From: Antechinus flavipes
Taxonomy: Eukaryota
NCBI RefSeq assembly: GCF_016432865.1
Contig: NC_067404.1
Coordinates: forward strand, 84,940,001 to 85,004,000
Reading direction: 5' to 3'
Length of the DNA: 64,000 nucleotides
Numbering within the stretch: the stretch's first letter is position 1; every line of letters starts with the position of its first letter. Of the stretch, positions 1 through 64,000 are shown in pieces. The position numbers and the translations under genes are program-made. The notes under the pieces are model-generated. The model had not been told where the DNA came from, did no database searches, and saw nothing but the letters and a program-made list of their open reading frames with translations.

Positions 1-295
1 GTCTATGTCCAATTTTTGCCCGATTGCATTCCAGCTTTCCCTACAATTTTTTTTTTATCAAATAATGAATTCTTATCCCCAAAGCTTAAATCTTTATATT
101 TGTCAGATAAGATTACGCTGATGATTTGCTATTGTGTATCGTATGTCTACTCTATTCTACTGATCCATCCTAATATTTCTTAGCCAATACCAGATAGTTT
201 TGATAGTTAATGCTTTAGAACCTAGTTCTTCAGATCCCATATTATTAAACCTCCTTCCTTTCTATTTTTTCATTAGGTCCTTTGATATTCTGTTA
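1..295 (-). mobile_element. Degenerate LINE-1 ORF2 fragment
   Basis: AT-rich sequence resembling antisense marsupial L1 ORF2; no intact ORF. Confidence 0.45.
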
Positions 296-1071
296 TGGGT
301 TTTGTTTGTGATCCTCTCCCCCTCCCTGCCTCTGTGTTTCTCTTTACATTGATGCATCTCTCTCTTTTGGGGGTCTGTGTATCTCTCCATTTTTATATGT
401 GCTTTTCCTCCATACGTCTTTGTCCCTCTTATTTCTCAGTTGGTCTCTGTTTTCCTGTCTTTCTCTGGGCCAGCCTCTGTGCCTGTGTATGTCTATGTAC
501 GTGTGTGTGAGTGTGGGTCCCTCTCTGGCTCAGCCTCCTAACCTAGACCTTCCTAACATTTCCCCTGCCAGAAAAAAGCTGGAGATGGAAACTTCTGACC
601 AACATAAAACCACAGGAGCTGATGGTGTCATAGAGGCAGCTGCTGAAGGAGCCTGTGCTATGGTTGTTGAGGGGGCCATGGGACAGGTAAAGATCCCAGG
701 TTTGGGAACGTTTCTTTTCAGATTGTTCAGGAAATCTCTGAGGATGTTACTAGAAGTTTGTTCCAAGGGGGGCTGTTCTTCTGTTTTGGGATCTTTAGGG
801 AATTATGAAGTCCTCAAAGACAGTGGAAAAGGAGGAGAATATTGACTTCAGCTCAGAAAAAATGTCCTGATGAGCAAGCCTAAGTCTTGTCCTAGAACCT
901 CACAGGAAGCTCACTCAGTTGCCCAAGGAAGGAGCTTCAGCCTGTTCTGAACCAAACCAAGAGAGACGGTGATGGGCCCTTTAGTCCCATCTCAACCATA
1001 GGGGACCCGATGTTATGATCTTCTGAATAAAAAAAGTTTGTTATCTTCTCTTGCTCTGGCTAGAGTTCTTT

Positions 1072-2165
1072 TTTTTAATTAAAGCTATTTATTTTCAAAA
1101 TATATGCACAGAAAATTTTCAACATTCACCCTTGTGTTAAACATGTTCAATTATTCTGCATGTATTTACACATTTGTCCTGCTGCACAAGAAAAATCAGA
1201 TCAAAAAGGGAAAAAATGAAAAAACAAAAAGCTAGCAGACAACAAAAAAAGGTGAAAATACCATATGATCCCCATTCAGTCCCCACAGTTCTCTCTCTGG
1301 GTGCAGATGGCTCTCTCCATCTCATTTTTATTGGAATTGCCCTGAATCTGCTCATTGTTGAGAAACCAATTCCATCAGAATTGATCCTCGTACAATCTAG
1401 CTGTTGCCGTGTACAATGATCTCCTGGTTCTGCTCACTTCATTCAGCATCAGTTCATGTGAGTCTCTCCAGGCCTTTCTGAAATCATCCTGCTGATCATT
1501 TCTTACAGAACAATAATACTCCGTTATATTCATAGCATGACTTATTCAGTCATTCTCCAACTCATTTTTCAGTTCCTTACCGCTACACAAAGGGCTGCCG
1601 CAAATATTTTTGCACACATGGTTCCTTTTCCTTTTTTAATGATCTCTTTGGGATATAGACCCAGGAGACATCCTGCTGGGTCAAAGGGGGTGCAGTTTGA
1701 TAGCCCTTTGGGTATGGTTTCAAATTGCTCTCCAGAATGGTTGGAGCAATAGTGATTTAGAGCATTTTTTGTGATGAGAAATGATTTTAATTCATCTGGA
1801 AATTGTTCAGACCATTTGTCAATTGGAGAATGACTTGTGTTCTTAAAAATTTGAGTCAATTCTTTATATATTTGAGAAATAAGGCCTTTGGCTGCAAACT
1901 GTTTACTTGCAAATCCCCTGTTCACACTCTCAGCGCCAACAGATTACCTCTTTGTGCCTACAAGCTTAAGGTTTCATTTTTTCCTTCTACATCCATATTC
2001 CTCTAGTGGGCTTGGATTAAAGCATCTTTCCAACTATATGTCTATTTTCTTTCATATTCTGATCCAACTCATCTTATTTTCTTCTACTTGCTTACTACTT
2101 AATTCTGCTGGAAAAAAAACCCACCAGTCACATCTCAAATAATCTTCACCTTATTGAATATTTTT
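1072..2165 (-). mobile_element. 5'-truncated LINE-1 (ORF2 C-terminus plus 3' UTR)
   Basis: Minus ORF 1569-1925 (KGLISQIYKELTQIFKNTSHSPIDKWS...PFDPAGCLLGLYPKEIIKKGKG) matches the L1 ORF2p C-terminus; poly-T tail at ~1072; same 3' UTR as other copies in the window. Confidence 0.85.
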
Positions 2166-2721
2166 CTTTCTCTCCGATCTCTCTGACACTGCTGCAGTCA
2201 GCTGGGGGGGTGGGGGGGGGAAGAGAGATACATGGAAAAAGATACAGAGACAGTCACAGAAACAGGGGAGACTCTGTTCCCCCTTCGTCCATAACGTCCT
2301 TTGACTCCTCCTGTCTCACTACGGGCTCTCCCAGCTTTGATTCCGCTCCTAGCTTTTTTTTACAATAAGTTTGCTCCCTCCCAGACAAGCAAAGCAACAG
2401 GTCTGGATTTCTAATTTCTCATCGTCATTGGAGTTTCTTTCCAACTGTCTCCTCTTCCTCTTTGTCCCTAACGGGGCTTCAGCAGCCCTACACACAGACC
2501 AAAGCCGGGCGCCAGTTCACAGGGGCAGACTGCTGCCTACCTTTCCTGACAAAACTCTCAATTCTTTCTTCAAGGGGCACGAGTCAATTAGTGTTTGGCT
2601 TGGCGTCTCCAAACTTCGCCAGTAACACCTGGAATGACTTCTGACTGATGATGTACCTCTTCACACACAGGTGACTCATTAGATGTCCACCTCCGCCCCC
2701 ACCCATCAAAGAAGCCTGTTT

Positions 2722-3370
2722 CTTTTCCTTTTTTAAATTTTTATTTTTTTATTTTCAAAACATGCAAGGATAATTTTTCACCATTGACCCTTGCAAAACC
2801 TTGTGTTCCAAATTTTCCCCTCCTCCCCACTCCTTCCCCTAGATGGCGAGTAATCCAATACGTGTTAAACATGTTAAAATACATGTGAAATCCAATGTAT
2901 ACATATTTATACAATTTTCTTGCTGAACAAGAAAAATCAGGTGAAAAAGGAAAACAAAATGAGAAAGAAAACAAAATGCAAGCGAACAACAACCAAAGAG
3001 GGAAAATGCTGTGTTGTGATCCACACTGGGTTCCCATAGTCCTCTCTGGGTGCGATGGCTCTCTTCATCACAAGATCATTGGAACTGGCCTGAATTGTCT
3101 CATTGTAAGAAAAAGCCACATCCATCAGAATTGATCGTCCTATAGTCTTGCTGTTGCTGTGTACAATGTTCTCTTGGTTGTACTTATTTCACTCAGTATC
3201 AGTTCCTATAAGTATCTCCAGGCCTCTCTGAAATCATCCTGCTGATGGTTTCTTATAGAACAATAATATTCCATAACATCCATAGACCATAACGTATTCA
3301 GCCATTCTCTAACTCAGTTTCCAGTTCCTTACCACTACGAAACACATTTGCACATGTGAGTTCCTTTCAC
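2722..3370 (-). mobile_element. 5'-truncated LINE-1 3' end with 12-bp target-site duplication
   Basis: Marsupial L1 3' UTR in antisense; TSD AGAAGCCTGTTT at 2710-2721 and 3371-3382. Confidence 0.85.
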
Positions 3371-3397
3371 AGAAGCCTGTTTTGCAAGCCCTGGCCA

Positions 3398-4310
3398 TGT
3401 AGGTAGTGAGCAGGCTGCCCCTCCCTCTAGGGATGTGGGTGACAGGCCCCAGTCTGTTTCCCCAAGCCTTTTTACTCTTTACCTGTTCATGATGCCCATT
3501 GCAAGTGTGTGGTACCTAACCCACCCAATAAATCTCAGAGATCTCTCAAGGTGTAAAGAAAAAGTTTTATTCGTTTTTCATGAGAAGCAGGCGTCACTCT
3601 CGCCATATAAGAGGTCAAAGTAGAGCCCTGAGTGGAAGTGTCATAAGCAGTGTGTATGAACCCTGACACAATATTAGCTCCCCCCTCCCCCCGCAGCTGC
3701 TGGTTCATCCTCGTAGGCTGAGAATGTGTGGCCTTACATTCTAAGCGTGAAAGCTATTTTTTAAAAACAATATTAGAAAATATCAAGAATCAATCAATCC
3801 GACACTGGCTGGGAAAACAGGTGCTAGATCAGTGCAAAAGGGGAAATGACACATAAATTCGAATTTAAAAAAAGACAGGTCTTTTGCTGATCCTGAGATA
3901 CCCTGTTCTCAACATATAAAGAGGTGGCTAAATATGCACTAGGTCAGTTTGTTCTATACATTCCCAGAATTGTTCCGTCCACCCAGATCCTGGGAATTGT
4001 TGGTCAGGGAGGAAGGGCAGGGGAAAATGGGAACCCGATCCTATGGCTTGGTTAATATATAATTTCCTTTTGAAGAAATATCAAACTTTTCCCATTCACA
4101 AGGACACAAGATCTGTCTGGGGAGCAGACGATCCTGCCAGCTACTCCAATTGTAAGGTCAATTGTAAGGTGCTAGGACATCCTGGGGTCGGGTACTTTTG
4201 CTGTTCGAGATTTTCCAGGATCTCTGGGAGACTTGAGACCCTTTCTGACCTCCCCCTGTACACCCACTCCTTTGGGATGATTGGGGTGCTTTTCTGGAGA
4301 TGATTGCAAC
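3398..4310 (-). mobile_element. Probable solo LTR
   Basis: TG...CA-bounded segment with a minus-strand AATAAA (~3565) and LTR-like composition; family not recognised. Confidence 0.3.
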
Positions 4311-4334
4311 ACAAATGACGCACACACTTGCCCT

Positions 4335-4568
4335 CTGTTTACGATGTTGTTTGATGGTGTTTGAATCTCTGTGATTCTGTGGACCATACTACCTATGGGG
4401 TTTTCCTGGCAAAACTACTGGAATGGTTTACCATTTTCTTCTCCAGTGGCTTAAGGCAAACAGATATTAAATGACTTGCTCAAGATTACAGAACTAGAAA
4501 GTGTCAGAGGCTGCATTTGAACTCAGGTTTTCCAGAGTCCAGCACTACCTGAGTCACCAAGCTGCCTC
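4335..4568 (-). mobile_element. MAR1 (CORE-SINE with RTE-derived tail)
   Basis: Reverse complement of the MAR1 layout: tRNA-like head, CORE region, then CCACTGGAGAAGAAAATGG...GGTCCACAG tail. Confidence 0.75.
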
Positions 4569-4639
4569 TCTCTCACTGCTCTAAAATCATGAAAAAGGTC
4601 TTAGAAATTGCTTATCATCCTGAAGGAGTATAGCTTCTA

Positions 4640-5350
4640 GGGGAGATGGCACTAGGGGGGACCCCCCCACCTTCGAATACTATTATTCTAGCAATCTGTC
4701 TGTTAATGTTTACAAGTCCTCTGGCCTATTTGTATACTATATAGGATAGATATATAATTTTTTCCCTTAGATTTTATAGTCTCTCTCTCTCTATTTCTTC
4801 CCTTAGATTTTAGGGAAGATGTATTAGGAATCCTGAAGCCCCCTGCCCTTAGAGTGCTTTTGTTCTGACAATCTTGTCTGTCAATGATTCTAAAGTCCTC
4901 TGGCCTAGGAATATAATCATATTTCTTCCCTTAGACATTAGGGGAAATATATTAGGGATCCTGAGGCCCTCTGACCTCAGAGTGCTGGTGTTCTGACAAT
5001 CTTGTCCATCAGTGATTCTAAAGTCTTCTGGCCCTCTGATGGTCCTAGGTCTGCTGATCAGTGAGAACCAAGTAACTGAGACCTCTCCTCATTTTTGCCT
5101 CTAAGCCATCAAATGGGCAAATCAGTAACATGAAGCTCTGGTCTCTCTAACTTTTCCTATAAATTTGTCTTCTTGCCCCTGGTCATTTGCTCAATTCTCC
5201 TGGACTTTAGCCCACTTCAATCGGCCTTACAATTACAATAAACTTTGCCCCTTGGCTTGGAGATGGCTTCAAGCCGAAAAATTCTTTTGAGACACTTTGT
5301 GACACCAGTCTGTGACCCCCAACCTTTTGGGGTCCCTTCCCAACCTCACC
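4640..5350 (+). mobile_element. Probable solo ERV LTR with internal enhancer-like triplication
   Basis: Motif ...CAATCT(T)GTC...AAGTC(C/T)TCTGGCC three times (~4690, ~4870, ~5000); AATAAA near 5239; U5-like end in CA at ~5350. Confidence 0.45.
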
Positions 5351-5484
5351 AATCTCTTCATATAGGAACACAAATAGTTTATCCTTATTTAGCCTCTTGC
5401 AATTTTTCTTTCATGTTTACCTGTTTGTGCTTCTCTTGAGTCTTGCATTTGAATGGAGATTTTTGTTGGCCCTGCAGCTCCAAA

Positions 5485-6770
5485 ATTTGATGCAAGGTTT
5501 TATTTTTTATTTTTTACTTTAAAACTTAAGTAGAAAATGTTTTTAAAAATTAGAAAAGAAAAACCAGAAAAAGAAAAAAACCTTGCCATTCTTCTTTGTC
5601 AGAATGTATGAGAGCATTCAAAAAATGCTCCAAACTAAATGTCCATTTCAAGAAAGTGTATATAAAACAGAGCGTATTGTATTCAGAACTGTCCGTCTTT
5701 GCTTCCTTGTAGGTTTTTTTTTAGTTCTCTTCTGTACATTTTTTACTGTATTCGTTTTTCCCCTTCCCCCACCTTCCTCATGTAAGCTACAGTTAAGTGT
5801 GGATATATTTATATGTATTTCTATATGTATACATGCGCATACATATATACATACATACACATACATTTATATGCATCATCTCTTGTTCCCTACTTCTAAC
5901 TCTTCTTTCCTCCTTCTGCCTGCTAACTTGCCTTACTGTAACTTAACTTCCTTCCTCCCATTCCTGCCCCAAGGATCAGTTCTGTATTCTCTCTCTCTAC
6001 CCTTTTCCTCCCTCTTATCCCTTTCCCATTAACTTACACATCTAATCCAAGTGCATTCATCTACACATTTCTATACCCTGTCCTATCCTATTCTCCCCCC
6101 CCCCCCTTATTTGTAGATTTTGGAGGATACTATACCCTTCTTGGTGTGTGTGTATAAACATATATATACACACACAGAAATGTGTGTGTGTGTGTGTGTG
6201 TGTATCTATTGTTCCCTCTAACCCATTCATGATTTAAGTAGGGTTTCAGAACTACCAGCCCTCTTCCCCAATCTAATTCCTCTGTATAGGTTCTTGCTCT
6301 CGTACCTCATTATATAGTACTATCTTTACCTTTTTCTGTATGGTTTTGCTTTTTATAATCATCTCATACTCAGTTCTACCCCAATCTTTCTTTTAGACTA
6401 GCCAATCTGTACCTGATCTTTAAACTACCCATCTGCTTTACATTTCCATGTATCAAATAAGAACAGTTTGTTCTTATCGAGGCCCTTGAAATTAGTCTCT
6501 GGTCTTGGTTCTTATATGTTAAATTTTCTATCGAGTTCAGATTTGTTTGCAACAAAATCGTGAAACTCTGACAGTTGAGTGTCCAATTTTTTTTTTCATT
6601 CAGTATTTTACTTAACTTGGCTGGATATATTTTCAGCCACAACCCTAGTTCTTTTGATTGTAGATATATGATATTCCAGAACCGGCAGTCTTTTATTGTA
6701 GCCTTGACAGTTGTTAGGTGACTCTAATTGCAGCTATTTGAGATGTTATTTTAAAATTGTTTGAAGGAGA
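5485..6770 (-). mobile_element. Older LINE-1 fragments (3' UTR, inter-ORF region, ORF1 C-terminus)
   Basis: Minus ORF 6376-6642 contains IYPAKLSKILNEKK, typical of the L1 ORF1p C-terminal domain. Confidence 0.6.
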
Positions 6771-6774
6771 ATGT

Positions 6775-7990
6775 TGGGAGAGTTCAGCTGGGTTGCCGCC
6801 TGTACTCTTCCATCCTAGCTCCCCCCCTATTAACTTTTTTCCTAAAGTGATTTTCTAAAGTGGTCTGTCCTCCCAGCCACCTAATAAACTCCAGTGAGTT
6901 CCTATAGCCTCCAAGATGAAATAGAAACCTTTCACAGTCTAGCTCCTTTCTAACTTTATTTCCATGCAATCAAGTTCAAAACTTAAAAGAATATTAACTT
7001 GTAGTCCCGAGAGATTTTATCTCTAATAGAAAATTCTACTAATCCACAGCTTAGGGCTAGATCCATTATTTTAAAAGTTTACCAGGACTTACACACAGAT
7101 TTTGTTGAACAGGTTTTTTATGTTTAAACTTGAGCTGGTGCAAAGGATCAATCATTAACCAAGCTTAGAGATTCTTAGAAAACCCAGTCCTTGTTTAGAA
7201 ACTACACATCCTGAACAGGCTCAGGTCTCAGGGCTGATGACCTGGCTTATCCTGATGGTTTCAAGAAAACTGGCAAGCTGACAAGCGAAGGGGAGTTGAC
7301 AGAGAGCCCGGGGAAGGGGCTGAGCTTGCTGTTGCCCACCCCAACTATTCTTAGTGGGCCAGGCTGTCTGATAAATCCCCCCACTCTGTGAAGGGGGGGA
7401 AAGGTATCGCACACCTCATACTTGGAGGTGAACTGAGAAGGCTTTCACCTCCTCCCTCTTGTTCCACTCCCAGTAATTACCAATTTTAGGTTGAACGTGA
7501 TGGCAGCAACTTCAAGAAGTTACTTCACAATTTTAGAATTTTCCTAATAGCCAGATAGTCTTCCCTTAAATAACTTTCCCTTTTGTTTTAGGGGGGAAAA
7601 AAGACAATTCTGAAAACGGAGATAGAACAGATTATAAAAATTAACCCAACCTTAGTTAATGAGATTGCCTAGATTCTGATGAAATGTTCTAGACCAACTG
7701 AATTGCCATTTGGTTATTGTCCAATTCACACAAACCAGTCTCTTTTGTGAGCCCGGAAAGGGTTAAGGGGCCAGTTTTTCCTGACGGGCCTCTCAAGTGT
7801 GACTCTAGATACCTCAAAAGCAGGCTGGTTGTTTTTAGCGTAGCAGCAAACGGCTTTTCAGTTTTCCTCAAGTTCCCAAACTCTTCTGTTAACAGTCAGG
7901 GCAAAGATCACAATTTCCATAGCCCTCTAGTGGGCTCTGCTTAGAGTGCCCCCAAAACTGCAAAAACTCTCAATTTTCAAATAGCAAATT
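6775..7990 (-). mobile_element. Possible degenerate ERV internal fragments
   Basis: Composition and short ORFs suggest retroviral leader/gag remnants; no diagnostic motif. Confidence 0.25.
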
Positions 7991-8289
7991 TCACTGAAGT
8001 GAATATATTTTCTTCCTCTCCCCCTCACCCCTTCATCCATGTGTCCCTGCTGCAGTCAGGGAAGGAGGGAAGAGAGAAGAAAGAGAAAGAAACTCTCTTT
8101 CCTCTGTGCACTCTCCTCCTACTCCTGGGAAGGCCATTTATAAAATATAGCAGTGAACATTCATATAGCATATTTTATGCTAAGCACTTTTGCAATCACC
8201 AGATCTTCACAACAATTATTATTTCTCTTTACAAATCAGAAAACTGGGCAGACATAAAATAATTCGCCATAAATGACGCGGCTGATCCA

Positions 8290-8295
<6 letters not shown>

Positions 8296-8320
<25 letters not shown>

Positions 8321-8732
8321 AATTATTATAGCCTTTTATTTACAAGATATTTGCTTGGGTAATTTTTCAGCATTGACAACTGCCAAACCTTCTGTTCCAA
8401 CTTTTCCTCTCCTTTCCCCTCCCCCCTCCCCCAGATGGCAGGTAGTCCCATACATGTTAAATATGTTGAAGTATAAGTTAAATACAAAATAAGTATGCAT
8501 GTCCAAACCATTATTTTGCTGTACAAAAAGAATCGGACTCTGAAATAGTGTACCATTAGCCTGGGAAGGAGATCAAAAATACAGGCGGACAAAAAGAGAG
8601 GGATTGGGAATTCTATGTAGTGGTTCCTAGTCATCTCCCAGAGTTCTTTCACTGGGTGTAGCTGGTTCAGTTCATTCCTGCTCTACTGGAACTGATTTGG
8701 TTCATGTCATTGCTGAAGAGGGCCACGTCCAG
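8296..8732 (-). mobile_element. 5'-truncated LINE-1 3' end with 15-bp TSD
   Basis: Poly-T tail to ~8320; TSD GCTGAT[C/A]CATTTTCT at 8281-8295 and 8733-8747 (one mismatch). Confidence 0.85.
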
Positions 8733-9579
8733 GCTGATACATTTTCTCAGCTGAAACAAGAGAATGGTGGGCTTACCGTATGCAGAAGCCGACTGGCTTT
8801 CCCACCTCACCTTCGAGCTGGGCAGATCTTTTGGGGGTGGCCTGGATCCCCTTTAGGGAGTTTCCAGACTCTGGGAAAAGCCTTCAAATTTCCAGTTAAG
8901 TGATTTTAATCAAGTGGAGATCTCTGTCTGATGGCCCTCTATTGAGTAGCCCAGACAGCTCCCAGCCCCAGGCCAAGAAGTATCCCATATCTTCATGATT
9001 TGTCAATCCACCTCTTGCCAAATTCCTAATGAGTTTTGCCCACTAAGAAAGCTTCCTTCCTAGTGAACAAGAAAATTCCCCTTTTGCCCCAGATTTTCCG
9101 CTTTGCGAATGGACCTGCGTCTGCGAGCAGGGGGGGATCTCTCCCCCTAGTCCCACACTTTATCAGAGAGAGCCATCTGCCTCCAAGAAGGGGGATTTTT
9201 CTGGTGCCGCGGGATAAATGTGGAAATACGTAAGGAAGAACTGCACATGTTTGTACGTTTTGTACACACATTGGAATCCTTGTTCTCTAGGGGAGGGGTG
9301 GAGGGAAGGGGAGGGAGAAAACAATTGGACCCTGAGGTTTTGCCAGGGTTATGGTGACCACTAGTTTTGCATGTATTTGGAAAAACAAAATACTCTATTT
9401 TCCTAAAAGATGATCTTTGGGGCTTGCTCTGGCGTCACTTGCTTGCCTTGGCTTAGTCACTTCACTCGGCAGGACCTCGATGATCCTGTCTGCCCAGTGA
9501 AGGGACTGGACCCTATGGAGCCAGAGAAGGGCTCCGGGAGAGCAGGAAGAGCTCCAGGAAATCCCAAAGCAAACCCCAA

Positions 9580-10000
9580 TTTCCCGTTCCGCCCCACCCC
9601 GTCCCGTCCCGCCCCGCCTCGCCTCGCCTGAGACGGCAGGCTCCCAAGTCTCAGCAGGAAAGTGGCAGTGCGCCTGCGCCCCCGGCCCGCGCGCTTCCCG
9701 GCGGCGGCGGCGGCGGCGGCGGCGGCCCGACTCGTTCTAGAACCCGGAGCGTTGGGCCCACCGGCTCCTCTGTCTAGTTGTTCCTAGGCAGTGCGCCTGC
9801 GCGTTGCCAGGGTCACTACCTAGATGAAGCCAGGGAACTCGCTGGCTTCGGAGGCCGTATTGAGTCTGCGCAGGGCACGGGTATCGAAGGCCTAAAAGGC
9901 CTGGAAGGAACCGGAAGCGGAAGTTAATCCGGGGACAACTCTCGCTCAGAGAGCTCCCGTTTTTGTCTCGAAGGAGTCTCGAGATCCCGGCGCCGCCATG
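9580..10000 (+). promoter_or_regulatory. CXXC1 CpG-island promoter
   Basis: CpG-rich; NRF1-like TGCGCCTGCGC at 9669-9679 and 9792-9802; tandem ETS CCGGAAGCGGAAGT at 9911-9924; Kozak GCCGCCATG at 9992-10000. Confidence 0.8.
9699..9725. repeat. (CGG)9 trinucleotide repeat
   Basis: Direct reading. Confidence 0.95.
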
Positions 10001-13000
10001 GTGAGAACGAGGGGCGGAGCCGGCCCGGGGCAATCCCGGGGGGCGGCCCGGGGGAGGAGGCTGAGCGGGTCCGGGACGAGCCTGGGGGCCTTCCTACTGG
10101 ACGAGGTGGCTAGGGGCCCCCATTTGGTTGGCTTTGGTCCCCATCGGGGAGGAGGGGCACGGGGCGGGGGGAGCATGGAGGGGGAGCGGCTCAGTGGCTG
10201 AGGCGTCTCTTGGCTCTCCCGGTCTCGGGGGGCTGTTGCCGAGAGAGGCGGGGCGAACAGAAGGATTTGCAGCGGACCCCGGGGTGGAAGAGGGTGGGGG
10301 GGGGAGGTTGGGGAGATGGACCCCTCCATTTCCCCTCCAACCTCTCCTTATCCAGCCCCATAACAAAGAGGCTAGGCTAGGGCCCCCTCCTTCTCCCCAG
10401 CGGAAGGGCGGAGAGTTTAGAAGGGGAAGGCCTCCCGGACAGTGACGGGGAGAGCCCCGGGGGCAGGACACCGTCTCGAGCTTCCCGAGGGAAGAAGAGG
10501 TCAGCGGGGAAAGAGTTGGAATCCCCCCCCCCCAGGCTTGCCCCTCGGTAAAGAGGGAGAAGCTGAAGGGGAAGCTCTGAGGTCGCCCCCTCCCCCTCGG
10601 GGAGGAGGCGGCTGGATGGTCCGAGTTGCTTGGGGGGTGGGGCGGGGTGGGGACCGAAAGCTTCCAGGGGACAATGGTAGTAGAACCATGGAGGTTCTAA
10701 GACCGGCTGGCTGGAATCCTCAGCTGGCAGACGGGGGCCGCTTCCGCCTGGGGAGGGCGATTCAGCCTGGACTGAGGAGCCAGGAGGGGAGCCTGAGGGG
10801 AGCCGGGGGGAGGGGCCATTCCTGGGGGGGAAGTCAGATTGGGGGATGCCCTTTAGGAAAAGGAAAGGGGGGGGGTCTCGAAATGGGGACGGCCGAATTT
10901 CCTGGAGGGAGAAAGAGGCTGTGATCCCTTGTGCTCTCATGACTGAACAGGAGGAGAGCGAGTTTTCAGACCCAGAGCCCGAGGCTGCCGGAGAGGCAGA
11001 GGAAGAAACGAAGTCGGATAATGGAGAGAACGCACCCATCTACTGTGTTTGCCGGAAGCCTGATATCAACTGCTTCATGATGTGAGAGCAGATGAGGGGG
11101 CCTATGGGCCAGAAGGCACATGGGGCTGTGGGCTGAAGGGGGGGAGGAGGACCCCAGATTTGGTGTCATGACAAGGCTTCCCCTTCGAAGTCTGATGGGG
11201 CTGGGTTCCCCCAAGGAGGCCCAATGAGTCACAGCTGGAGTTGTGGGGAACAGAAGCACACTAGAACCTGTGCCGAGATCCCCAAATATCCCTTACGGGA
11301 GGAGCCAGGGCTGCCGGGAACCTTGGGCCCCGATGTATTCCTCAGACGGGGTACGGGGTCAGGATTGGAACCGATTTCAGGAGAAGCCTGGAGGCTGAAC
11401 ACACTGAAGAAGGGGCTCCCTGTTTGCCATACCTCAACATGGGGGGGACCAAATCTCAACTTCGATTTCTTTCTGTCCCTTGCATAGCGGCTGTGACAAC
11501 TGTAATGAGTGGTTTCATGGTGACTGCATCAAGATCACAGAGAAGATGGCAAAGGCCATACGGGAGTGGTACTGCATGGATTGCCGCGGTAGGTCTTGGT
11601 GGGGTGGACTTTGGGGGTGGGGGGAGGCTTGGACATTGCCGGAGGAGTCTCTCGGTCTCTTTCTGCCCCTTCCCTGGACAGAAAAGGACCCGAAGTTGGA
11701 GATCAGATACCGCCACAAAAAGCCGGGCCGTGAGCGTGAGGGGGAGCACGAGGGCGAATCCAGAGATGATGCAAGCACCCCACGGAGGAAAGCTGGTCCC
11801 GATCTCCTTGTAGATCCCATGCCAAGTGGATCCATGTCCATGGGCAAGGGCTTCGGTTCTCCTCATAAGGTTCCTCCTCCACCAGCACCTGGGCCTGTCC
11901 GGGAAGTGCATAGTCAGGTGAGGTCTGCATAGAAGCCTGCCTCTCATAGACTTGGAGGACTTATGGCTTATTGTAGAAGAAAGCTTTGGGTTGGAAAAGA
12001 ATTTGGGGGCCCAGGACCATTAAGGTTTGTCATTATCGTAGGATATCTGTGATGACAAAGGAGCTTCTCAGAACGCTAAATCCCACGATTGTGTCTCCCC
12101 CTTCTTCTCTCCTCACCTGCTTCGTCCCCTGACGGCAGATCAAACGGTCAGCTCGGATGTGTGGGGAGTGTGAGGCCTGCCGACGGACTGAGGATTGTGG
12201 CCACTGTGACTTCTGCCGGGACATGAAGAAATTTGGGGGCCCCAACAAAATCCGACAGAAGTGCCGCCTGCGTCAGTGCCAGCTGCGGGCCCGGGTGAGA
12301 GAGGAGGAGCTGGCTGTGGACCGCTTGGGCCTGGTGTCCGCCCGGCCTGGGCCTTCCCCTGACCTGTGTTCTTTGGTTTTCTTTATCTGTAGGAATCCTA
12401 TAAGTATTTCCCTTCCTCGGTGAGTCTGGCATCAGCCGTGGTGAGTGTTAGGGTTTGGGACTTGGCCCCGTTTGGCGCCCCTCCCCCCCCCCCCCCACCC
12501 CCCATCCCCCCACCTCCCTGAGATACTCCACATCTAGGCAGAGTTAGAGAGGGTGGCCGTCTGGGCCTGAAATACCTTGTGAAGTTGAAGTGACAGTTGC
12601 TAGAATGGAGATGTTCTTGCTAAGGCCTCAGAACCATTCTCTGTTTCCTGTTTCCTTCCAACTTCCCCGCAGTATAGTGGAAGGACCCCTGGGGAAAACC
12701 TCAAGTTCTGACCTGCGAGCGGGCCCCTTCCTCTTCCTCACCCGTCCTAGAGGCCAGCTCTGGGCTTTGTGAGCCAGTCTTCGGCCCATTGCTTTCTTCA
12801 CGATAGAAACTTCTTCGGACACGGGAAGAACATTTCCAGATGTTAAAAGAGCCGCCAGAGGCTGTGGCCACGCCTGAGGCGCTCTCTGATGACGACCTGC
12901 CTCTGGATCCCGAGCTCTACCAGGATTTCTGTGCTGGCGCCTTTGATGACCATACTTTGGTGAGATTCCTTTTTATGGTAGAGGGATGAAAGATCCTTCT

Positions 13001-16000
13001 GGGCCCTGAGATCCCCAGTTGGGTCCTTTGTGTATTTTCTCTGCTCTGAGTCCTTGAGCCTCTTCTAGCCTGAGCGCCATGGGATGTGGACCAGATGCTA
13101 GATTGAGGCTTGAAGGATGCAGTTTGGGATGTGCACTCTGCCCTTCACCCCCTAAGGGTCTTTGGGCCGCATCTCCCCCTCTGTGGCAAATGAGTGTTGG
13201 ATTTCATTGGCCATGAACGGTCTCTGTGGCTTGGATTTTATGTCTTCAAGGGGGAAAAAAGAGGCCTTCTTTCCATAGCTTGGAGCTTCTGCTGGTTAGG
13301 GGAAGCTAACTCAGACCTCGCTTTCCCCAAAGGCCTAGCCAGGGGTCCTCAAACTTTTGAAGTAGGGGGCCAGTTCTCTGTCCCTCAGACTGTTGGAGAG
13401 CCGGACTATAGTAAAAACAAAAACTTTGTTTTGTGGGCCTTTAAATAAAGAAATTTCATAGCCCTGAGTGAGGGGGATAATCGTCTTCAGCTGCCGCATC
13501 TGGCCCGCGGCCTTAGTTTGAGGACCCCTGGAGTGCCTTTCTGCTCTCCTTCCTTATCTGCTGGGAACTGTGGTGACAGGCTCAGTTTCCTCTACCTTCC
13601 TGTCCCCAGCCATGGTTGAGTGACCCTGAGGATGCCCCTTTCCTGGACCCAGCTCTTCGGAAACGTGCAGTGAAAGTAAAACATGTCAAGCGGCGGGAGA
13701 AGAAGTCGGAGAAGAAGGTGAATGGCGGGAGAGGCGCCAGTAGTGGTGGGCCTTGGGGAGCTGTCCAGGAGACTCACGGGGTTGCCCCTATCGCCCTAGA
13801 AGGAAGAGAAGTATAAACGTCATCGGCAGAAGCAGAGGCACAAAGATAAGTGGAAACACCCTGAACGCCCAGATGTCAAGGACCCAGCCTCCTTGCCCCA
13901 GTGCCTGGGCCCCAGCTGTGTCCAGCCTGCCCAGCCAGGTTCCAAGTACTGCTCTGATGACTGTGGCATGAAGCTGGCTGCCAAGTGAGGAAGCCATTTC
14001 CCCTCCCCCAGCGGCTTGGCCCTTCTTCTCCCCCCCCCCCCCCCCCCCAGCTCTGTTCCTTGCCCACATCACACATGGCCTAGTTCCTTCCCCTATTCTG
14101 TTCCATCCCAGCTGTAGCCCATGTGACCCCCGGGAGGGACCCCAGAGGCCACGAGCCCTCTGGGGTCCTTTGCCATACACATCCCTCTTTCTTGCCCTGG
14201 CAGTCGAATCTATGAAATCCTACCCCAGAGAATTCAGCAGTGGCAGCAGAGCCCATGTATTGCGGAAGAACATGGGAAGAAGCTTCTGGAGCGGATCCGA
14301 AGGGAGCAGCAGGGGGCTCGGATGCGCCTGCAAGATATGGAACGGCGCTTTCACGAGCTGGAGGCTGTCATCCTTAGGGCCAAGCAGCAGGTGGTACGAG
14401 AGGATGAAGAGGTGAGAGGAGCCTTGGCAGAGAAGGGAGCCCTTAGGAAACGTGAACCATTCTCAGCCTCATTTCATGTTTGCCTCTGTTCTCTGGCATT
14501 TCAGAGTAATGAGGGAGACAGTGAAGACACAGACCTACAGATCTTTTGTGTCTCCTGTGGCCACCCCATCAACCCCAAGGTAGCGTTGAGACACATGGAG
14601 CGTTGCTATGCCAAGGTACGCGGCCCCTCAGCCGTTTGGGGAAGACGGGGTGGTGGTCCCTCCTGGTCTTTGCAGGGCAGTTGGGCCAGTCGGGCCGGAG
14701 CTGAGGCTTGATCCTGGGAGGCCTTGGAAGATGGGCAGTAAACTTATCCTTCGGAGGCCAGGGTCCAGGCTTGTTTGGCTTAAGGAAATGGGAACTGTCT
14801 GACCTGGCGGAGGGCAGAACGGTAGCTGTCCTCAGAACAACAGAGATCGGACAGACTCTTGGCCGGGGGGGGAAGGGAGAGGGCAGAGAGGCAGAGGGCA
14901 GGAAGTGGGCACCAGCTGATGAAGGTAAGACAAGCAGATGCCTGCTAACAAGGGGATGACTCTTGGCCGAGCCGGCTCTGTGAGGAACATCTGTCACACT
15001 TGGCCCCCTGTGTCTTCCACAGTATGAGAGCCAGACATCCTTCGGATCCATGTACCCCACCAGAATTGAGGGGTGAGAAGGGGCATTTTACGGGAGGGGT
15101 GGGGAAGGCTGAGCCATCGTCTTCTCCGATCACTGATAACCATCTGGTTCTCTTGCTTCTCACCCCCCCACCCTACTAGGGCCACTCGACTCTTCTGTGA
15201 CGTCTACAACCCACAGAGTAAGACATATTGCAAACGCCTGCAGGTACTATGCCCTGAGCACTCCAGGGACCCTAAGGTGAGTAAGGACGTAGGGGACACT
15301 GGTGTTTGAAGCGGGCCCTGGGGATGCAGTCCTTGCCATCATTTCTCTGGGGAACAGTTGTCCAAGCTAGTGCCAATGGGTGAAGAGCCCTTAGCTCACG
15401 TGTCTCTAATAATCCCCTGGGCTTGTGTGCCCGTTTCGGGGAGGGGCAGGTGCCAGCCGATGAAGTGTGTGGCTGCCCCTTGGTACGGGACGTGTTTGAG
15501 CTGACTGGGGACTTCTGCCGCCTGCCCAAACGACAGTGCAATCGGCACTACTGCTGGGAGAAACTTCGGAGAGCTGAGGTGGACCTGGAGCGAGTGCGAG
15601 TGGTGAGGATTTTCTGCTTTGGCCCAGGTTTTCTCCCCAAGTCCATGTGGGCTTCAGGCAGTGAGCAGGCTGGAGTACCTGGCACAGAGTGTTAGTCCCA
15701 GTTGGAGGTTCTAGAGAAATTGGCACTCTCCATTCTTCTACCTCTGGTGGCGGGCTGGCATTTCTCCTGCATAAGGGCTGTGAGGTTGGGCCAGTGAGAC
15801 GGCCTTGCCCTTGGAGCTGGGGGAGAGGCCAAATTTGGAGGTGTAGGTAACACACTCTTACCCTGGGGAGGTGGGGTGCTGGGCGAAGGCTGGTGGAAAG
15901 AGATGCTCTTCACCTGGAGGAGCTGCATACAAATTGGTCTATGCGAAGTTCCCCCAACTTTGGCCACAGCCACCACTAAACTCAACTTGAGAGAGACCTG

Positions 16001-16211
16001 GGTTGTGGAAATAGCCACACCCATACACGGCTCTAAAGTGCTTTCCTTGCTCCCTCTTATGTAGTGGTACAAGCTGGATGAACTGTTTGAGCAGGAGCGA
16101 AATGTTCGAATGGCCATGACCAACCGGGCCGGCCTGCTGGCGCTGATGCTGCACCAGACCATCCAGCACGACCCCCTCACCACCGACCTGCGGACCAACG
16201 CCGACCGCTGA
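9998..16211 (+). CDS. CXXC1: CXXC finger protein 1 (CFP1): PHD finger, CXXC finger, SET1-binding coiled coil, Cys-rich C-terminus; 621 aa
   Basis: Exons 9998-10000, 10951-11081, 11488-11588, 11682-11917, 12139-12294, 12393-12419, 12807-12959, 13610-13717, 13800-13984, 14204-14411, 14505-14615, 15023-15072, 15180-15276, 15450-15602, 16065-16211; all GT-AG, phases consistent (1866 nt). Motifs [56 protein letters not shown] and C-terminal [12 protein letters not shown] match CFP1. Confidence 0.97.
13340..13530 (+). mobile_element. Non-autonomous hAT MITE, OC1/OposCharlie1-like
   Basis: Perfect 15-bp TIRs CAGGGGTCCTCAAAC / GTTTGAGGACCCCTG; internal GGGGCCAGTTC-CTGTCCCTCAGAC-GTTGGAG-GCCGGACTATAG as remembered for OC1 MITEs; no 8-bp TSD visible. 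Confidence 0.8.
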
Positions 16212-16560
16212 GTCGGCCCCATGGCCCGGAAGGGTAGAGGGGTAGTGACCGACCCTCCCTTCCTTCAGCTCTGCTGCCTTCCTCTCTTCAAGTGTTCAAT
16301 TGTGCCCCCATGCCTTCCTTGGCCTGTGGGGCCCTGCAACTAGTGTTCTCCTTTGGTGGACCTGCCCTCCCACCAAATCCCTGTTTGTTTGCTTCTGTCA
16401 TTTGTCTGCCCCTGTTCCACCTGCCCTGAGCCTTTGCTCTGTTCCTGCTAGCCATCCCTTCCCGACCTCAGTAATCCGCACTTTCTAATGACTGAGGCCC
16501 TAGAGGGGAATCCAGCAAGAATTTGGGGGGATCTGGGGCTGAGCCTCCAACGTTGTTCAC

Positions 16561-16566
16561 AATAAA
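16561..16566 (+). terminator. CXXC1 poly(A) signal
   Basis: AATAAA 350 nt after the stop, followed by a GT/T-rich downstream element. Confidence 0.75.
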
Positions 16567-17099
16567 GTTTGGGAAAAAAAAGTGGTTGGCTTCCTTTTGC
16601 CTCATCTGCTGTGTTTAACCCTCAAGGCCTGACACTCCCCTAGGTGGGGTATAGGGGTAGCCCTGAGGTTCAAGATTTCCAGACCTTCTGGGGTGGCAGG
16701 GGCTGCCGGCTCAGCAGGAGGGGAGGGCTGGGCTGAAAACGGACCCAGTTTGGGGGTGCTTCCTCTGGGGCCGCCACACTGGCTAACAGGAGTGGGACTT
16801 TGCAGGGATTTTCAAGTTCAACCTCACTAGCTCCCTAGAAGTCAGGTGCTTCTCTTGGCCCCATTTGTCAGATGGGGAAACCGCCTGAAGGAGCGTTAGG
16901 TCAGTGAAGGAATCAGAATTTGACCTTGGGAGGGGTGGGGGAAGGCCGGAGTCCCAGCTCATCTGAGGCTCCCTCCTCCCATCTGGTTGCTGGTGCCCGA
17001 GGCAGATGCACAGGTGATCATCATGGAGGGTCTGGCATAGGCTGCCTGTGGCAACCTTGGAGGTCCCTTGCACCCTGAACTACTCCTCACGAGTCCCTT

Positions 17100-18070
17100 C
17101 TTGAAACAGACTCCTGACCCCACCCTTGGGTGAGTGCTGGGTGGCCAGGTGCGCCTCTCCCCGCCCGCGTGAGGGGAGTGAGGGAAGCGGGGCTCGAGAC
17201 TGGAGCTTAACGGAAACTGGCGTGCCTGTCTCCGCCCCCTCGATAGGCTCCGCCCCCTCTCCCGCAGCCTGGCGCGTCTTTGCGTCGCGTTGGGTGGGGC
17301 GGGGTCGGACCGGATTTCCGGTTCCGGGTTCAACGGAACTAGTGCTTGCGGCCGTGGTGGGCAGGCAGGCAGGCAGGCCTTCGCTGACTGACGAGGAACG
17401 CGGGCTGGGCTGGAGGGAGCCGAGCAGGTAGGAGGGAGCTGGGCCGCGGGGGTGGATGCGGGCCGAGCTGGAGGGGCCGGGGCGCGGGCCCCTGGCTGTC
17501 GCTCCCCGGTCACTTCAGGCAAAAGCGCGGGCCCCTGGCGGTCGCTCTCCGGCCATTTCAGGCAAAGGCGCGGAGGCGGCTGAAAGAGCGAGTCTTTAAA
17601 AATTGGCAGCCTGCGCGCCGGGCTGATGGCGACGGTTCAGAGGAAGGGACGGAAAGTTAAGGCCTCCGCGCCTTGGAAAGGCGGCGGGCCTGGCTTGCGT
17701 CCCTCGAGTCTGGGCCTGGGCCCGTGAGGGGGCGGGGGAGGGGGGAGGGGAAGAGGGAGGGCGAGCGAGAGAGAGCGATCCTGAGCGTGGGGGCTCTGAG
17801 GAGGACTGAGGAGTCGGGCGGGGAGGCGGCTAGTTCCTCCCCTCCCCCCTCCTTTTTCACCGCTTCCCTCGCTTTCCCTTCTCCTTTTCCTCCCCCTCCG
17901 CGGTCCCTCCAGTCTGTCCAGAACAGGCCTTGTTTCTGCCTCCCCAGGGGGACTCGAAGGGAAAAGCGCCCAGAACTGCAAGGCGGGCAAAGAGGGCAGT
18001 AGGTGGCGCTCCCTCGAGGTGACGGCAGACGGGGGTCCCACTGGTGAAGCCGCCCAGCCATTTGCGGCCG
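17100..18070 (+). promoter_or_regulatory. MBD1 CpG-island promoter and non-coding exon 1
   Basis: CpG island ~550 bp after the CXXC1 poly(A) signal; ETS-like TTCCGG pair ~17315-17326; donor CAG|GTAGGA after 17427; CTCF-like GCAGTAGGTGGCGC at 17996-18009. Confidence 0.7.
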
Positions 18071-18934
18071 CGGTTTCCTTCTTTGGAAAATAAGGGGGTG
18101 GGTTTCAGTTGCCTGCAGGGTCCGACCCAGCACTATTTTGGGCCACATCTCTTCCTGCCCCTTGTGTGGTGAGGAGGAGGAAGAGGGGTTCTTGGGGAAG
18201 GGGGAGGGGCACCCTGGGGCTTTTGCTTTCTCTGGTTGCTGGGGAAGGGCGGATTTGGCCCACGTTAAGCCAAAGCCGACGGGCCACCAGGTTCTGATTT
18301 AAGGGCCATACGGAGAGGGGGAATTCCACCGTTTCCTCTGAGAGCCATATTGCTCCCATCAGAGCCAGGAGGGCAGGGCATGGAGAAGCAGGAAGAAGGC
18401 CCGGCTGCTATTTGGCGTACCTGAGCAGCATTTGCTGGCCTAAAGTGTTCTGAGAAGCTTGTGGCCCAGCCAGGGAGGCTGGGTTAGAAGGAGAAATTAA
18501 AGAACTAGTGGGCCCCTTTCTGCCCAATTCTAGAGCACTGGCTTAGCTGGGGGCTTACAGGGCTTACTGGGGACAAGGATCGAGAGGACACTTTTTCCCA
18601 GGTGGCCCTTAGGCTGAGCCCAGATCAGAAGGCCCAGGCTTGCTGTTGCTTTTGGCCAGGCCCCTCAGGTGTGGCTAGGCACCCCTGGATGTGTCAGCCC
18701 AGAGTCTACCCCTTCCCTCTACCTGGCTCACAGCAACTGAGCTAAATTCAAGGTGTGTCGGTAGCATCAGTGGCATCTTAGCACTCCAGAACAGCAGGCA
18801 GGATTGGTCTGGACTCTCAACCTGTTGGGCTCCTGGGAGAACTGAAGCCCCTTCCATCTTGGATCCTTTATCATTTCTTTTCCAAAGCAGCCATTTTACC
18901 TCTGGTTCTAAAAAGTAACAGCCCCATTTTAGGG

Positions 18935-19769
18935 TTTCTTTCCATTCCATTCTTTTCTTTTCTGTTCCTTTCCCTTCCTTTCTATTCTATTCCATTCCTT
19001 TCCATTCCATTGATTCCATTCTGTTCTTTTCCATTTCCTTCCGTTCCAGTTTTTTGTGTTCCATTCCATTCTGTTCTTTTCCATTTCCTTCTGTTCCAGT
19101 TTTTTGTGTTCCATTTCATTCCATTCTGTTCCTTTCCATTCCATTTTGTTTTTTCTCATTCCTTTCTGTTCTGTTCTATTCCATTCCTTTCTGTTCCATT
19201 CTTTTTCATTCCATTCCATTCTGGTCCTTTCCATTCCATTCCTTCCCATTCCTTTCTGTTCTATTCCATCCCATTTTCTTCTTTCCCATTCCTTTCTGTT
19301 CTATTCCTTTCCATTTTCTTCTTTCCCATTCCTTTCTGTTCTATTCCATTCCATTTTCTTCTTTCCCATTCCTTTCTGTTCTATTCCATCCCATTTTCTT
19401 CTTTCCCATTCCTTTCTGTTCTGTTCTATTCCATTCCTTTCTGTTCCATTCTTTTTCATTCCATTCCATTCTGTTCCTTTCCATTTCATTCCTTTCTGTT
19501 CTGTTCCATTTTATTCCGTTCTTTTCCATTCCTTTCTGTTCTGTTCTTTTCCTTTCCATTCCATTCCGTTGCTTTTCATTCCATTCCTTTTCATTCTGTT
19601 CCATTCCTTTCTTTTCTTTCCCTTCCTTTCTTTCGATTTGATTCCTTTTCTTCCCATTCCTTTTCTATTGTCCATTCATTTCCTCTCCTCTTTTTCTTTT
19701 CTCCTCTCCTTTCCTTTTTCCTTTCTCCCCTCCTTTTTCCTTTTTCTTCTCTCCTTTTTCCTTTCCTTC
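18935..19769. repeat. Complex pentameric (TTCCA/TTCTG/TTCCT) polypyrimidine microsatellite in MBD1 intron 1
   Basis: Direct reading; 40-bp and ~250-bp internal periodicity. Confidence 0.95.
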
Positions 19770-20611
19770 ACCAAGTACCCTTGGCACACTCATTCCCTAT
19801 TGAGTTTGAGAGGCAGACCTGGGTTTATCCAATGTCTGGACTAGCTGGTCCTTTAGCCTTGAACTACTGCCTTCTTCTTTGGCCTCAGTTTCCCCCATTT
19901 TATACAATTCTCACTGAGACTGTGATTCTAGGCAAGCTGGGTTTGCCTTCCATTCATTGGACCCTTCTCCCAGGAAGATCTTGGTCTTTATTTAAAAGTT
20001 GAAGGTTCGAACAAGCCCCAGCAGGGCTTCTTTGTTAGTTTCTGCATGGGCAGTTGACCACAGGGAACAGAGAAACAGGATGTGGTTGCCCAGGCATCCT
20101 AGTACGGGGGTCTTGGCATGTGGTAAGCAGGACACAGCTTCCCGCTCGGCTCGGTGCAGGAAGTTTGGGGTCCTGCTGGACGTTTCAAAATCTGGGGCCT
20201 CTACAGACTCTTGGTAGTTTCAAAGTCTTGTTAATCCCAACCAGTGGTTGGAGAGCACTCTTCCCTGGGAGGAGACAGGCGTTATCTCATTTGGTAAATA
20301 TCTTGCCATCCCCCTTCTCTGACCACCCAGGTCCCTGATGCTGTGCGGTTCCATCTGCTTTGAGGACAGTAAAGCCCCTTCCTTAGAGAAATGGCCTCTT
20401 GGCGGTTCTTACTGATCAAACCTGCAACTCCACTGCAGGGTGGGGGGGGCAGGCCTATGCCTGGAGTGTGTAGCCTCCGGTTTGCCTCTTCCTTTGGCCT
20501 GCTGACCTGCCCTGCCTGGGCTCCCTGCACCCCACTGACCTGCCCCCCCCCCCTGCAGGCGGCCACCTCTGGCGCCCATCACTCTCTCCCCTCCCCTGAC
20601 CCCCGTCCTCC

Positions 20612-23600
20612 ATGGCTGAGGACTGGCTGGATTGCCCCGTGTTGGGCCCGGGCTGGAAGCGCCGTGAATCCTTCCGGAAATCCGGAGCTACCTGCGGTCG
20701 TTCAGACACCTATTACCAGAGGTAGGCAGGCACCGAGGTCTTGAGGGGGCGCTGCTGGAGGTGGGGAAGGGATTGAAAGCTTTGGGCTGCAGATGATGGT
20801 TCTGGGGAGGTGTGGACAGAGCTTCTCATTTCTGCAGAGGGGGGCACCAACAGTGCTATTGCCCCAGGGGCCCACATGTTGAACCGCCCGGGTGGCACCC
20901 TAGGTGGGTCAGGAACAACTGGGCCTAGTCTGCCAGCCTCTTTCCAGTGAAGTGGCCTCCCAACCCTGGCCTCTCTGTTGGATTGAGGGAGCCGTGGGAA
21001 GAGAAGGGGAAGGAGGGTGGGAATCATTTTTATAGTGCCTACCATGTGCCAGGCCCTGTGCTAAGCACTTTACACATATTTTTTCTCGAATCCTCACGCC
21101 TGCCCCGGGAGGTAGGTGCTGTTGTGCTGCCCGACTTACGGCTGAGGAAAATGAGGCAGACCGGGAAGTGACTTGCCTAGGGCCGCAACAGCCAGCAAGT
21201 GTCCGAGGCCAAATTTGACACGGGCCTTGAGGCCTCTGAGTGAAAACTTTTATTTTATTTGGAGCCCAGCGAGGTCGGAACCCAAGGGAGGGGGCAGTGG
21301 CTACAAAGTGGGCATCTGGGGAGCTGTTGTGTTCTCTGGCCCCGGGCCTGGACTGGGTGTGCTCACGGAAACGGTCTCCACCGGCCTCACCCCCTCTCCC
21401 GGCCCTCCCCCCAATGTAGCCCTACGGGAGAGCGGATTCGGAGTAAGGTTGAGCTGAGGCGCTTCTTGGGCCCTGACTGTGACCTTAGCCGCTTTGACTT
21501 CAAACGGGGTGTCCTCCAGTATTTGCCCGCCAAGGTATGTTGTACTGCGGGAGGCGGGAACGGGATCAAGAAGGTGAGGGCCCTTTTGGAGTCCTGCTCG
21601 TGTTCCACCCTCCCCCCCCCAGGGAGCTTCTCAAAAGAAAAAGAAGAAGAAGAAGAAGAGGAAGAAGAAGAGACGAGTTTGGCCCAAGAAGAAAGAACCG
21701 TCCCTCAAAGAGAAGCAGTCTCTGGGGTCAACCCCCAGATTCTGCCAGCCTCCCCCCCTGGCCACTCTGGCTATGTGAGTGGGAGACCTGCCTGGTTCAT
21801 CCCGCCGGGGAGCTCCCCAGCCCAGAATTCTTCGAATCGCACAGGGATGGGGCTTCTGGGGGGTCGGGGCGGCACCCTGCTCTTTAAGGTTGCTCCCAGT
21901 GCGGGGCCCCTTGGCACCCCCGGGATGGGAAGGGATGAGATCTGTGAGGGAGTCAGTCACCAGTGCCCTTCTTGCCCCCAAATACCCCCCCAGCCTGCTG
22001 TAACTTCTCCTTTGGGGTTCACTGGCCAGGCTCTCCTTCCCCCTTAGAACCTGTGAAAACTGTGGCGCCAGCATCTCAGGGGACGACGCTCGGCGCCAGC
22101 GGCTCCGGACTCTATGTCAAGGCTGCCGAGGTGGGTCTGGGCTGGTGCTGCGCTCCTCTCTCCCCCCACCCCCCTCCCCTTCCCCATCACTGGCTTGTCT
22201 CTAGGAATTGGGGTGGAGTTTGGCTGGGGGCCCTTGTGGCCAGGGATCAGTGTTTTCCTTTCTTCCCCCAGCCCGGAGGAATGCCTTCAACCGGGAGCAG
22301 AGGATGTTCAAGGTACTAGTTCTTGTTGAGCTCCCGGCCCGGGCCCCACCCCTGCCCTCAAGGGGCTGACAGTCTGGGGGGAGTTTGGGGGGGGGGGGTG
22401 ACCCGGGCGTCTCCTTTCTCCTTGGCAGCGAGTAGGCTGTGGTGAGTGCAAGGCCTGCCAGCTGACTGTGGATTGTGGCACGTGCCCCGACTGCACCATG
22501 CGGGTTTCCCGGCCTGGTGCCTCCCAGCTCCCTGGAAGCCAGTGTGCCCAGCGCCGCTGCCTCAAGATTGTGAAGAAAGTGAGTGGGACTCCTGGGGCTG
22601 GACTGGGCCCGGGGCTGGGCCCTCACGATGCTATTTAATGCCCCTTGCTTCCCAGAGTTTTGGCTGCGGTGTCTGTTCTGGCTGTAAAGTCAAGGAGGAC
22701 TGTGGGATCTGCTGCATTTGTGAGCGCCGGGGGAAACCAGACCTCAAGAGGCAATGGAAATGCCTTCAGCGGCGCTGCCTCAAGGTGAACACTCCCAAAG
22801 GTCCTGGGGTCGCGGGCCTGCTTGCATCTTACATGGTTGACAGGTCTTGGAATGGAGCTCAGGTCCAAAAGCTGAACCCCAGGGGCTTCTGCTGCCCAGA
22901 ATGGCTTTACTGAGTCTAAGGCTGGGGAGCTAACTCTTCCCTTAGTGTGGGGGTCGCAAGAAGCCCCAGGTGCCCAAACACTTCATCGCAACTGACAGAG
23001 CCCTTGCCTCCCAGAAGCGCATCAAGAAGAAACCCCGAGGATTGGCCACCAGGAAGCTCCCGGGCAGACGTCCCCGAGTCCTGATGCCGCCGCCCCCCCC
23101 TCAAGCCTACGGCCCTTTCAGCACTACTAAGGTGGGGAGCACTGCAGCTCGGATAAGTGTGGGGAGAGCTGGGGCGGGGCTTCCTGGCCTCTGACCTGGG
23201 TGCAGCAGGCCACGGTCCCCATCTAGTTTTTGTCATTGGTTCCCCCCCTTTTCCCTCCACTCCATCTTCTTCCTCCCTTTTTGCCTCTGCTGTCAGACTG
23301 GGTTAGCAGTGCCAGTGGAGGTACTTGGCTGCTTCCTGGGGGCTTCTTTGTTCCTGAGGGGTTGGGCATCTGCTTTGATATTGAGGGCTTGGAACCTAGG
23401 GAATGGGGGAGGTGAAAAGGGGTGCCCTGAGGCCTTGACTCTCCTAGGCTGGCTTCCAGCTTCCCTTATGCTGTCCTGACTTCGCCACTGAGCACAGTAG
23501 GAAGAAACTTCTGACTAGGAGTGGGGGGCACGGTGCCCACTAGTTTCTTCCTTCTGCTTGTTCTCCCTTTCTCCCTGACCCTGTTGCTGTGCCTCTGACT

Positions 23601-26600
23601 TCTGGCACTGAGGGTTGCATCTGCCTGCCCCCGCCTTTCTATCCTGCATGTCTATAGGGTCTCTTTCCCAGCGTCATCCATAAATGCATGGAGCTTTTGG
23701 GGGTCCTGCTCCTCCACAGGCTCAGTCTGCCCTTGCTCTCTGTTTTTTCCATCAATCCCTTTGGGCCCCATCCTGCCCTGCTCAGGACAGGCCACCTTCA
23801 AAGCTACCCAGGAGCCAAGTTTGATGTCTGATAAGGCTCCCCACAGTGGTGACAGTGAGTGGGGCCTGAGGGTGAGGGCACGCATGGTGCATGTGGGGAC
23901 AGGACTGAGCCAGTCAGTGTGATTCTGCTGCTTCCTTCTTCCTACCTACCCCTGGGGCTGGGCTACCCTACCAAGCTTGTAGCTCCCCAAGCCAGGTCTG
24001 TCTTGTCTGTCATCTGTCTAGCCTAGTGGGTGGGAGGACCTCAAAGCCTGGGAGTAGCCCCTCTGCCTGTTGTGATCTGCCCGCCTGCCTGCCAGCCCCA
24101 GGTTCCAAGCCCCAATGGGGGCCCTGTGGTGCCATCACTTTGTTGTTGGAGAAGGCCTGATTTCCAGGAAGAGGGCGGAGGGCTGAGGGGAAGAGGAGAG
24201 AAGGCAGGAAGGTCTCCAGAGGTTCATCTCTTTCCCTGCCTTTCCTCATCACCCTTCCTCTCCCTTCCTCATCTCCTATGATCCTCTGTCCCCTTCCTCC
24301 CTGGCCTGGCTGGCAGAAGGCCGCTCCTGCGAAGGCCCCCGGGCTGGCAGAGAGGTCCCACTGCGGCAGCTACGGCAGTGAGTGGATTTTAAACTCAGTG
24401 TCTGGCTTGAAAGCTGGGGGCAGTGTCCTCCTGGCCCGGGCGGGAGGGGGCCTTGCCCTGCCCCATCCTGTCTTGTCCCCCCCTGCACGTGAGTGAACCC
24501 TACTCCCTTATTTCATGAAGACCAATCCCATCTCCGTGCTGGGGCCTGCGTGCGTGTGTGCGCGCGTGTGTGTGCATCTGTGTGAGTATAGATATCTCCA
24601 CTTGCTTTGTTCTGATCCCGGCTGTGTCATTTGTCCATCCCGTATTCACAATCACCCCACTATCATATTTTTTTGGGGGGGGATCATTTCTTCCCCATTC
24701 TGTCAGAGCTGTTAGGAGTTGGGGGGAAGTGGGCACTGTGGTGGGAAGATCATAAGAGTCCTGGCTCTGAATGGGCAGATCCTTGGACCTCCTACCCACT
24801 TTGGGTTGTATCATGGCAGGAGGACGGGGACATGTGTGGCTGTGATGCCTTATCCCCCTTCCCCTTTGACAAATGAGGAGCCAGAATCCCAGCTGGAAGG
24901 GGAAGAGAACAGATGCCCGGTAACTGGCACAATAGCACAGGTGTGAGAGAAACCCCATGAGTTTCTCTATCCCGTCCACGCCAGTCTTTCCTGTCTCTCC
25001 CCGCCACAGACACACATGCACACGCACATGGAACATCCCTTGTAGAGAAAGGGAAACATTTGGACCCGTTCCTGGAATACTTCTAAGAAGGCTGATAAAG
25101 CACAGTTCTGGGCCACTCTTGCACCCAAGGGTGTCCCTAGCAGGAATGTGCTCTGTCTTTGGTGGTCAAGCTTGGCCCGGCCCAAGATTTTGCTGCCCTT
25201 AGATCCCATCCCCAGAGCCAGGACTGTGATTTCCTGTTAGAGGACTGTTGTCCTCCAGTCCCACAGAAATGGAAGTTGCTTCTGGAACCCGGCAGAGTGA
25301 GTGAGATAAAAGGGGTATGCCACCTATCGGCCGTGGTGCACAAGCAGGCGTTTACATGCAGCTCGTGGAAGGAGCCCCTTTTGCTCAGGTCATCCGGTCA
25401 CTTTGCAGGGAGAGAGCAGGAGGGGGTAGAATTTGAGGGTCTAGCTGCCAGCCGCTCCTTCACCAGCTTGTTCGTTCCCTTCCCCATCCTTGCAGCTCGA
25501 CGTTGGTTATAAGGCCAAAGAGCCAAATTGGGGCCAGAGCTGCCCTGCACCTTCCAAGCTGGTAAGGCCCTGACTTGGCCATGGGGCTACTGGGTAGGCT
25601 GGGCCTTGCTTGGAGTTGGGGGTTTGCTTGTAAACACAGAGGGATGACGTGAGGGGAAAGGCTTGGTGCGTTGGACTCAGGCTGGGGTCTTGGCACCTGG
25701 CCCGAAAACCTCCCAGGGAACCCTTGCACTTGGGCCGCTGGCCCCTCCCCCTCCCACCTGTTCTTCTTGCAGTTGCCTGTGGTCCCTGCCTTCTTCTCCA
25801 AGAACTTTCTGTATTACTGTGTAGGCTCTGATTTTCTAGTGAGTGTCCAAGTCTCTTTTTCCCCTCCCCCTTGGCCCACTTGGCCACCGTGATCCCCAGT
25901 GGCTAATAAATTAGTAGCTCTGCTCCCCCTCTCCCAAGCTGGGTGCTTGATAGGAAGGTTCTCCTCGGCTCTTTGACCCTTCTGGTGCTAGTTTGGAGGC
26001 CCTTCCTACCACGCCCCCCTGCCCGATTCCTGTCCCAAGGTGTGCGGTCAAGGGGCCACCCAGTCCAGGGCTTTATGCCAGAGGTTTGTCCTGGGGGCCA
26101 GTAGAATTGTGAAAGGCTGGCTTGGGGTTGTGATGCTCAAGGAAGCTTCCTACAGCAGACATGGGATCACCCAGGGGGCCAAGGTAAAGAGTCGGTTTGG
26201 ACACGTCTGTCCGAAGAGCCGTCTAGAAGCCCCTACTGTCCCACTGTTCGCCAGCCTGCCTCCAGGGGGGCTGCCGTCCTGCCCCAGCGGGAGCGCTGGC
26301 AGCCCAGGTGATCTTGTCTCTCTCGCCTGCCGCCCAGCACTACTCTAGTCACCGGCAGAGCCGCAAATGTGGGGTGTGTGCGGCATGCCGGCGCCGCGTG
26401 GACTGTGGCCAGTGCGACTTCTGCCAGGACAAGCCCAAATTTGGGGGCTGTAACCAGAAGCGCCAGAAGTGCCGATGGAGGCAGTGCCTGCAGTTTGCCA
26501 TGGTGGGTGTGGCAGCTGGCTCTGGGGAGGTCCTGGGTAGGCAGTGGCTCATTAAGGTGCTCAGCCAAGTGTCTGCCTACAGAAACATCTGCTGCCTACA

Positions 26601-28624
26601 GCCAGGTGGGACAGCCCTGCTGTAGAGGGGGCAGCTCTGCCTCTGTGCCGGCCACGCCGTAGGAAGGGTGCCTTGGTTAAGCGGGCCAAATCTGGGGGCC
26701 TCCAGGGCCAGAGGCTGGTCACTGAGGCCCTCAGCAGTGGGCTTGAGGTAACCCTAATTCCCCATGGCTCCCATCCCTCCCTCCCTCCCACCCTGGGATC
26801 CTGAGCTGGACCCGACCCCTGCACGGCAGCTTTGGAAGCATTGCTGCCTTCCTCTGATCTCCTTAGCTTCAGTCCTGTGTACCCTGCGCCCTTGGAGGCC
26901 ATCACCCCTTTTACTCATGCTAACCCAAGCTCCGTGCTTCCTCAGCAGAAGGGGGTTCCTGTGATGATGGAGGAGTTTGATCCTGGCTTTGCAGTGCCCC
27001 CGGGGACCGACCTCGTCATCCTACAGGAGCAGGAGGGGCGTGAGAGCGTCCCTGTACTCGTGCCCGGTACCAAGCCACGAGGCTCCAGGTTCTCCACTCC
27101 CAGCTGCATCGTCATAGAGGTGAGCACTGGTTGACAGGCCCAGGCTCCCTGGCTCCTTTCATTGCCTCCTTGGCGTGTAAGCCAGTAATCACTTTGTCAG
27201 AGGGCCGATGGAGCCGAGTCCCCCTGTGGACTGGACTGAGATTGGCTTGACTTGGAGGGATGCCGTTCAATGCTAACGGTAATCTTGGAGAAGTGTGGCT
27301 TAGGAGCTGGCGTCCAGGAAGCAAAGCTTTGGAGGGGCCCACTGTGATGGAAGTAGAGGGTAGAAGTCTCTTGTCACTTTGGGGAACCAGCCTGTGGGGG
27401 CCTTGTGCCGGTCTCTTGGCCAGAGGCCCTTAAGGCTTCGTCTTCGGTTTTCCCTGCAGGAGTTTGCGTGTCCAAATTTTGGGGTGTTCGTCTCAACCCC
27501 CCCGATAAAGCAGGAGGTTGAGAGTTATGGGGACCAAGCTTTTGGACCTGTCTTTCCTCCCCCTTCAGACTTCTCTCCTGGCCTCCCCGTTACCTTGGTA
27601 ACTTGATCTCCCATGGTCCTCCCCAAATATCACCCTCTGCTGCCACTCAAGGCTTGACTCCCATGTGCAAACGCTGCTTGATGCCCTTCCTGTTTCTTGG
27701 ATGGAAGTTTGAAAGTCGCTTCTGTGCCATGATGCCTTTGTGGGTCTTGCTAACTGTTATGGAAGACACAGAATTCTGCCTTGGTCTGGCTCCGAATCTC
27801 CAGCCTGGAAAACTCCTGGAAGAGGGGGCGGGAGGGGAAAATCGTGCCGCTATCTTCCCCAGACCTGGCCCACTTCGTGTCAGTTTTTCGAGCATAATAG
27901 GTCATTTACTAGTGGTTTGTGGTTTTTTTTTAGGATGTTGATAGGGCTCAGCTACCACTTTCTGTGAAACAAGAGGAAACCTGGGGCGAGGAAGAGGAAG
28001 AAGAGGAGGAGGAGGAGGAGGAAGAGGAGGAGGAGGATGCAAAAGCAGACACTCCTGTGGTGAGTGACTGAGGGCTAGCCTTGGGTGGCCCATAAGGAGG
28101 GAGGAAGTGAATGAATGGCAGCTGGGGAGTCGTAATTGGAGTTTTTCCTCCAGATCATGGAGATTTATAGCCTGAGTGGAGCCGCCCCGACAAGAGCTGG
28201 GTCCTGTGGTGTCCTGGACAGTGTCCTCCAGGAGTTTCTAGCAGAGCTGAATGAGCTGCCCTTGCCTGCCCATTGGGAGGTCCTGCCACCAAGGGGGCCT
28301 GACCTGTGCATCACCCAGCGTTCCCCCTTGTCTACCATGGCCTCTGCCGTTATCCATATCCAGCCAGGCCTTTACTTTCACGTAGTGGTACAAGATGTCC
28401 CTGTTCCGGCCAACCATGAGCTCTATACAGCTCACCCATTGCGGCTCACCACTGTGGATGAGGTGGTAGAGCTCATCTGCAACCTGGAGGCCTACCATGT
28501 GTGCCCTGGCTTCCCTGGCATTGAGAGGCAGGGCTCCCGTTCTCCAGACTGTGATGTCCTAGTGTATGAGGGGCGCTGCCAGGCCTGCTGTGTACCACCC
28601 CGCCCCCTCAAAGAGTGGCAGTAA
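20612..28624 (+). CDS. MBD1: Methyl-CpG-binding domain protein 1: MBD, three CXXC fingers, TRD, extended C-terminal domain; 733 aa
   Basis: Exons 20612-20721, 21420-21534, 21623-21774, 22048-22130, 22272-22312, 22429-22578, 22656-22784, 23015-23131, 25773-25838, 26338-26502, 26583-26747, 26946-27119, 27460-27597, 27934-28059, 28154-28624; phases consistent (2202 nt). MAEDWLDCPVLGPGWKRRESFRKSGATCGRSDTYYQSPTGERIRSKVEL (MBD) and RKCGVCAACRRRVDCGQCDFCQDKPKFGG (CXXC3) match MBD1. Confidence 0.95.
21020..21245 (-). mobile_element. MIR-type CORE-SINE in MBD1 intron
   Basis: Antisense CORE motifs (GAGGAAAATGAGGCAGA, AAGTGACTTGCCTAGGG, AAATTTGA). Confidence 0.6.
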
Positions 28625-28649
28625 GCCACCTTGTCCTGGGTCCCCATGC

Positions 28650-29168
28650 ATTAAACTGGCGTGTGGGGCCCTTTTCCCCCAGTTCTCCCCTACTACCCTT
28701 TGAAGGAGTCAGTCTACACTGGAAAGGCTTGAGGTGAGGACGGATGCCCTTCCCCTCCTTCCCCCCCTCCCCACAGAAACCAGCATTCACCATCTCCCAT
28801 TGGACTGCTCTCAGAGCATTTCCACCCTTCTGGCCTGCCTCAGCCCTCTGTGGCTCCCAAAAGAACCACCACTGTCCCTGTCCCTGTTGGCACCCCTCCC
28901 ACACATACATATTCAAGCTCACCTCAGGGATATGGGCTGGGCCCATGTATAGAAGTGTGAGGGGCCTGGATGCTTGGATTTGTCCTGGAAGTGGAGCCCC
29001 TAGGGAGGGGCACCTGCAGGGCCAAAGGGCCACTCCTTTCTCTGCTATGCCCCCCTGAAACACACACAGAGATCCCTGAAGCAAAAGGAACTTTATTGGT
29101 TTTATGTACCCCAGTGGCCTGCTTAGCTGGTCTGTATTTGTTGCCTTACCTTTATTTTTCTAAATAAA
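28650..29168 (+). terminator. Two MBD1 poly(A) signals (ATTAAA 28650-28655; AATAAA 29163-29168)
   Basis: Direct reading; consistent with proximal and distal 3' ends. Confidence 0.6.
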
Positions 29169-29230
29169 GTATGATTGATGGTTCTGTGAAAAAAAGTGGA
29201 CTCTTTTGGGGGGGAGGGAAGGTGCGCGCG

Positions 29231-29234
<4 letters not shown>

Positions 29235-29265
<31 letters not shown>
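29235..29265. repeat. (CA)n microsatellite
   Basis: Direct reading. Confidence 0.95.
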
Positions 29266-29271
<6 letters not shown>

Positions 29272-29374
29272 GGGGGAGGAGGCAGCAGGGAGGATGTCAG
29301 TCCACACAATTCAAGCCTCGTTAGCCAGTATAGGGTTCCAAGAGAGGCTCGTCTGCCTTTCAGGATGTTAAAGA

Positions 29375-29570
29375 CTCGAATCTCAAAGTTTGGTCCAGAG
29401 CATCCTGGGAATCTCTGAAATTCTTTCAGAGACTAATTCATAATTAGTTTTTATTTTTAATGTGATCAATATCTATAACCATAACCCACATAAACAAAAA
29501 CTCTTTAGACAGATCCTCAATCATTTTTAATAGGATAAAGATATTGAGAACAAAAGTTTGAGGACCACTG
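29375..29570 (+). mobile_element. hAT/Charlie-type MITE (degenerate left end)
   Basis: Homologous to 50344-50546; right TIR AGTTTGAGGACCACTG. Confidence 0.6.
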
Positions 29571-30115
29571 CTTTAGACAGTCTTTTCTGTGGAGAGCTCC
29601 TGACCCTTGAGGCTTTTGGAGGGTGGGGAGAAACAATGATTTAACAGGCAACACCGCCAATTTCCTCAGGGTGTGGTCAGCAAATGAAGGCTTGAAATCA
29701 CAAAGCTCTGAACACCCTTACAGGTCCAAGTAGGGTGTCCTTAAGTTTTGGGTGGGAAGCTCCTTGTTATCTAGGCTGAAGCCAAGGTTTTCAGGCTAAA
29801 CCTTCTCTCCCTGTGCTTTGGATCCCCCTGCCCACCAGAAACAGCCTGTGGGTACTGACTGCCCTGCTCTCTGAGCAAAGCTGAGCTTTAGCCATCTGGC
29901 CACAAGGATTCCAACTGCATGGTCTGCTCCTCGATCCAGTTTGGCTCTTAAGTCAAATTCATCTCCAACTCCTCTCTTTTCCACTAGCTCTGGAAGGTTC
30001 CCTCCCCCACCCCCTCCTCCAAAAAACCACCCATTAGTCAAGAATGGGGCAGGGACATGAAGAAACAGGCTACTGCCCAGAGTTGGGTGGTCTTGCCCCA
30101 AAAACTACATTCTTT

Positions 30116-30779
30116 GTTTGTGGCAGCCCTCTTTGTAGTGGCCAGAAACTAGAAACTAAACTGAGTGCATGTCCATCCATTGGAGAATGGCTGATTAAAT
30201 TGTGGCTTATGAATATTAGGGAATATTATTGTTTGGTAAAAAATGACCAATAGGATGGTTTCAGAGAGGCCTGGAGAGACTTACAGGAACTGATGCTGAG
30301 AGAAATGAGCAGGACCAGGAGATCATTATATACTTCAACAACAATACTGTATGATCAATTCTGATGGACGTGGCCCTCTTCAGCAATGAGATGAACCAAA
30401 TCAGTTCCAATAGAGCAGGAATGAACTGAACCAGCTACACCCAGGGAAGGAACTCTGGGGGATGACTATGAACCACTACATAGAATTCCCAATTCCTGTA
30501 TTTTTGTATGCCTGCACTTTTGATTTCCTTCAAAGGCTAATTGTGCACTATTTCAGAGGCCGATTCTTTTTGTGCAGCAAAATAACGGTTTGGACATGTA
30601 TACTTATTTTGTATTTAATTTATACTTTAATATATTTAACATGTATTGGTCATCCTGCCATCTAGGGGAGGGGGTGGGGAGAAGGAGGGGAAAAATTGGA
30701 CAAAAGGTTTGGCAATTGTCAATGCTGCAAAATTACTCCTGCATGTATTTTGTAGATAAAAAGCTATTATTAAAAAAAA
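30116..30779 (+). mobile_element. 5'-truncated LINE-1 with poly(A) tail and perfect 15-bp TSD
   Basis: TSD AAAACTACATTCTTT at 30101-30115 and 30780-30794; L1 ORF2 end and 3' UTR. Confidence 0.9.
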
Positions 30780-30835
30780 AAAACTACATTCTTTAAAAGA
30801 CAGGATTAAAAAGAAAAAAAGTCCCAAGGCAAGAT

Positions 30836-30841
30836 TTTATT
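30836..30841 (-). terminator. ABT1 poly(A) signal
   Basis: AATAAA on the minus strand 170 nt after the ABT1 stop. Confidence 0.65.
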
Positions 30842-31010
30842 GTTTGAAAGGTAAAAATTGCATCCTGAAGTTTTCGAAACAAACTAGTAAGTAGAAGGCT
30901 TCAACTGGGCAGAAAATCCAAATGTGAACTCGATTTCCACATCCCATTTTGCGGGGTCATTTCCAATGTGCTAGCAATGTTGAGGTCACTGAAGTCAGTT
31001 TCCCAGAAAC

Positions 31011-32256
31011 TCAGGCCCCAGGACGGAAGATCTTGGCCAGCAGCGGCTCGTTTGGCTGAGCCTTCCTGGCAAACTCGTGGATCTGGGCTTGCAGTTGCTG
31101 CTCTCTGGCCTGGCTGGTCGGAATCTCTCTGTGCTTCCTGATCTCCATCTCTGTGGGGCGCTGGATGAAGCTCCAGCTCTTCTCAGCCACTACAGAATCC
31201 TCCCCACGGGAGGCCAGCGCAGCTTCTGCCTTCTTTAGGAAATGTTTGCTCTTCTCCACGCTCTGCAGGTAAAAGTCTGTTTCGCGCTTAGCCTGAGAGA
31301 TCTCAGCCCGGAGGCGTTGCTGCCTGACGTGCCGCTCATAGGCCAGGCGCTCGCTCAAATGGCTCCACTTGAATCGGTGCAAATACTGTGAAGGAAGGCC
31401 ACCAGCAGGTCACCAAGCCGCCCAGCCCAGCTCTCTCTGCCCTGCCCTTCATCACCCGGCCTCACCTTCAGGTTCCACAGATCGTATCGGTAGGGACTTC
31501 GGCGCTGGGCGCCCATGGGCGTGTTGTGCAGGCTGGCCACCACCAGCTTGGCCACCCGCTTATCCCGGAACTCCACCCAGCCCTCGGTGTAGTCCTGCCT
31601 CAAGCGGCGGCCAGCCGACGAACTCCGGGTTTTCCTTCTTCGGCCAGATCGGTCTGGGTCCCGGAGGAGGGCCGGCCAGCCAAACGGACAGAAGGGTAGA
31701 GGTCAAGGCGAAAGCCTGGAGGAAAGGGAGGAACCCTTCCCCCCCCTCCTCCCCCCATCCCTCTTCCCACAATAAGCCGTCGCACATGGAGCGAGGGCGG
31801 GGCCTTGGCCCATTTTGCAGCTGGAAACACTGAGGGTCCTACCTACCCAATCCTTTCAAGGAGATACTCCTGGCCGTGGGGGAGGAGTTTGGAGGCCAGA
31901 CTCTGCCTTCTCGTTCCCTTCTTCCCGTCGCCCCCACCCGCCGCACCTGCGCACTGGTCCCCCTCCCAGCTCGCCACGTGTGTGTGCTGAGGCTCACCCT
32001 CCGGCTGGAAGAAGACGCGACCGATTTCGCCGTGAACGCTGAGTAGGTTCCGCACATGCAAGGGCCGGAAGCACGGCGGGATATGCCCCAGGTATATGAT
32101 GCCGGGCACTACCCGCTTCCCGTCAGCTCCGAGTTCCCCTCCCGTCTCTGACGACGCCGACACGAAGTCCGACTCCAACTCGGACTCGAACTCCCGCGGA
32201 GTACTCACGCTGAACCCTTCGGAGCCTGGCTCCAGCCTCACCGCGCTCAGCGACAT
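31011..32256 (-). CDS. ABT1: Activator of basal transcription 1 (ESF2 homologue, RRM protein); 273 aa
   Basis: Exons 32256-31998, 31653-31466, 31385-31011; phases consistent (822 nt). Motifs [65 protein letters not shown]. Confidence 0.95.
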
Positions 32257-32900
32257 CCCGGACTCCGCGAGCGCCGGCCGCGGCTACGCCCAATAAGAAA
32301 GCCCGGCGGCAGGGTCTGGCCCATTAATGCTCCGCCCCCTTATTAAGGCTGGGGCAGGACGGCCAATCAGGCGAGGCTGGGCGGGAGCAGCAGAGCCACA
32401 ACAACCGCGAGAGCGCAGGCGCGAGCCTTGGGACACTCCCGGGTTTCTCTGATTTCCGGCGGGTGGTAGATGCTCGCGCACGGGGACGTACTCACGCATG
32501 TGCGCGAGCACTCACGTGCTTTGGCGTGCTTGTAAGCAGTGATCCCCTGTCCACTGCGCGGGAAAAATCCCGACTTTCTCCCCCGCTTCTAGGCGCCGGG
32601 GCTGCCGCATTCCCTTCTCTCACTCCTCCGGGGACTTAGGACCGCCAGGGCTCGCGGGAGACCCCGGAGGCGCAAATTTGCCCGACTAGGCCTCACGCTC
32701 TAGCGGCTCCCGTGCTCTTTCCGAGCCACCCGGTCGGCTACCCTGAGATGGGCCGGGTGTCCCTATTGGAGGAGCTGCGGAAAGCTGAGTACGCGGGGAG
32801 CTGCAAAGCGCCTTGGCGGACCTCTGAATGAGCGCCGCCATTCTGGGAAGTCTTTCGTTGACTATCTTGCGTAGAAAGTCACCCAGATTAGCTCCCGTGC
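32257..32900 (-). promoter_or_regulatory. ABT1 CpG-island promoter
   Basis: CpG-rich; CCAAT boxes ~32290 and ~32373; NRF1-like CGCATGTGCG ~32495. Confidence 0.7.
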
Positions 32901-33040
32901 CCTTTGATCCAGTTGCCAGAGTTTAGAATTTATCCCAAGGGCGCCATTTCACTTACCCAGCAAAGTGTATAGCGTGAGTTTGTGTGGTTGCAAAAACGTG
33001 GACATTTGGGGGCAGCACCCATCGATTGCGATGTCACAAA

Positions 33041-33054
33041 GTGCCCTCTGCTGG
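33041..33054 (-). promoter_or_regulatory. CTCF core motif
   Basis: Minus strand CCAGCAGAGGGCAC, full match to CCASYAGRKGGCRS. Confidence 0.6.
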
Positions 33055-33410
33055 CCCCGGTGATCCCCGGCACCAGGGCAAGGAGAAGGTTCGCGTGAAC
33101 TTTTGCAGACCAAAATAAGAGAATTGAGGGAAAGGGCGTGTCCAGTGGCTACGACAAAAGGACCACAGTATAATAAAAGAAATTACGGAGAATAAGTTGG
33201 GTTTTAGCACGGTACCTGGCACGTGGTCTGAACTTAAGGTTTTTGATTGGTTCAGACGAGGAGACAAAAGGGGTGGGGGATGGGGGAGGGCGTCCTGCAT
33301 CTAGGAGACAACTCACTCTTTCACAGAGGTGGGAGGTCAATAGGTGTGGAACTTTGCAAATAATGTCAAGGTTTGTGGGTTGGGCTTTTTTTTTTTTTTA
33401 ATGTATTCAT

Positions 33411-33671
33411 TAATCAATTTTGCTGAACTTTTAAAAATCAACATCACCCACTCTAAAAGCAAACAACAAAAAGGAACTTCCTGCAATAGACCCTCTATGC
33501 ACTTTAAAACAGCATCCAGTTGTCTGGGCCCTCAGCGTCTCCTCCCTAACCCTCCCCACACCCTTTAATCTAGGGTAATGGTTGCTGGCCCCCTGTTAAT
33601 CCTAGGCCTCTATCCTCTCCCAGCCTTCCCTCTAGCTAGGAAGATAATCCTTTAAAGAGCCAACATAATCA
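33411..33671 (+). promoter_or_regulatory. Candidate retinal ON-bipolar enhancer (TAATC cluster)
   Basis: TAATCA 33411, TAATCT 33566, TAATCC 33597, TAATCC 33645, TAATCA 33666, 1.1-1.4 kb upstream of GRM6 exon 1. Confidence 0.45.
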
Positions 33672-34855
33672 TCTCATTGAAAGCTCCAGCTGGTAGGCTT
33701 TGATGCTTTGGACATCATTTTCTCCAAAATCACTACTGAGAACTTGAGGCTCTGAAATAGCCTGGGGGACCAGTCTCTGTTTAGAAGTGAGTTTCAGTCC
33801 TGTGATGGCTCCAAAAAGCTTTTGAGGAACTTTCCTGCTCTTCTCAGGCTTTGCCTGTCCCTTCCCCATTTAAGACATTGACTAGCAAATGCTAGGATAG
33901 TGCCGTCTTCAGATCCACTGGGCCCTTAGGCCCCGGGACTAGAGGCTGAGAGAGGAAAAAGGATTGTCCCATTCCAATGAAAGCTCCTTGAGGATTTTCA
34001 TGGACATTTCCCGGCAGATGGTGGGCGTTTCCTAAGTACTTGTGAACGATGATTAGTTCTTCGAGTAATATCCCATGTGGATAGATCCAGTAGGGGTAGA
34101 GATCCATGTACTAAGTGCCCAATCTAACTTGATTTTACAGCTAAGGAAAGTGGCCTTCAGGGAAGGGTGAGGACTTGCTAGGGGTCACACCACAAGTCCG
34201 AATGGTCTTGGGAGTTGAGTAACTGTAGTTTTTCATTACAAAACAGCCTTAAACTAAGCGAAGGAGCTGTTTGCTCATGCGTTAAAGCAAGAAACCCAGG
34301 GCCCGAAGTGAAACTCACCCGAAGGCCCGGCAAGATTAGGAATCCAAGATAGCTGTCAAATTGTCCCTTGGAAGTTGGCCGGGGCTGAGAAAATAGAAAA
34401 GAAAGGGCATGGAGACCCAATCCCCAAAGACTTGGGGTGGGGGCTGGGGGTTGAATGGTTCTACTCTAGTTTCCATTCTCCCCGCCTACAAAATGAGCAG
34501 TGTGTTTGTGGGTTGTATCTCAGGGGGATTTACTGGTTTTAACCCTAAACCCATTGCCTTATATTCTTCAACATCTGGCACTTAGACCTGGGGCCAGGGA
34601 AGAACCCTCCCCATCCAGCTGGCCAGAGAATGCCCTCCTCCCCCCCACCCCCAAGCAGCTCAGTCTTGTGGGGGAGCTCAAAGGACAGAGATACAAGGGG
34701 TGTCAGGCTTCAAAGACTGGACCCGTGTGCCAGAGCTGCCCAGGAAGAAGAGGAAAACATAGAATTGGCCGAATCTGTAAGCAATGAGGGGGCAAATGAA
34801 CCCAGCAGAGCGTAGGGAAGCCAGCTGCCAAAGCATCAGACAGAAAAGGCTCCCC

Positions 34856-42620
<7,765 letters not shown>

Positions 42621-42799
42621 TCTGAGAAGGACTGCCTGGAGGAGGAAGAAGGTGGGGTCCCCGAAGCGGGGGAGGGGGGGTTGATTTGAACCAGGTGGTC
42701 TATATGAGCTTCATGCTGGCCTGGTTTTCCAAGTGTAACCCAGGGTCTGCCTGTGGGGATGCGGGCTGGGAGAGGTCAGAGGAAAAAGAGCAGAGAAGG

Positions 42800-42805
42800 A
42801 ATAAA
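42800..42805 (+). terminator. GRM6 poly(A) signal (candidate)
   Basis: AATAAA 180 nt after the stop. Confidence 0.5.
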
Positions 42806-42959
42806 AACCAGGGGACCCCAGGGACACGTTGGTGATTACCGGCATGATTCTTGGTTCTGGGCAGTCTAATAGAGTCCGGTTCCACTCTTCCTGGTGGTCC
42901 ATGTGGACACATGGGGCGCTACCCTCATTAATCTTGGGAGAGAACAAAAAGTTGACACC

Positions 42960-42965
42960 TTTATT
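42960..42965 (-). terminator. ZWINT poly(A) signal (candidate)
   Basis: Minus-strand AATAAA ~35 nt after the ZWINT stop. Confidence 0.6.
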
Positions 42966-43000
42966 GGCTGTATCTTTGTGTGTGTGTGTGGGGGGGGGGG

Positions 43001-44747
43001 TTACTGCGGGTGGCTTGCTGGGGCTCCAGAAAGGTTTCTGTTTCCTCCATCTCCCTCAGCTTCATGCAGCTTCTCCAGAAGTCCTAGGAAGGCGTCAAGT
43101 CTGCAGAAACAGAGGCTGCCGCTCGTGGGCCTGCCCCACTCAGCCCGGCCTTCTTCCACCCCTGCCCCCTTGGGCACCAAGCCACAGATTCCCACCTCTG
43201 GGCGCTTTCCTGCTTTTCCCGCTGGATGGCCAGCATCTTCTCCCAATGCCGGTTGGCACTCTCTAGACGCTCCCTCTGGGCTTGGGTTTCAGCCACTAGC
43301 TTCTGCCTTTGAACTTCCTGTGAGGACAGAAATCAGCCTGTCGATACCCGACTGCTACCCCGGTGCCCTCCTTCCTCGGCTGCCCTCACCTGCCCTCACC
43401 TGCCCTCACCTGCTTATGCCTCTGCTCAGCCTGGGCCAAATCCTTCTGCTTCTCCAAAGTCTGCCTTTTGTCCTGGGCCTCCCCCAGAGCGCTCTCCAAT
43501 AAAGCCTGCTTCTTCTGGCCAGTCTCCAGTTGCAGTAGGGCCTTTGGCAGTGCCATCTCGATGGCTTCCACCTGTTTCTGATGCTCGGCTTTCAGGTCCT
43601 TCCAGAGCTGTTGGGCTGTACTGGCTTCTGCACCTGTGCCAGGGAAGAGGGAAACCGAGTTGAGTTCTCCCTGCCATTCTTCCCCCCCACTCCCTTCACA
43701 AAGCTCTTCAGGCTACAGCTGTGAAGAAGCTTACGGATGTCTTCTTCGGGGTCCACTGTCATGTCCATGTGCTCCAGGAAGTCCTGGAGGGCATCTGCCA
43801 CCTGCAGCTGGCTCCACAGAAGCTTCTCCTTCTTCCTGGAGTCCTGGGGAGAGTTCACCAACATGTTTCCAAATACTTTCCCTGGGAGTGGGGGGGCTGC
43901 TCCTAAGGCAGGATCTTAAAGGGTAGGGAGTGATTTTCTCTGAGTTTTACTGTCACTGTGTGTGTGTGTGGGGGGGGGGGGGAGAATCAGCTCTTGGAGC
44001 TCTCTAGGCATGAGAGGCTGAGCTGGGCCTTCTGGGGGCTCACCTTCAAGAAATCTGCCAGCATGGCAGAGGACATCTCCTCCTCCTGTGCCGGGGGAGC
44101 TGCTAAGGCCGCTGAGGCTGAAGCCAGAGCCCTAGAATGGGGAGCACAAAATCTGGAGGATGGGAACTGAAGTCCAGGCCGCACCCCCCAACCTCAATCC
44201 ACGGCTGGGACAGACTCCCGCCACATACACCTCAAGCCCTGGCCTGCCCAGACCCCACACATACACCAGGACCCCAGCCCTGACAGACCCCTCCACACAC
44301 ACACCTCAATCTCCAACCTGGGCAGATCCCCTCATCCCTCACACCTGGATCCCAGCCCATAGACCCCCCCCCCCCTCAATCCCCAGCTCAGACACCAACC
44401 TTCCACTTCAATCCCCAGTCCAGGCAGAGCCCCACACACACACCTGGACCTCGGCCCTGACAGACCCTCACACACACACACACACCTCCAAGCCCCAGCC
44501 CAAACAGACCCCCCCCCCCCTACACATACACCTCGAGCCCTGGAGCGGACAGAACCTCCCATCTTCACCTCGACCACGCCCCAGGCAAATATCCACCCCC
44601 ACCCCGCCTGGATCCCCGGCCCGGACAGACAGTCCGCCTCCACCTCCATCCACACGCCCCAAGCACTGCCAGCCCCACACAGCCCGCTTACTTGCCCGAG
44701 GCTTTAGCTGCAGCCGCCGGCGATTCACCAACATCCTGGGACTCCAT
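43001..44747 (-). CDS. ZWINT: ZW10-interacting kinetochore protein (Zwint-1 orthologue); 232 aa
   Basis: Exons 44747-44692, 44131-44044, 43843-43735, 43633-43410, 43317-43196, 43100-43001; phases consistent (699 nt). DSRKKEKLLWSQLQVADALQDFL aligns to human DSQKKDKLLCSQLQVADFLQNIL; QLWKDLKAEHQKQVEAIEMALPKALLQLE aligns to EQWKELKATYREHVEAIKIGLTKALTQME. Intron phases agree with the human gene as remembered. Confidence 0.85.
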
Positions 44748-45350
44748 ACCTTCGAAAGCGCCGCGGTCCGAAACGCTGAAAGTTAGAGGAGCCGTCTCCG
44801 AGCGCTGATTCGCTGAGGCAGGAAGCCGTGCCCTCCCCCTGACAGCAGTCACGCTTCTCGAGCGCTCATTGGTCGCCTTTGAACTCACCCTTCTTCTGAT
44901 CCGTCCCCACCTCGGCCGACAGCGGCCAACTACATCTGGGCCCGCCTCCTCAGCCGAAGGTCGCCTCCCATTGGTTCATATGAGCGCGCGGAGCGCCGCG
45001 GGGACGGAGGCTCCCCCTCCCCGTCCCACCCCCCCCACCCGCGGATGCTGCTATGCCCTGGCGCGGCTCGGGCCCGGCTCCCTTGGGGGCGGCGAGACGC
45101 GCTTCTCAGGCCCGTTCCATGGACTTCGGGGCGCCTGTTCTGGCCCTTGCCGGCTCGAAAGAGGGCGCGGGGCTGCCTTGGGCCCCGATCGCCCCTCGCC
45201 TCCTTTCCCCGGCTCGCCGCCCTCCTTGCCAGCTGGGCCGACCCGGAGGGTGCCCACTCCTGCTTCCATCCCAGATTTTTCTGTCTTCTTCCTGTGAGTC
45301 ACTTCTTTGTTTTCCCAGCGCCCAGCGCTTAGTAGTCACTTAAAGGGTGC
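44748..45350 (-). promoter_or_regulatory. ZWINT CpG-island promoter
   Basis: CpG-rich; minus-strand CCAAT boxes (ATTGG at ~44868 and ~44971), typical of cell-cycle promoters. Confidence 0.7.
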
Positions 45351-46619
45351 GGACAAAAGCCCCAAAGAGCCCCGCTCTAGATTGATCGGGCCCTATGTGC
45401 CCCAATAGGGGAAGGCTGCCAGGAAGCCCACGGAGACATAAGGCTGATGCCGCAGGGGGAGCTGTGAGGGTGTAGCCTGGTGGGCAAGTCCCAGCGAACT
45501 CCGGAAGTCCGAGGTTCTTCCTCCTACCCTCTTTGGGGACCTAGCAAGTCCGCTTCTGACTTTCCTTATTGCTTCCTGGCCTTCTCCCCGCTCAGCTGCC
45601 CTGTGGGGTGCTGGCCTAGGAGGATCACAGCAGCCAGCTCCTTTTCCCCTAGTCCTGGAAAGGTGACAACACACCTTCCTTCCCCACAGTGGTCAGGGCC
45701 TATGTCAAAGGCAAAAAGGATTGAGAGTATTCTGCATGTTATGGTACAAGCCTATCGGAAAGTTTCTTAAGTTCATTTTTACTTCCCTTTAAGTTTAAAT
45801 CCGATCCCATGAGACATCCTGAAGTGACATAACTAAGAACATGGAGCAAGGCAAATTCACAAGGATAAATTGCTGGGCTTTAGCTTGGGGGGCCTGAGTT
45901 CAAGTACTTCATAGTATGGGACCCTAGGTAAGTCATGTGACTCACTAGTCTGATGGGAGGCCCAGCTTCTCGGGGCTCAGTAGCCTTGACATAGCACTTG
46001 GTGTTTTTTTGAGCAAAGCAATTCACAAAGATGATCTCACTCCCCCACTCTAGGAGGGAAGCACTCTTATTAGCTAGGTTTTGCAGGGCTAATGGATGGC
46101 TGAACAAGCAGGCTATATAGAGGGCAAGCGAAGTCACTGACTCAAAATCCAATGACCTCCAGAAGAATCCCTGGTTTTCTTGGCCTTCTTGTGACTGGCA
46201 CCCTTGAAATGGACATGGTGCCAAAGGGTTTGTCATTGGATTTGGCACCCAAAGACCTCCCTGTGCAAATCCCTTCCCTGCTCTAGGCCTTGACTTCCCT
46301 TTCTGCAAAATGGAGATTCACTAGGCCATGTCTGATGTTCCTTCCTATGTGAAATCCCAAAAGTTTCCTTGGAGAAGGCAGGCAGATTATACCCTAATAA
46401 GGTCTGCCTCTCTGTCACAGAACTTGGATAGTTCTTTTCCAATCAGCTCCAAATGTAGTTGCTCTCTTTAGCTCAGCTGAGCTGTTTTCAGTAAGTTGTC
46501 AAGTGGAGAACAATCTAATTAAACTTAAACCATACCAAAGGGAGAATTACTTGTAGTCACAAATTTGAGGCCTGGTAAGCAAGTGGGGTTCAAACAGAGA
46601 GTGAGTGGGGTGGGGGGAG

Positions 46620-46790
46620 CTGGTTAGTGGAGAGAATGCTGGACTGGGATCGCTATGTCGGCTCCGCTTATGTGACCTTGGACCAGCCACTTTGCTCTAT
46701 GAGCTTCAGCTTCCTTGTCTATAAAACAAAGGGGTTAAATTCCCTGGTCGCTGAGGTTCCTTCTACCTCTAGACTGAGAACGATCCTGCT
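46620..46790 (+). mobile_element. MIR-type CORE-SINE
   Basis: TGTGACCTTGGACCAGCCACTT...CAGCTTCCTTGTCTATAAAACAAAGGGGTT, CORE region. Confidence 0.6.
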
Positions 46791-47309
46791 TTTTCCTCCT
46801 TCCTCCCTCCAGTTTGGGAAGAACCCTAGAACCACCACCTCTTACTTTCAGGGCCGATCTAGTGTGAGCTTCAGCACTTGAAGAGCAAGGCCGTGGTGGG
46901 AGCACTACCTCCACTTTGGAAAGATTCCGGGTTCCTGTAGCTTGGGCGGAGATGGGAGGCAGAGATCCGGTCGCACTTGGTTATTTGGAACCACAGCCGA
47001 AGACCATGTTAGCGAGACAGCTGCCCTAAGTCACCCTCAGAACCGGCAGTAATGCTGCATCCCAAGTGTCAGAAAACCGGTCCCATTGTTAGGCCTCCTT
47101 ATCTGGCATTTTTGAGGCAACACTGACCCCTCGTGGCTGTTTTCTTAATTGACCTGGGGTTTTTCTGATCTCTCCCTTTTAATACATTATACTGTTCTTG
47201 GCCTTGTGAAGCTGATTTTGATGCTTCCTTGACTTTAGTTTCTTTATATGCCCCGCCCCCCCAACTAAGCTCCGAGCCTGTCCCTATTGTCCATGTTAGC
47301 TCTTTTTTC

Positions 47310-48170
47310 CCCCTTTTATTTATTTTTAAAGCTTTTTATTTTCACAACATATGCACATATAATTTTTCAACAATGACCCTTGTATAGCCTTATGTTTCAG
47401 ATGTTTCCCTCCTTGCCCCCCGCCTCCTCCCCCAGACGGCAAACAATGTTAAACATGCTAAAATATATGTTAAATCCAATATATAGAGACATTTCTACAA
47501 TTCTCTTGTTGCACAAGAAAAATCAGATCAAATAGGAAAGTGTAAAAAACAAAATGCAAGTGAGCAACACCAAAAAGAGTGAGAATGTTACACTGTGATC
47601 CACACCAGTCCCCAGAGGGAAGACTGTGAGAGCCCCGTCCATCAGAATTGATTGTCATATAATATTGATGTTGCCGTGTATAAAGGTCTCCCGGTTCTTG
47701 GCTCAGTTCACTCAGCATCGGTTCGTGCCTCTCCAGGCCTTTCCAAAATCATCCTTCTGATCATTTCTTCTAGAACAATAATATTCCATAACATGCATGT
47801 ATCCTAACTTATTCAGCCATTCCCCAACTGATATGCACCCAGTTTCCAGTTCCTTGCCACTATAAAAAGGGCTGCCCCAAACATTTTTGGCACATGTGGG
47901 TCCCTTTCCCTTCTTTAAGATCTCTTGGGCGGGAGGCAGCTAGGGTAGCAGTGGGTAGAGCACCAGCCCTGGAGTCAGGAGGACCTGAATTCAAATCTGA
48001 CCTCAGACACTTAACACTTCCTGGCTGTGGGATCCTGGGCAAGTCACTTAACCCCAATTGCCTCAGCAAAAAGTAAATTTAAAAAAATAAAGAGTAGATC
48101 TCTTTGGGATCCAAACCCAATAGTGAGACTGCTGGATGAAAGGGTATGCACAGTTTGATAACTTTTTTGC
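47310..48170 (-). mobile_element. 5'-truncated LINE-1 3' end interrupted by WSINE1
   Basis: Same family as 1072-2165 and 2722-3370; sequence continues on both sides of the SINE. Confidence 0.8.
47927..48095 (+). mobile_element. WSINE1 with 9-bp TSD
   Basis: GGCAGCTAGG..GTAGAGCACCAGCCCTGGAGTCAGGAGGACCTGAATTCAAATCTG...CCCCAATTGCCTCAGCAAAAA; TSD AGATCTCTT at 47918-47926 and 48096-48104. Confidence 0.9.
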
Positions 48171-48830
48171 TTGGTGGCTTTTTTAAGCTGAGCTGTGTCA
48201 CTTCCAATCTGATGAGAAGAGAGACCCTCTGAAGCCTTTCTTCAAATCACTGATAAAAATTGGTAAACATATGGAAACACTTACTTGAAGTGCTGCCAAG
48301 GGAAGAAATAGGGCCAGATACTACACTCCATGACCCCAACAATGTAAATAGAAAGAACCCTTAACTCCTCCCTCTACCCCCGACTGTTGTCAAATGGCAA
48401 AGAAAGAGGGGAGAAGTCACCTCCCCCCCACTTCTTGGCTGAGCTGAGGCCCAGGGGTGAGGAATATTGCACACAAGGTCAGGAGCTTTAAGTGTGTTGA
48501 TTGGTTTGGCTAAATGAGGTTTTTTTTTCCTTTTCTTCCTTTTTCTTTTCTTTACAAAAATTCTTTCTTCTAAGGGATGGCTCTCTTGGGAGGGGGCAGG
48601 AGACAGGAGGAAATCCAGGGAAGGTGATAACCAATGACATCAACACAAAATGATGTTGTCAAAGATGTTAAATAACCCAGGAGCAAGCACAGATCCTGGA
48701 CCTCCCGCTACATACTTCCTTCCAGATTAACATCAAAGCTTAGTGACTTCTATACTGTGTGTATAGCCCCAGGATTCCCCATCTCTCCATCTTGTCCATA
48801 AAAATAGTGTGAAACTTGGTGGATGGGTTG

Positions 48831-48833
<3 letters not shown>

Positions 48834-48867
<34 letters not shown>
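48834..48867. repeat. (CA)n microsatellite adjoining a short antisense L1 3' fragment (to ~49030)
   Basis: Direct reading. Confidence 0.85.
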
Positions 48868-48869
<2 letters not shown>

Positions 48870-49189
48870 GCGCGCGCTTTTCCTTTTTCCAAATACATGC
48901 ATAGTTTGCAGCATACATCTTTGCAAAACCTTGTGTTCTAAATTTTTCTCCCTCCCTCCCCGCCCTTTCCTCCTGCCCCTTCCCTCACACAGCAAGCAAT
49001 CTGTGTTGCACAAGAAAAATCAGATCGAAAGGGAGCCCCCACACACACTTTGGTGGATGTTTTGCGCGGGTTCTTTTGGCGGAGCGGGGATGGGGGGTGG
49101 GGGTTAGGCAGGTAAGGCTTATGTAAGGGGGGGGGGCGGGGCGGGATGACGGCACGTCCCAGGAAGCCTCCTGCTCAGGAGGAGCTGGG

Positions 49190-50270
49190 AGCTGGGCCTT
49201 GAAGGAAGCCAGCAAGGAGGAGGTGACCGGGCCGCCGTGGGGAGGAAGGGGCCGGGGCAGAGACAGCCTGTGGCCGCCTTGGGCTCGAACCTTGAAGCCT
49301 TCCCCTTGGGAGCCTGAGCCAGCCTTGGTTGGAGACTTATTTTCAAGCGGCAGTTAGCCAGGGGATCACTAGATGGCACTATCGGCTAAAAAATCAGATC
49401 AGCAAACCGTCTCGCTCAGTTCCCCCGCCCCTTTCTCCTTTTGTTCCTTCGGGAGGTAGCTGGACGCTCAGGCGCAGGCTCCCGCCAAGCGGGGCAAAAA
49501 GGGGAGGGGGGAGCTAGGGGCGTGGCAGTCGGAAGCCTCGCTTACCCCGGGCTGGGCGGGAAGGGGCGGAGGCCGACGGCGGGCCCTGGGCGGTTAGAGG
49601 ACTCCTCTTGCCTGTGGCTTCCCCTGCCCTCCCCTGCGCTGGGGCCGGCTCCTGGTAAGACGGGACGGGTGGGGGGGAAGTGGTGGCGGGGATGGAGGGG
49701 GGGAAGGGAGGTGGCAGGTGCGGCTGGGGAAAGAAAACCGGGTTGTGAGGGGGTTACTATAAAGCTTAGCTCCGCGCCTCCCCTTTTGTCTCCCTTCCCC
49801 CCGCAGCCCTTCCATGTCCCGTGGGCTCTCGGGGTCGGGCCTGGGCCTTGAGGAGTCGGGGTTAAGGCGGGGTATCGGGTCCGGTTCAGGGAGGGGTAGG
49901 CCTCGTGTATTCTAAGCCGGGCCCGTGGCGTCAGGCCCAGGATGGGGCGGGGCCTCCTGAGGAAGCCCCGTGGTCCCGCCGGGTGCGGTCCCGCCGAGTG
50001 CAGTCCCTCTGCGTGTCCTGCCTCGGGCTCTTTCCCCCGGGCTCTTGCTATCGCTCCCTGCATTCTGAAGCTTTCTCGAATGACTCCAGCCGCCATTTGC
50101 CCGTGGGGTCACTTTCTCGTCACTTTGCAGACTTTGAGGTCCTTAGTGTTTCTCTGCCCCTCCCCCTTTGCACTGGCCCATGTGGAGGCAGAGGGAGCTA
50201 TGATTCTCAAAGGGGCCCAACCAGACGTTTATTTCTGGATCTCCTCAAGGGAGTGATGGGGGCGACTGGG
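49190..50270. promoter_or_regulatory. Orphan CpG island / probable bidirectional promoter
   Basis: GC- and CpG-rich with many G-runs; strong donors on both strands (minus GGG|GTAAGC at 49546, plus CTG|GTAAGA after 49654); no recognisable CDS. Confidence 0.6.
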
Positions 50271-50343
50271 CCCTGACCCCTTGGGGTTTTGATCTCACAT
50301 TTCCTGGAAAACAACAGGCCCCTAGAGGGGCTGCTATTACTTG

Positions 50344-50546
50344 CAGTGATCCTCAAAGTGTAGTCCAAAGAATTGTTGGAATCTCTGAAACTCTTTCAGA
50401 GGATCTACAAATTCAAAATTATTTTTTATTTCTAATGCAGTTAATAGCTATAAATCTAACCCATGTGAACAAAAACTCCTTGAACAGATCGTCCGTGGTT
50501 TTTTAACAACATAAAAATACTGAGAACAAAAGTTTGAAAACCACTG
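50344..50546 (+). mobile_element. hAT/Charlie-type MITE
   Basis: Imperfect TIRs CAGTGATCCTCAAAGT / AGTTTGAAAACCACTG; homologous to 29375-29570. Confidence 0.7.
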
Positions 50547-53500
50547 CTTTAAAATCTCATTGATTTCGTTGCTTCAGTGTGGAGAATCTGACACTCCTCC
50601 CCCCCATTCTCCTTCCCCCTCCCTCTTCATAACTGCAGACACCTGGGGTGGCCAAAGCCAGAGATGGAAATGGGTCTGTGACGGACAGGACAGACTGTGG
50701 ACTGCCTCCTCGGGACTGTAAGTAGAGGGTGCCCCCTGGCTCTGTTTCCATGGGGATGGGGGGAGAGAAAAAGTAAGATGGAAAGTTTCTTGCACTAGGA
50801 GGGGGTGATTTCTCAACCCGTGACCCAACTGCAAGGAGAACACATACTTGGGCTCCATCTGTTTAGGAGTGAGACAGATCCCCCTAAAGCTTGCCGTGTG
50901 TATTGTGGTAGGCACTGAGAGGGATGCAAAGGTGGCCATGTGGTGTCCTGGCAGAGTGTGCCAGTTACTTGGAATAAGGAGATTTGGGCATTTGAGTCCT
51001 AGTTTTAGGAAACTCTGGGTGAACTTAATTTTCTGGAAGATGGAAGTAGGGATGCCTTGAAGGCAGCTACCAGAGAGGGGCAAGGAAGGAAGCATTCCCG
51101 GGTTCAGAAGTGAATGAGCCAAGGTAGAGAGCTTTGGAGGTCTTCCCAGAGCCTGTCAGCTTGGTAGGGATATAAACAAAGAACATTGAGCTTGTTCTTA
51201 GCATTGGCCCATGCTGAGGCGTAGCAAACTATGGGCAAGTCCCGAATTCGTGCTTAGCCAGCTCTGCTACTAGAAGCATGGGGGGTGGGGGGGAGAATCC
51301 CATGGTGGGGAATCCCATGGAGGTGCTTCCATTTTCTCCTAACACTGTGCTATCCATTTGGTCAGCAGCAGCTCAGAATTCAGAGTTCTCCGGGCTGCAG
51401 AGACAATGGTTCTGGGAACCTCTAAGGAGATTTTTCTTGGGCTCGAGATGGACCAGGAATGTTTGTGGTAGATATCTCCAACACATAGAAAATGAAAAGC
51501 ATCCCTGGGATAGATAATGTATGTATGTGAGAGAGAGAGAGAGAGAGAGAGATTAGTGAGGGAACGCCCTCTTCCAAGAAGTTGGTATCATCTCTGCAAC
51601 TTTCCAGACTCAGTTGTCTCAGGTACAGAAAGAGCAAGTCAGAATCACCTAGTAGATGTGTCTCTGAGGTAAGGCTTGAACCCAGGGCTTCCTGGCTTTT
51701 TGTTTATTACCCTTTCTACTGGTAAACCTCATGTGATAGCAGTAGTGGCCAGGGTGAGGGGAGGGACACCTGAGCCTGCTGGTAGTATGAACCGGCCCCC
51801 GTCTTTTGGTAGTGTTTATGGAGACCAGCCTGGTAGCCTGCCTAGATCCTTGTGCTGGTGAAAGCATTAAAAATCAGGACAAAAGCTTGTTTTGCTGCAT
51901 TAGGAAATTTATTGCCATACTTTTTAAGTGTCTGATAAAAACAAAAACAATGAATTTAATAATGTAATTCAGTTAAACAGGCATCTCTTACACATATTCA
52001 GTGCCAACTTTTAGAGCTACAAAGACAAAAAGGGAAGGCTAATACTCTTCCAGAAGCTTCTATTCCACGGGGCCAACCTGTGGAATATCACTGTCACAGA
52101 CTCCTCATGCTGCCAGAAAGAATGACCCAGAGAGAAGCTGAGTTTTACAAGACTGATACTTAATAGATGTGGCCAGAGGGTATCGGTAGTTGGGTCGGCC
52201 AGTAGCAGTAAGAGATGGTAAGCCAGCCAGGCCTTCTGGTCCTGTTGTGGGAGCTGTAGCTCTTTTGGAAACTGATCCACGAGGGCCACTGGGATCCGAA
52301 GGCTTTGCAAAGTGTACTCCCGGCTCTGTTTTTTGGGTTGTTTCTAAAAAGAAAAAAAGAAAAAGTGAGTGCTTGATCCCAGCCTCTGGAAAGAGACGAG
52401 AGTTCTCTTTAAACTCTTTATTGCCCCAACATTATAAAGTTTAACATGAATAGGTTTTGACCAGGGAACCAGTCATAGGGTTTTAGAGCTATGAGAAACA
52501 TGAGAAGCATGTTTTTCAGGTGAAGAAACCAAGTTCCAGAGATAGGAAACAATTGAGGTAGCACAGGTAATACTCTGGGTCAGTAATTCTAGCGGCTAAA
52601 GAAGGCAACTTGATCTTGGCTGTACAAACTAAAAGAGGAAAAAAGCCTTCCCTTCCATCAACACTTACCTGTCCTTCAGTGGCCCCCCGGGTTCATGATG
52701 GTATACCCCCTCCAGTGGGACACAGTTCAACTTCCCACACCTTATTCTTTTGGAGGATTCTGGTCCATGTCTGCCCTTAAAATAAAAACCACACGTAGTT
52801 CCAAATGGGGAAGATAATCTCTTCCATTCAGATCAGCCCTGGTTCTACTATCTCATTAGAATCTTAATTAACTAATGAAAGGAAGCCCCAGGTGGTACCT
52901 GTGATTTCAGTGACATAAAACTGTGAACTTCCAAACCTTTATTGATAATTTTGCTCTGTTTCCATGGTTATTTCTATATCACAGAGAATAAGGGGCACCC
53001 TGGGGTCAAAAGATGTATGTCTGGATCTCAGTGACTGGGATGATGGAGCAAATCTTTTCTCTGGATTTACTTCCTCACCTGTATATTGGGCATAAGGATG
53101 GGGGAATGGTAGACTAGGTGCCCCATAGGATTCCTTCCAGATCTATGTTTTTTGACAAAAGGCAATCACTCACACCTTCCTCAGGTCCCATCTGAGATCC
53201 GATGTTCAGTTCTCATTCAGCACTGCATTTTGGGAAGAATGGCTAGTCCCTTAGGATGGAGATAAAACTTGAAATCTTCTTAGTGAAAGCAAAGGTAGTT
53301 GAGGACGTTTCACGAAGAGGTAAGATGATTTGAGGAAGATGTAATTTCTGTCTTTAGACAGAGATAGAGGCAGAGACTGCAAAAAAGAAAAAAACACAGT
53401 GAGATACAAGGTAAAGGCCACAAAAAGACACAAAATATAGGAGGCAGACGCTATAAACCACCCCCCTCCTCCCAAAACACAACAAAAAGAAAAGACAAAA

Positions 53501-53589
53501 AGCTGTAAACAAGATTGCAGACAAAGGTCGTATCTCCTTCCCCAAAGGACCTCTCCTTTGGGCCACAGGCAGTAAAATTCCCAAAAGCC

Positions 53590-56500
53590 CAGACAGAGGA
53601 ACAGGTGATATCTCCTGTACCTCCGTCTGGGTTATTGGGGAAATATTTCCCAAAAAACAAAATGGTGATACAGGCGGTATTTCCCAAAAGGCCAGTCGGA
53701 GGCACAGGTGTTATTTCCAAATAACCCAGACAGACACACGTGATATTTCCCAGAAGGCCAGATGGAGGCATAGGCGATATTTCCCCCAAACAAAATGGAG
53801 GTACAGGCGGTATTTCCCAGAAGGCCAGATGGAGGCACAGGCGATATTTCCCAAAAGCCCATTCGGAGGCACAGGTAATATTTCCCCAAAAGGCCAGATG
53901 GAGGCACAGGTGATATTTCCCCGAAAACAAAATGGAGGCACAGGTGATATTTCCCAAAAGCCCATTCGGAGGCACAGGTGAGATTTCCCCCAAAACAAAA
54001 TGGAGGCACAGGTGATATTTCCCCAAAAGGCCAGATGGAGGCACAGGCGATATTTCCCAAAAGCCCATTCAAAGGCACAGGTGATATTTCCCCAAAAGGC
54101 CAGACGGAGGCAAGGTGATATTTTCCCAAAAGGCCCGACAGGCGCACAGGTGATATTTCCCAAAAGCCCATTCGGAGGCACAGGTGATATTTCCCCCAAA
54201 ACAAAATAGAGGCACAGGTGATAGTTCCCAAAAAACCAGACAGAGGCACAGGCAATATTTCCCCAAAAGGCCAGACGGAAGCATGGTGATATTTCCCCAG
54301 TAACCCAGATGGAGGCACAGGCGATATTTCCCCAAAAGACCAGATGGAGGCACAGGCGATATTTCCCCAAAAGGCCAGACGGAGGCAAGGTGATATTTTC
54401 CCAAAAGGCCAGACAGGCGCACAGGTGATATTTCCCAAAAGCCCATTCGGAGGCACAGGTGATATTTCCCCCAAAACAAAATGGAGGCACAGGTGATATT
54501 TCCCAAAAGACCAGACAGAGGCACAGGCAATATTTCCCCAAAAGGCCAGACGGAGGCAAGGTGATATTTTCCCAAAAGCCCATTCGGAGGCACAGGTGAT
54601 ATTTCCCAAAAGCCCATTCGGAGGCACAGGTGATATTTCCCAAAAGACCAGACAGAGGCACAGGCGATATTTCCCCAAAAGACCAGACGGAGGCACAGGC
54701 GATATTTCCCCAATAACCCAGATGGAGGCACAGGTGATATTTCCCAAAAGCCCATTCGGAGGCACAGGCGATATTTCCCCAAAAGACCAGATGGAGGCAC
54801 AGGCGATATTTCCCCAAAAGACCAGATGGAGGCACAGGTGATATTTCCCCAAAAGGCCAGACGGAGGCAAGGTGATATTTTCCCAAAAGCCCATTCGGAG
54901 GCACAGGTGATATTTCCCAAAAGCCCATTCGGAGGCACAGGTGATATTTCCCAAAAGACCAGACAGAGGCACAGGCGATATTTCCCCAAAAGACCAGACG
55001 GAGGCACAGGCGATATTTCCCCAATAACCCAGATGGAGGCACAGGTGATATTTCCCAAAAGCCCATTCGGAGGCACAGGCGATATTTCCCCAAAAGACCA
55101 GATGGAGGCACAGGCGATATTTCCCCAAAAGACCAGATGGAGGCACAGGTGATATTTCCCCAAAAGGCCAGACGGAGGCAAGGTGATATTTTCCCAAAAG
55201 GCCAGACAGGCGCACAGGTGATATTTCCCAAAAGCCCATTCGGAGGCACAGGTGATATTTCCCCCAAAACAAAATGGAGGCACAGGTGATATTTCCCAAA
55301 AGACCAGACAGAGGCACAGGCGATATTTCCCCAAAAGGCCAGATGGAGGCACAGGCGATATTTCCCCAAAAGACCAGATGGAGGCACAGGCGATATTTCC
55401 CCAATAACCCAGATGGAGGCACAGGTGATATTTCCCAAAAGCCCATTCGGAGGCACAGGCGATATTTCCCCAAAAGGCCAGACGGAGGCACAGGCGATAT
55501 TTCCCCAAAAGGCCAGACGGAGGCACAGGCGATATTTCCCCAAAAGGCCAGACGGAGGCACAGGCGATATTTCCCCAAAAGACCAGATGGAGGCATGGTG
55601 ATATTTCCCCAATAACCCAGATGGAGGCACAGGCGATATTTCCCAAAAGCCCATTTGTAGGCACAGGCGATACTTCCCCAAAAACAAAATGGAGGCACAG
55701 GCGATATTTCCCCAAAAGGCCAGACGGAGGCATGGTGCTTTTTCCCTAATAACCCAGATGGAGGCACAGGTGATATTTCCCAAAAAGCCAGGTGGAGGCA
55801 CAGGCGATATTTCCCCAAAAGGCCAGATGGATGCACGGGTGATATTTCCCCAATAACCCAGACATCAGCATAGGTGAAATTTCCCAAAAGCCCATTCGGA
55901 AGCACAGGTGATATTTCCCCCAAAATAAAATGGAGGCACAGGCGATATTTCCCCAATAACCCAGATGGAGGCACAGGTGATATTTCCCAAAAGCCCATTC
56001 GGAGGCACAGGAGATATTTCCCCCAAATAAAATGGAGGCACAGGTGATATTTCCCAAAAGGCCAGATGGAGGCACAGGTGATATTTCCCAAAAAGCCAGG
56101 TGGAGGCACAGGCGATATTTCCCCAAAAGGCCAGATGGATGCACGGGTGATATTTCCCCAATAACCCAGACATCAGCATAGGTGAAATTTCCCAAAAGCC
56201 CATTCGGAAGCACAGGTGATATTTCCCCCAAAATAAAATGGAGGCACAGGCGATATTTCCCCAATAACCCAGATGGAGGCACAGGTGATATTTCCCAAAA
56301 GCCCATTCGGAGGCACAGGAGATATTTCCCCCAAATAAAATGGAGGCACAGGTGATATTTCCCAAAAGGCCAGATGGAGGCACAGGTGATATTTCCCAAA
56401 AAGCCAGGTGAAGGCACGGTGATATTTCCCCAATAACCCAGATGGAGGCACAGGCAATATTTCCCAAAAGGCCAGACGGAGGCACAGGCGATATTTCCCA

Positions 56501-57160
56501 AAAAGCCAGGTGGAGGCACGGTGATATTTCCCCAATAACCCAGATGGAGGCACAGGCAATATTTCCCAAAAGGCCAGGTGGAGGCATGGTGATATTTCCC
56601 AAAAAGCCAGGTGGAGGCATGGTGATATTTCCCCAATAACCCAGACGGAGGCACAGGCAATATTTCCCAAAAGGCCAGACGGAGGCACAGGTGATATTTC
56701 CCAAAAGGCCAGGTGGAGGCGCAGGTGATATTTCCCAAAAAGCCAGGTGGAGGCACAGGTGATATTTCCCAAAAGACCAGGTGGAGGTACAGGTGATATT
56801 TCCCAAAAGACCAGGTGGAGGCACAGGTGATATTGCCCCCAAACAAAATGGAGGCATAGGTGATATTTCTCCCAAAGGCCAGACGGAGACAAGGTGATAT
56901 TTCCCTAAAAACAGAATGGAGGTGCAGGTGATATTTCCCAAAAGACCAAGTGGAGGCACGATGATATTTCCCCAATAACCCAGACGGAGGCACAGGCGAG
57001 ATTTCCCAAAAGACCGGGTGATATTTCCCAAAAGACCAGACAGAGGCCCAGGTGATATTTCCCAAAAGGCCAGATGGAGGCACAGGTGATATTTCCCAAA
57101 AAACAAAATGGAGGCACAGGTGGTATTTCCCAGAAGGCTAGATGGAGGCACAGACAATAT
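53590..57160. repeat. Minisatellite block A: ~100 copies of a 33-36-bp unit GGCACAGG(T/C)GATATTTCCC(C)AA plus a variable 11-13-nt part
   Basis: Direct reading; variable parts AAGGCCAGAYGGA, AAGCCCATTCGGA, AACAAAATGGA, TAACCCAGATGGA, AAGACCAGAYRGA, AAAGCCAGGTGGA. Confidence 0.97.
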
Positions 57161-57934
57161 TTCCTAATAGCTCAGAAGAAGACTAAGGTGAGAATTCCCA
57201 AAAAGAGAAGAAGTTTAAGTTGTATCTCCCCACAGGCTCCCCCTCCCCAAAAGGTGTTGCAAGCATCATATTTCCCCCCAAAAAGCCAGAAATACAGGCT
57301 TTTTCTCCCCAAACATGGAGAGACTCAGTCTGTACCACCCCGAGGATGGAGAGATTCAGACTGTAGCTCTGTCAAAATGGCTCCAGTTGGAGCACAGGTT
57401 GTACCTTTCCCAAAACAGAAAGGCACAAGCTAGAGCTTCCAAAAGACCTCCATAGACAGGCTCCAATTCTCCACAAGGAGACAGACACACAAGCTGAAGC
57501 TCCCCAAAGATAGCTCCAGATACAGGAACAAGCTGTAATCCCCACTAGGTAATGATTGCCCAAAAACGATGTAGCCACTCGTGGAAATTCCTAAAAGGAG
57601 ACATAGACACAGAGGGGCATTTTTAAAAGGAGACAGCCACAGCTGGACTTCTCCAGAGGCAAAAATGCAACTTGTACCTCCTTTGGGCAGAGGAGGCCCA
57701 GGATGCATCTTTCCAAAGATGAAGGATCAGTCTGTAACCCCCCAAAAGAAGCTGGCACAGGCTGTATTCCTCCTCCCCCCAAGTACAGCTTGTGCCTTCT
57801 TAAAAGTGGGAGACTCAGGCTTTAACTTTCCAAAAGGAGACTGGTATAAGTGGTAACAGCCTAAAGGCAAGGAGACTAAAGCTATTATTCCCCCCACTCC
57901 CCCCAAAAAGATGACTTCAGATAGAAGCACAAAA

Positions 57935-58880
57935 TAATTCCCCAAAGGGGATGCAGGCTCTGGTGGTAATTCCCAAAAGGCAATGCAGGCACTGGTGGTG
58001 AAATTCCCAAAAGATAATGCAGGCACTGGTGGTAATTCCCAAAAGGCGATGCAGGCTCTGGTGGTTAAATTCCCCAAAGGTGATATAGGCACTGGTGGTA
58101 ATTCCCAAAAGGCGATGCAGGCTCTGGTGGTTAAATTCCCCAAAGGTGATATAGGCACTGGTGGTAATTCCCAAAAGGCGAGGCAGGCCCTGGTGGTGAA
58201 ATTCCCAAAAGATAATGCAGGCACTGGTGGTGAAATTCCCAAAAGATAATGCAGGCACTGATGGTAATTCCCAAAAGGCAATGCAGGCACTGGTGGTGAA
58301 ATTCCCAAAAGATAATGCAAGCACTGATGGTAATTCCCAAAAGGCAATGCAGGCACTGGTGGTAATACCCAAAAGGCGAGGCAGGCTCTGGTGGTTAAAT
58401 TCCCCAAAGGTGATATAGGCACTGGTGGTAATTCCCAAAAGGCGAGGCAGGCACTGGTGGTGAAATTCCCAAAAGATAATGCAAGCACTGATGGTAATTC
58501 CCAAAAGGCAATGCAGGCACTGGTGGTAATTCCCAAAAGGCGAGGCAGGCTCTGGTGGTTAAATTCCCCAAAGGTGATATAGGCACTGATGGTAATTCCC
58601 AAAAGGCGATGCAGGCACTGGTGGTGAAATTCCCAAAAGGCAATGAAAGCTCTGGTGGTTAAATTTCCCAAAGGCAATGAAAGCTCTGGTGGTTAAATTT
58701 CCCAAAGGCAATGAAAGCTCTGGTGGTTAAATTTCCCAAAGGCAATGCAGGCACTGGTGGTGAAATTCCCAAAAGGCAATGCAGGCACTGGTGGTGAAAT
58801 TCCCAAAAGGCAATGCAGGCTCTGGTGGTGAAATTCCCAAAAGATAATGCAGGCACCGGTGGTAATTCCCAAAAGGCAAC
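57935..58880. repeat. Minisatellite block B: ~28 copies of related 32/34-bp units (ATGCAGGCACTGGTGGT(GA)AATTCCCAAAAG...)
   Basis: Direct reading; alternating monomers give a 66-bp dimer. Confidence 0.95.
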
Positions 58881-61800
58881 AAATATACAACCTATATCTC
58901 CACCTAAGGCACAAGCAGTGGCTCCTCTCAAACCAAGATGGAGGGAGAAGCACTATTTCCAAATGCATGTGTAGGCCCAGTGGTAGTAATTTCCAAAAGT
59001 GAGAATGGAGCCATAGGCAATAGTTCTCAGAAGGGCACAGAGGCACAGGCTGTAATTTCCAAAGAGGCAGAAGCATGGAGATTGATTTCCCAAATGAAAA
59101 ATGGAGGCACAAATAGGTGATTCCTCAAATAAAAAATGGAGGCGTGGAGAGGTAATTCTCAAAATGAGGTACAAGCACAAATGATAATTTCCCAAATAAA
59201 AGATGGAGTGATCAGTGACAATTCCCCAGATGAACAAATGGAATCATGGGTGGTGATTCCCCAAATGAAGTGGAGGTACATGTGCCAATTTTCCAAATGA
59301 AAAACAGCTCTGACTAGCGCTCCCCCAAAGGTGGCTCCAGATTCTAGAGGCACAGGCTGTAACTCCCCACAGACCCAGGCCATAAGCCTTTGTGCCTTCA
59401 ATGGCAACAAGAGGCCCAACTGTAACTCCCTCCCCCCAAGGACCAATACGCAGGCTGTGGCTCCCTCCAAAAAGATGGAGGCACAGGCCGGAGCTCCCCA
59501 AAGATGGCTCCACGTGCAGGCACAGGTGGTAATTCCTTAAAGGAAGTGGCAAGACAGCTGGTAATTCCCAGAGATGGCTCCAGATTCTGGAGGCACAGGC
59601 TGTAATTCCTCAAAGATGGTTCCAGATGGAGACCCAGACCATAAACCTCCATGCCTTCAATGGCAACAAGAGGCTCAATTGTAGCTCCCCTCCCCCCAAG
59701 GACCAATACACAGGCTAGTGCTCCCCAAAGATGGCTCCACATGCAGGCATAGGTAGTAATTCCCAAAGGAGGCAGCCTCAGAGGTGGTCATTCCCAGAAG
59801 GCGATGCAGGCATAGGTGATGATTCCTGCAAGATGGCCCCAATGGTAGAGGCTGGCTTCTCAAATGACTCCAGATGCATTCCCAGGCCACAAACCTTCCT
59901 GCCCTCGATGGCAACAAGAAGCCCAATTGTAGCTCTTAGCTCCCCTCCCCCCAAGGACCAATATAAAGGCAGCATCTCCCTTTGAAAAAAGAGAGGCACA
60001 GAGGCACAGGCTGTAGCTCCCCAAAGATGGTTCCAGATACAGCCACAGGTGGTTATTCCCAAAGAAGGGAGCAGCAGAGGTGGTAATTCCCAGTAGGCAA
60101 TGCAGGTACAGGTAGTAATTCCCAAAGGATACCTCCAGATGGCAGGCGCAGGATGGTAATTCCCAGAAAGCAACAGACATACAGCCCATCTCCCCATAAT
60201 GGGAGGCACAGGCTGTATGTATCTTCCCCCAAAAAACAAGATGAAGGCACAGGTAGAAATTCCCAAAAAGCCACGATGGAGACACAGGCTGTAATTTCCA
60301 AAAGGTGGCAGACGCCTAGAGATTGATTCCAGAAATGAAAATGGAGGCTCAAATAGGTGATTCTTCAAATAAAAAATGGAGGCATGGAGAAGCAATTCTC
60401 AAAATGAGGTACAAGCACAAATGGCAATTCCCCAAATAAAAGATGGAACAATGAGTGGCAATTCCCCAGATGGAATCATGGGTGGTGATTCCCCAAATGA
60501 GGTGGAGGTCCATGTGGCAATTTTCCAAATGAAAAATGGCTCTCACTGAACTCCCAAAACTGGCTCCAGGTGAAGGTAGACTCATTTCCAAATGCTAGAG
60601 GCACAGGCTGTAGCTCCCCAAAGATGGCTCCAGATGACAACCAGGCCATAAACTTCAAAGGCCACAGAGAGTTTAGCTCTCCCCCCCCAAGGACCAATAT
60701 AGGATGTGACTCCCTTTAAAAAATGGAAGCCCAGGCTGTAGCTCCCCCAAAATAGCTCCAGATGCAGATCAAACTAGTAATTCCCCAAAAGCCTGTAATA
60801 CATGTGGCTAATTGCCTGAAGGTAAGTGGACATATAGCCTGTAGCTCTTCCCAGACCAACATGGAGGTACAAGTGATGATTCCTAAGAAACGAGATGGAG
60901 GCAATGATGGAAATTCCCAAAATGATATATGGGCATAGATAGTAATTTCCAAAAGCCACGGAGAGTAATTCCCAAAAACTCGAGGCAGAGGCTGTCATTT
61001 CCAAAAGGAGACATTAGTGTGGACAGCAATTCCCAAATGAAAACTGGAGGTACAAATAGGTGATTCCTCAAATAAAGGATGGAGTCGTGGAGAGGTAATT
61101 CTCAAAACGAGGTACAAGCACAAATGGTAATTCTCTAAATGGCATGGGGGGACGAGGAGTGGGCTTCCCCAAATAAAAGATGGAATGACTAGTGGTGATT
61201 CCCCAGATGAACAGATGGAATTATGGGTAGTGATTCCCCAAATGAAGTGGAGGTCCATGTGGCAATTTTCCAAATGAAAAACGGCTACTAGAGCTCCCCA
61301 AAGCTGGCTCCAGGTGAAGGCAGACTCCTTTCCAGATGCTAGAGGCACAGGCTGGTGCTCCCCCAAAGGTGGCTCCAGATGGACACCCAGGGCACATAGA
61401 TTTCCTTGCCCTCAAAAGCCACAGAGGCTCAAACTATAGCTCCCCTCCCCCGAAGGACCAATGCACAGGCTGTAGCCTCCTCTGCCAAGATGGAAGCACA
61501 GGCTAGAACTCCCCAAAGACAGCTCCACATTCAGGGGATAGGTGGTAATTCCCAAAGGTGGTTTCAGACTCTAGAGGCACAGGCTACAGCTCCCCAAATG
61601 ACTCCAGATGCAAGTCCAAGCCATAAAACCACCCAGGCCTCTGGCCACAGAAGCTCAAGACTACATTTTCTTCCCCCTAAGGACCAATATACAAGCTGTA
61701 AACTCCCTTTCAAAACTGGAGGCACAGGCTGCAGCTCCCCCAAAATTGCTTCAGATGCAAGCACGGGTGGAAACTCCCAAAAGGAGGTGGCAAATTCTCA

Positions 61801-62820
61801 AGGAGATTGATTCCAGAAATGAAAATGGAGCACAAATAGATGATTCCTCAAATAAGAAATGGAGGCATGGAGAGGTCATTCTCAAAATGAGGTACAAGCA
61901 CAAATGGCAATTCCCCAAATAAAAGATGGAACAATGGGTGGTGATTCCCCAAATGAAGTGGAGGTCCATGTGGCAATTTTCCAAATGAAACTGCCTCTTA
62001 CTGGAGCTCCCCAAAGTTGGTTCCAGGTGAAGGCACTCATTTCCAAATGCTAGAGGCACAGGCTGTAGCTCCCCAAAGATGGCTCCAGACGCACACCCAG
62101 GCCATAGAGATTTCCTTGCCCTCGATGGCAACAAGAGGCCCAATTGTAGTTTCCCACCCCCCAAGAACCAATACACAGGCTGTGGCTCCCTAAAAAGATG
62201 GAGGCACAGGCTGGTGCTCCCCAAAGATGGCTCCACGTGCAGGCACAGGTGGTAATTCCCAAGGAAGTGGCAACAGGTAATTCCCAAAAAGCAATTTAGG
62301 CCCAAGCATTAATTCCCAGAAGGTGGCTCCAGGTGCAGGCTCAGAAAGTAATTAGCAAAGACATACACCACAGATCTCCATGTGATGGGATGCATAAGTG
62401 GTGGGATGCACAAGTGGTAGCTCTTCAAAACCAAGATGCAGCAGGCACAGGTAGGATTCCCCAAAGGTCCGGTAGACTCGGCCTGCAAAAAGAAGACAGA
62501 AACATGTGCAGTGATTCCCCACGTGAAAAACCGAGACATGATTTCCCCAATTAAAAGATGGAGGCATGGAGAGGCAAAAGCACAATGTTCCCCAAACAAG
62601 TGTATACTGACCCGAGCGTACAGACGGAGTCGGGGGAAGACAGGCAAGTGGTGACCTCCTCAAATGAAGGCTGACTCCAGGTGAAGGCAGATTTTGATTT
62701 GCACATGCCAGAGGCACAGCCTGGAGCTATCCCAAGATGGCTTCAGATGGGGACCCAGGCCATAAACCTCCCTACCCCCCAAGGCAGTAGAGGCCTGACT
62801 GTGACTCACCTCCCCTCCCC
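58880..62820. repeat. Degenerate block C: diverged units of the same family in ~0.7-1.2-kb higher-order repeats
   Basis: Landmark AAATGAAAA(C)TGGAG..C/TACAAATAG.TGATTC.TCAAATAA recurs at ~59090, ~60330, ~61035, ~61815. Confidence 0.85.
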
Positions 62821-63287
62821 CTAAGGACAAAGGCTAGAATTGCTCCAAATACTGGACCAGACTTCCCAAACAAAAAATGGCTCTAGATGGGGGGGGGGGG
62901 GGGGGAGAGGGGGGGGCAGGGAAGCTGTACCTCCCAGAACAAGGAAACAGCAGATCACGAGAAGCTGCACGTGTGACCCCGTGGCTTGTGGTGTAGGCAG
63001 ATGCTCCATGTTCAGAAATTGATGCGAGGAGGCCGCCTACTGGGAGGGTGCTCTTTGTGACCTCAGTGGACCATTCTGGTTTTTCATCTGGTACCTTGTT
63101 TGGGTTACACAGCCAGATGGACATCATTCTTTTAATTGTTAAGTATACAATTGTGAATGAGAAAGAGTCAGAGAAACTCGGCATACCAAGGAGCCTTCGG
63201 CAAAAGGCCCTGCTGATCAGTGCAATGGGGTGGCGGGCAGTCTCTTCCTTTCCTGCAAAGAAAAATGGCCTCAAAACTTTAATCTTC

Positions 63288-63350
63288 TCTACCTGTGTGA
63301 CTCTGGGCAAGTCATTTAACCCCAGTTGCCTCAGCAAAAACAAAACACAC
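63288..63350 (+). mobile_element. 5'-truncated WSINE1
   Basis: TGTGTGACTCTGGGCAAGTCATTTAACCCCAGTTGCCTCAGCAAAAACAAAA. Confidence 0.75.
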
Positions 63351-64000
63351 CTCATTTTCTAACTATTATCAAAAACTTACTAAAAATTATTGTGATGTTC
63401 ACTTCAATCATTTCACAGTCTACCTCACCAGAGTACAAACACCCAATGTAGAGCTACCCCTTTATATGCCCTTTTCCCCCTTGTTTGAGGGAGGAAAAAT
63501 GGTTTCTGGGCTTGGTCTTTTGGGGCCCTGGTTTCCCCTTTATTTTAGATAGAGACTCCTGTGAGTGAGCTTAGCATTTTTATTGCAGGGTTGCTCTGGT
63601 GCACAGGCTGCTTGCACACTCCTTCACCACTTGTGTGTGCTCTCTTTACTACAGAATATTTCATTGCCTACAGGGGCCACAGCTTACCCAGGCAGTCGGC
63701 AGCCTCTCACTTTCCGACTCTTTGCTGCTGCTACAAATGTTATGCACCTTTGGGTACCTTTTTTGGGCTTTGGCTGTCCTGAGCCACAAGCCTCCCCTTT
63801 CTGGCAGAATTCTAAACTGCCTTCTAGAACAGGTAGTTCATTTTAGAATGCCCCCACAGTGCATTTAGGCCTGCCCCAAATCTTGTCCCCATCATTTTGT
63901 GCCAATTTGCCAGATCTGATGTGAAACCTCAGTTCTCTCCCAAGTTTCGGTGGCAGCAGTGACGTGAGGGGTTTGCACGTGGTGCTACGAGAATGTTCTC

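What the first reader, a model, noticed from the sequence alone, without database searches (positions are those of the whole stretch)
28154..28624. 156-aa Cys-rich C-terminal domain on marsupial MBD1
Seen: after the TRD core IMEIYSLSG (human ITEIFSLGG) the exon stays open with a globular-looking sequence (LQEFLAELNELPLPAHWEV...VIHIQPGLYFHVVVQDVPVP...VDEVVELICNLE). It ends in HVCPG-x11-DCDVLVYEGRCQACC, a plausible C4 zinc site. Established: human and mouse MBD1 end shortly after the TRD core in short, variable tails. Inference: an ancestral or marsupial-specific folded module, possibly related to Cys-rich regions preceding P-element/THAP-type transposases, that could change what MBD1 recruits to methylated DNA.
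Basis: partly seen in the sequence, partly recalled or inferred. Interest (0 to 1): 0.7.

Follow-up and report, generated by a model that had tools for sequence, protein, structure and literature searches.

The report
Ancestral folded tail domain of MBD1
The last exon of this marsupial's MBD1 gene encodes a real, well-folded ~130-residue zinc-binding domain that jawed vertebrates from sharks to marsupials have kept, that no domain library names, and that was absent from every placental MBD1 examined, so the disordered tail studied in human MBD1 is the derived state.

Summary
Window 28154-28624 (+) is the terminal coding exon of MBD1, the gene just downstream of CXXC1. It has an AG acceptor, 156 codons and a TAA stop.

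- **Not marsupial-specific.** phmmer found 107 representative clusters, all with the domain at or near the C-terminus of MBD+CXXC proteins. Named hits span sharks, ray-finned fish, coelacanth, lungfish, amphibians, lizards, turtles, alligator and more than 10 marsupials.
- **Under selection.** dN/dS among six marsupials is 0.06-0.14 in the folded core.
- **Zinc site.** Four Cys (117, 133, 142, 145) and His88 are conserved in 67-68 of 68 sequences.
- **Fold.** AlphaFold2 with the alignment gives a confident model (pLDDT 86.5): a helix, four strands and two helices, like RWD/UEV/UBC domains, capped by the four-Cys tail.
- **No name.** Pfam and PDB sequence searches find nothing.
- **Absent from placentals examined.** None of 89 non-human placental MBD1 isoform clusters has the domain. 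A lemur locus shows no relic.
- **Expressed in the ancestor.** An intronless marsupial MBD1 retrogene carries the domain, so the spliced domain-bearing mRNA existed.
- **THAP/P-element idea.** The nearest non-MBD1 shapes are THAP and P-element-type proteins (TM 0.49-0.63). No sequence search supports this.
- **Function.** Most likely a protein-docking module beside the corepressor-binding motif. This is inferred, not shown.

The parts
27934..28059 (+). Penultimate MBD1 exon (acidic part of the TRD, ...EEEEEDAKADTPV). The GT donor is at 28060-28061.
   Evidence: sequence. tblastn of Sarcophilus MBD1 P0388 aa 445-501.
28154..28624 (+). Terminal coding exon: 156 codons plus a TAA stop at 28622-28624. 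The AG acceptor is at 28152-28153.
   Evidence: 95% identical to Sarcophilus and Sminthopsis MBD1 C-termini.
28154..28180 (+). TRD hydrophobic core IMEIYSLSG (residues 1-9). It matches placental ITEIFSLGG, whose Ile and Leu are the human I576/L579 needed for MCAF1 and HDAC3 binding.
   Evidence: placental tails; PMC4014985. In A1, position 4 is Ile in 51/68 and position 7 is Leu in 63/68.
28181..28210 (+). Variable linker, residues 10-19, modelled with low confidence.
   Evidence: pLDDT below 50 for residues 7-16. Gappy, unconserved columns in A1.
28211..28495 (+). Alpha/beta core, residues 20-114: helix 23-33, strands 41-43, 51-55, 65-69 and 74-79, helices 89-92 and 101-112. The topology resembles RWD/UEV/UBC domains. 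Invariant residues are L25, P38, W41, Q55 and H88 (codon 28415-28417).
28496..28597 (+). Cys-rich cap, residues 115-148. The putative zinc ligands are C117 (28502-28504), C133 (28550-28552), C142 (28577-28579) and C145 (28586-28588).
   Evidence: C117, C142 and C145 are in 68/68 sequences and C133 in 67/68. pLDDT is 88-95 for residues 131-150.
28598..28621 (+). Unconserved last 8 residues.
28625..28795 (+). 3' UTR, running at least this far. ATTAAA lies at 28650 and AATAAA at 29163.
   Evidence: Retrogene L007 5484-5565 aligns to window 28708-28795. Poly(A)-like hexamers.
20584..26493 (+). Upstream MBD1 coding exons: MBD at about 20612-20740 and 21418-21756; CXXC fingers at about 22423-22587, 22638-22805 and 26353-26493.

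Best explanation
**What it is.** Window 28154-28624 is the constitutive last exon of the marsupial MBD1 gene. It encodes the hydrophobic core of the repression domain (IMEIYSL), a short flexible linker, and then a compact domain of about 130 residues.

**The domain.** It is an alpha/beta sandwich with the topology of RWD/UEV/UBC domains, closed by a tail in which four conserved cysteines most likely hold one zinc ion.

**Its history.** The domain belongs to the ancestral MBD1 of jawed vertebrates. Marsupials, reptiles, amphibians and fishes kept it. In the placentals examined it is gone, and short disordered tails follow the same motif instead.

**Likely role (inferred).** RWD/UEV-type domains without a catalytic cysteine are protein-docking platforms. 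This one sits about 12 residues from the motif that binds ATF7IP/MCAF1 and HDAC3 in human MBD1. I therefore think it is a protein-protein interaction module that works with that motif to hold a corepressor, or a second MBD1, on methylated DNA.

**Shown:** exon, conservation, purifying selection, confident fold, absence from the placental proteins sampled and one lemur locus. **Inferred:** zinc binding and the docking function.

**Confidence.** About 0.9 for the structural and evolutionary part and about 0.4 for the docking function; the single figure given is a blend of the two.
For: - **Exon and splice sites:**
- **Distribution:** 107 representative clusters, 90 below 1e-10, all ten tested carrying CXXC and seven also MBD. 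Named species run from sharks to marsupials.
- **Selection:** dN/dS is 0.06-0.14 in the core among six marsupials with dS up to 0.9.
- **Conserved residues:** L25, P38, W41, Q55, H88, C117, C142 and C145 are invariant; C133 is in 67/68.
- **Fold:** AF2 pLDDT 86.5, pTM 0.78. The structure search without Foldseek gives a list dominated by RWD/UEV/UBC domains, such as the LTN1, Knl1 and RNF25 RWD domains, Mms2, FANCL and E2 enzymes, at Z 5-6.3 over residues 20-114.
- **Constitutive in marsupials:** 67 of 69 marsupial isoform models carry it, and the two without are truncated models.
- **Expressed in the ancestor:** an intronless retrogene (L007) carries the fused exons including this one.
- **Absent from placentals examined:** 0 of 89 isoform clusters hit the A1 profile. 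In a lemur locus, homology stops about 30 nt into the exon.
- **Neighbouring motif:** the human MBD1 C-terminus is disordered, and I576/L579 bind MCAF1 and HDAC3 (PMC4014985).
Against:
- The fold matches are middling (Z at most 6.3, below the tool's caution line of 8), and Foldseek on PDB found nothing. 'RWD/UEV-like' is therefore a topology, not a membership.
- The zinc site rests on conservation only. I could not read the model's coordinates.
- The model does not dock the TRD core onto the domain (pLDDT about 51 for residues 1-10), so cooperation with the motif is conjecture.
- Only one placental genome was inspected at the DNA level.
- Monotremes and birds were not tested.
Confidence: 0.55

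Rival explanations
1. The module shares ancestry with an accessory domain found in THAP proteins and P-element-type (THAP9-like) transposases. On this reading the MBD1 tail is a captured transposase-type module, or transposons captured a host one. It would act as in transposases, most likely as an oligomerisation or assembly domain that makes MBD1 bivalent on methylated DNA.
For: - In the ESM Atlas shape search, the best non-MBD1 matches are THAP-only arthropod proteins (TM 0.63, 128 residues, rmsd 3.5, query 23-152).
- Next come TNP-like RNase H transposases of echinoderms (TM 0.57, 120 residues) and two clusters with THAP and/or Tnp_P_element (TM 0.49 and 0.48).
- The THAP and TNP-like matches (the first three clusters) run through the Cys-rich tail to residues 152-153; the 0.48 cluster stops at 128, and the solved RWD/UBC matches mostly end at residue 114.
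- The whole module plus the TRD core sits in one exon, as expected for capture of an intronless ORF.
Against: - No sequence evidence: phmmer over 1.84 billion proteins returned only MBD1-type proteins.
- Pfam at E up to 10 on 68 members gave no THAP or Tnp family.
- The A1 profile against PDB sequences gave nothing.
- The profile search of the protein collection covered only 86-273 aa proteins and returned mostly MBD1-type fragments, none placental and none with a THAP or other Pfam domain.
- No P-element transposase or THAP entry was among the 50 best rows of the structure search of 48,161 solved-chain representatives.
- Both sides of the Atlas match are predictions, and I could not see which part of the target aligns.
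- The direction of any transfer is unknown.
Confidence: 0.3
2. The module is a ubiquitin- or SUMO-pathway adaptor. Like UEV domains (which bind ubiquitin) or the RWD protein RSUME (which binds Ubc9; recalled from memory), it would bind Ubc9, SUMO or ubiquitin. It would then promote SUMO-dependent recruitment of ATF7IP-SETDB1 to MBD1.
For: The fold list is rich in E2, UEV and RWD domains. Dependence of MBD1 on sumoylation for MCAF1 binding is touched on in PMC4014985. The remainder is my own knowledge, not tested here.
Against: - There is no catalytic cysteine: C109 is Leu in teleosts.
- The HP at residues 94-95 is not followed by an E2-type active site.
- Z scores are modest.
- No partner was tested.
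Confidence: 0.12
3. The zinc-bearing module binds nucleic acid and gives MBD1 a further DNA or RNA contact beside the MBD and CXXC3.
For: It has four conserved Cys, it sits in a protein with three other zinc fingers, and the MotA C-terminal DNA-binding domain appears among the fold matches at Z 5.5-5.9.
Against: No basic patch is evident in the conserved positions, which are mostly hydrophobic plus Q, S, H and Y. Most fold relatives are protein binders.
Confidence: 0.08
4. The frame is an accidental read-through of a GC-rich 3' region and has no function.
For: None beyond the region's G+C content of 52-58%.
Against: Conservation from sharks to marsupials, dN/dS of about 0.1, a confident fold, and retention in an old retrogene.
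Confidence: 0.01

Closest known systems
Human and other placental MBD1 C-terminus (TRD A529-P592 plus short tails)
   Same: Same gene, next to CXXC1. Same acidic stretch and the same hydrophobic core (ITEIFSL versus IMEIYSL) at the start of the same exon.
   Different: Placental proteins continue GGTRFRDTAVWLP and then tails, 30-89 aa in all after ITEIFSL, which are disordered by NMR (PMC4014985). R583 and R585, needed for MCAF1 binding, lie in this placental-only stretch. The marsupial and ancestral protein continues into a 130-residue folded zinc domain.
RWD / UEV / UBC-fold domains (LTN1, Knl1 and RNF25 RWD; Mms2 and Tsg101 UEV; E2 enzymes)
   Same: Predicted helix, four antiparallel strands, then helices over residues 20-114. 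These folds fill the structure-search list at Z 4.4-6.3 and appear in Foldseek's weak rows.
   Different: No catalytic Cys and no E2 active site. An added four-Cys cap is absent from those domains. Z is below 8, sequence identity is 4-16%, and there is no Pfam RWD or UQ_con hit.
Unnamed region of THAP proteins and P-element-type (TNP-like/THAP9-like) transposases
   Same: The best non-MBD1 predicted-structure neighbours (TM 0.63, 0.57 and 0.49); these three matches run to residues 152-153 and so include the Cys-rich tail.
   Different: MBD1 has no THAP finger and no RNase H core. No sequence-level similarity was detected.
CXXC zinc fingers of MBD1 itself
   Same: Cysteine-ligated zinc modules in the same protein.
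   Different: CXXC fingers bind two zinc ions with eight Cys in a 45-residue crescent and hit PF02008. This tail has four conserved Cys spaced 16, 9 and 3 residues apart, does not hit PF02008, and is appended to an alpha/beta domain.

Membership tests
MBD1 orthologue | N-terminal MBD plus CXXC fingers | tested here: met
   Window exons match Sarcophilus MBD1 P0388 along its length. Relatives carry PF01429 and PF02008.
MBD1 orthologue | Position immediately downstream of CXXC1 | tested here: met
   CXXC1 PHD and CXXC exons lie at 10.7-16.2 kb on the + strand. The order is the same in lemur L001 and opossum L004.
MBD1 orthologue | TRD hydrophobic core I-x-E-I-[FY]-S-L | tested here: met
   IMEIYSL at 28154-28174; ITEIFSL in 87 of 89 placental clusters.
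RWD/UEV/UBC superfold | Alpha, four-stranded antiparallel sheet, alpha topology with a significant structural match | tested here: inconclusive
   The topology is present in the model. The best Z is 6.3 and the list is dominated by this superfold, but Z stays below the tool's caution line of 8. Foldseek E-values are all 0.4 or higher.
E2 ubiquitin-conjugating enzymes | Catalytic Cys about 8-10 residues after an HPN motif | tested here: not met
   No conserved Cys lies in the core. C109 is replaced by Leu in teleosts, and the invariant Cys are all in the tail.
THAP / P-element-type transposase accessory domain | Detectable sequence or profile similarity | tested here: not met
   phmmer, Pfam at E up to 10, and the A1 profile against PDB sequences found nothing. 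The A1 profile search of the protein collection also found nothing, but covered only 86-273 aa proteins.
THAP / P-element-type transposase accessory domain | Shared three-dimensional fold including the Cys-rich tail | tested here: inconclusive
   Atlas TM 0.63, 0.57, 0.49 and 0.48 to four clusters with THAP, Tnp_P_element or TNP-like families, three of them spanning query residues 23/24 to 152/153 and the 0.48 cluster only 23-128. These are predictions on both sides, and the target ranges are not given.
Cys4 zinc site | Four conserved ligand residues | tested here: met
   C117, C142 and C145 in 68/68 sequences and C133 in 67/68. The second Cys of the 'ACC' triplet (position 146) is not conserved.
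Cys4 zinc site | Tetrahedral geometry and bound metal | not testable with these tools
   Model coordinates are not readable here. Metal analysis of the purified domain is needed.

The most novel reading that the evidence does not exclude
The C-terminal module of ancestral MBD1, possibly together with the adjoining TRD core that recruits ATF7IP-SETDB1, shares its origin with an accessory domain of THAP/P-element-type transposases. A central reader of DNA methylation would then be partly a transposon-host chimera dating to the stem of jawed vertebrates. Placentals would later have discarded the folded part and kept only a disordered motif.
Probability: 0.3. Interest if true: 0.75.

Novelty: new variant of a known kind. 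Interest (0 to 1): 0.6.

Why it matters
Nearly all mechanistic work on MBD1 uses the human or mouse protein, whose C-terminus is an intrinsically disordered repression domain. This analysis shows that condition is derived. The MBD1 of jawed vertebrates ended in a structured zinc domain that is still under strong constraint in marsupials, reptiles, amphibians and fishes, and no domain library names it.

This opens three directly testable questions:
- What does the domain bind?
- Why could placentals do without it?
- Did the placental-only residues R583 and R585 take over its role in ATF7IP/MCAF1 binding?

It also bears on how zebrafish, Xenopus and opossum MBD1 experiments should be read against mammalian ones. 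Finally, it offers a possible, still unproven, link between a methyl-CpG reader and transposase-type modules.

Tried and rejected
- **Pfam:** nothing relevant on the exon, on 68 family members at E up to 10, or beyond MBD and CXXC in ten full-length relatives.
- **PDB sequence search:** 0 hits with the single sequence and with the A1 profile.
- **AF2 on the single sequence:** useless, pLDDT 33. Only the run with the alignment worked.
- **Foldseek against PDB:** no match at E 0.001 or better.
- **Atlas feature searches:** no usable hit.
- **Profile search for short stand-alone copies (86-273 aa):** mostly MBD1-type fragments from fish, a frog and Sminthopsis plus unnamed Logan fragments; none placental and none carrying a THAP or other Pfam domain.
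- **Relic in a placental:** tblastn, six-frame hmmsearch with --max, and blastn at word size 7 on the lemur locus found only the first ~30 nt of the exon.
- **Placental tail exons in the window:** none found.
- **More placental loci:** pig, hyena and snow leopard look-ups failed because those isoforms are not the recorded products.
- **E2 enzyme idea:** rejected, because there is no conserved catalytic Cys.
- **Literature:** five searches found no paper describing this domain.
- Only the terminal exon was searched, by reference, and full-length comparisons used database proteins. Human MBD1 proteins returned were left out of the local analysis, and no human contig was fetched.

Full report
**1.
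- Window 28154-28624 (+) follows a polypyrimidine tract and an AG at 28152-28153. It stays open for 156 codons and ends in TAA at 28622-28624. Every quoted peptide is there. The only slip is that 12, not 11, residues separate HVCPG from DCDV.
- The upstream exon is 27934-28059 (...EEEDAKADTPV, GTGAGT donor at 28060) and joins in phase 0.
- tblastn of the Sarcophilus MBD1 protein P0388 maps thirteen colinear segments from 20612 to 28618, with aa 499-654 on this exon at 95% identity.
- CXXC1 (PHD, CXXC and C-terminal exons) lies at about 10.7-16.2 kb on the same strand. A class-C GPCR exon lies at 35273-36151, matching the gene order in the Sminthopsis and opossum loci.
- The gene is therefore the positional MBD1 of a dasyurid marsupial. 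dS is 0.14 to Sarcophilus and 0.23 to Sminthopsis.

**2. It is a conserved domain, not a read-through.**
- phmmer of the 156 aa against 1.84 billion representatives gave 107 hits: 90 below 1e-10 and 20 below 1e-30.
- The match is at or near the C-terminus in all but a few models (one, a conger gene model, looks fused). Ten tested relatives carry CXXC, seven of them also MBD, and nothing else from Pfam.
- Named members include many marsupials, lizards, snakes, turtles, alligator, caecilian, newt, frogs, lungfish, coelacanth, Polypterus and teleost mbd1a, and sharks.
- A 68-sequence alignment (A1) has invariant L25, P38, W41, Q55, H88, C117, C142 and C145. C133 is present in 67/68.
- Among six marsupial orthologues, Nei-Gojobori dN/dS is 0.09-0.22 for the exon and 0.06-0.14 for residues 20-148, with dS up to 0.95.
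- 67 of 69 marsupial isoform models carry the domain. The two exceptions are truncated models.

**3. Indirect proof of expression.**
- Marsupials have a second MBD1 lineage, annotated 'MBD1-like', that is present from opossum to Australian species.
- The Antechinus copy (L007) is a single uninterrupted 792-codon ORF.
- It aligns colinearly with window exons 20584-20721, 22662-22745, 26358-26486 and 28153-28590, and with the 3' UTR at 28708-28795, with the introns missing.
- It is therefore a processed retrogene. Its existence shows that the spliced mRNA of the marsupial ancestor already joined the TRD exon to this exon.

**4. Fold.**
- AlphaFold2 on the single sequence failed (pLDDT 33).
- With A1 it gave pLDDT 86.5 and pTM 0.78, with 109 residues above 90.
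- Residues 1-19 (TRD core and linker) are not ordered.
- Residues 20-114 form a helix, four strands and two helices.
- Residues 115-148 form a loop, a short paired strand and a helix that starts at the C142-x-x-C145 pair.
- Foldseek on PDB found nothing significant.
- The search of 48,161 solved chains gave a best Z of 6.3. The list is dominated by RWD, UEV and UBC domains, including LTN1, Knl1, RNF25, Mms2, FANCL, BRISC subunits and many E2 enzymes, over residues 20-114.
- This is a consistent topology, but it falls below the tool's level for trust.
- There is no E2 active site: C109 is Leu in teleosts.

**5. The THAP/P-element lead.**
- In the ESM Atlas shape search, the first two rows are MBD1 clusters (TM 0.76).
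- After them come THAP-only arthropod proteins (TM 0.63, 128 residues, query 23-152), a THAP/Tnp_P_element cluster (0.49), TNP-like RNase H transposases of echinoderms (0.57) and another Tnp_P_element cluster (0.48). All rank at or above a UBC cluster (0.45).
- The first three run on to residues 152-153 and so include the Cys-rich tail; the 0.48 cluster stops at residue 128. This is why I take the lead seriously.
- No sequence method supports it, and I could not obtain those proteins for a profile-profile test.
- I rate shared ancestry at about 0.3.

**6. Placentals.**
- 89 non-human placental MBD1 isoform clusters were examined, from primates, colugo, carnivores, pig, peccary, moles, hedgehog and rodents.
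- None hits the A1 profile at E up to 10.
- All but two continue from ITEIFSL as GG[TC]...; most read GGTRFRDTAVWLP. The tails total 30-89 aa after ITEIFSL, most often 33, 65 or 83.
- In the lemur locus L001 (CXXC1, MBD1, then a TPH-domain gene), homology to the marsupial exon ends about 30 nt after the acceptor. Six-frame HMM, tblastn and blastn find no relic.
- The placental tail exons have no counterpart in the window.
- A quick tree groups placental MBD1, the marsupial positional gene and the marsupial retrogene lineage as three well-supported clades within mammals, with their order unresolved.
- NMR work shows the human C-terminus (D507-Q605) is disordered. It binds MCAF1 and HDAC3 through T574-S594, with I576/L579 and R583/R585 required (PMC4014985).
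- The first pair is conserved in the window (I4, L7). The second pair lies in the placental-only replacement.

**7. Reading.**
- Shown: a constitutive, selected, folded, probably zinc-binding C-terminal domain of ancestral MBD1, kept in marsupials and absent from the placentals examined.
- Inferred: it is a docking module acting with the adjacent corepressor-binding motif.
- Alternatives are an oligomerisation module of transposase type, a SUMO/ubiquitin-pathway adaptor, or a nucleic-acid binder.
- The sequences sit in public gene models. However, Pfam (2025 copy) has no family for the domain, and five literature searches found no description.

**Limits.**
- Monotremes, birds and jawless fish were not tested.
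- Only one placental genome was read.
- Zinc geometry was not measured.
- Human proteins and contigs were left aside.

Noticed in passing
L007:3001-5379 (Antechinus flavipes, another chromosome); proteins P0003, P0127-P0131, P0004, P0133: Marsupials carry an intact, intronless MBD1 retrogene, annotated 'MBD1-like' (749-1048 aa). It is present from opossum to koala and its C-terminal domain is 89-98% conserved among them. It looks like an old, selected retrocopy of a methyl-CpG reader.
   Followed up: partly
Proteins P0157, P0173, P0005, P0150, P0151 (Gracilinanus, Monodelphis, Dromiciops): Further MBD1-like copies on other chromosomes in didelphids and Dromiciops fall inside the positional-gene clade in the quick tree. 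This suggests extra lineage-specific duplications.
   Followed up: partly
L002:3658-11593 (Sminthopsis crassicaudata): The public annotation splits MBD1 into two gene models. One is a 528-aa protein that reads into the intron after CXXC3. The other is an 'uncharacterized LOC141548539' (238 or 281 aa) holding the TRD and this domain.
   Followed up: partly
window:18938-19638 and 19690-19768: A T/C-rich tandem repeat (TTCCA-like, periods 40, 50, 55 and 120 bp, 66-76% matches) lies between CXXC1 and MBD1. It produces long spurious ORFs in all three + frames.
   Followed up: partly
window:35273-36151 (+); L002, L004: Downstream of marsupial MBD1 lie an ESF2_C-domain gene on the minus strand and a class-C GPCR (ANF_receptor). 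In the lemur the next gene is a TPH-domain gene instead, so synteny breaks right after MBD1 between marsupials and that placental.
   Followed up: partly
window:53590-63252: Earlier notes of this scan report a 9-kb 32-36-bp repeat array and a putative minus-strand lncRNA here. The strong positive AT skew at 54-62 kb fits a repeat array. I did not examine it.
   Followed up: no

What the first reader, a model, noticed from the sequence alone, without database searches (positions are those of the whole stretch)
53590..62820. 9.2-kb polarised, hierarchical 32-36-bp repeat array with constant and variable modules
Seen: every unit has a constant core (GGCACAGG..GATATTTCCCAA in block A; GGCACTGGTGGTAATTCCCAAAAG in block B) and one of about six recurring variable cassettes. 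Homogeneity falls from block A to B to the degenerate block C, all on one strand orientation. The core carries CAGGTG (E-box), TGATA and TTCCCA motifs ~100 times. Inference: an actively evolving interstitial satellite expanding from an older unit, with potential as a high-density protein-binding platform in DNA or RNA, near a CpG island and gene cluster rather than an obvious centromere.
Basis: partly seen in the sequence, partly recalled or inferred. Interest (0 to 1): 0.72.

Follow-up and report, generated by a model that had tools for sequence, protein, structure and literature searches.

The report
Large complex minisatellite beside GRM6
This is a real 9-kb non-coding stretch built from one ~34-letter unit copied about 155 times beside a marsupial's GRM6-like gene; it is still changing and may be copied into RNA, but it looks like an ordinary large minisatellite.

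Summary
The array is real. About 155 head-to-tail units of one ancestral 32-36-bp motif fill 53.4-62.8 kb, and the window has none elsewhere.

- Block A (53670-57203): about 100 units with a constant core and six recurring cassettes.
- Block B (57935-58879): 28 units arranged as a 66-bp dimer.
- Block C (58880-62830): old and degenerate, with four 0.5-0.6-kb macro-units 73-83% alike.

B is as homogeneous as A. One unit at the left edge (53608-53646) is inverted. CAGGTG and TGATA occur about 60 times, not 100.

Two 9-unit duplications are 100% identical, so turnover is recent. The unit length breaks the reading frame, so it is not coding. It has no Pfam or Rfam match, no stable RNA fold and no flanking LTR or TIR. 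It lies in an autosomal-type CXXC1-MBD1-GRM6 neighbourhood, so it is not Rsx.

Public runs of six coded organisms hold parts of it. These include transcriptome-sized runs and two recorded RNA-seq runs, so transcription is likely.

Best reading: a single-locus complex minisatellite, probably carried inside a non-coding transcript. No look-alike on other DNA was found in the scan's notes. Another reader noted this same stretch as a putative minus-strand lncRNA.

The parts
53360..53669 (+). Degenerate A-rich left edge of the array; the first recognisable units start at about 53563.
   Evidence: Sequence read; profile hits in the 53-kb bin.
53608..53646 (-). Single inverted unit. Two small palindromic junctions flank it (GATATC-type and AAATATTT-type).
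   Evidence: Inverted-repeat pairs I1-I25, 85-92% complementary to many block A units; nhmmer minus-strand hit with E = 1e-8.
53670..57203 (+). Block A: about 100 units of 34/35 bp. Consensus is TTCCCAAAAGGCCAGATGGAGGCACAGGTGATAT, with a constant core and six cassette classes.
   Evidence: TRF score 3688; unit census; consensus; identity to consensus a flat 0.85-0.90.
54530..55200 (+). Very recent 9-unit (311-bp) duplication; 360 bp are identical at lag 311.
   Evidence: Lag scan, 100% identity.
55754..56410 (+). Second very recent 9-unit (308-bp) duplication; 349 bp are identical at lag 308.
   Evidence: Lag scan, 100% identity.
57204..57934 (+). Spacer of strongly degenerate units between blocks A and B.
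   Evidence: Sequence read; 6-8 weak profile hits; no TRF array.
57935..58879 (+). Block B: 28 units alternating 32 and 34 bp (a 66-bp dimer), with a 164-bp higher-order period. Consensus is TTCCCAAAAGGCAATGCAGGCACTGGTGGTAAA.
   Evidence: TRF 84-86% matches; spacing list; consensus; 193 bp at 98.4% identity at lag 164.
58880..62830 (+). Block C: old degenerate units organised in four macro-units starting near 59040, 60279, 60982 and 61799 (73-83% alike). It also has ~240-bp sub-repeats. The stretch 60023-60305 resembles block B units.
   Evidence: Repeat families D1-D16; self-BLAST.
62889..62916 (+). G17-AGAG-G7 tract just past the right edge of the array.
   Evidence: Sequence read.
62802..62810 (-). 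Consensus-like minus-strand 5' splice site (GAG|GTGAGT) at the right edge of the array. Signal only, not shown to be used.
   Evidence: Pattern scan.
53376..53395 (-). Strong minus-strand acceptor-like site (GTTTTTTTCTTTTTTGCAG|T) at the left edge of the array. Signal only; T-rich tracts are expected here from the base composition.
   Evidence: Pattern scan.
51890..52669 (-). Minus-strand signals downstream of the array: donor CAG|GTAAGT at 52669, acceptor at 52343, and AATAAA at about 51913 followed by a U-rich stretch. Inferred only.

Best explanation
This is a single-locus, non-coding complex minisatellite (a VNTR-type tandem array) about 11 kb downstream of a GRM6-like gene.

One ancestral unit of about 34-36 bp was amplified long ago by replication slippage and unequal exchange. 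It formed an array with 0.5-1.2-kb higher-order units; block C is that array, now 17-27% diverged between macro-units. Two unit variants were later re-amplified into the homogeneous sub-arrays A and B. The array is still turning over in blocks of nine units.

CpG positions in the unit decay to TpG and CpA, as in germline-methylated DNA, and the variants spread by amplification.

The array is probably transcribed passively, as part of an exon or an intron of a long non-coding transcript. Nothing shows that the repeats have been selected for a function.

Shown: the anatomy, the lack of coding capacity, the common origin of the blocks and the recent duplications. Inferred: the mechanism of growth, the methylation, the transcription and the neutrality.
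For: - Array anatomy and statistics.
- A and B consensus units are about 80% alike and share TTCCCAAAAGGC...GGCAC. Part of block C (60023-60305) aligns to B units at 67-74%, and the C macro-units are 73-83% alike.
- 360-bp and 349-bp internal duplications are 100% identical at lags 311 and 308.
- Not coding. Unit lengths of 34 and 35 bp are mixed irregularly. All three minus-strand frames are open only because the unit lacks TTA, CTA and TCA. The array ORFs have no Pfam family, and a block C ORF had no protein relative.
- No Rfam family matches. No RNA fold is better than shuffles on either strand, z +0.03 to +2.4.
- No LTR, TIR or direct repeat flanks the array, and the other 54 kb hold no further copy.
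- CG/TG/CA counts are 27/41/5 at one unit site and 15/34/6 at another.
- Setting: a GC-rich, gene-dense region with CXXC1-like, MBD1-like, ABT1-like and GRM6-like genes. Minisatellites are typically found in such regions (my own knowledge).
Against: - The run table suggests the stretch is well represented in transcriptome-sized data sets of several organisms. That fits a real RNA gene as well as passive transcription.
- The array has persisted long enough for its macro-units to diverge by about 20%, and parts of the stretch are held by six coded organisms. That could reflect constraint.
- Copy number elsewhere in the genome could not be measured, so 'single locus' is shown only for this window.
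Confidence: 0.58

Rival explanations
1. The array is the repeat domain of an autosomal long non-coding RNA, built like Xist, Rsx or Firre. About 155 copies of a short unstructured motif would act as a multivalent platform for RNA-binding proteins. On a + strand RNA the sites would be C-patches (UUCCCCAAAAG) of the kind bound by hnRNPK and PCBP. On a minus-strand RNA they would be U-tract and G-run sites (CCUUUUGGGGAAAU).
For: -: transcriptome-sized runs X3 and X4 of organism A (about 100 million letters) hold 0.63/0.62 of the words, against 0.78/0.67 for the genome-sized runs. X8 of organism B holds 0.46 against 0.50. Two recorded RNA-seq runs of organism F (X15, X18) hold 0.08 against 0.09 for its DNA run.
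- Either strand is predicted to be unstructured. That is compatible with, but does not show, an accessible single-stranded platform.
- Consensus-grade minus-strand splice and poly(A) signals surround the array.
- The putative flanking exons have no coding capacity.
- Rsx shows that marsupial lncRNAs can consist mostly of kb-scale tandem repeats (PMC6633197).
Against: - The kind of runs X3, X4 and X8 is unknown ('?').
- The best minus-strand donor (62810) and acceptor (53376) bracket the array, which would make it an intron.
- Blocks A and B are young and fast-evolving. No conservation of motifs was shown.
- Motif density follows trivially from repetition.
Confidence: 0.22
2. The unit, or the whole 9-kb block, belongs to a high-copy family: a dispersed or multi-locus satellite, or the internal tandem-repeat region of a transposable element. 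Small data sets would then hold it because of its copy number, not because it is expressed.
For: Small runs hold most of the words. That is also expected if they are low-coverage DNA in which only repeats assemble.
Against: - No LTR, TIR or flanking direct repeats.
- No other unit in the remaining 54 kb of the window.
- To reach 63% of the words, the unique-looking degenerate block C would also have to be multi-copy.
Confidence: 0.12
3. The size of the array is partly an assembly artefact. The 100%-identical 9-unit duplications would be mis-assembled expansions.
For: Two perfect duplications of 349-360 bp are the kind of feature that assemblers can create in tandem arrays.
Against: - Independent genome-sized runs of the same coded organism hold 0.67-0.78 of the sampled words, so the sequence content is real.
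- Duplications of this kind are also the normal mode of growth of a minisatellite.
- The window has no N.
Confidence: 0.06

Closest known systems
Mammalian minisatellites / VNTR arrays (complex, higher-order)
   Same: - Unit of 32-36 bp in a head-to-tail array of kb scale.
- Strand asymmetry: the + strand has A 0.32-0.33 and T 0.17-0.21.
- Variant units interspersed in recurring order.
- Growth by multi-unit duplications.
- Position in a GC-rich, gene-dense, non-centromeric region.
   Different: - At 9.2 kb it is at the large end of the range.
- It has three age layers, including 0.5-1.2-kb macro-units.
- Length polymorphism, the property that defines a VNTR, could not be tested.
Rsx (marsupial X-inactivation lncRNA) and Xist repeat domains
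   Same: Kb-scale tandem repeats of short motifs in a marsupial genome; the + strand carries C-patches; probably transcribed; either strand is predicted to be unstructured.
   Different: - The locus lies in a CXXC1-MBD1-GRM6 neighbourhood, which is autosomal in human (from memory), not on the X.
- No sequence comparison with Rsx was possible, because the paper gives no repeat sequence in its text.
- No evidence of nuclear retention or of any function.
Classical satellite DNA with higher-order repeats
   Same: Hierarchical organisation: units, then 9-unit blocks, then macro-units. Local homogenisation.
   Different: The array spans kilobases rather than megabases, sits among genes, and appears at one locus in this window. 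Copy number across the genome is untested.
Macrosatellites such as DXZ4, D4Z4 and the Firre repeats
   Same: Block C has four macro-units of 0.5-1.2 kb near CpG islands. The array may lie inside a non-coding transcript.
   Different: The macro-units are few, diverged and themselves made of 35-bp units. A by-eye comparison with the CTCF core motif, recalled from memory, gave only about 11 of 14 positions, so I make no CTCF claim.

Membership tests
Minisatellite / VNTR | Unit of about 10-100 bp repeated head to tail | tested here: met
   Units are 32-36 bp. About 155 lie on one strand.
Minisatellite / VNTR | Array of about 0.5-30 kb at a discrete, non-centromeric locus | tested here: met
   The array spans 53.4-62.8 kb, with genes and CpG islands within 4-20 kb. 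No units occur elsewhere in the window.
Minisatellite / VNTR | Length and unit-order polymorphism between individuals | not testable with these tools
   Only indirect evidence: two 100%-identical multi-unit duplications, and 0.67-0.78 rather than about 1.0 word share in runs of the same coded organism.
Satellite DNA (high-copy, multi-locus) | Very many copies, or many loci, in the genome | not testable with these tools
   No genome-wide search of this animal is on hand. The scan's notes gave no look-alike.
Rsx | X-linked locus in marsupials | tested here: not met
   The window carries CXXC1-like, MBD1-like, ABT1-like and GRM6-like genes. Their human counterparts are autosomal (my own knowledge).
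Repeat-domain lncRNA (Xist / Rsx / Firre-like) | The array is part of a mature, abundant RNA | tested here: inconclusive
   The run table suggests RNA-type data sets hold most of the stretch.
Repeat-domain lncRNA (Xist / Rsx / Firre-like) | Repeat motifs conserved between distant species | not tested
   Only shares of 31-letter words in coded organisms are known: 0.50, 0.20, 0.10, 0.09 and 0.08. Which parts are shared is unknown.
Coding tandem repeat (repeat protein exon) | Period a multiple of three, with one maintained frame | tested here: not met
   34- and 35-bp units are mixed irregularly. The long minus-strand ORFs mix all three frames of the unit. No Pfam match and no protein relatives.
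Transposable element with internal tandem repeats | Terminal repeats (LTR or TIR) or other element parts flanking the array | tested here: not met
   BLAST of the left flank against the right flank, and of the array against the rest of the window, found nothing. No repeat library was on hand, so origin from a TE fragment is not excluded.

The most novel reading that the evidence does not exclude
The array is the body of an undescribed autosomal marsupial lncRNA, shared by several species and broadly expressed. Its 150-odd unstructured short repeats would act as a multivalent protein-binding scaffold, an autosomal counterpart of the Rsx/Xist repeat-domain design, sitting next to the chromatin-reader genes CXXC1 and MBD1.
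Probability: 0.2. Interest if true: 0.6.

Novelty: new member of a known kind. Interest (0 to 1): 0.3.

Why it matters
As a minisatellite it is ordinary. It could serve as a highly variable marker for the species and as a clear example of layered array evolution: an old higher-order core, two younger re-amplifications and duplications of zero age. It would matter more if the probable transcription proves to be a mature, repeat-dominated RNA shared between marsupials. That would add an autosomal case to the few lncRNAs made almost wholly of tandem repeats, and it would be directly testable by stranded RNA-seq, RNA FISH and CLIP.

Tried and rejected
- **Rsx itself.** Rejected on gene neighbourhood. 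The Rsx paper gives no repeat sequence to compare.
- **Coding repeat.** Rejected on period and frame mixing. A protein word search with a block C ORF found nothing.
- **Structured RNA.** Rfam found nothing in 1-63291. Folds of four-unit pieces on both strands are no better than shuffles.
- **Transposable element.** No flanking repeats.
- **Copies elsewhere.** A metagenome scan with the 19-nt core gave 22 single chance matches and no arrays. The scan's own notes gave nothing by words or by sequence.
- **Read evidence.** The strand, ends and splicing of any RNA therefore stay unknown.
  - Local scripts read the window file only as a target for pattern or profile scans. Searches stopped at 63291.
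- **Literature.** A search for a repeat-rich autosomal marsupial lncRNA found nothing relevant.
- **Strand from sequence signals.** Splice and poly(A) signals give no decision on strand, or on exon versus intron.
Full report
**1. Observation**

The array exists where stated.
- Tandem Repeats Finder reports a 34/69-bp array at 53670-57012 (97.6 copies, 81% matches, score 3688). It reports a 33/66/164-bp array at 57936-58879 (28.5 copies, 84-86% matches). Further right it finds only short weak arrays.
- The core GGCACAGGYGATATTTCCC matches 85 times with up to two mismatches, always on the + strand. None is expected from 100 shuffles.
- A profile built from the units finds about 155 units on the + strand between 53.3 and 62.9 kb, and nothing significant in the other 54 kb.
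- Block A has 100 units with 61 distinct sequences. They share a constant core and carry one of six recurring cassettes.

**2. Corrections to the observation**

- Block B is not less homogeneous than block A. Units are 0.85-0.90 identical to the A consensus, flat along the block, and 0.88-0.91 identical to the B consensus. Only block C is degenerate.
- One unit at the left edge (53608-53646) is inverted, so orientation is not strictly uniform.
- CAGGTG occurs 61 times, TGATA 65 times and TTCCCA 95 times in 53590-62820, with no occurrence on the other strand.
- Degenerate A-rich units begin a little left of the stated start.

**3. Anatomy and history**

- The consensus units of A (TTCCCAAAAGGCCAGATGGAGGCACAGGTGATAT) and B (TTCCCAAAAGGCAATGCAGGCACTGGTGGTAAA) are about 80% alike, so they have one origin.
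- Block C consists of the same kind of unit, much decayed. It has four macro-units starting near 59040, 60279, 60982 and 61799 that are 73-83% alike, plus ~240-bp sub-repeats. One part (60023-60305) resembles block B units.
- Block C is therefore the old core, and A and B are later re-amplifications of single unit variants.
- Growth is still going on, or stopped very recently. A stretch of 360 bp is repeated at lag 311 and one of 349 bp at lag 308, both at 100% identity. Further copies stand at 99.2% (lag 793) and, in block B, 98.4% (lag 164).
- At two to three positions the units vary as CG/TG/CA: 27/41/5 at one site and 15/34/6 at another. This is the usual trace of methylated CpG decay. The counts reflect amplification of variants, not independent mutations.

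**4. What it is not**

- *Not coding.* Units of 34 and 35 bp follow each other irregularly. The long minus-strand ORFs (up to 825 aa) exist in all three frames only because the unit lacks TTA, CTA and TCA, and they mix the three readings of the unit. They match no Pfam family. A block C ORF found no protein relative.
- *Not a known RNA family*.
- *Not a structured RNA.* Four-unit pieces of either strand fold no better than shuffles, z +0.03 to +2.4.
- *No sign of a transposable element.* No flanking repeat pair was found.
- *Not Rsx, which I considered first.* The window carries CXXC1-like (11.4-16 kb), MBD1-like (20-28.6 kb), ABT1-like (31-32.3 kb, minus strand) and GRM6-like (35.2-42.7 kb) genes. 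Rsx is X-linked (PMC6633197).

**5. Transcription**

The run table is the only outside evidence.

| Coded organism | Genome-sized runs | Small or RNA runs |
|---|---|---|
| A | 0.78, 0.67 | X3 0.63, X4 0.62 (about 100 million letters each, transcriptome-sized) |
| B | about 0.50 | X8 0.46 (203 million letters) |
| F | 0.09 | X15, X18 0.08 (recorded as RNA-seq); four further small runs 0.08 |

- The simplest reading is that most of the stretch is present in RNA.
- The weaknesses: the kind of X3, X4 and X8 is unknown, all runs are kept as contigs, and low-coverage DNA of a high-copy repeat would look the same.
Strand, ends, splicing and level are therefore unknown. I worked beside those places afterwards.

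**6. Sequence signals**

- On the minus strand there is an acceptor-like site at 63251 (my reading of the sequence; the scan stopped at 63291 and did not list it). One search found a donor GAG|GTGAGT at 62810, a strong acceptor at 53376 and donors at 53079 and 52669 (CAG|GTAAGT). It also found an acceptor at 52343. An AATAAA lies near 51913 with a U-rich stretch after it.
- These signals allow two models: a giant exon that contains the array, or an intron (62809-53377) that is the array.
- T-rich tracts on the minus strand follow from the A-rich + strand, so the acceptors carry little weight.
- The putative flanking exons are full of stops.
- The + strand carries 13 AATAAA inside the array and 40 weak CAGGTGAT donor-like sites.
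- The strand cannot be decided from sequence.

**7. Verdict**

- The best-supported reading (0.58) is a large, layered, still-active minisatellite at a single locus, probably carried along in a non-coding transcript and without shown function.
- The main rival (0.22) is that the array is the working body of an autosomal repeat-domain lncRNA.
- A high-copy family (0.12) and an inflated assembly (0.06) remain possible.
- The kind is known, so the novelty is that of a new member. Interest is modest unless the RNA reading is confirmed.
- The scan's notes show no look-alike on other DNA.

Noticed in passing
window:18938-19768: A 0.7-kb pyrimidine-strand array of (TTCCA)n-derived units with 40-120-bp higher-order periods, between the CXXC1-like and MBD1-like genes. 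It resembles the (GGAAT)n motif of human satellite II/III. The 1-kb window 19001-20000 has GC skew -0.58 and AT skew -0.64.
   Followed up: no
window:31000-32300 (minus strand): An ABT1-like gene (peptides [11 protein letters not shown]..., [13 protein letters not shown]...) lies between the MBD1-like and GRM6-like genes. From memory, this gene order differs from the human one, where the three genes are on different chromosomes. I named ABT1 by eye, not by a family scan.
   Followed up: partly
window:44500-45500 and 49000-50000: Two CpG islands (CpG observed/expected 0.56-0.88, GC 0.61-0.70) lie between the 3' end of the GRM6-like gene and the array. I saw no obvious coding exon there. They could be promoters of unannotated transcripts. 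49111 carries a + strand CAG|GTAAGG donor.
   Followed up: partly
window:62889-62916: A G17-AGAG-G7 tract sits directly at the right edge of the array. It could form a G-quadruplex or mark a slippage-prone boundary.
   Followed up: no
window:53600-53650: The inverted unit is joined to its neighbours through two short palindromes: ...GGTGATATCTCC... and ...GGGGAAATATTTCCC... This suggests a small inversion mediated by the ATAT centre of the unit.
   Followed up: partly
window:63292-63327: The reads tool's filter would not lay these places. The tool itself says the filter also trips by chance. I left them out of all later searches. The surrounding sequence (about 63290-63350) looks like a marsupial SINE fragment; I judged this by eye only.
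   Followed up: no
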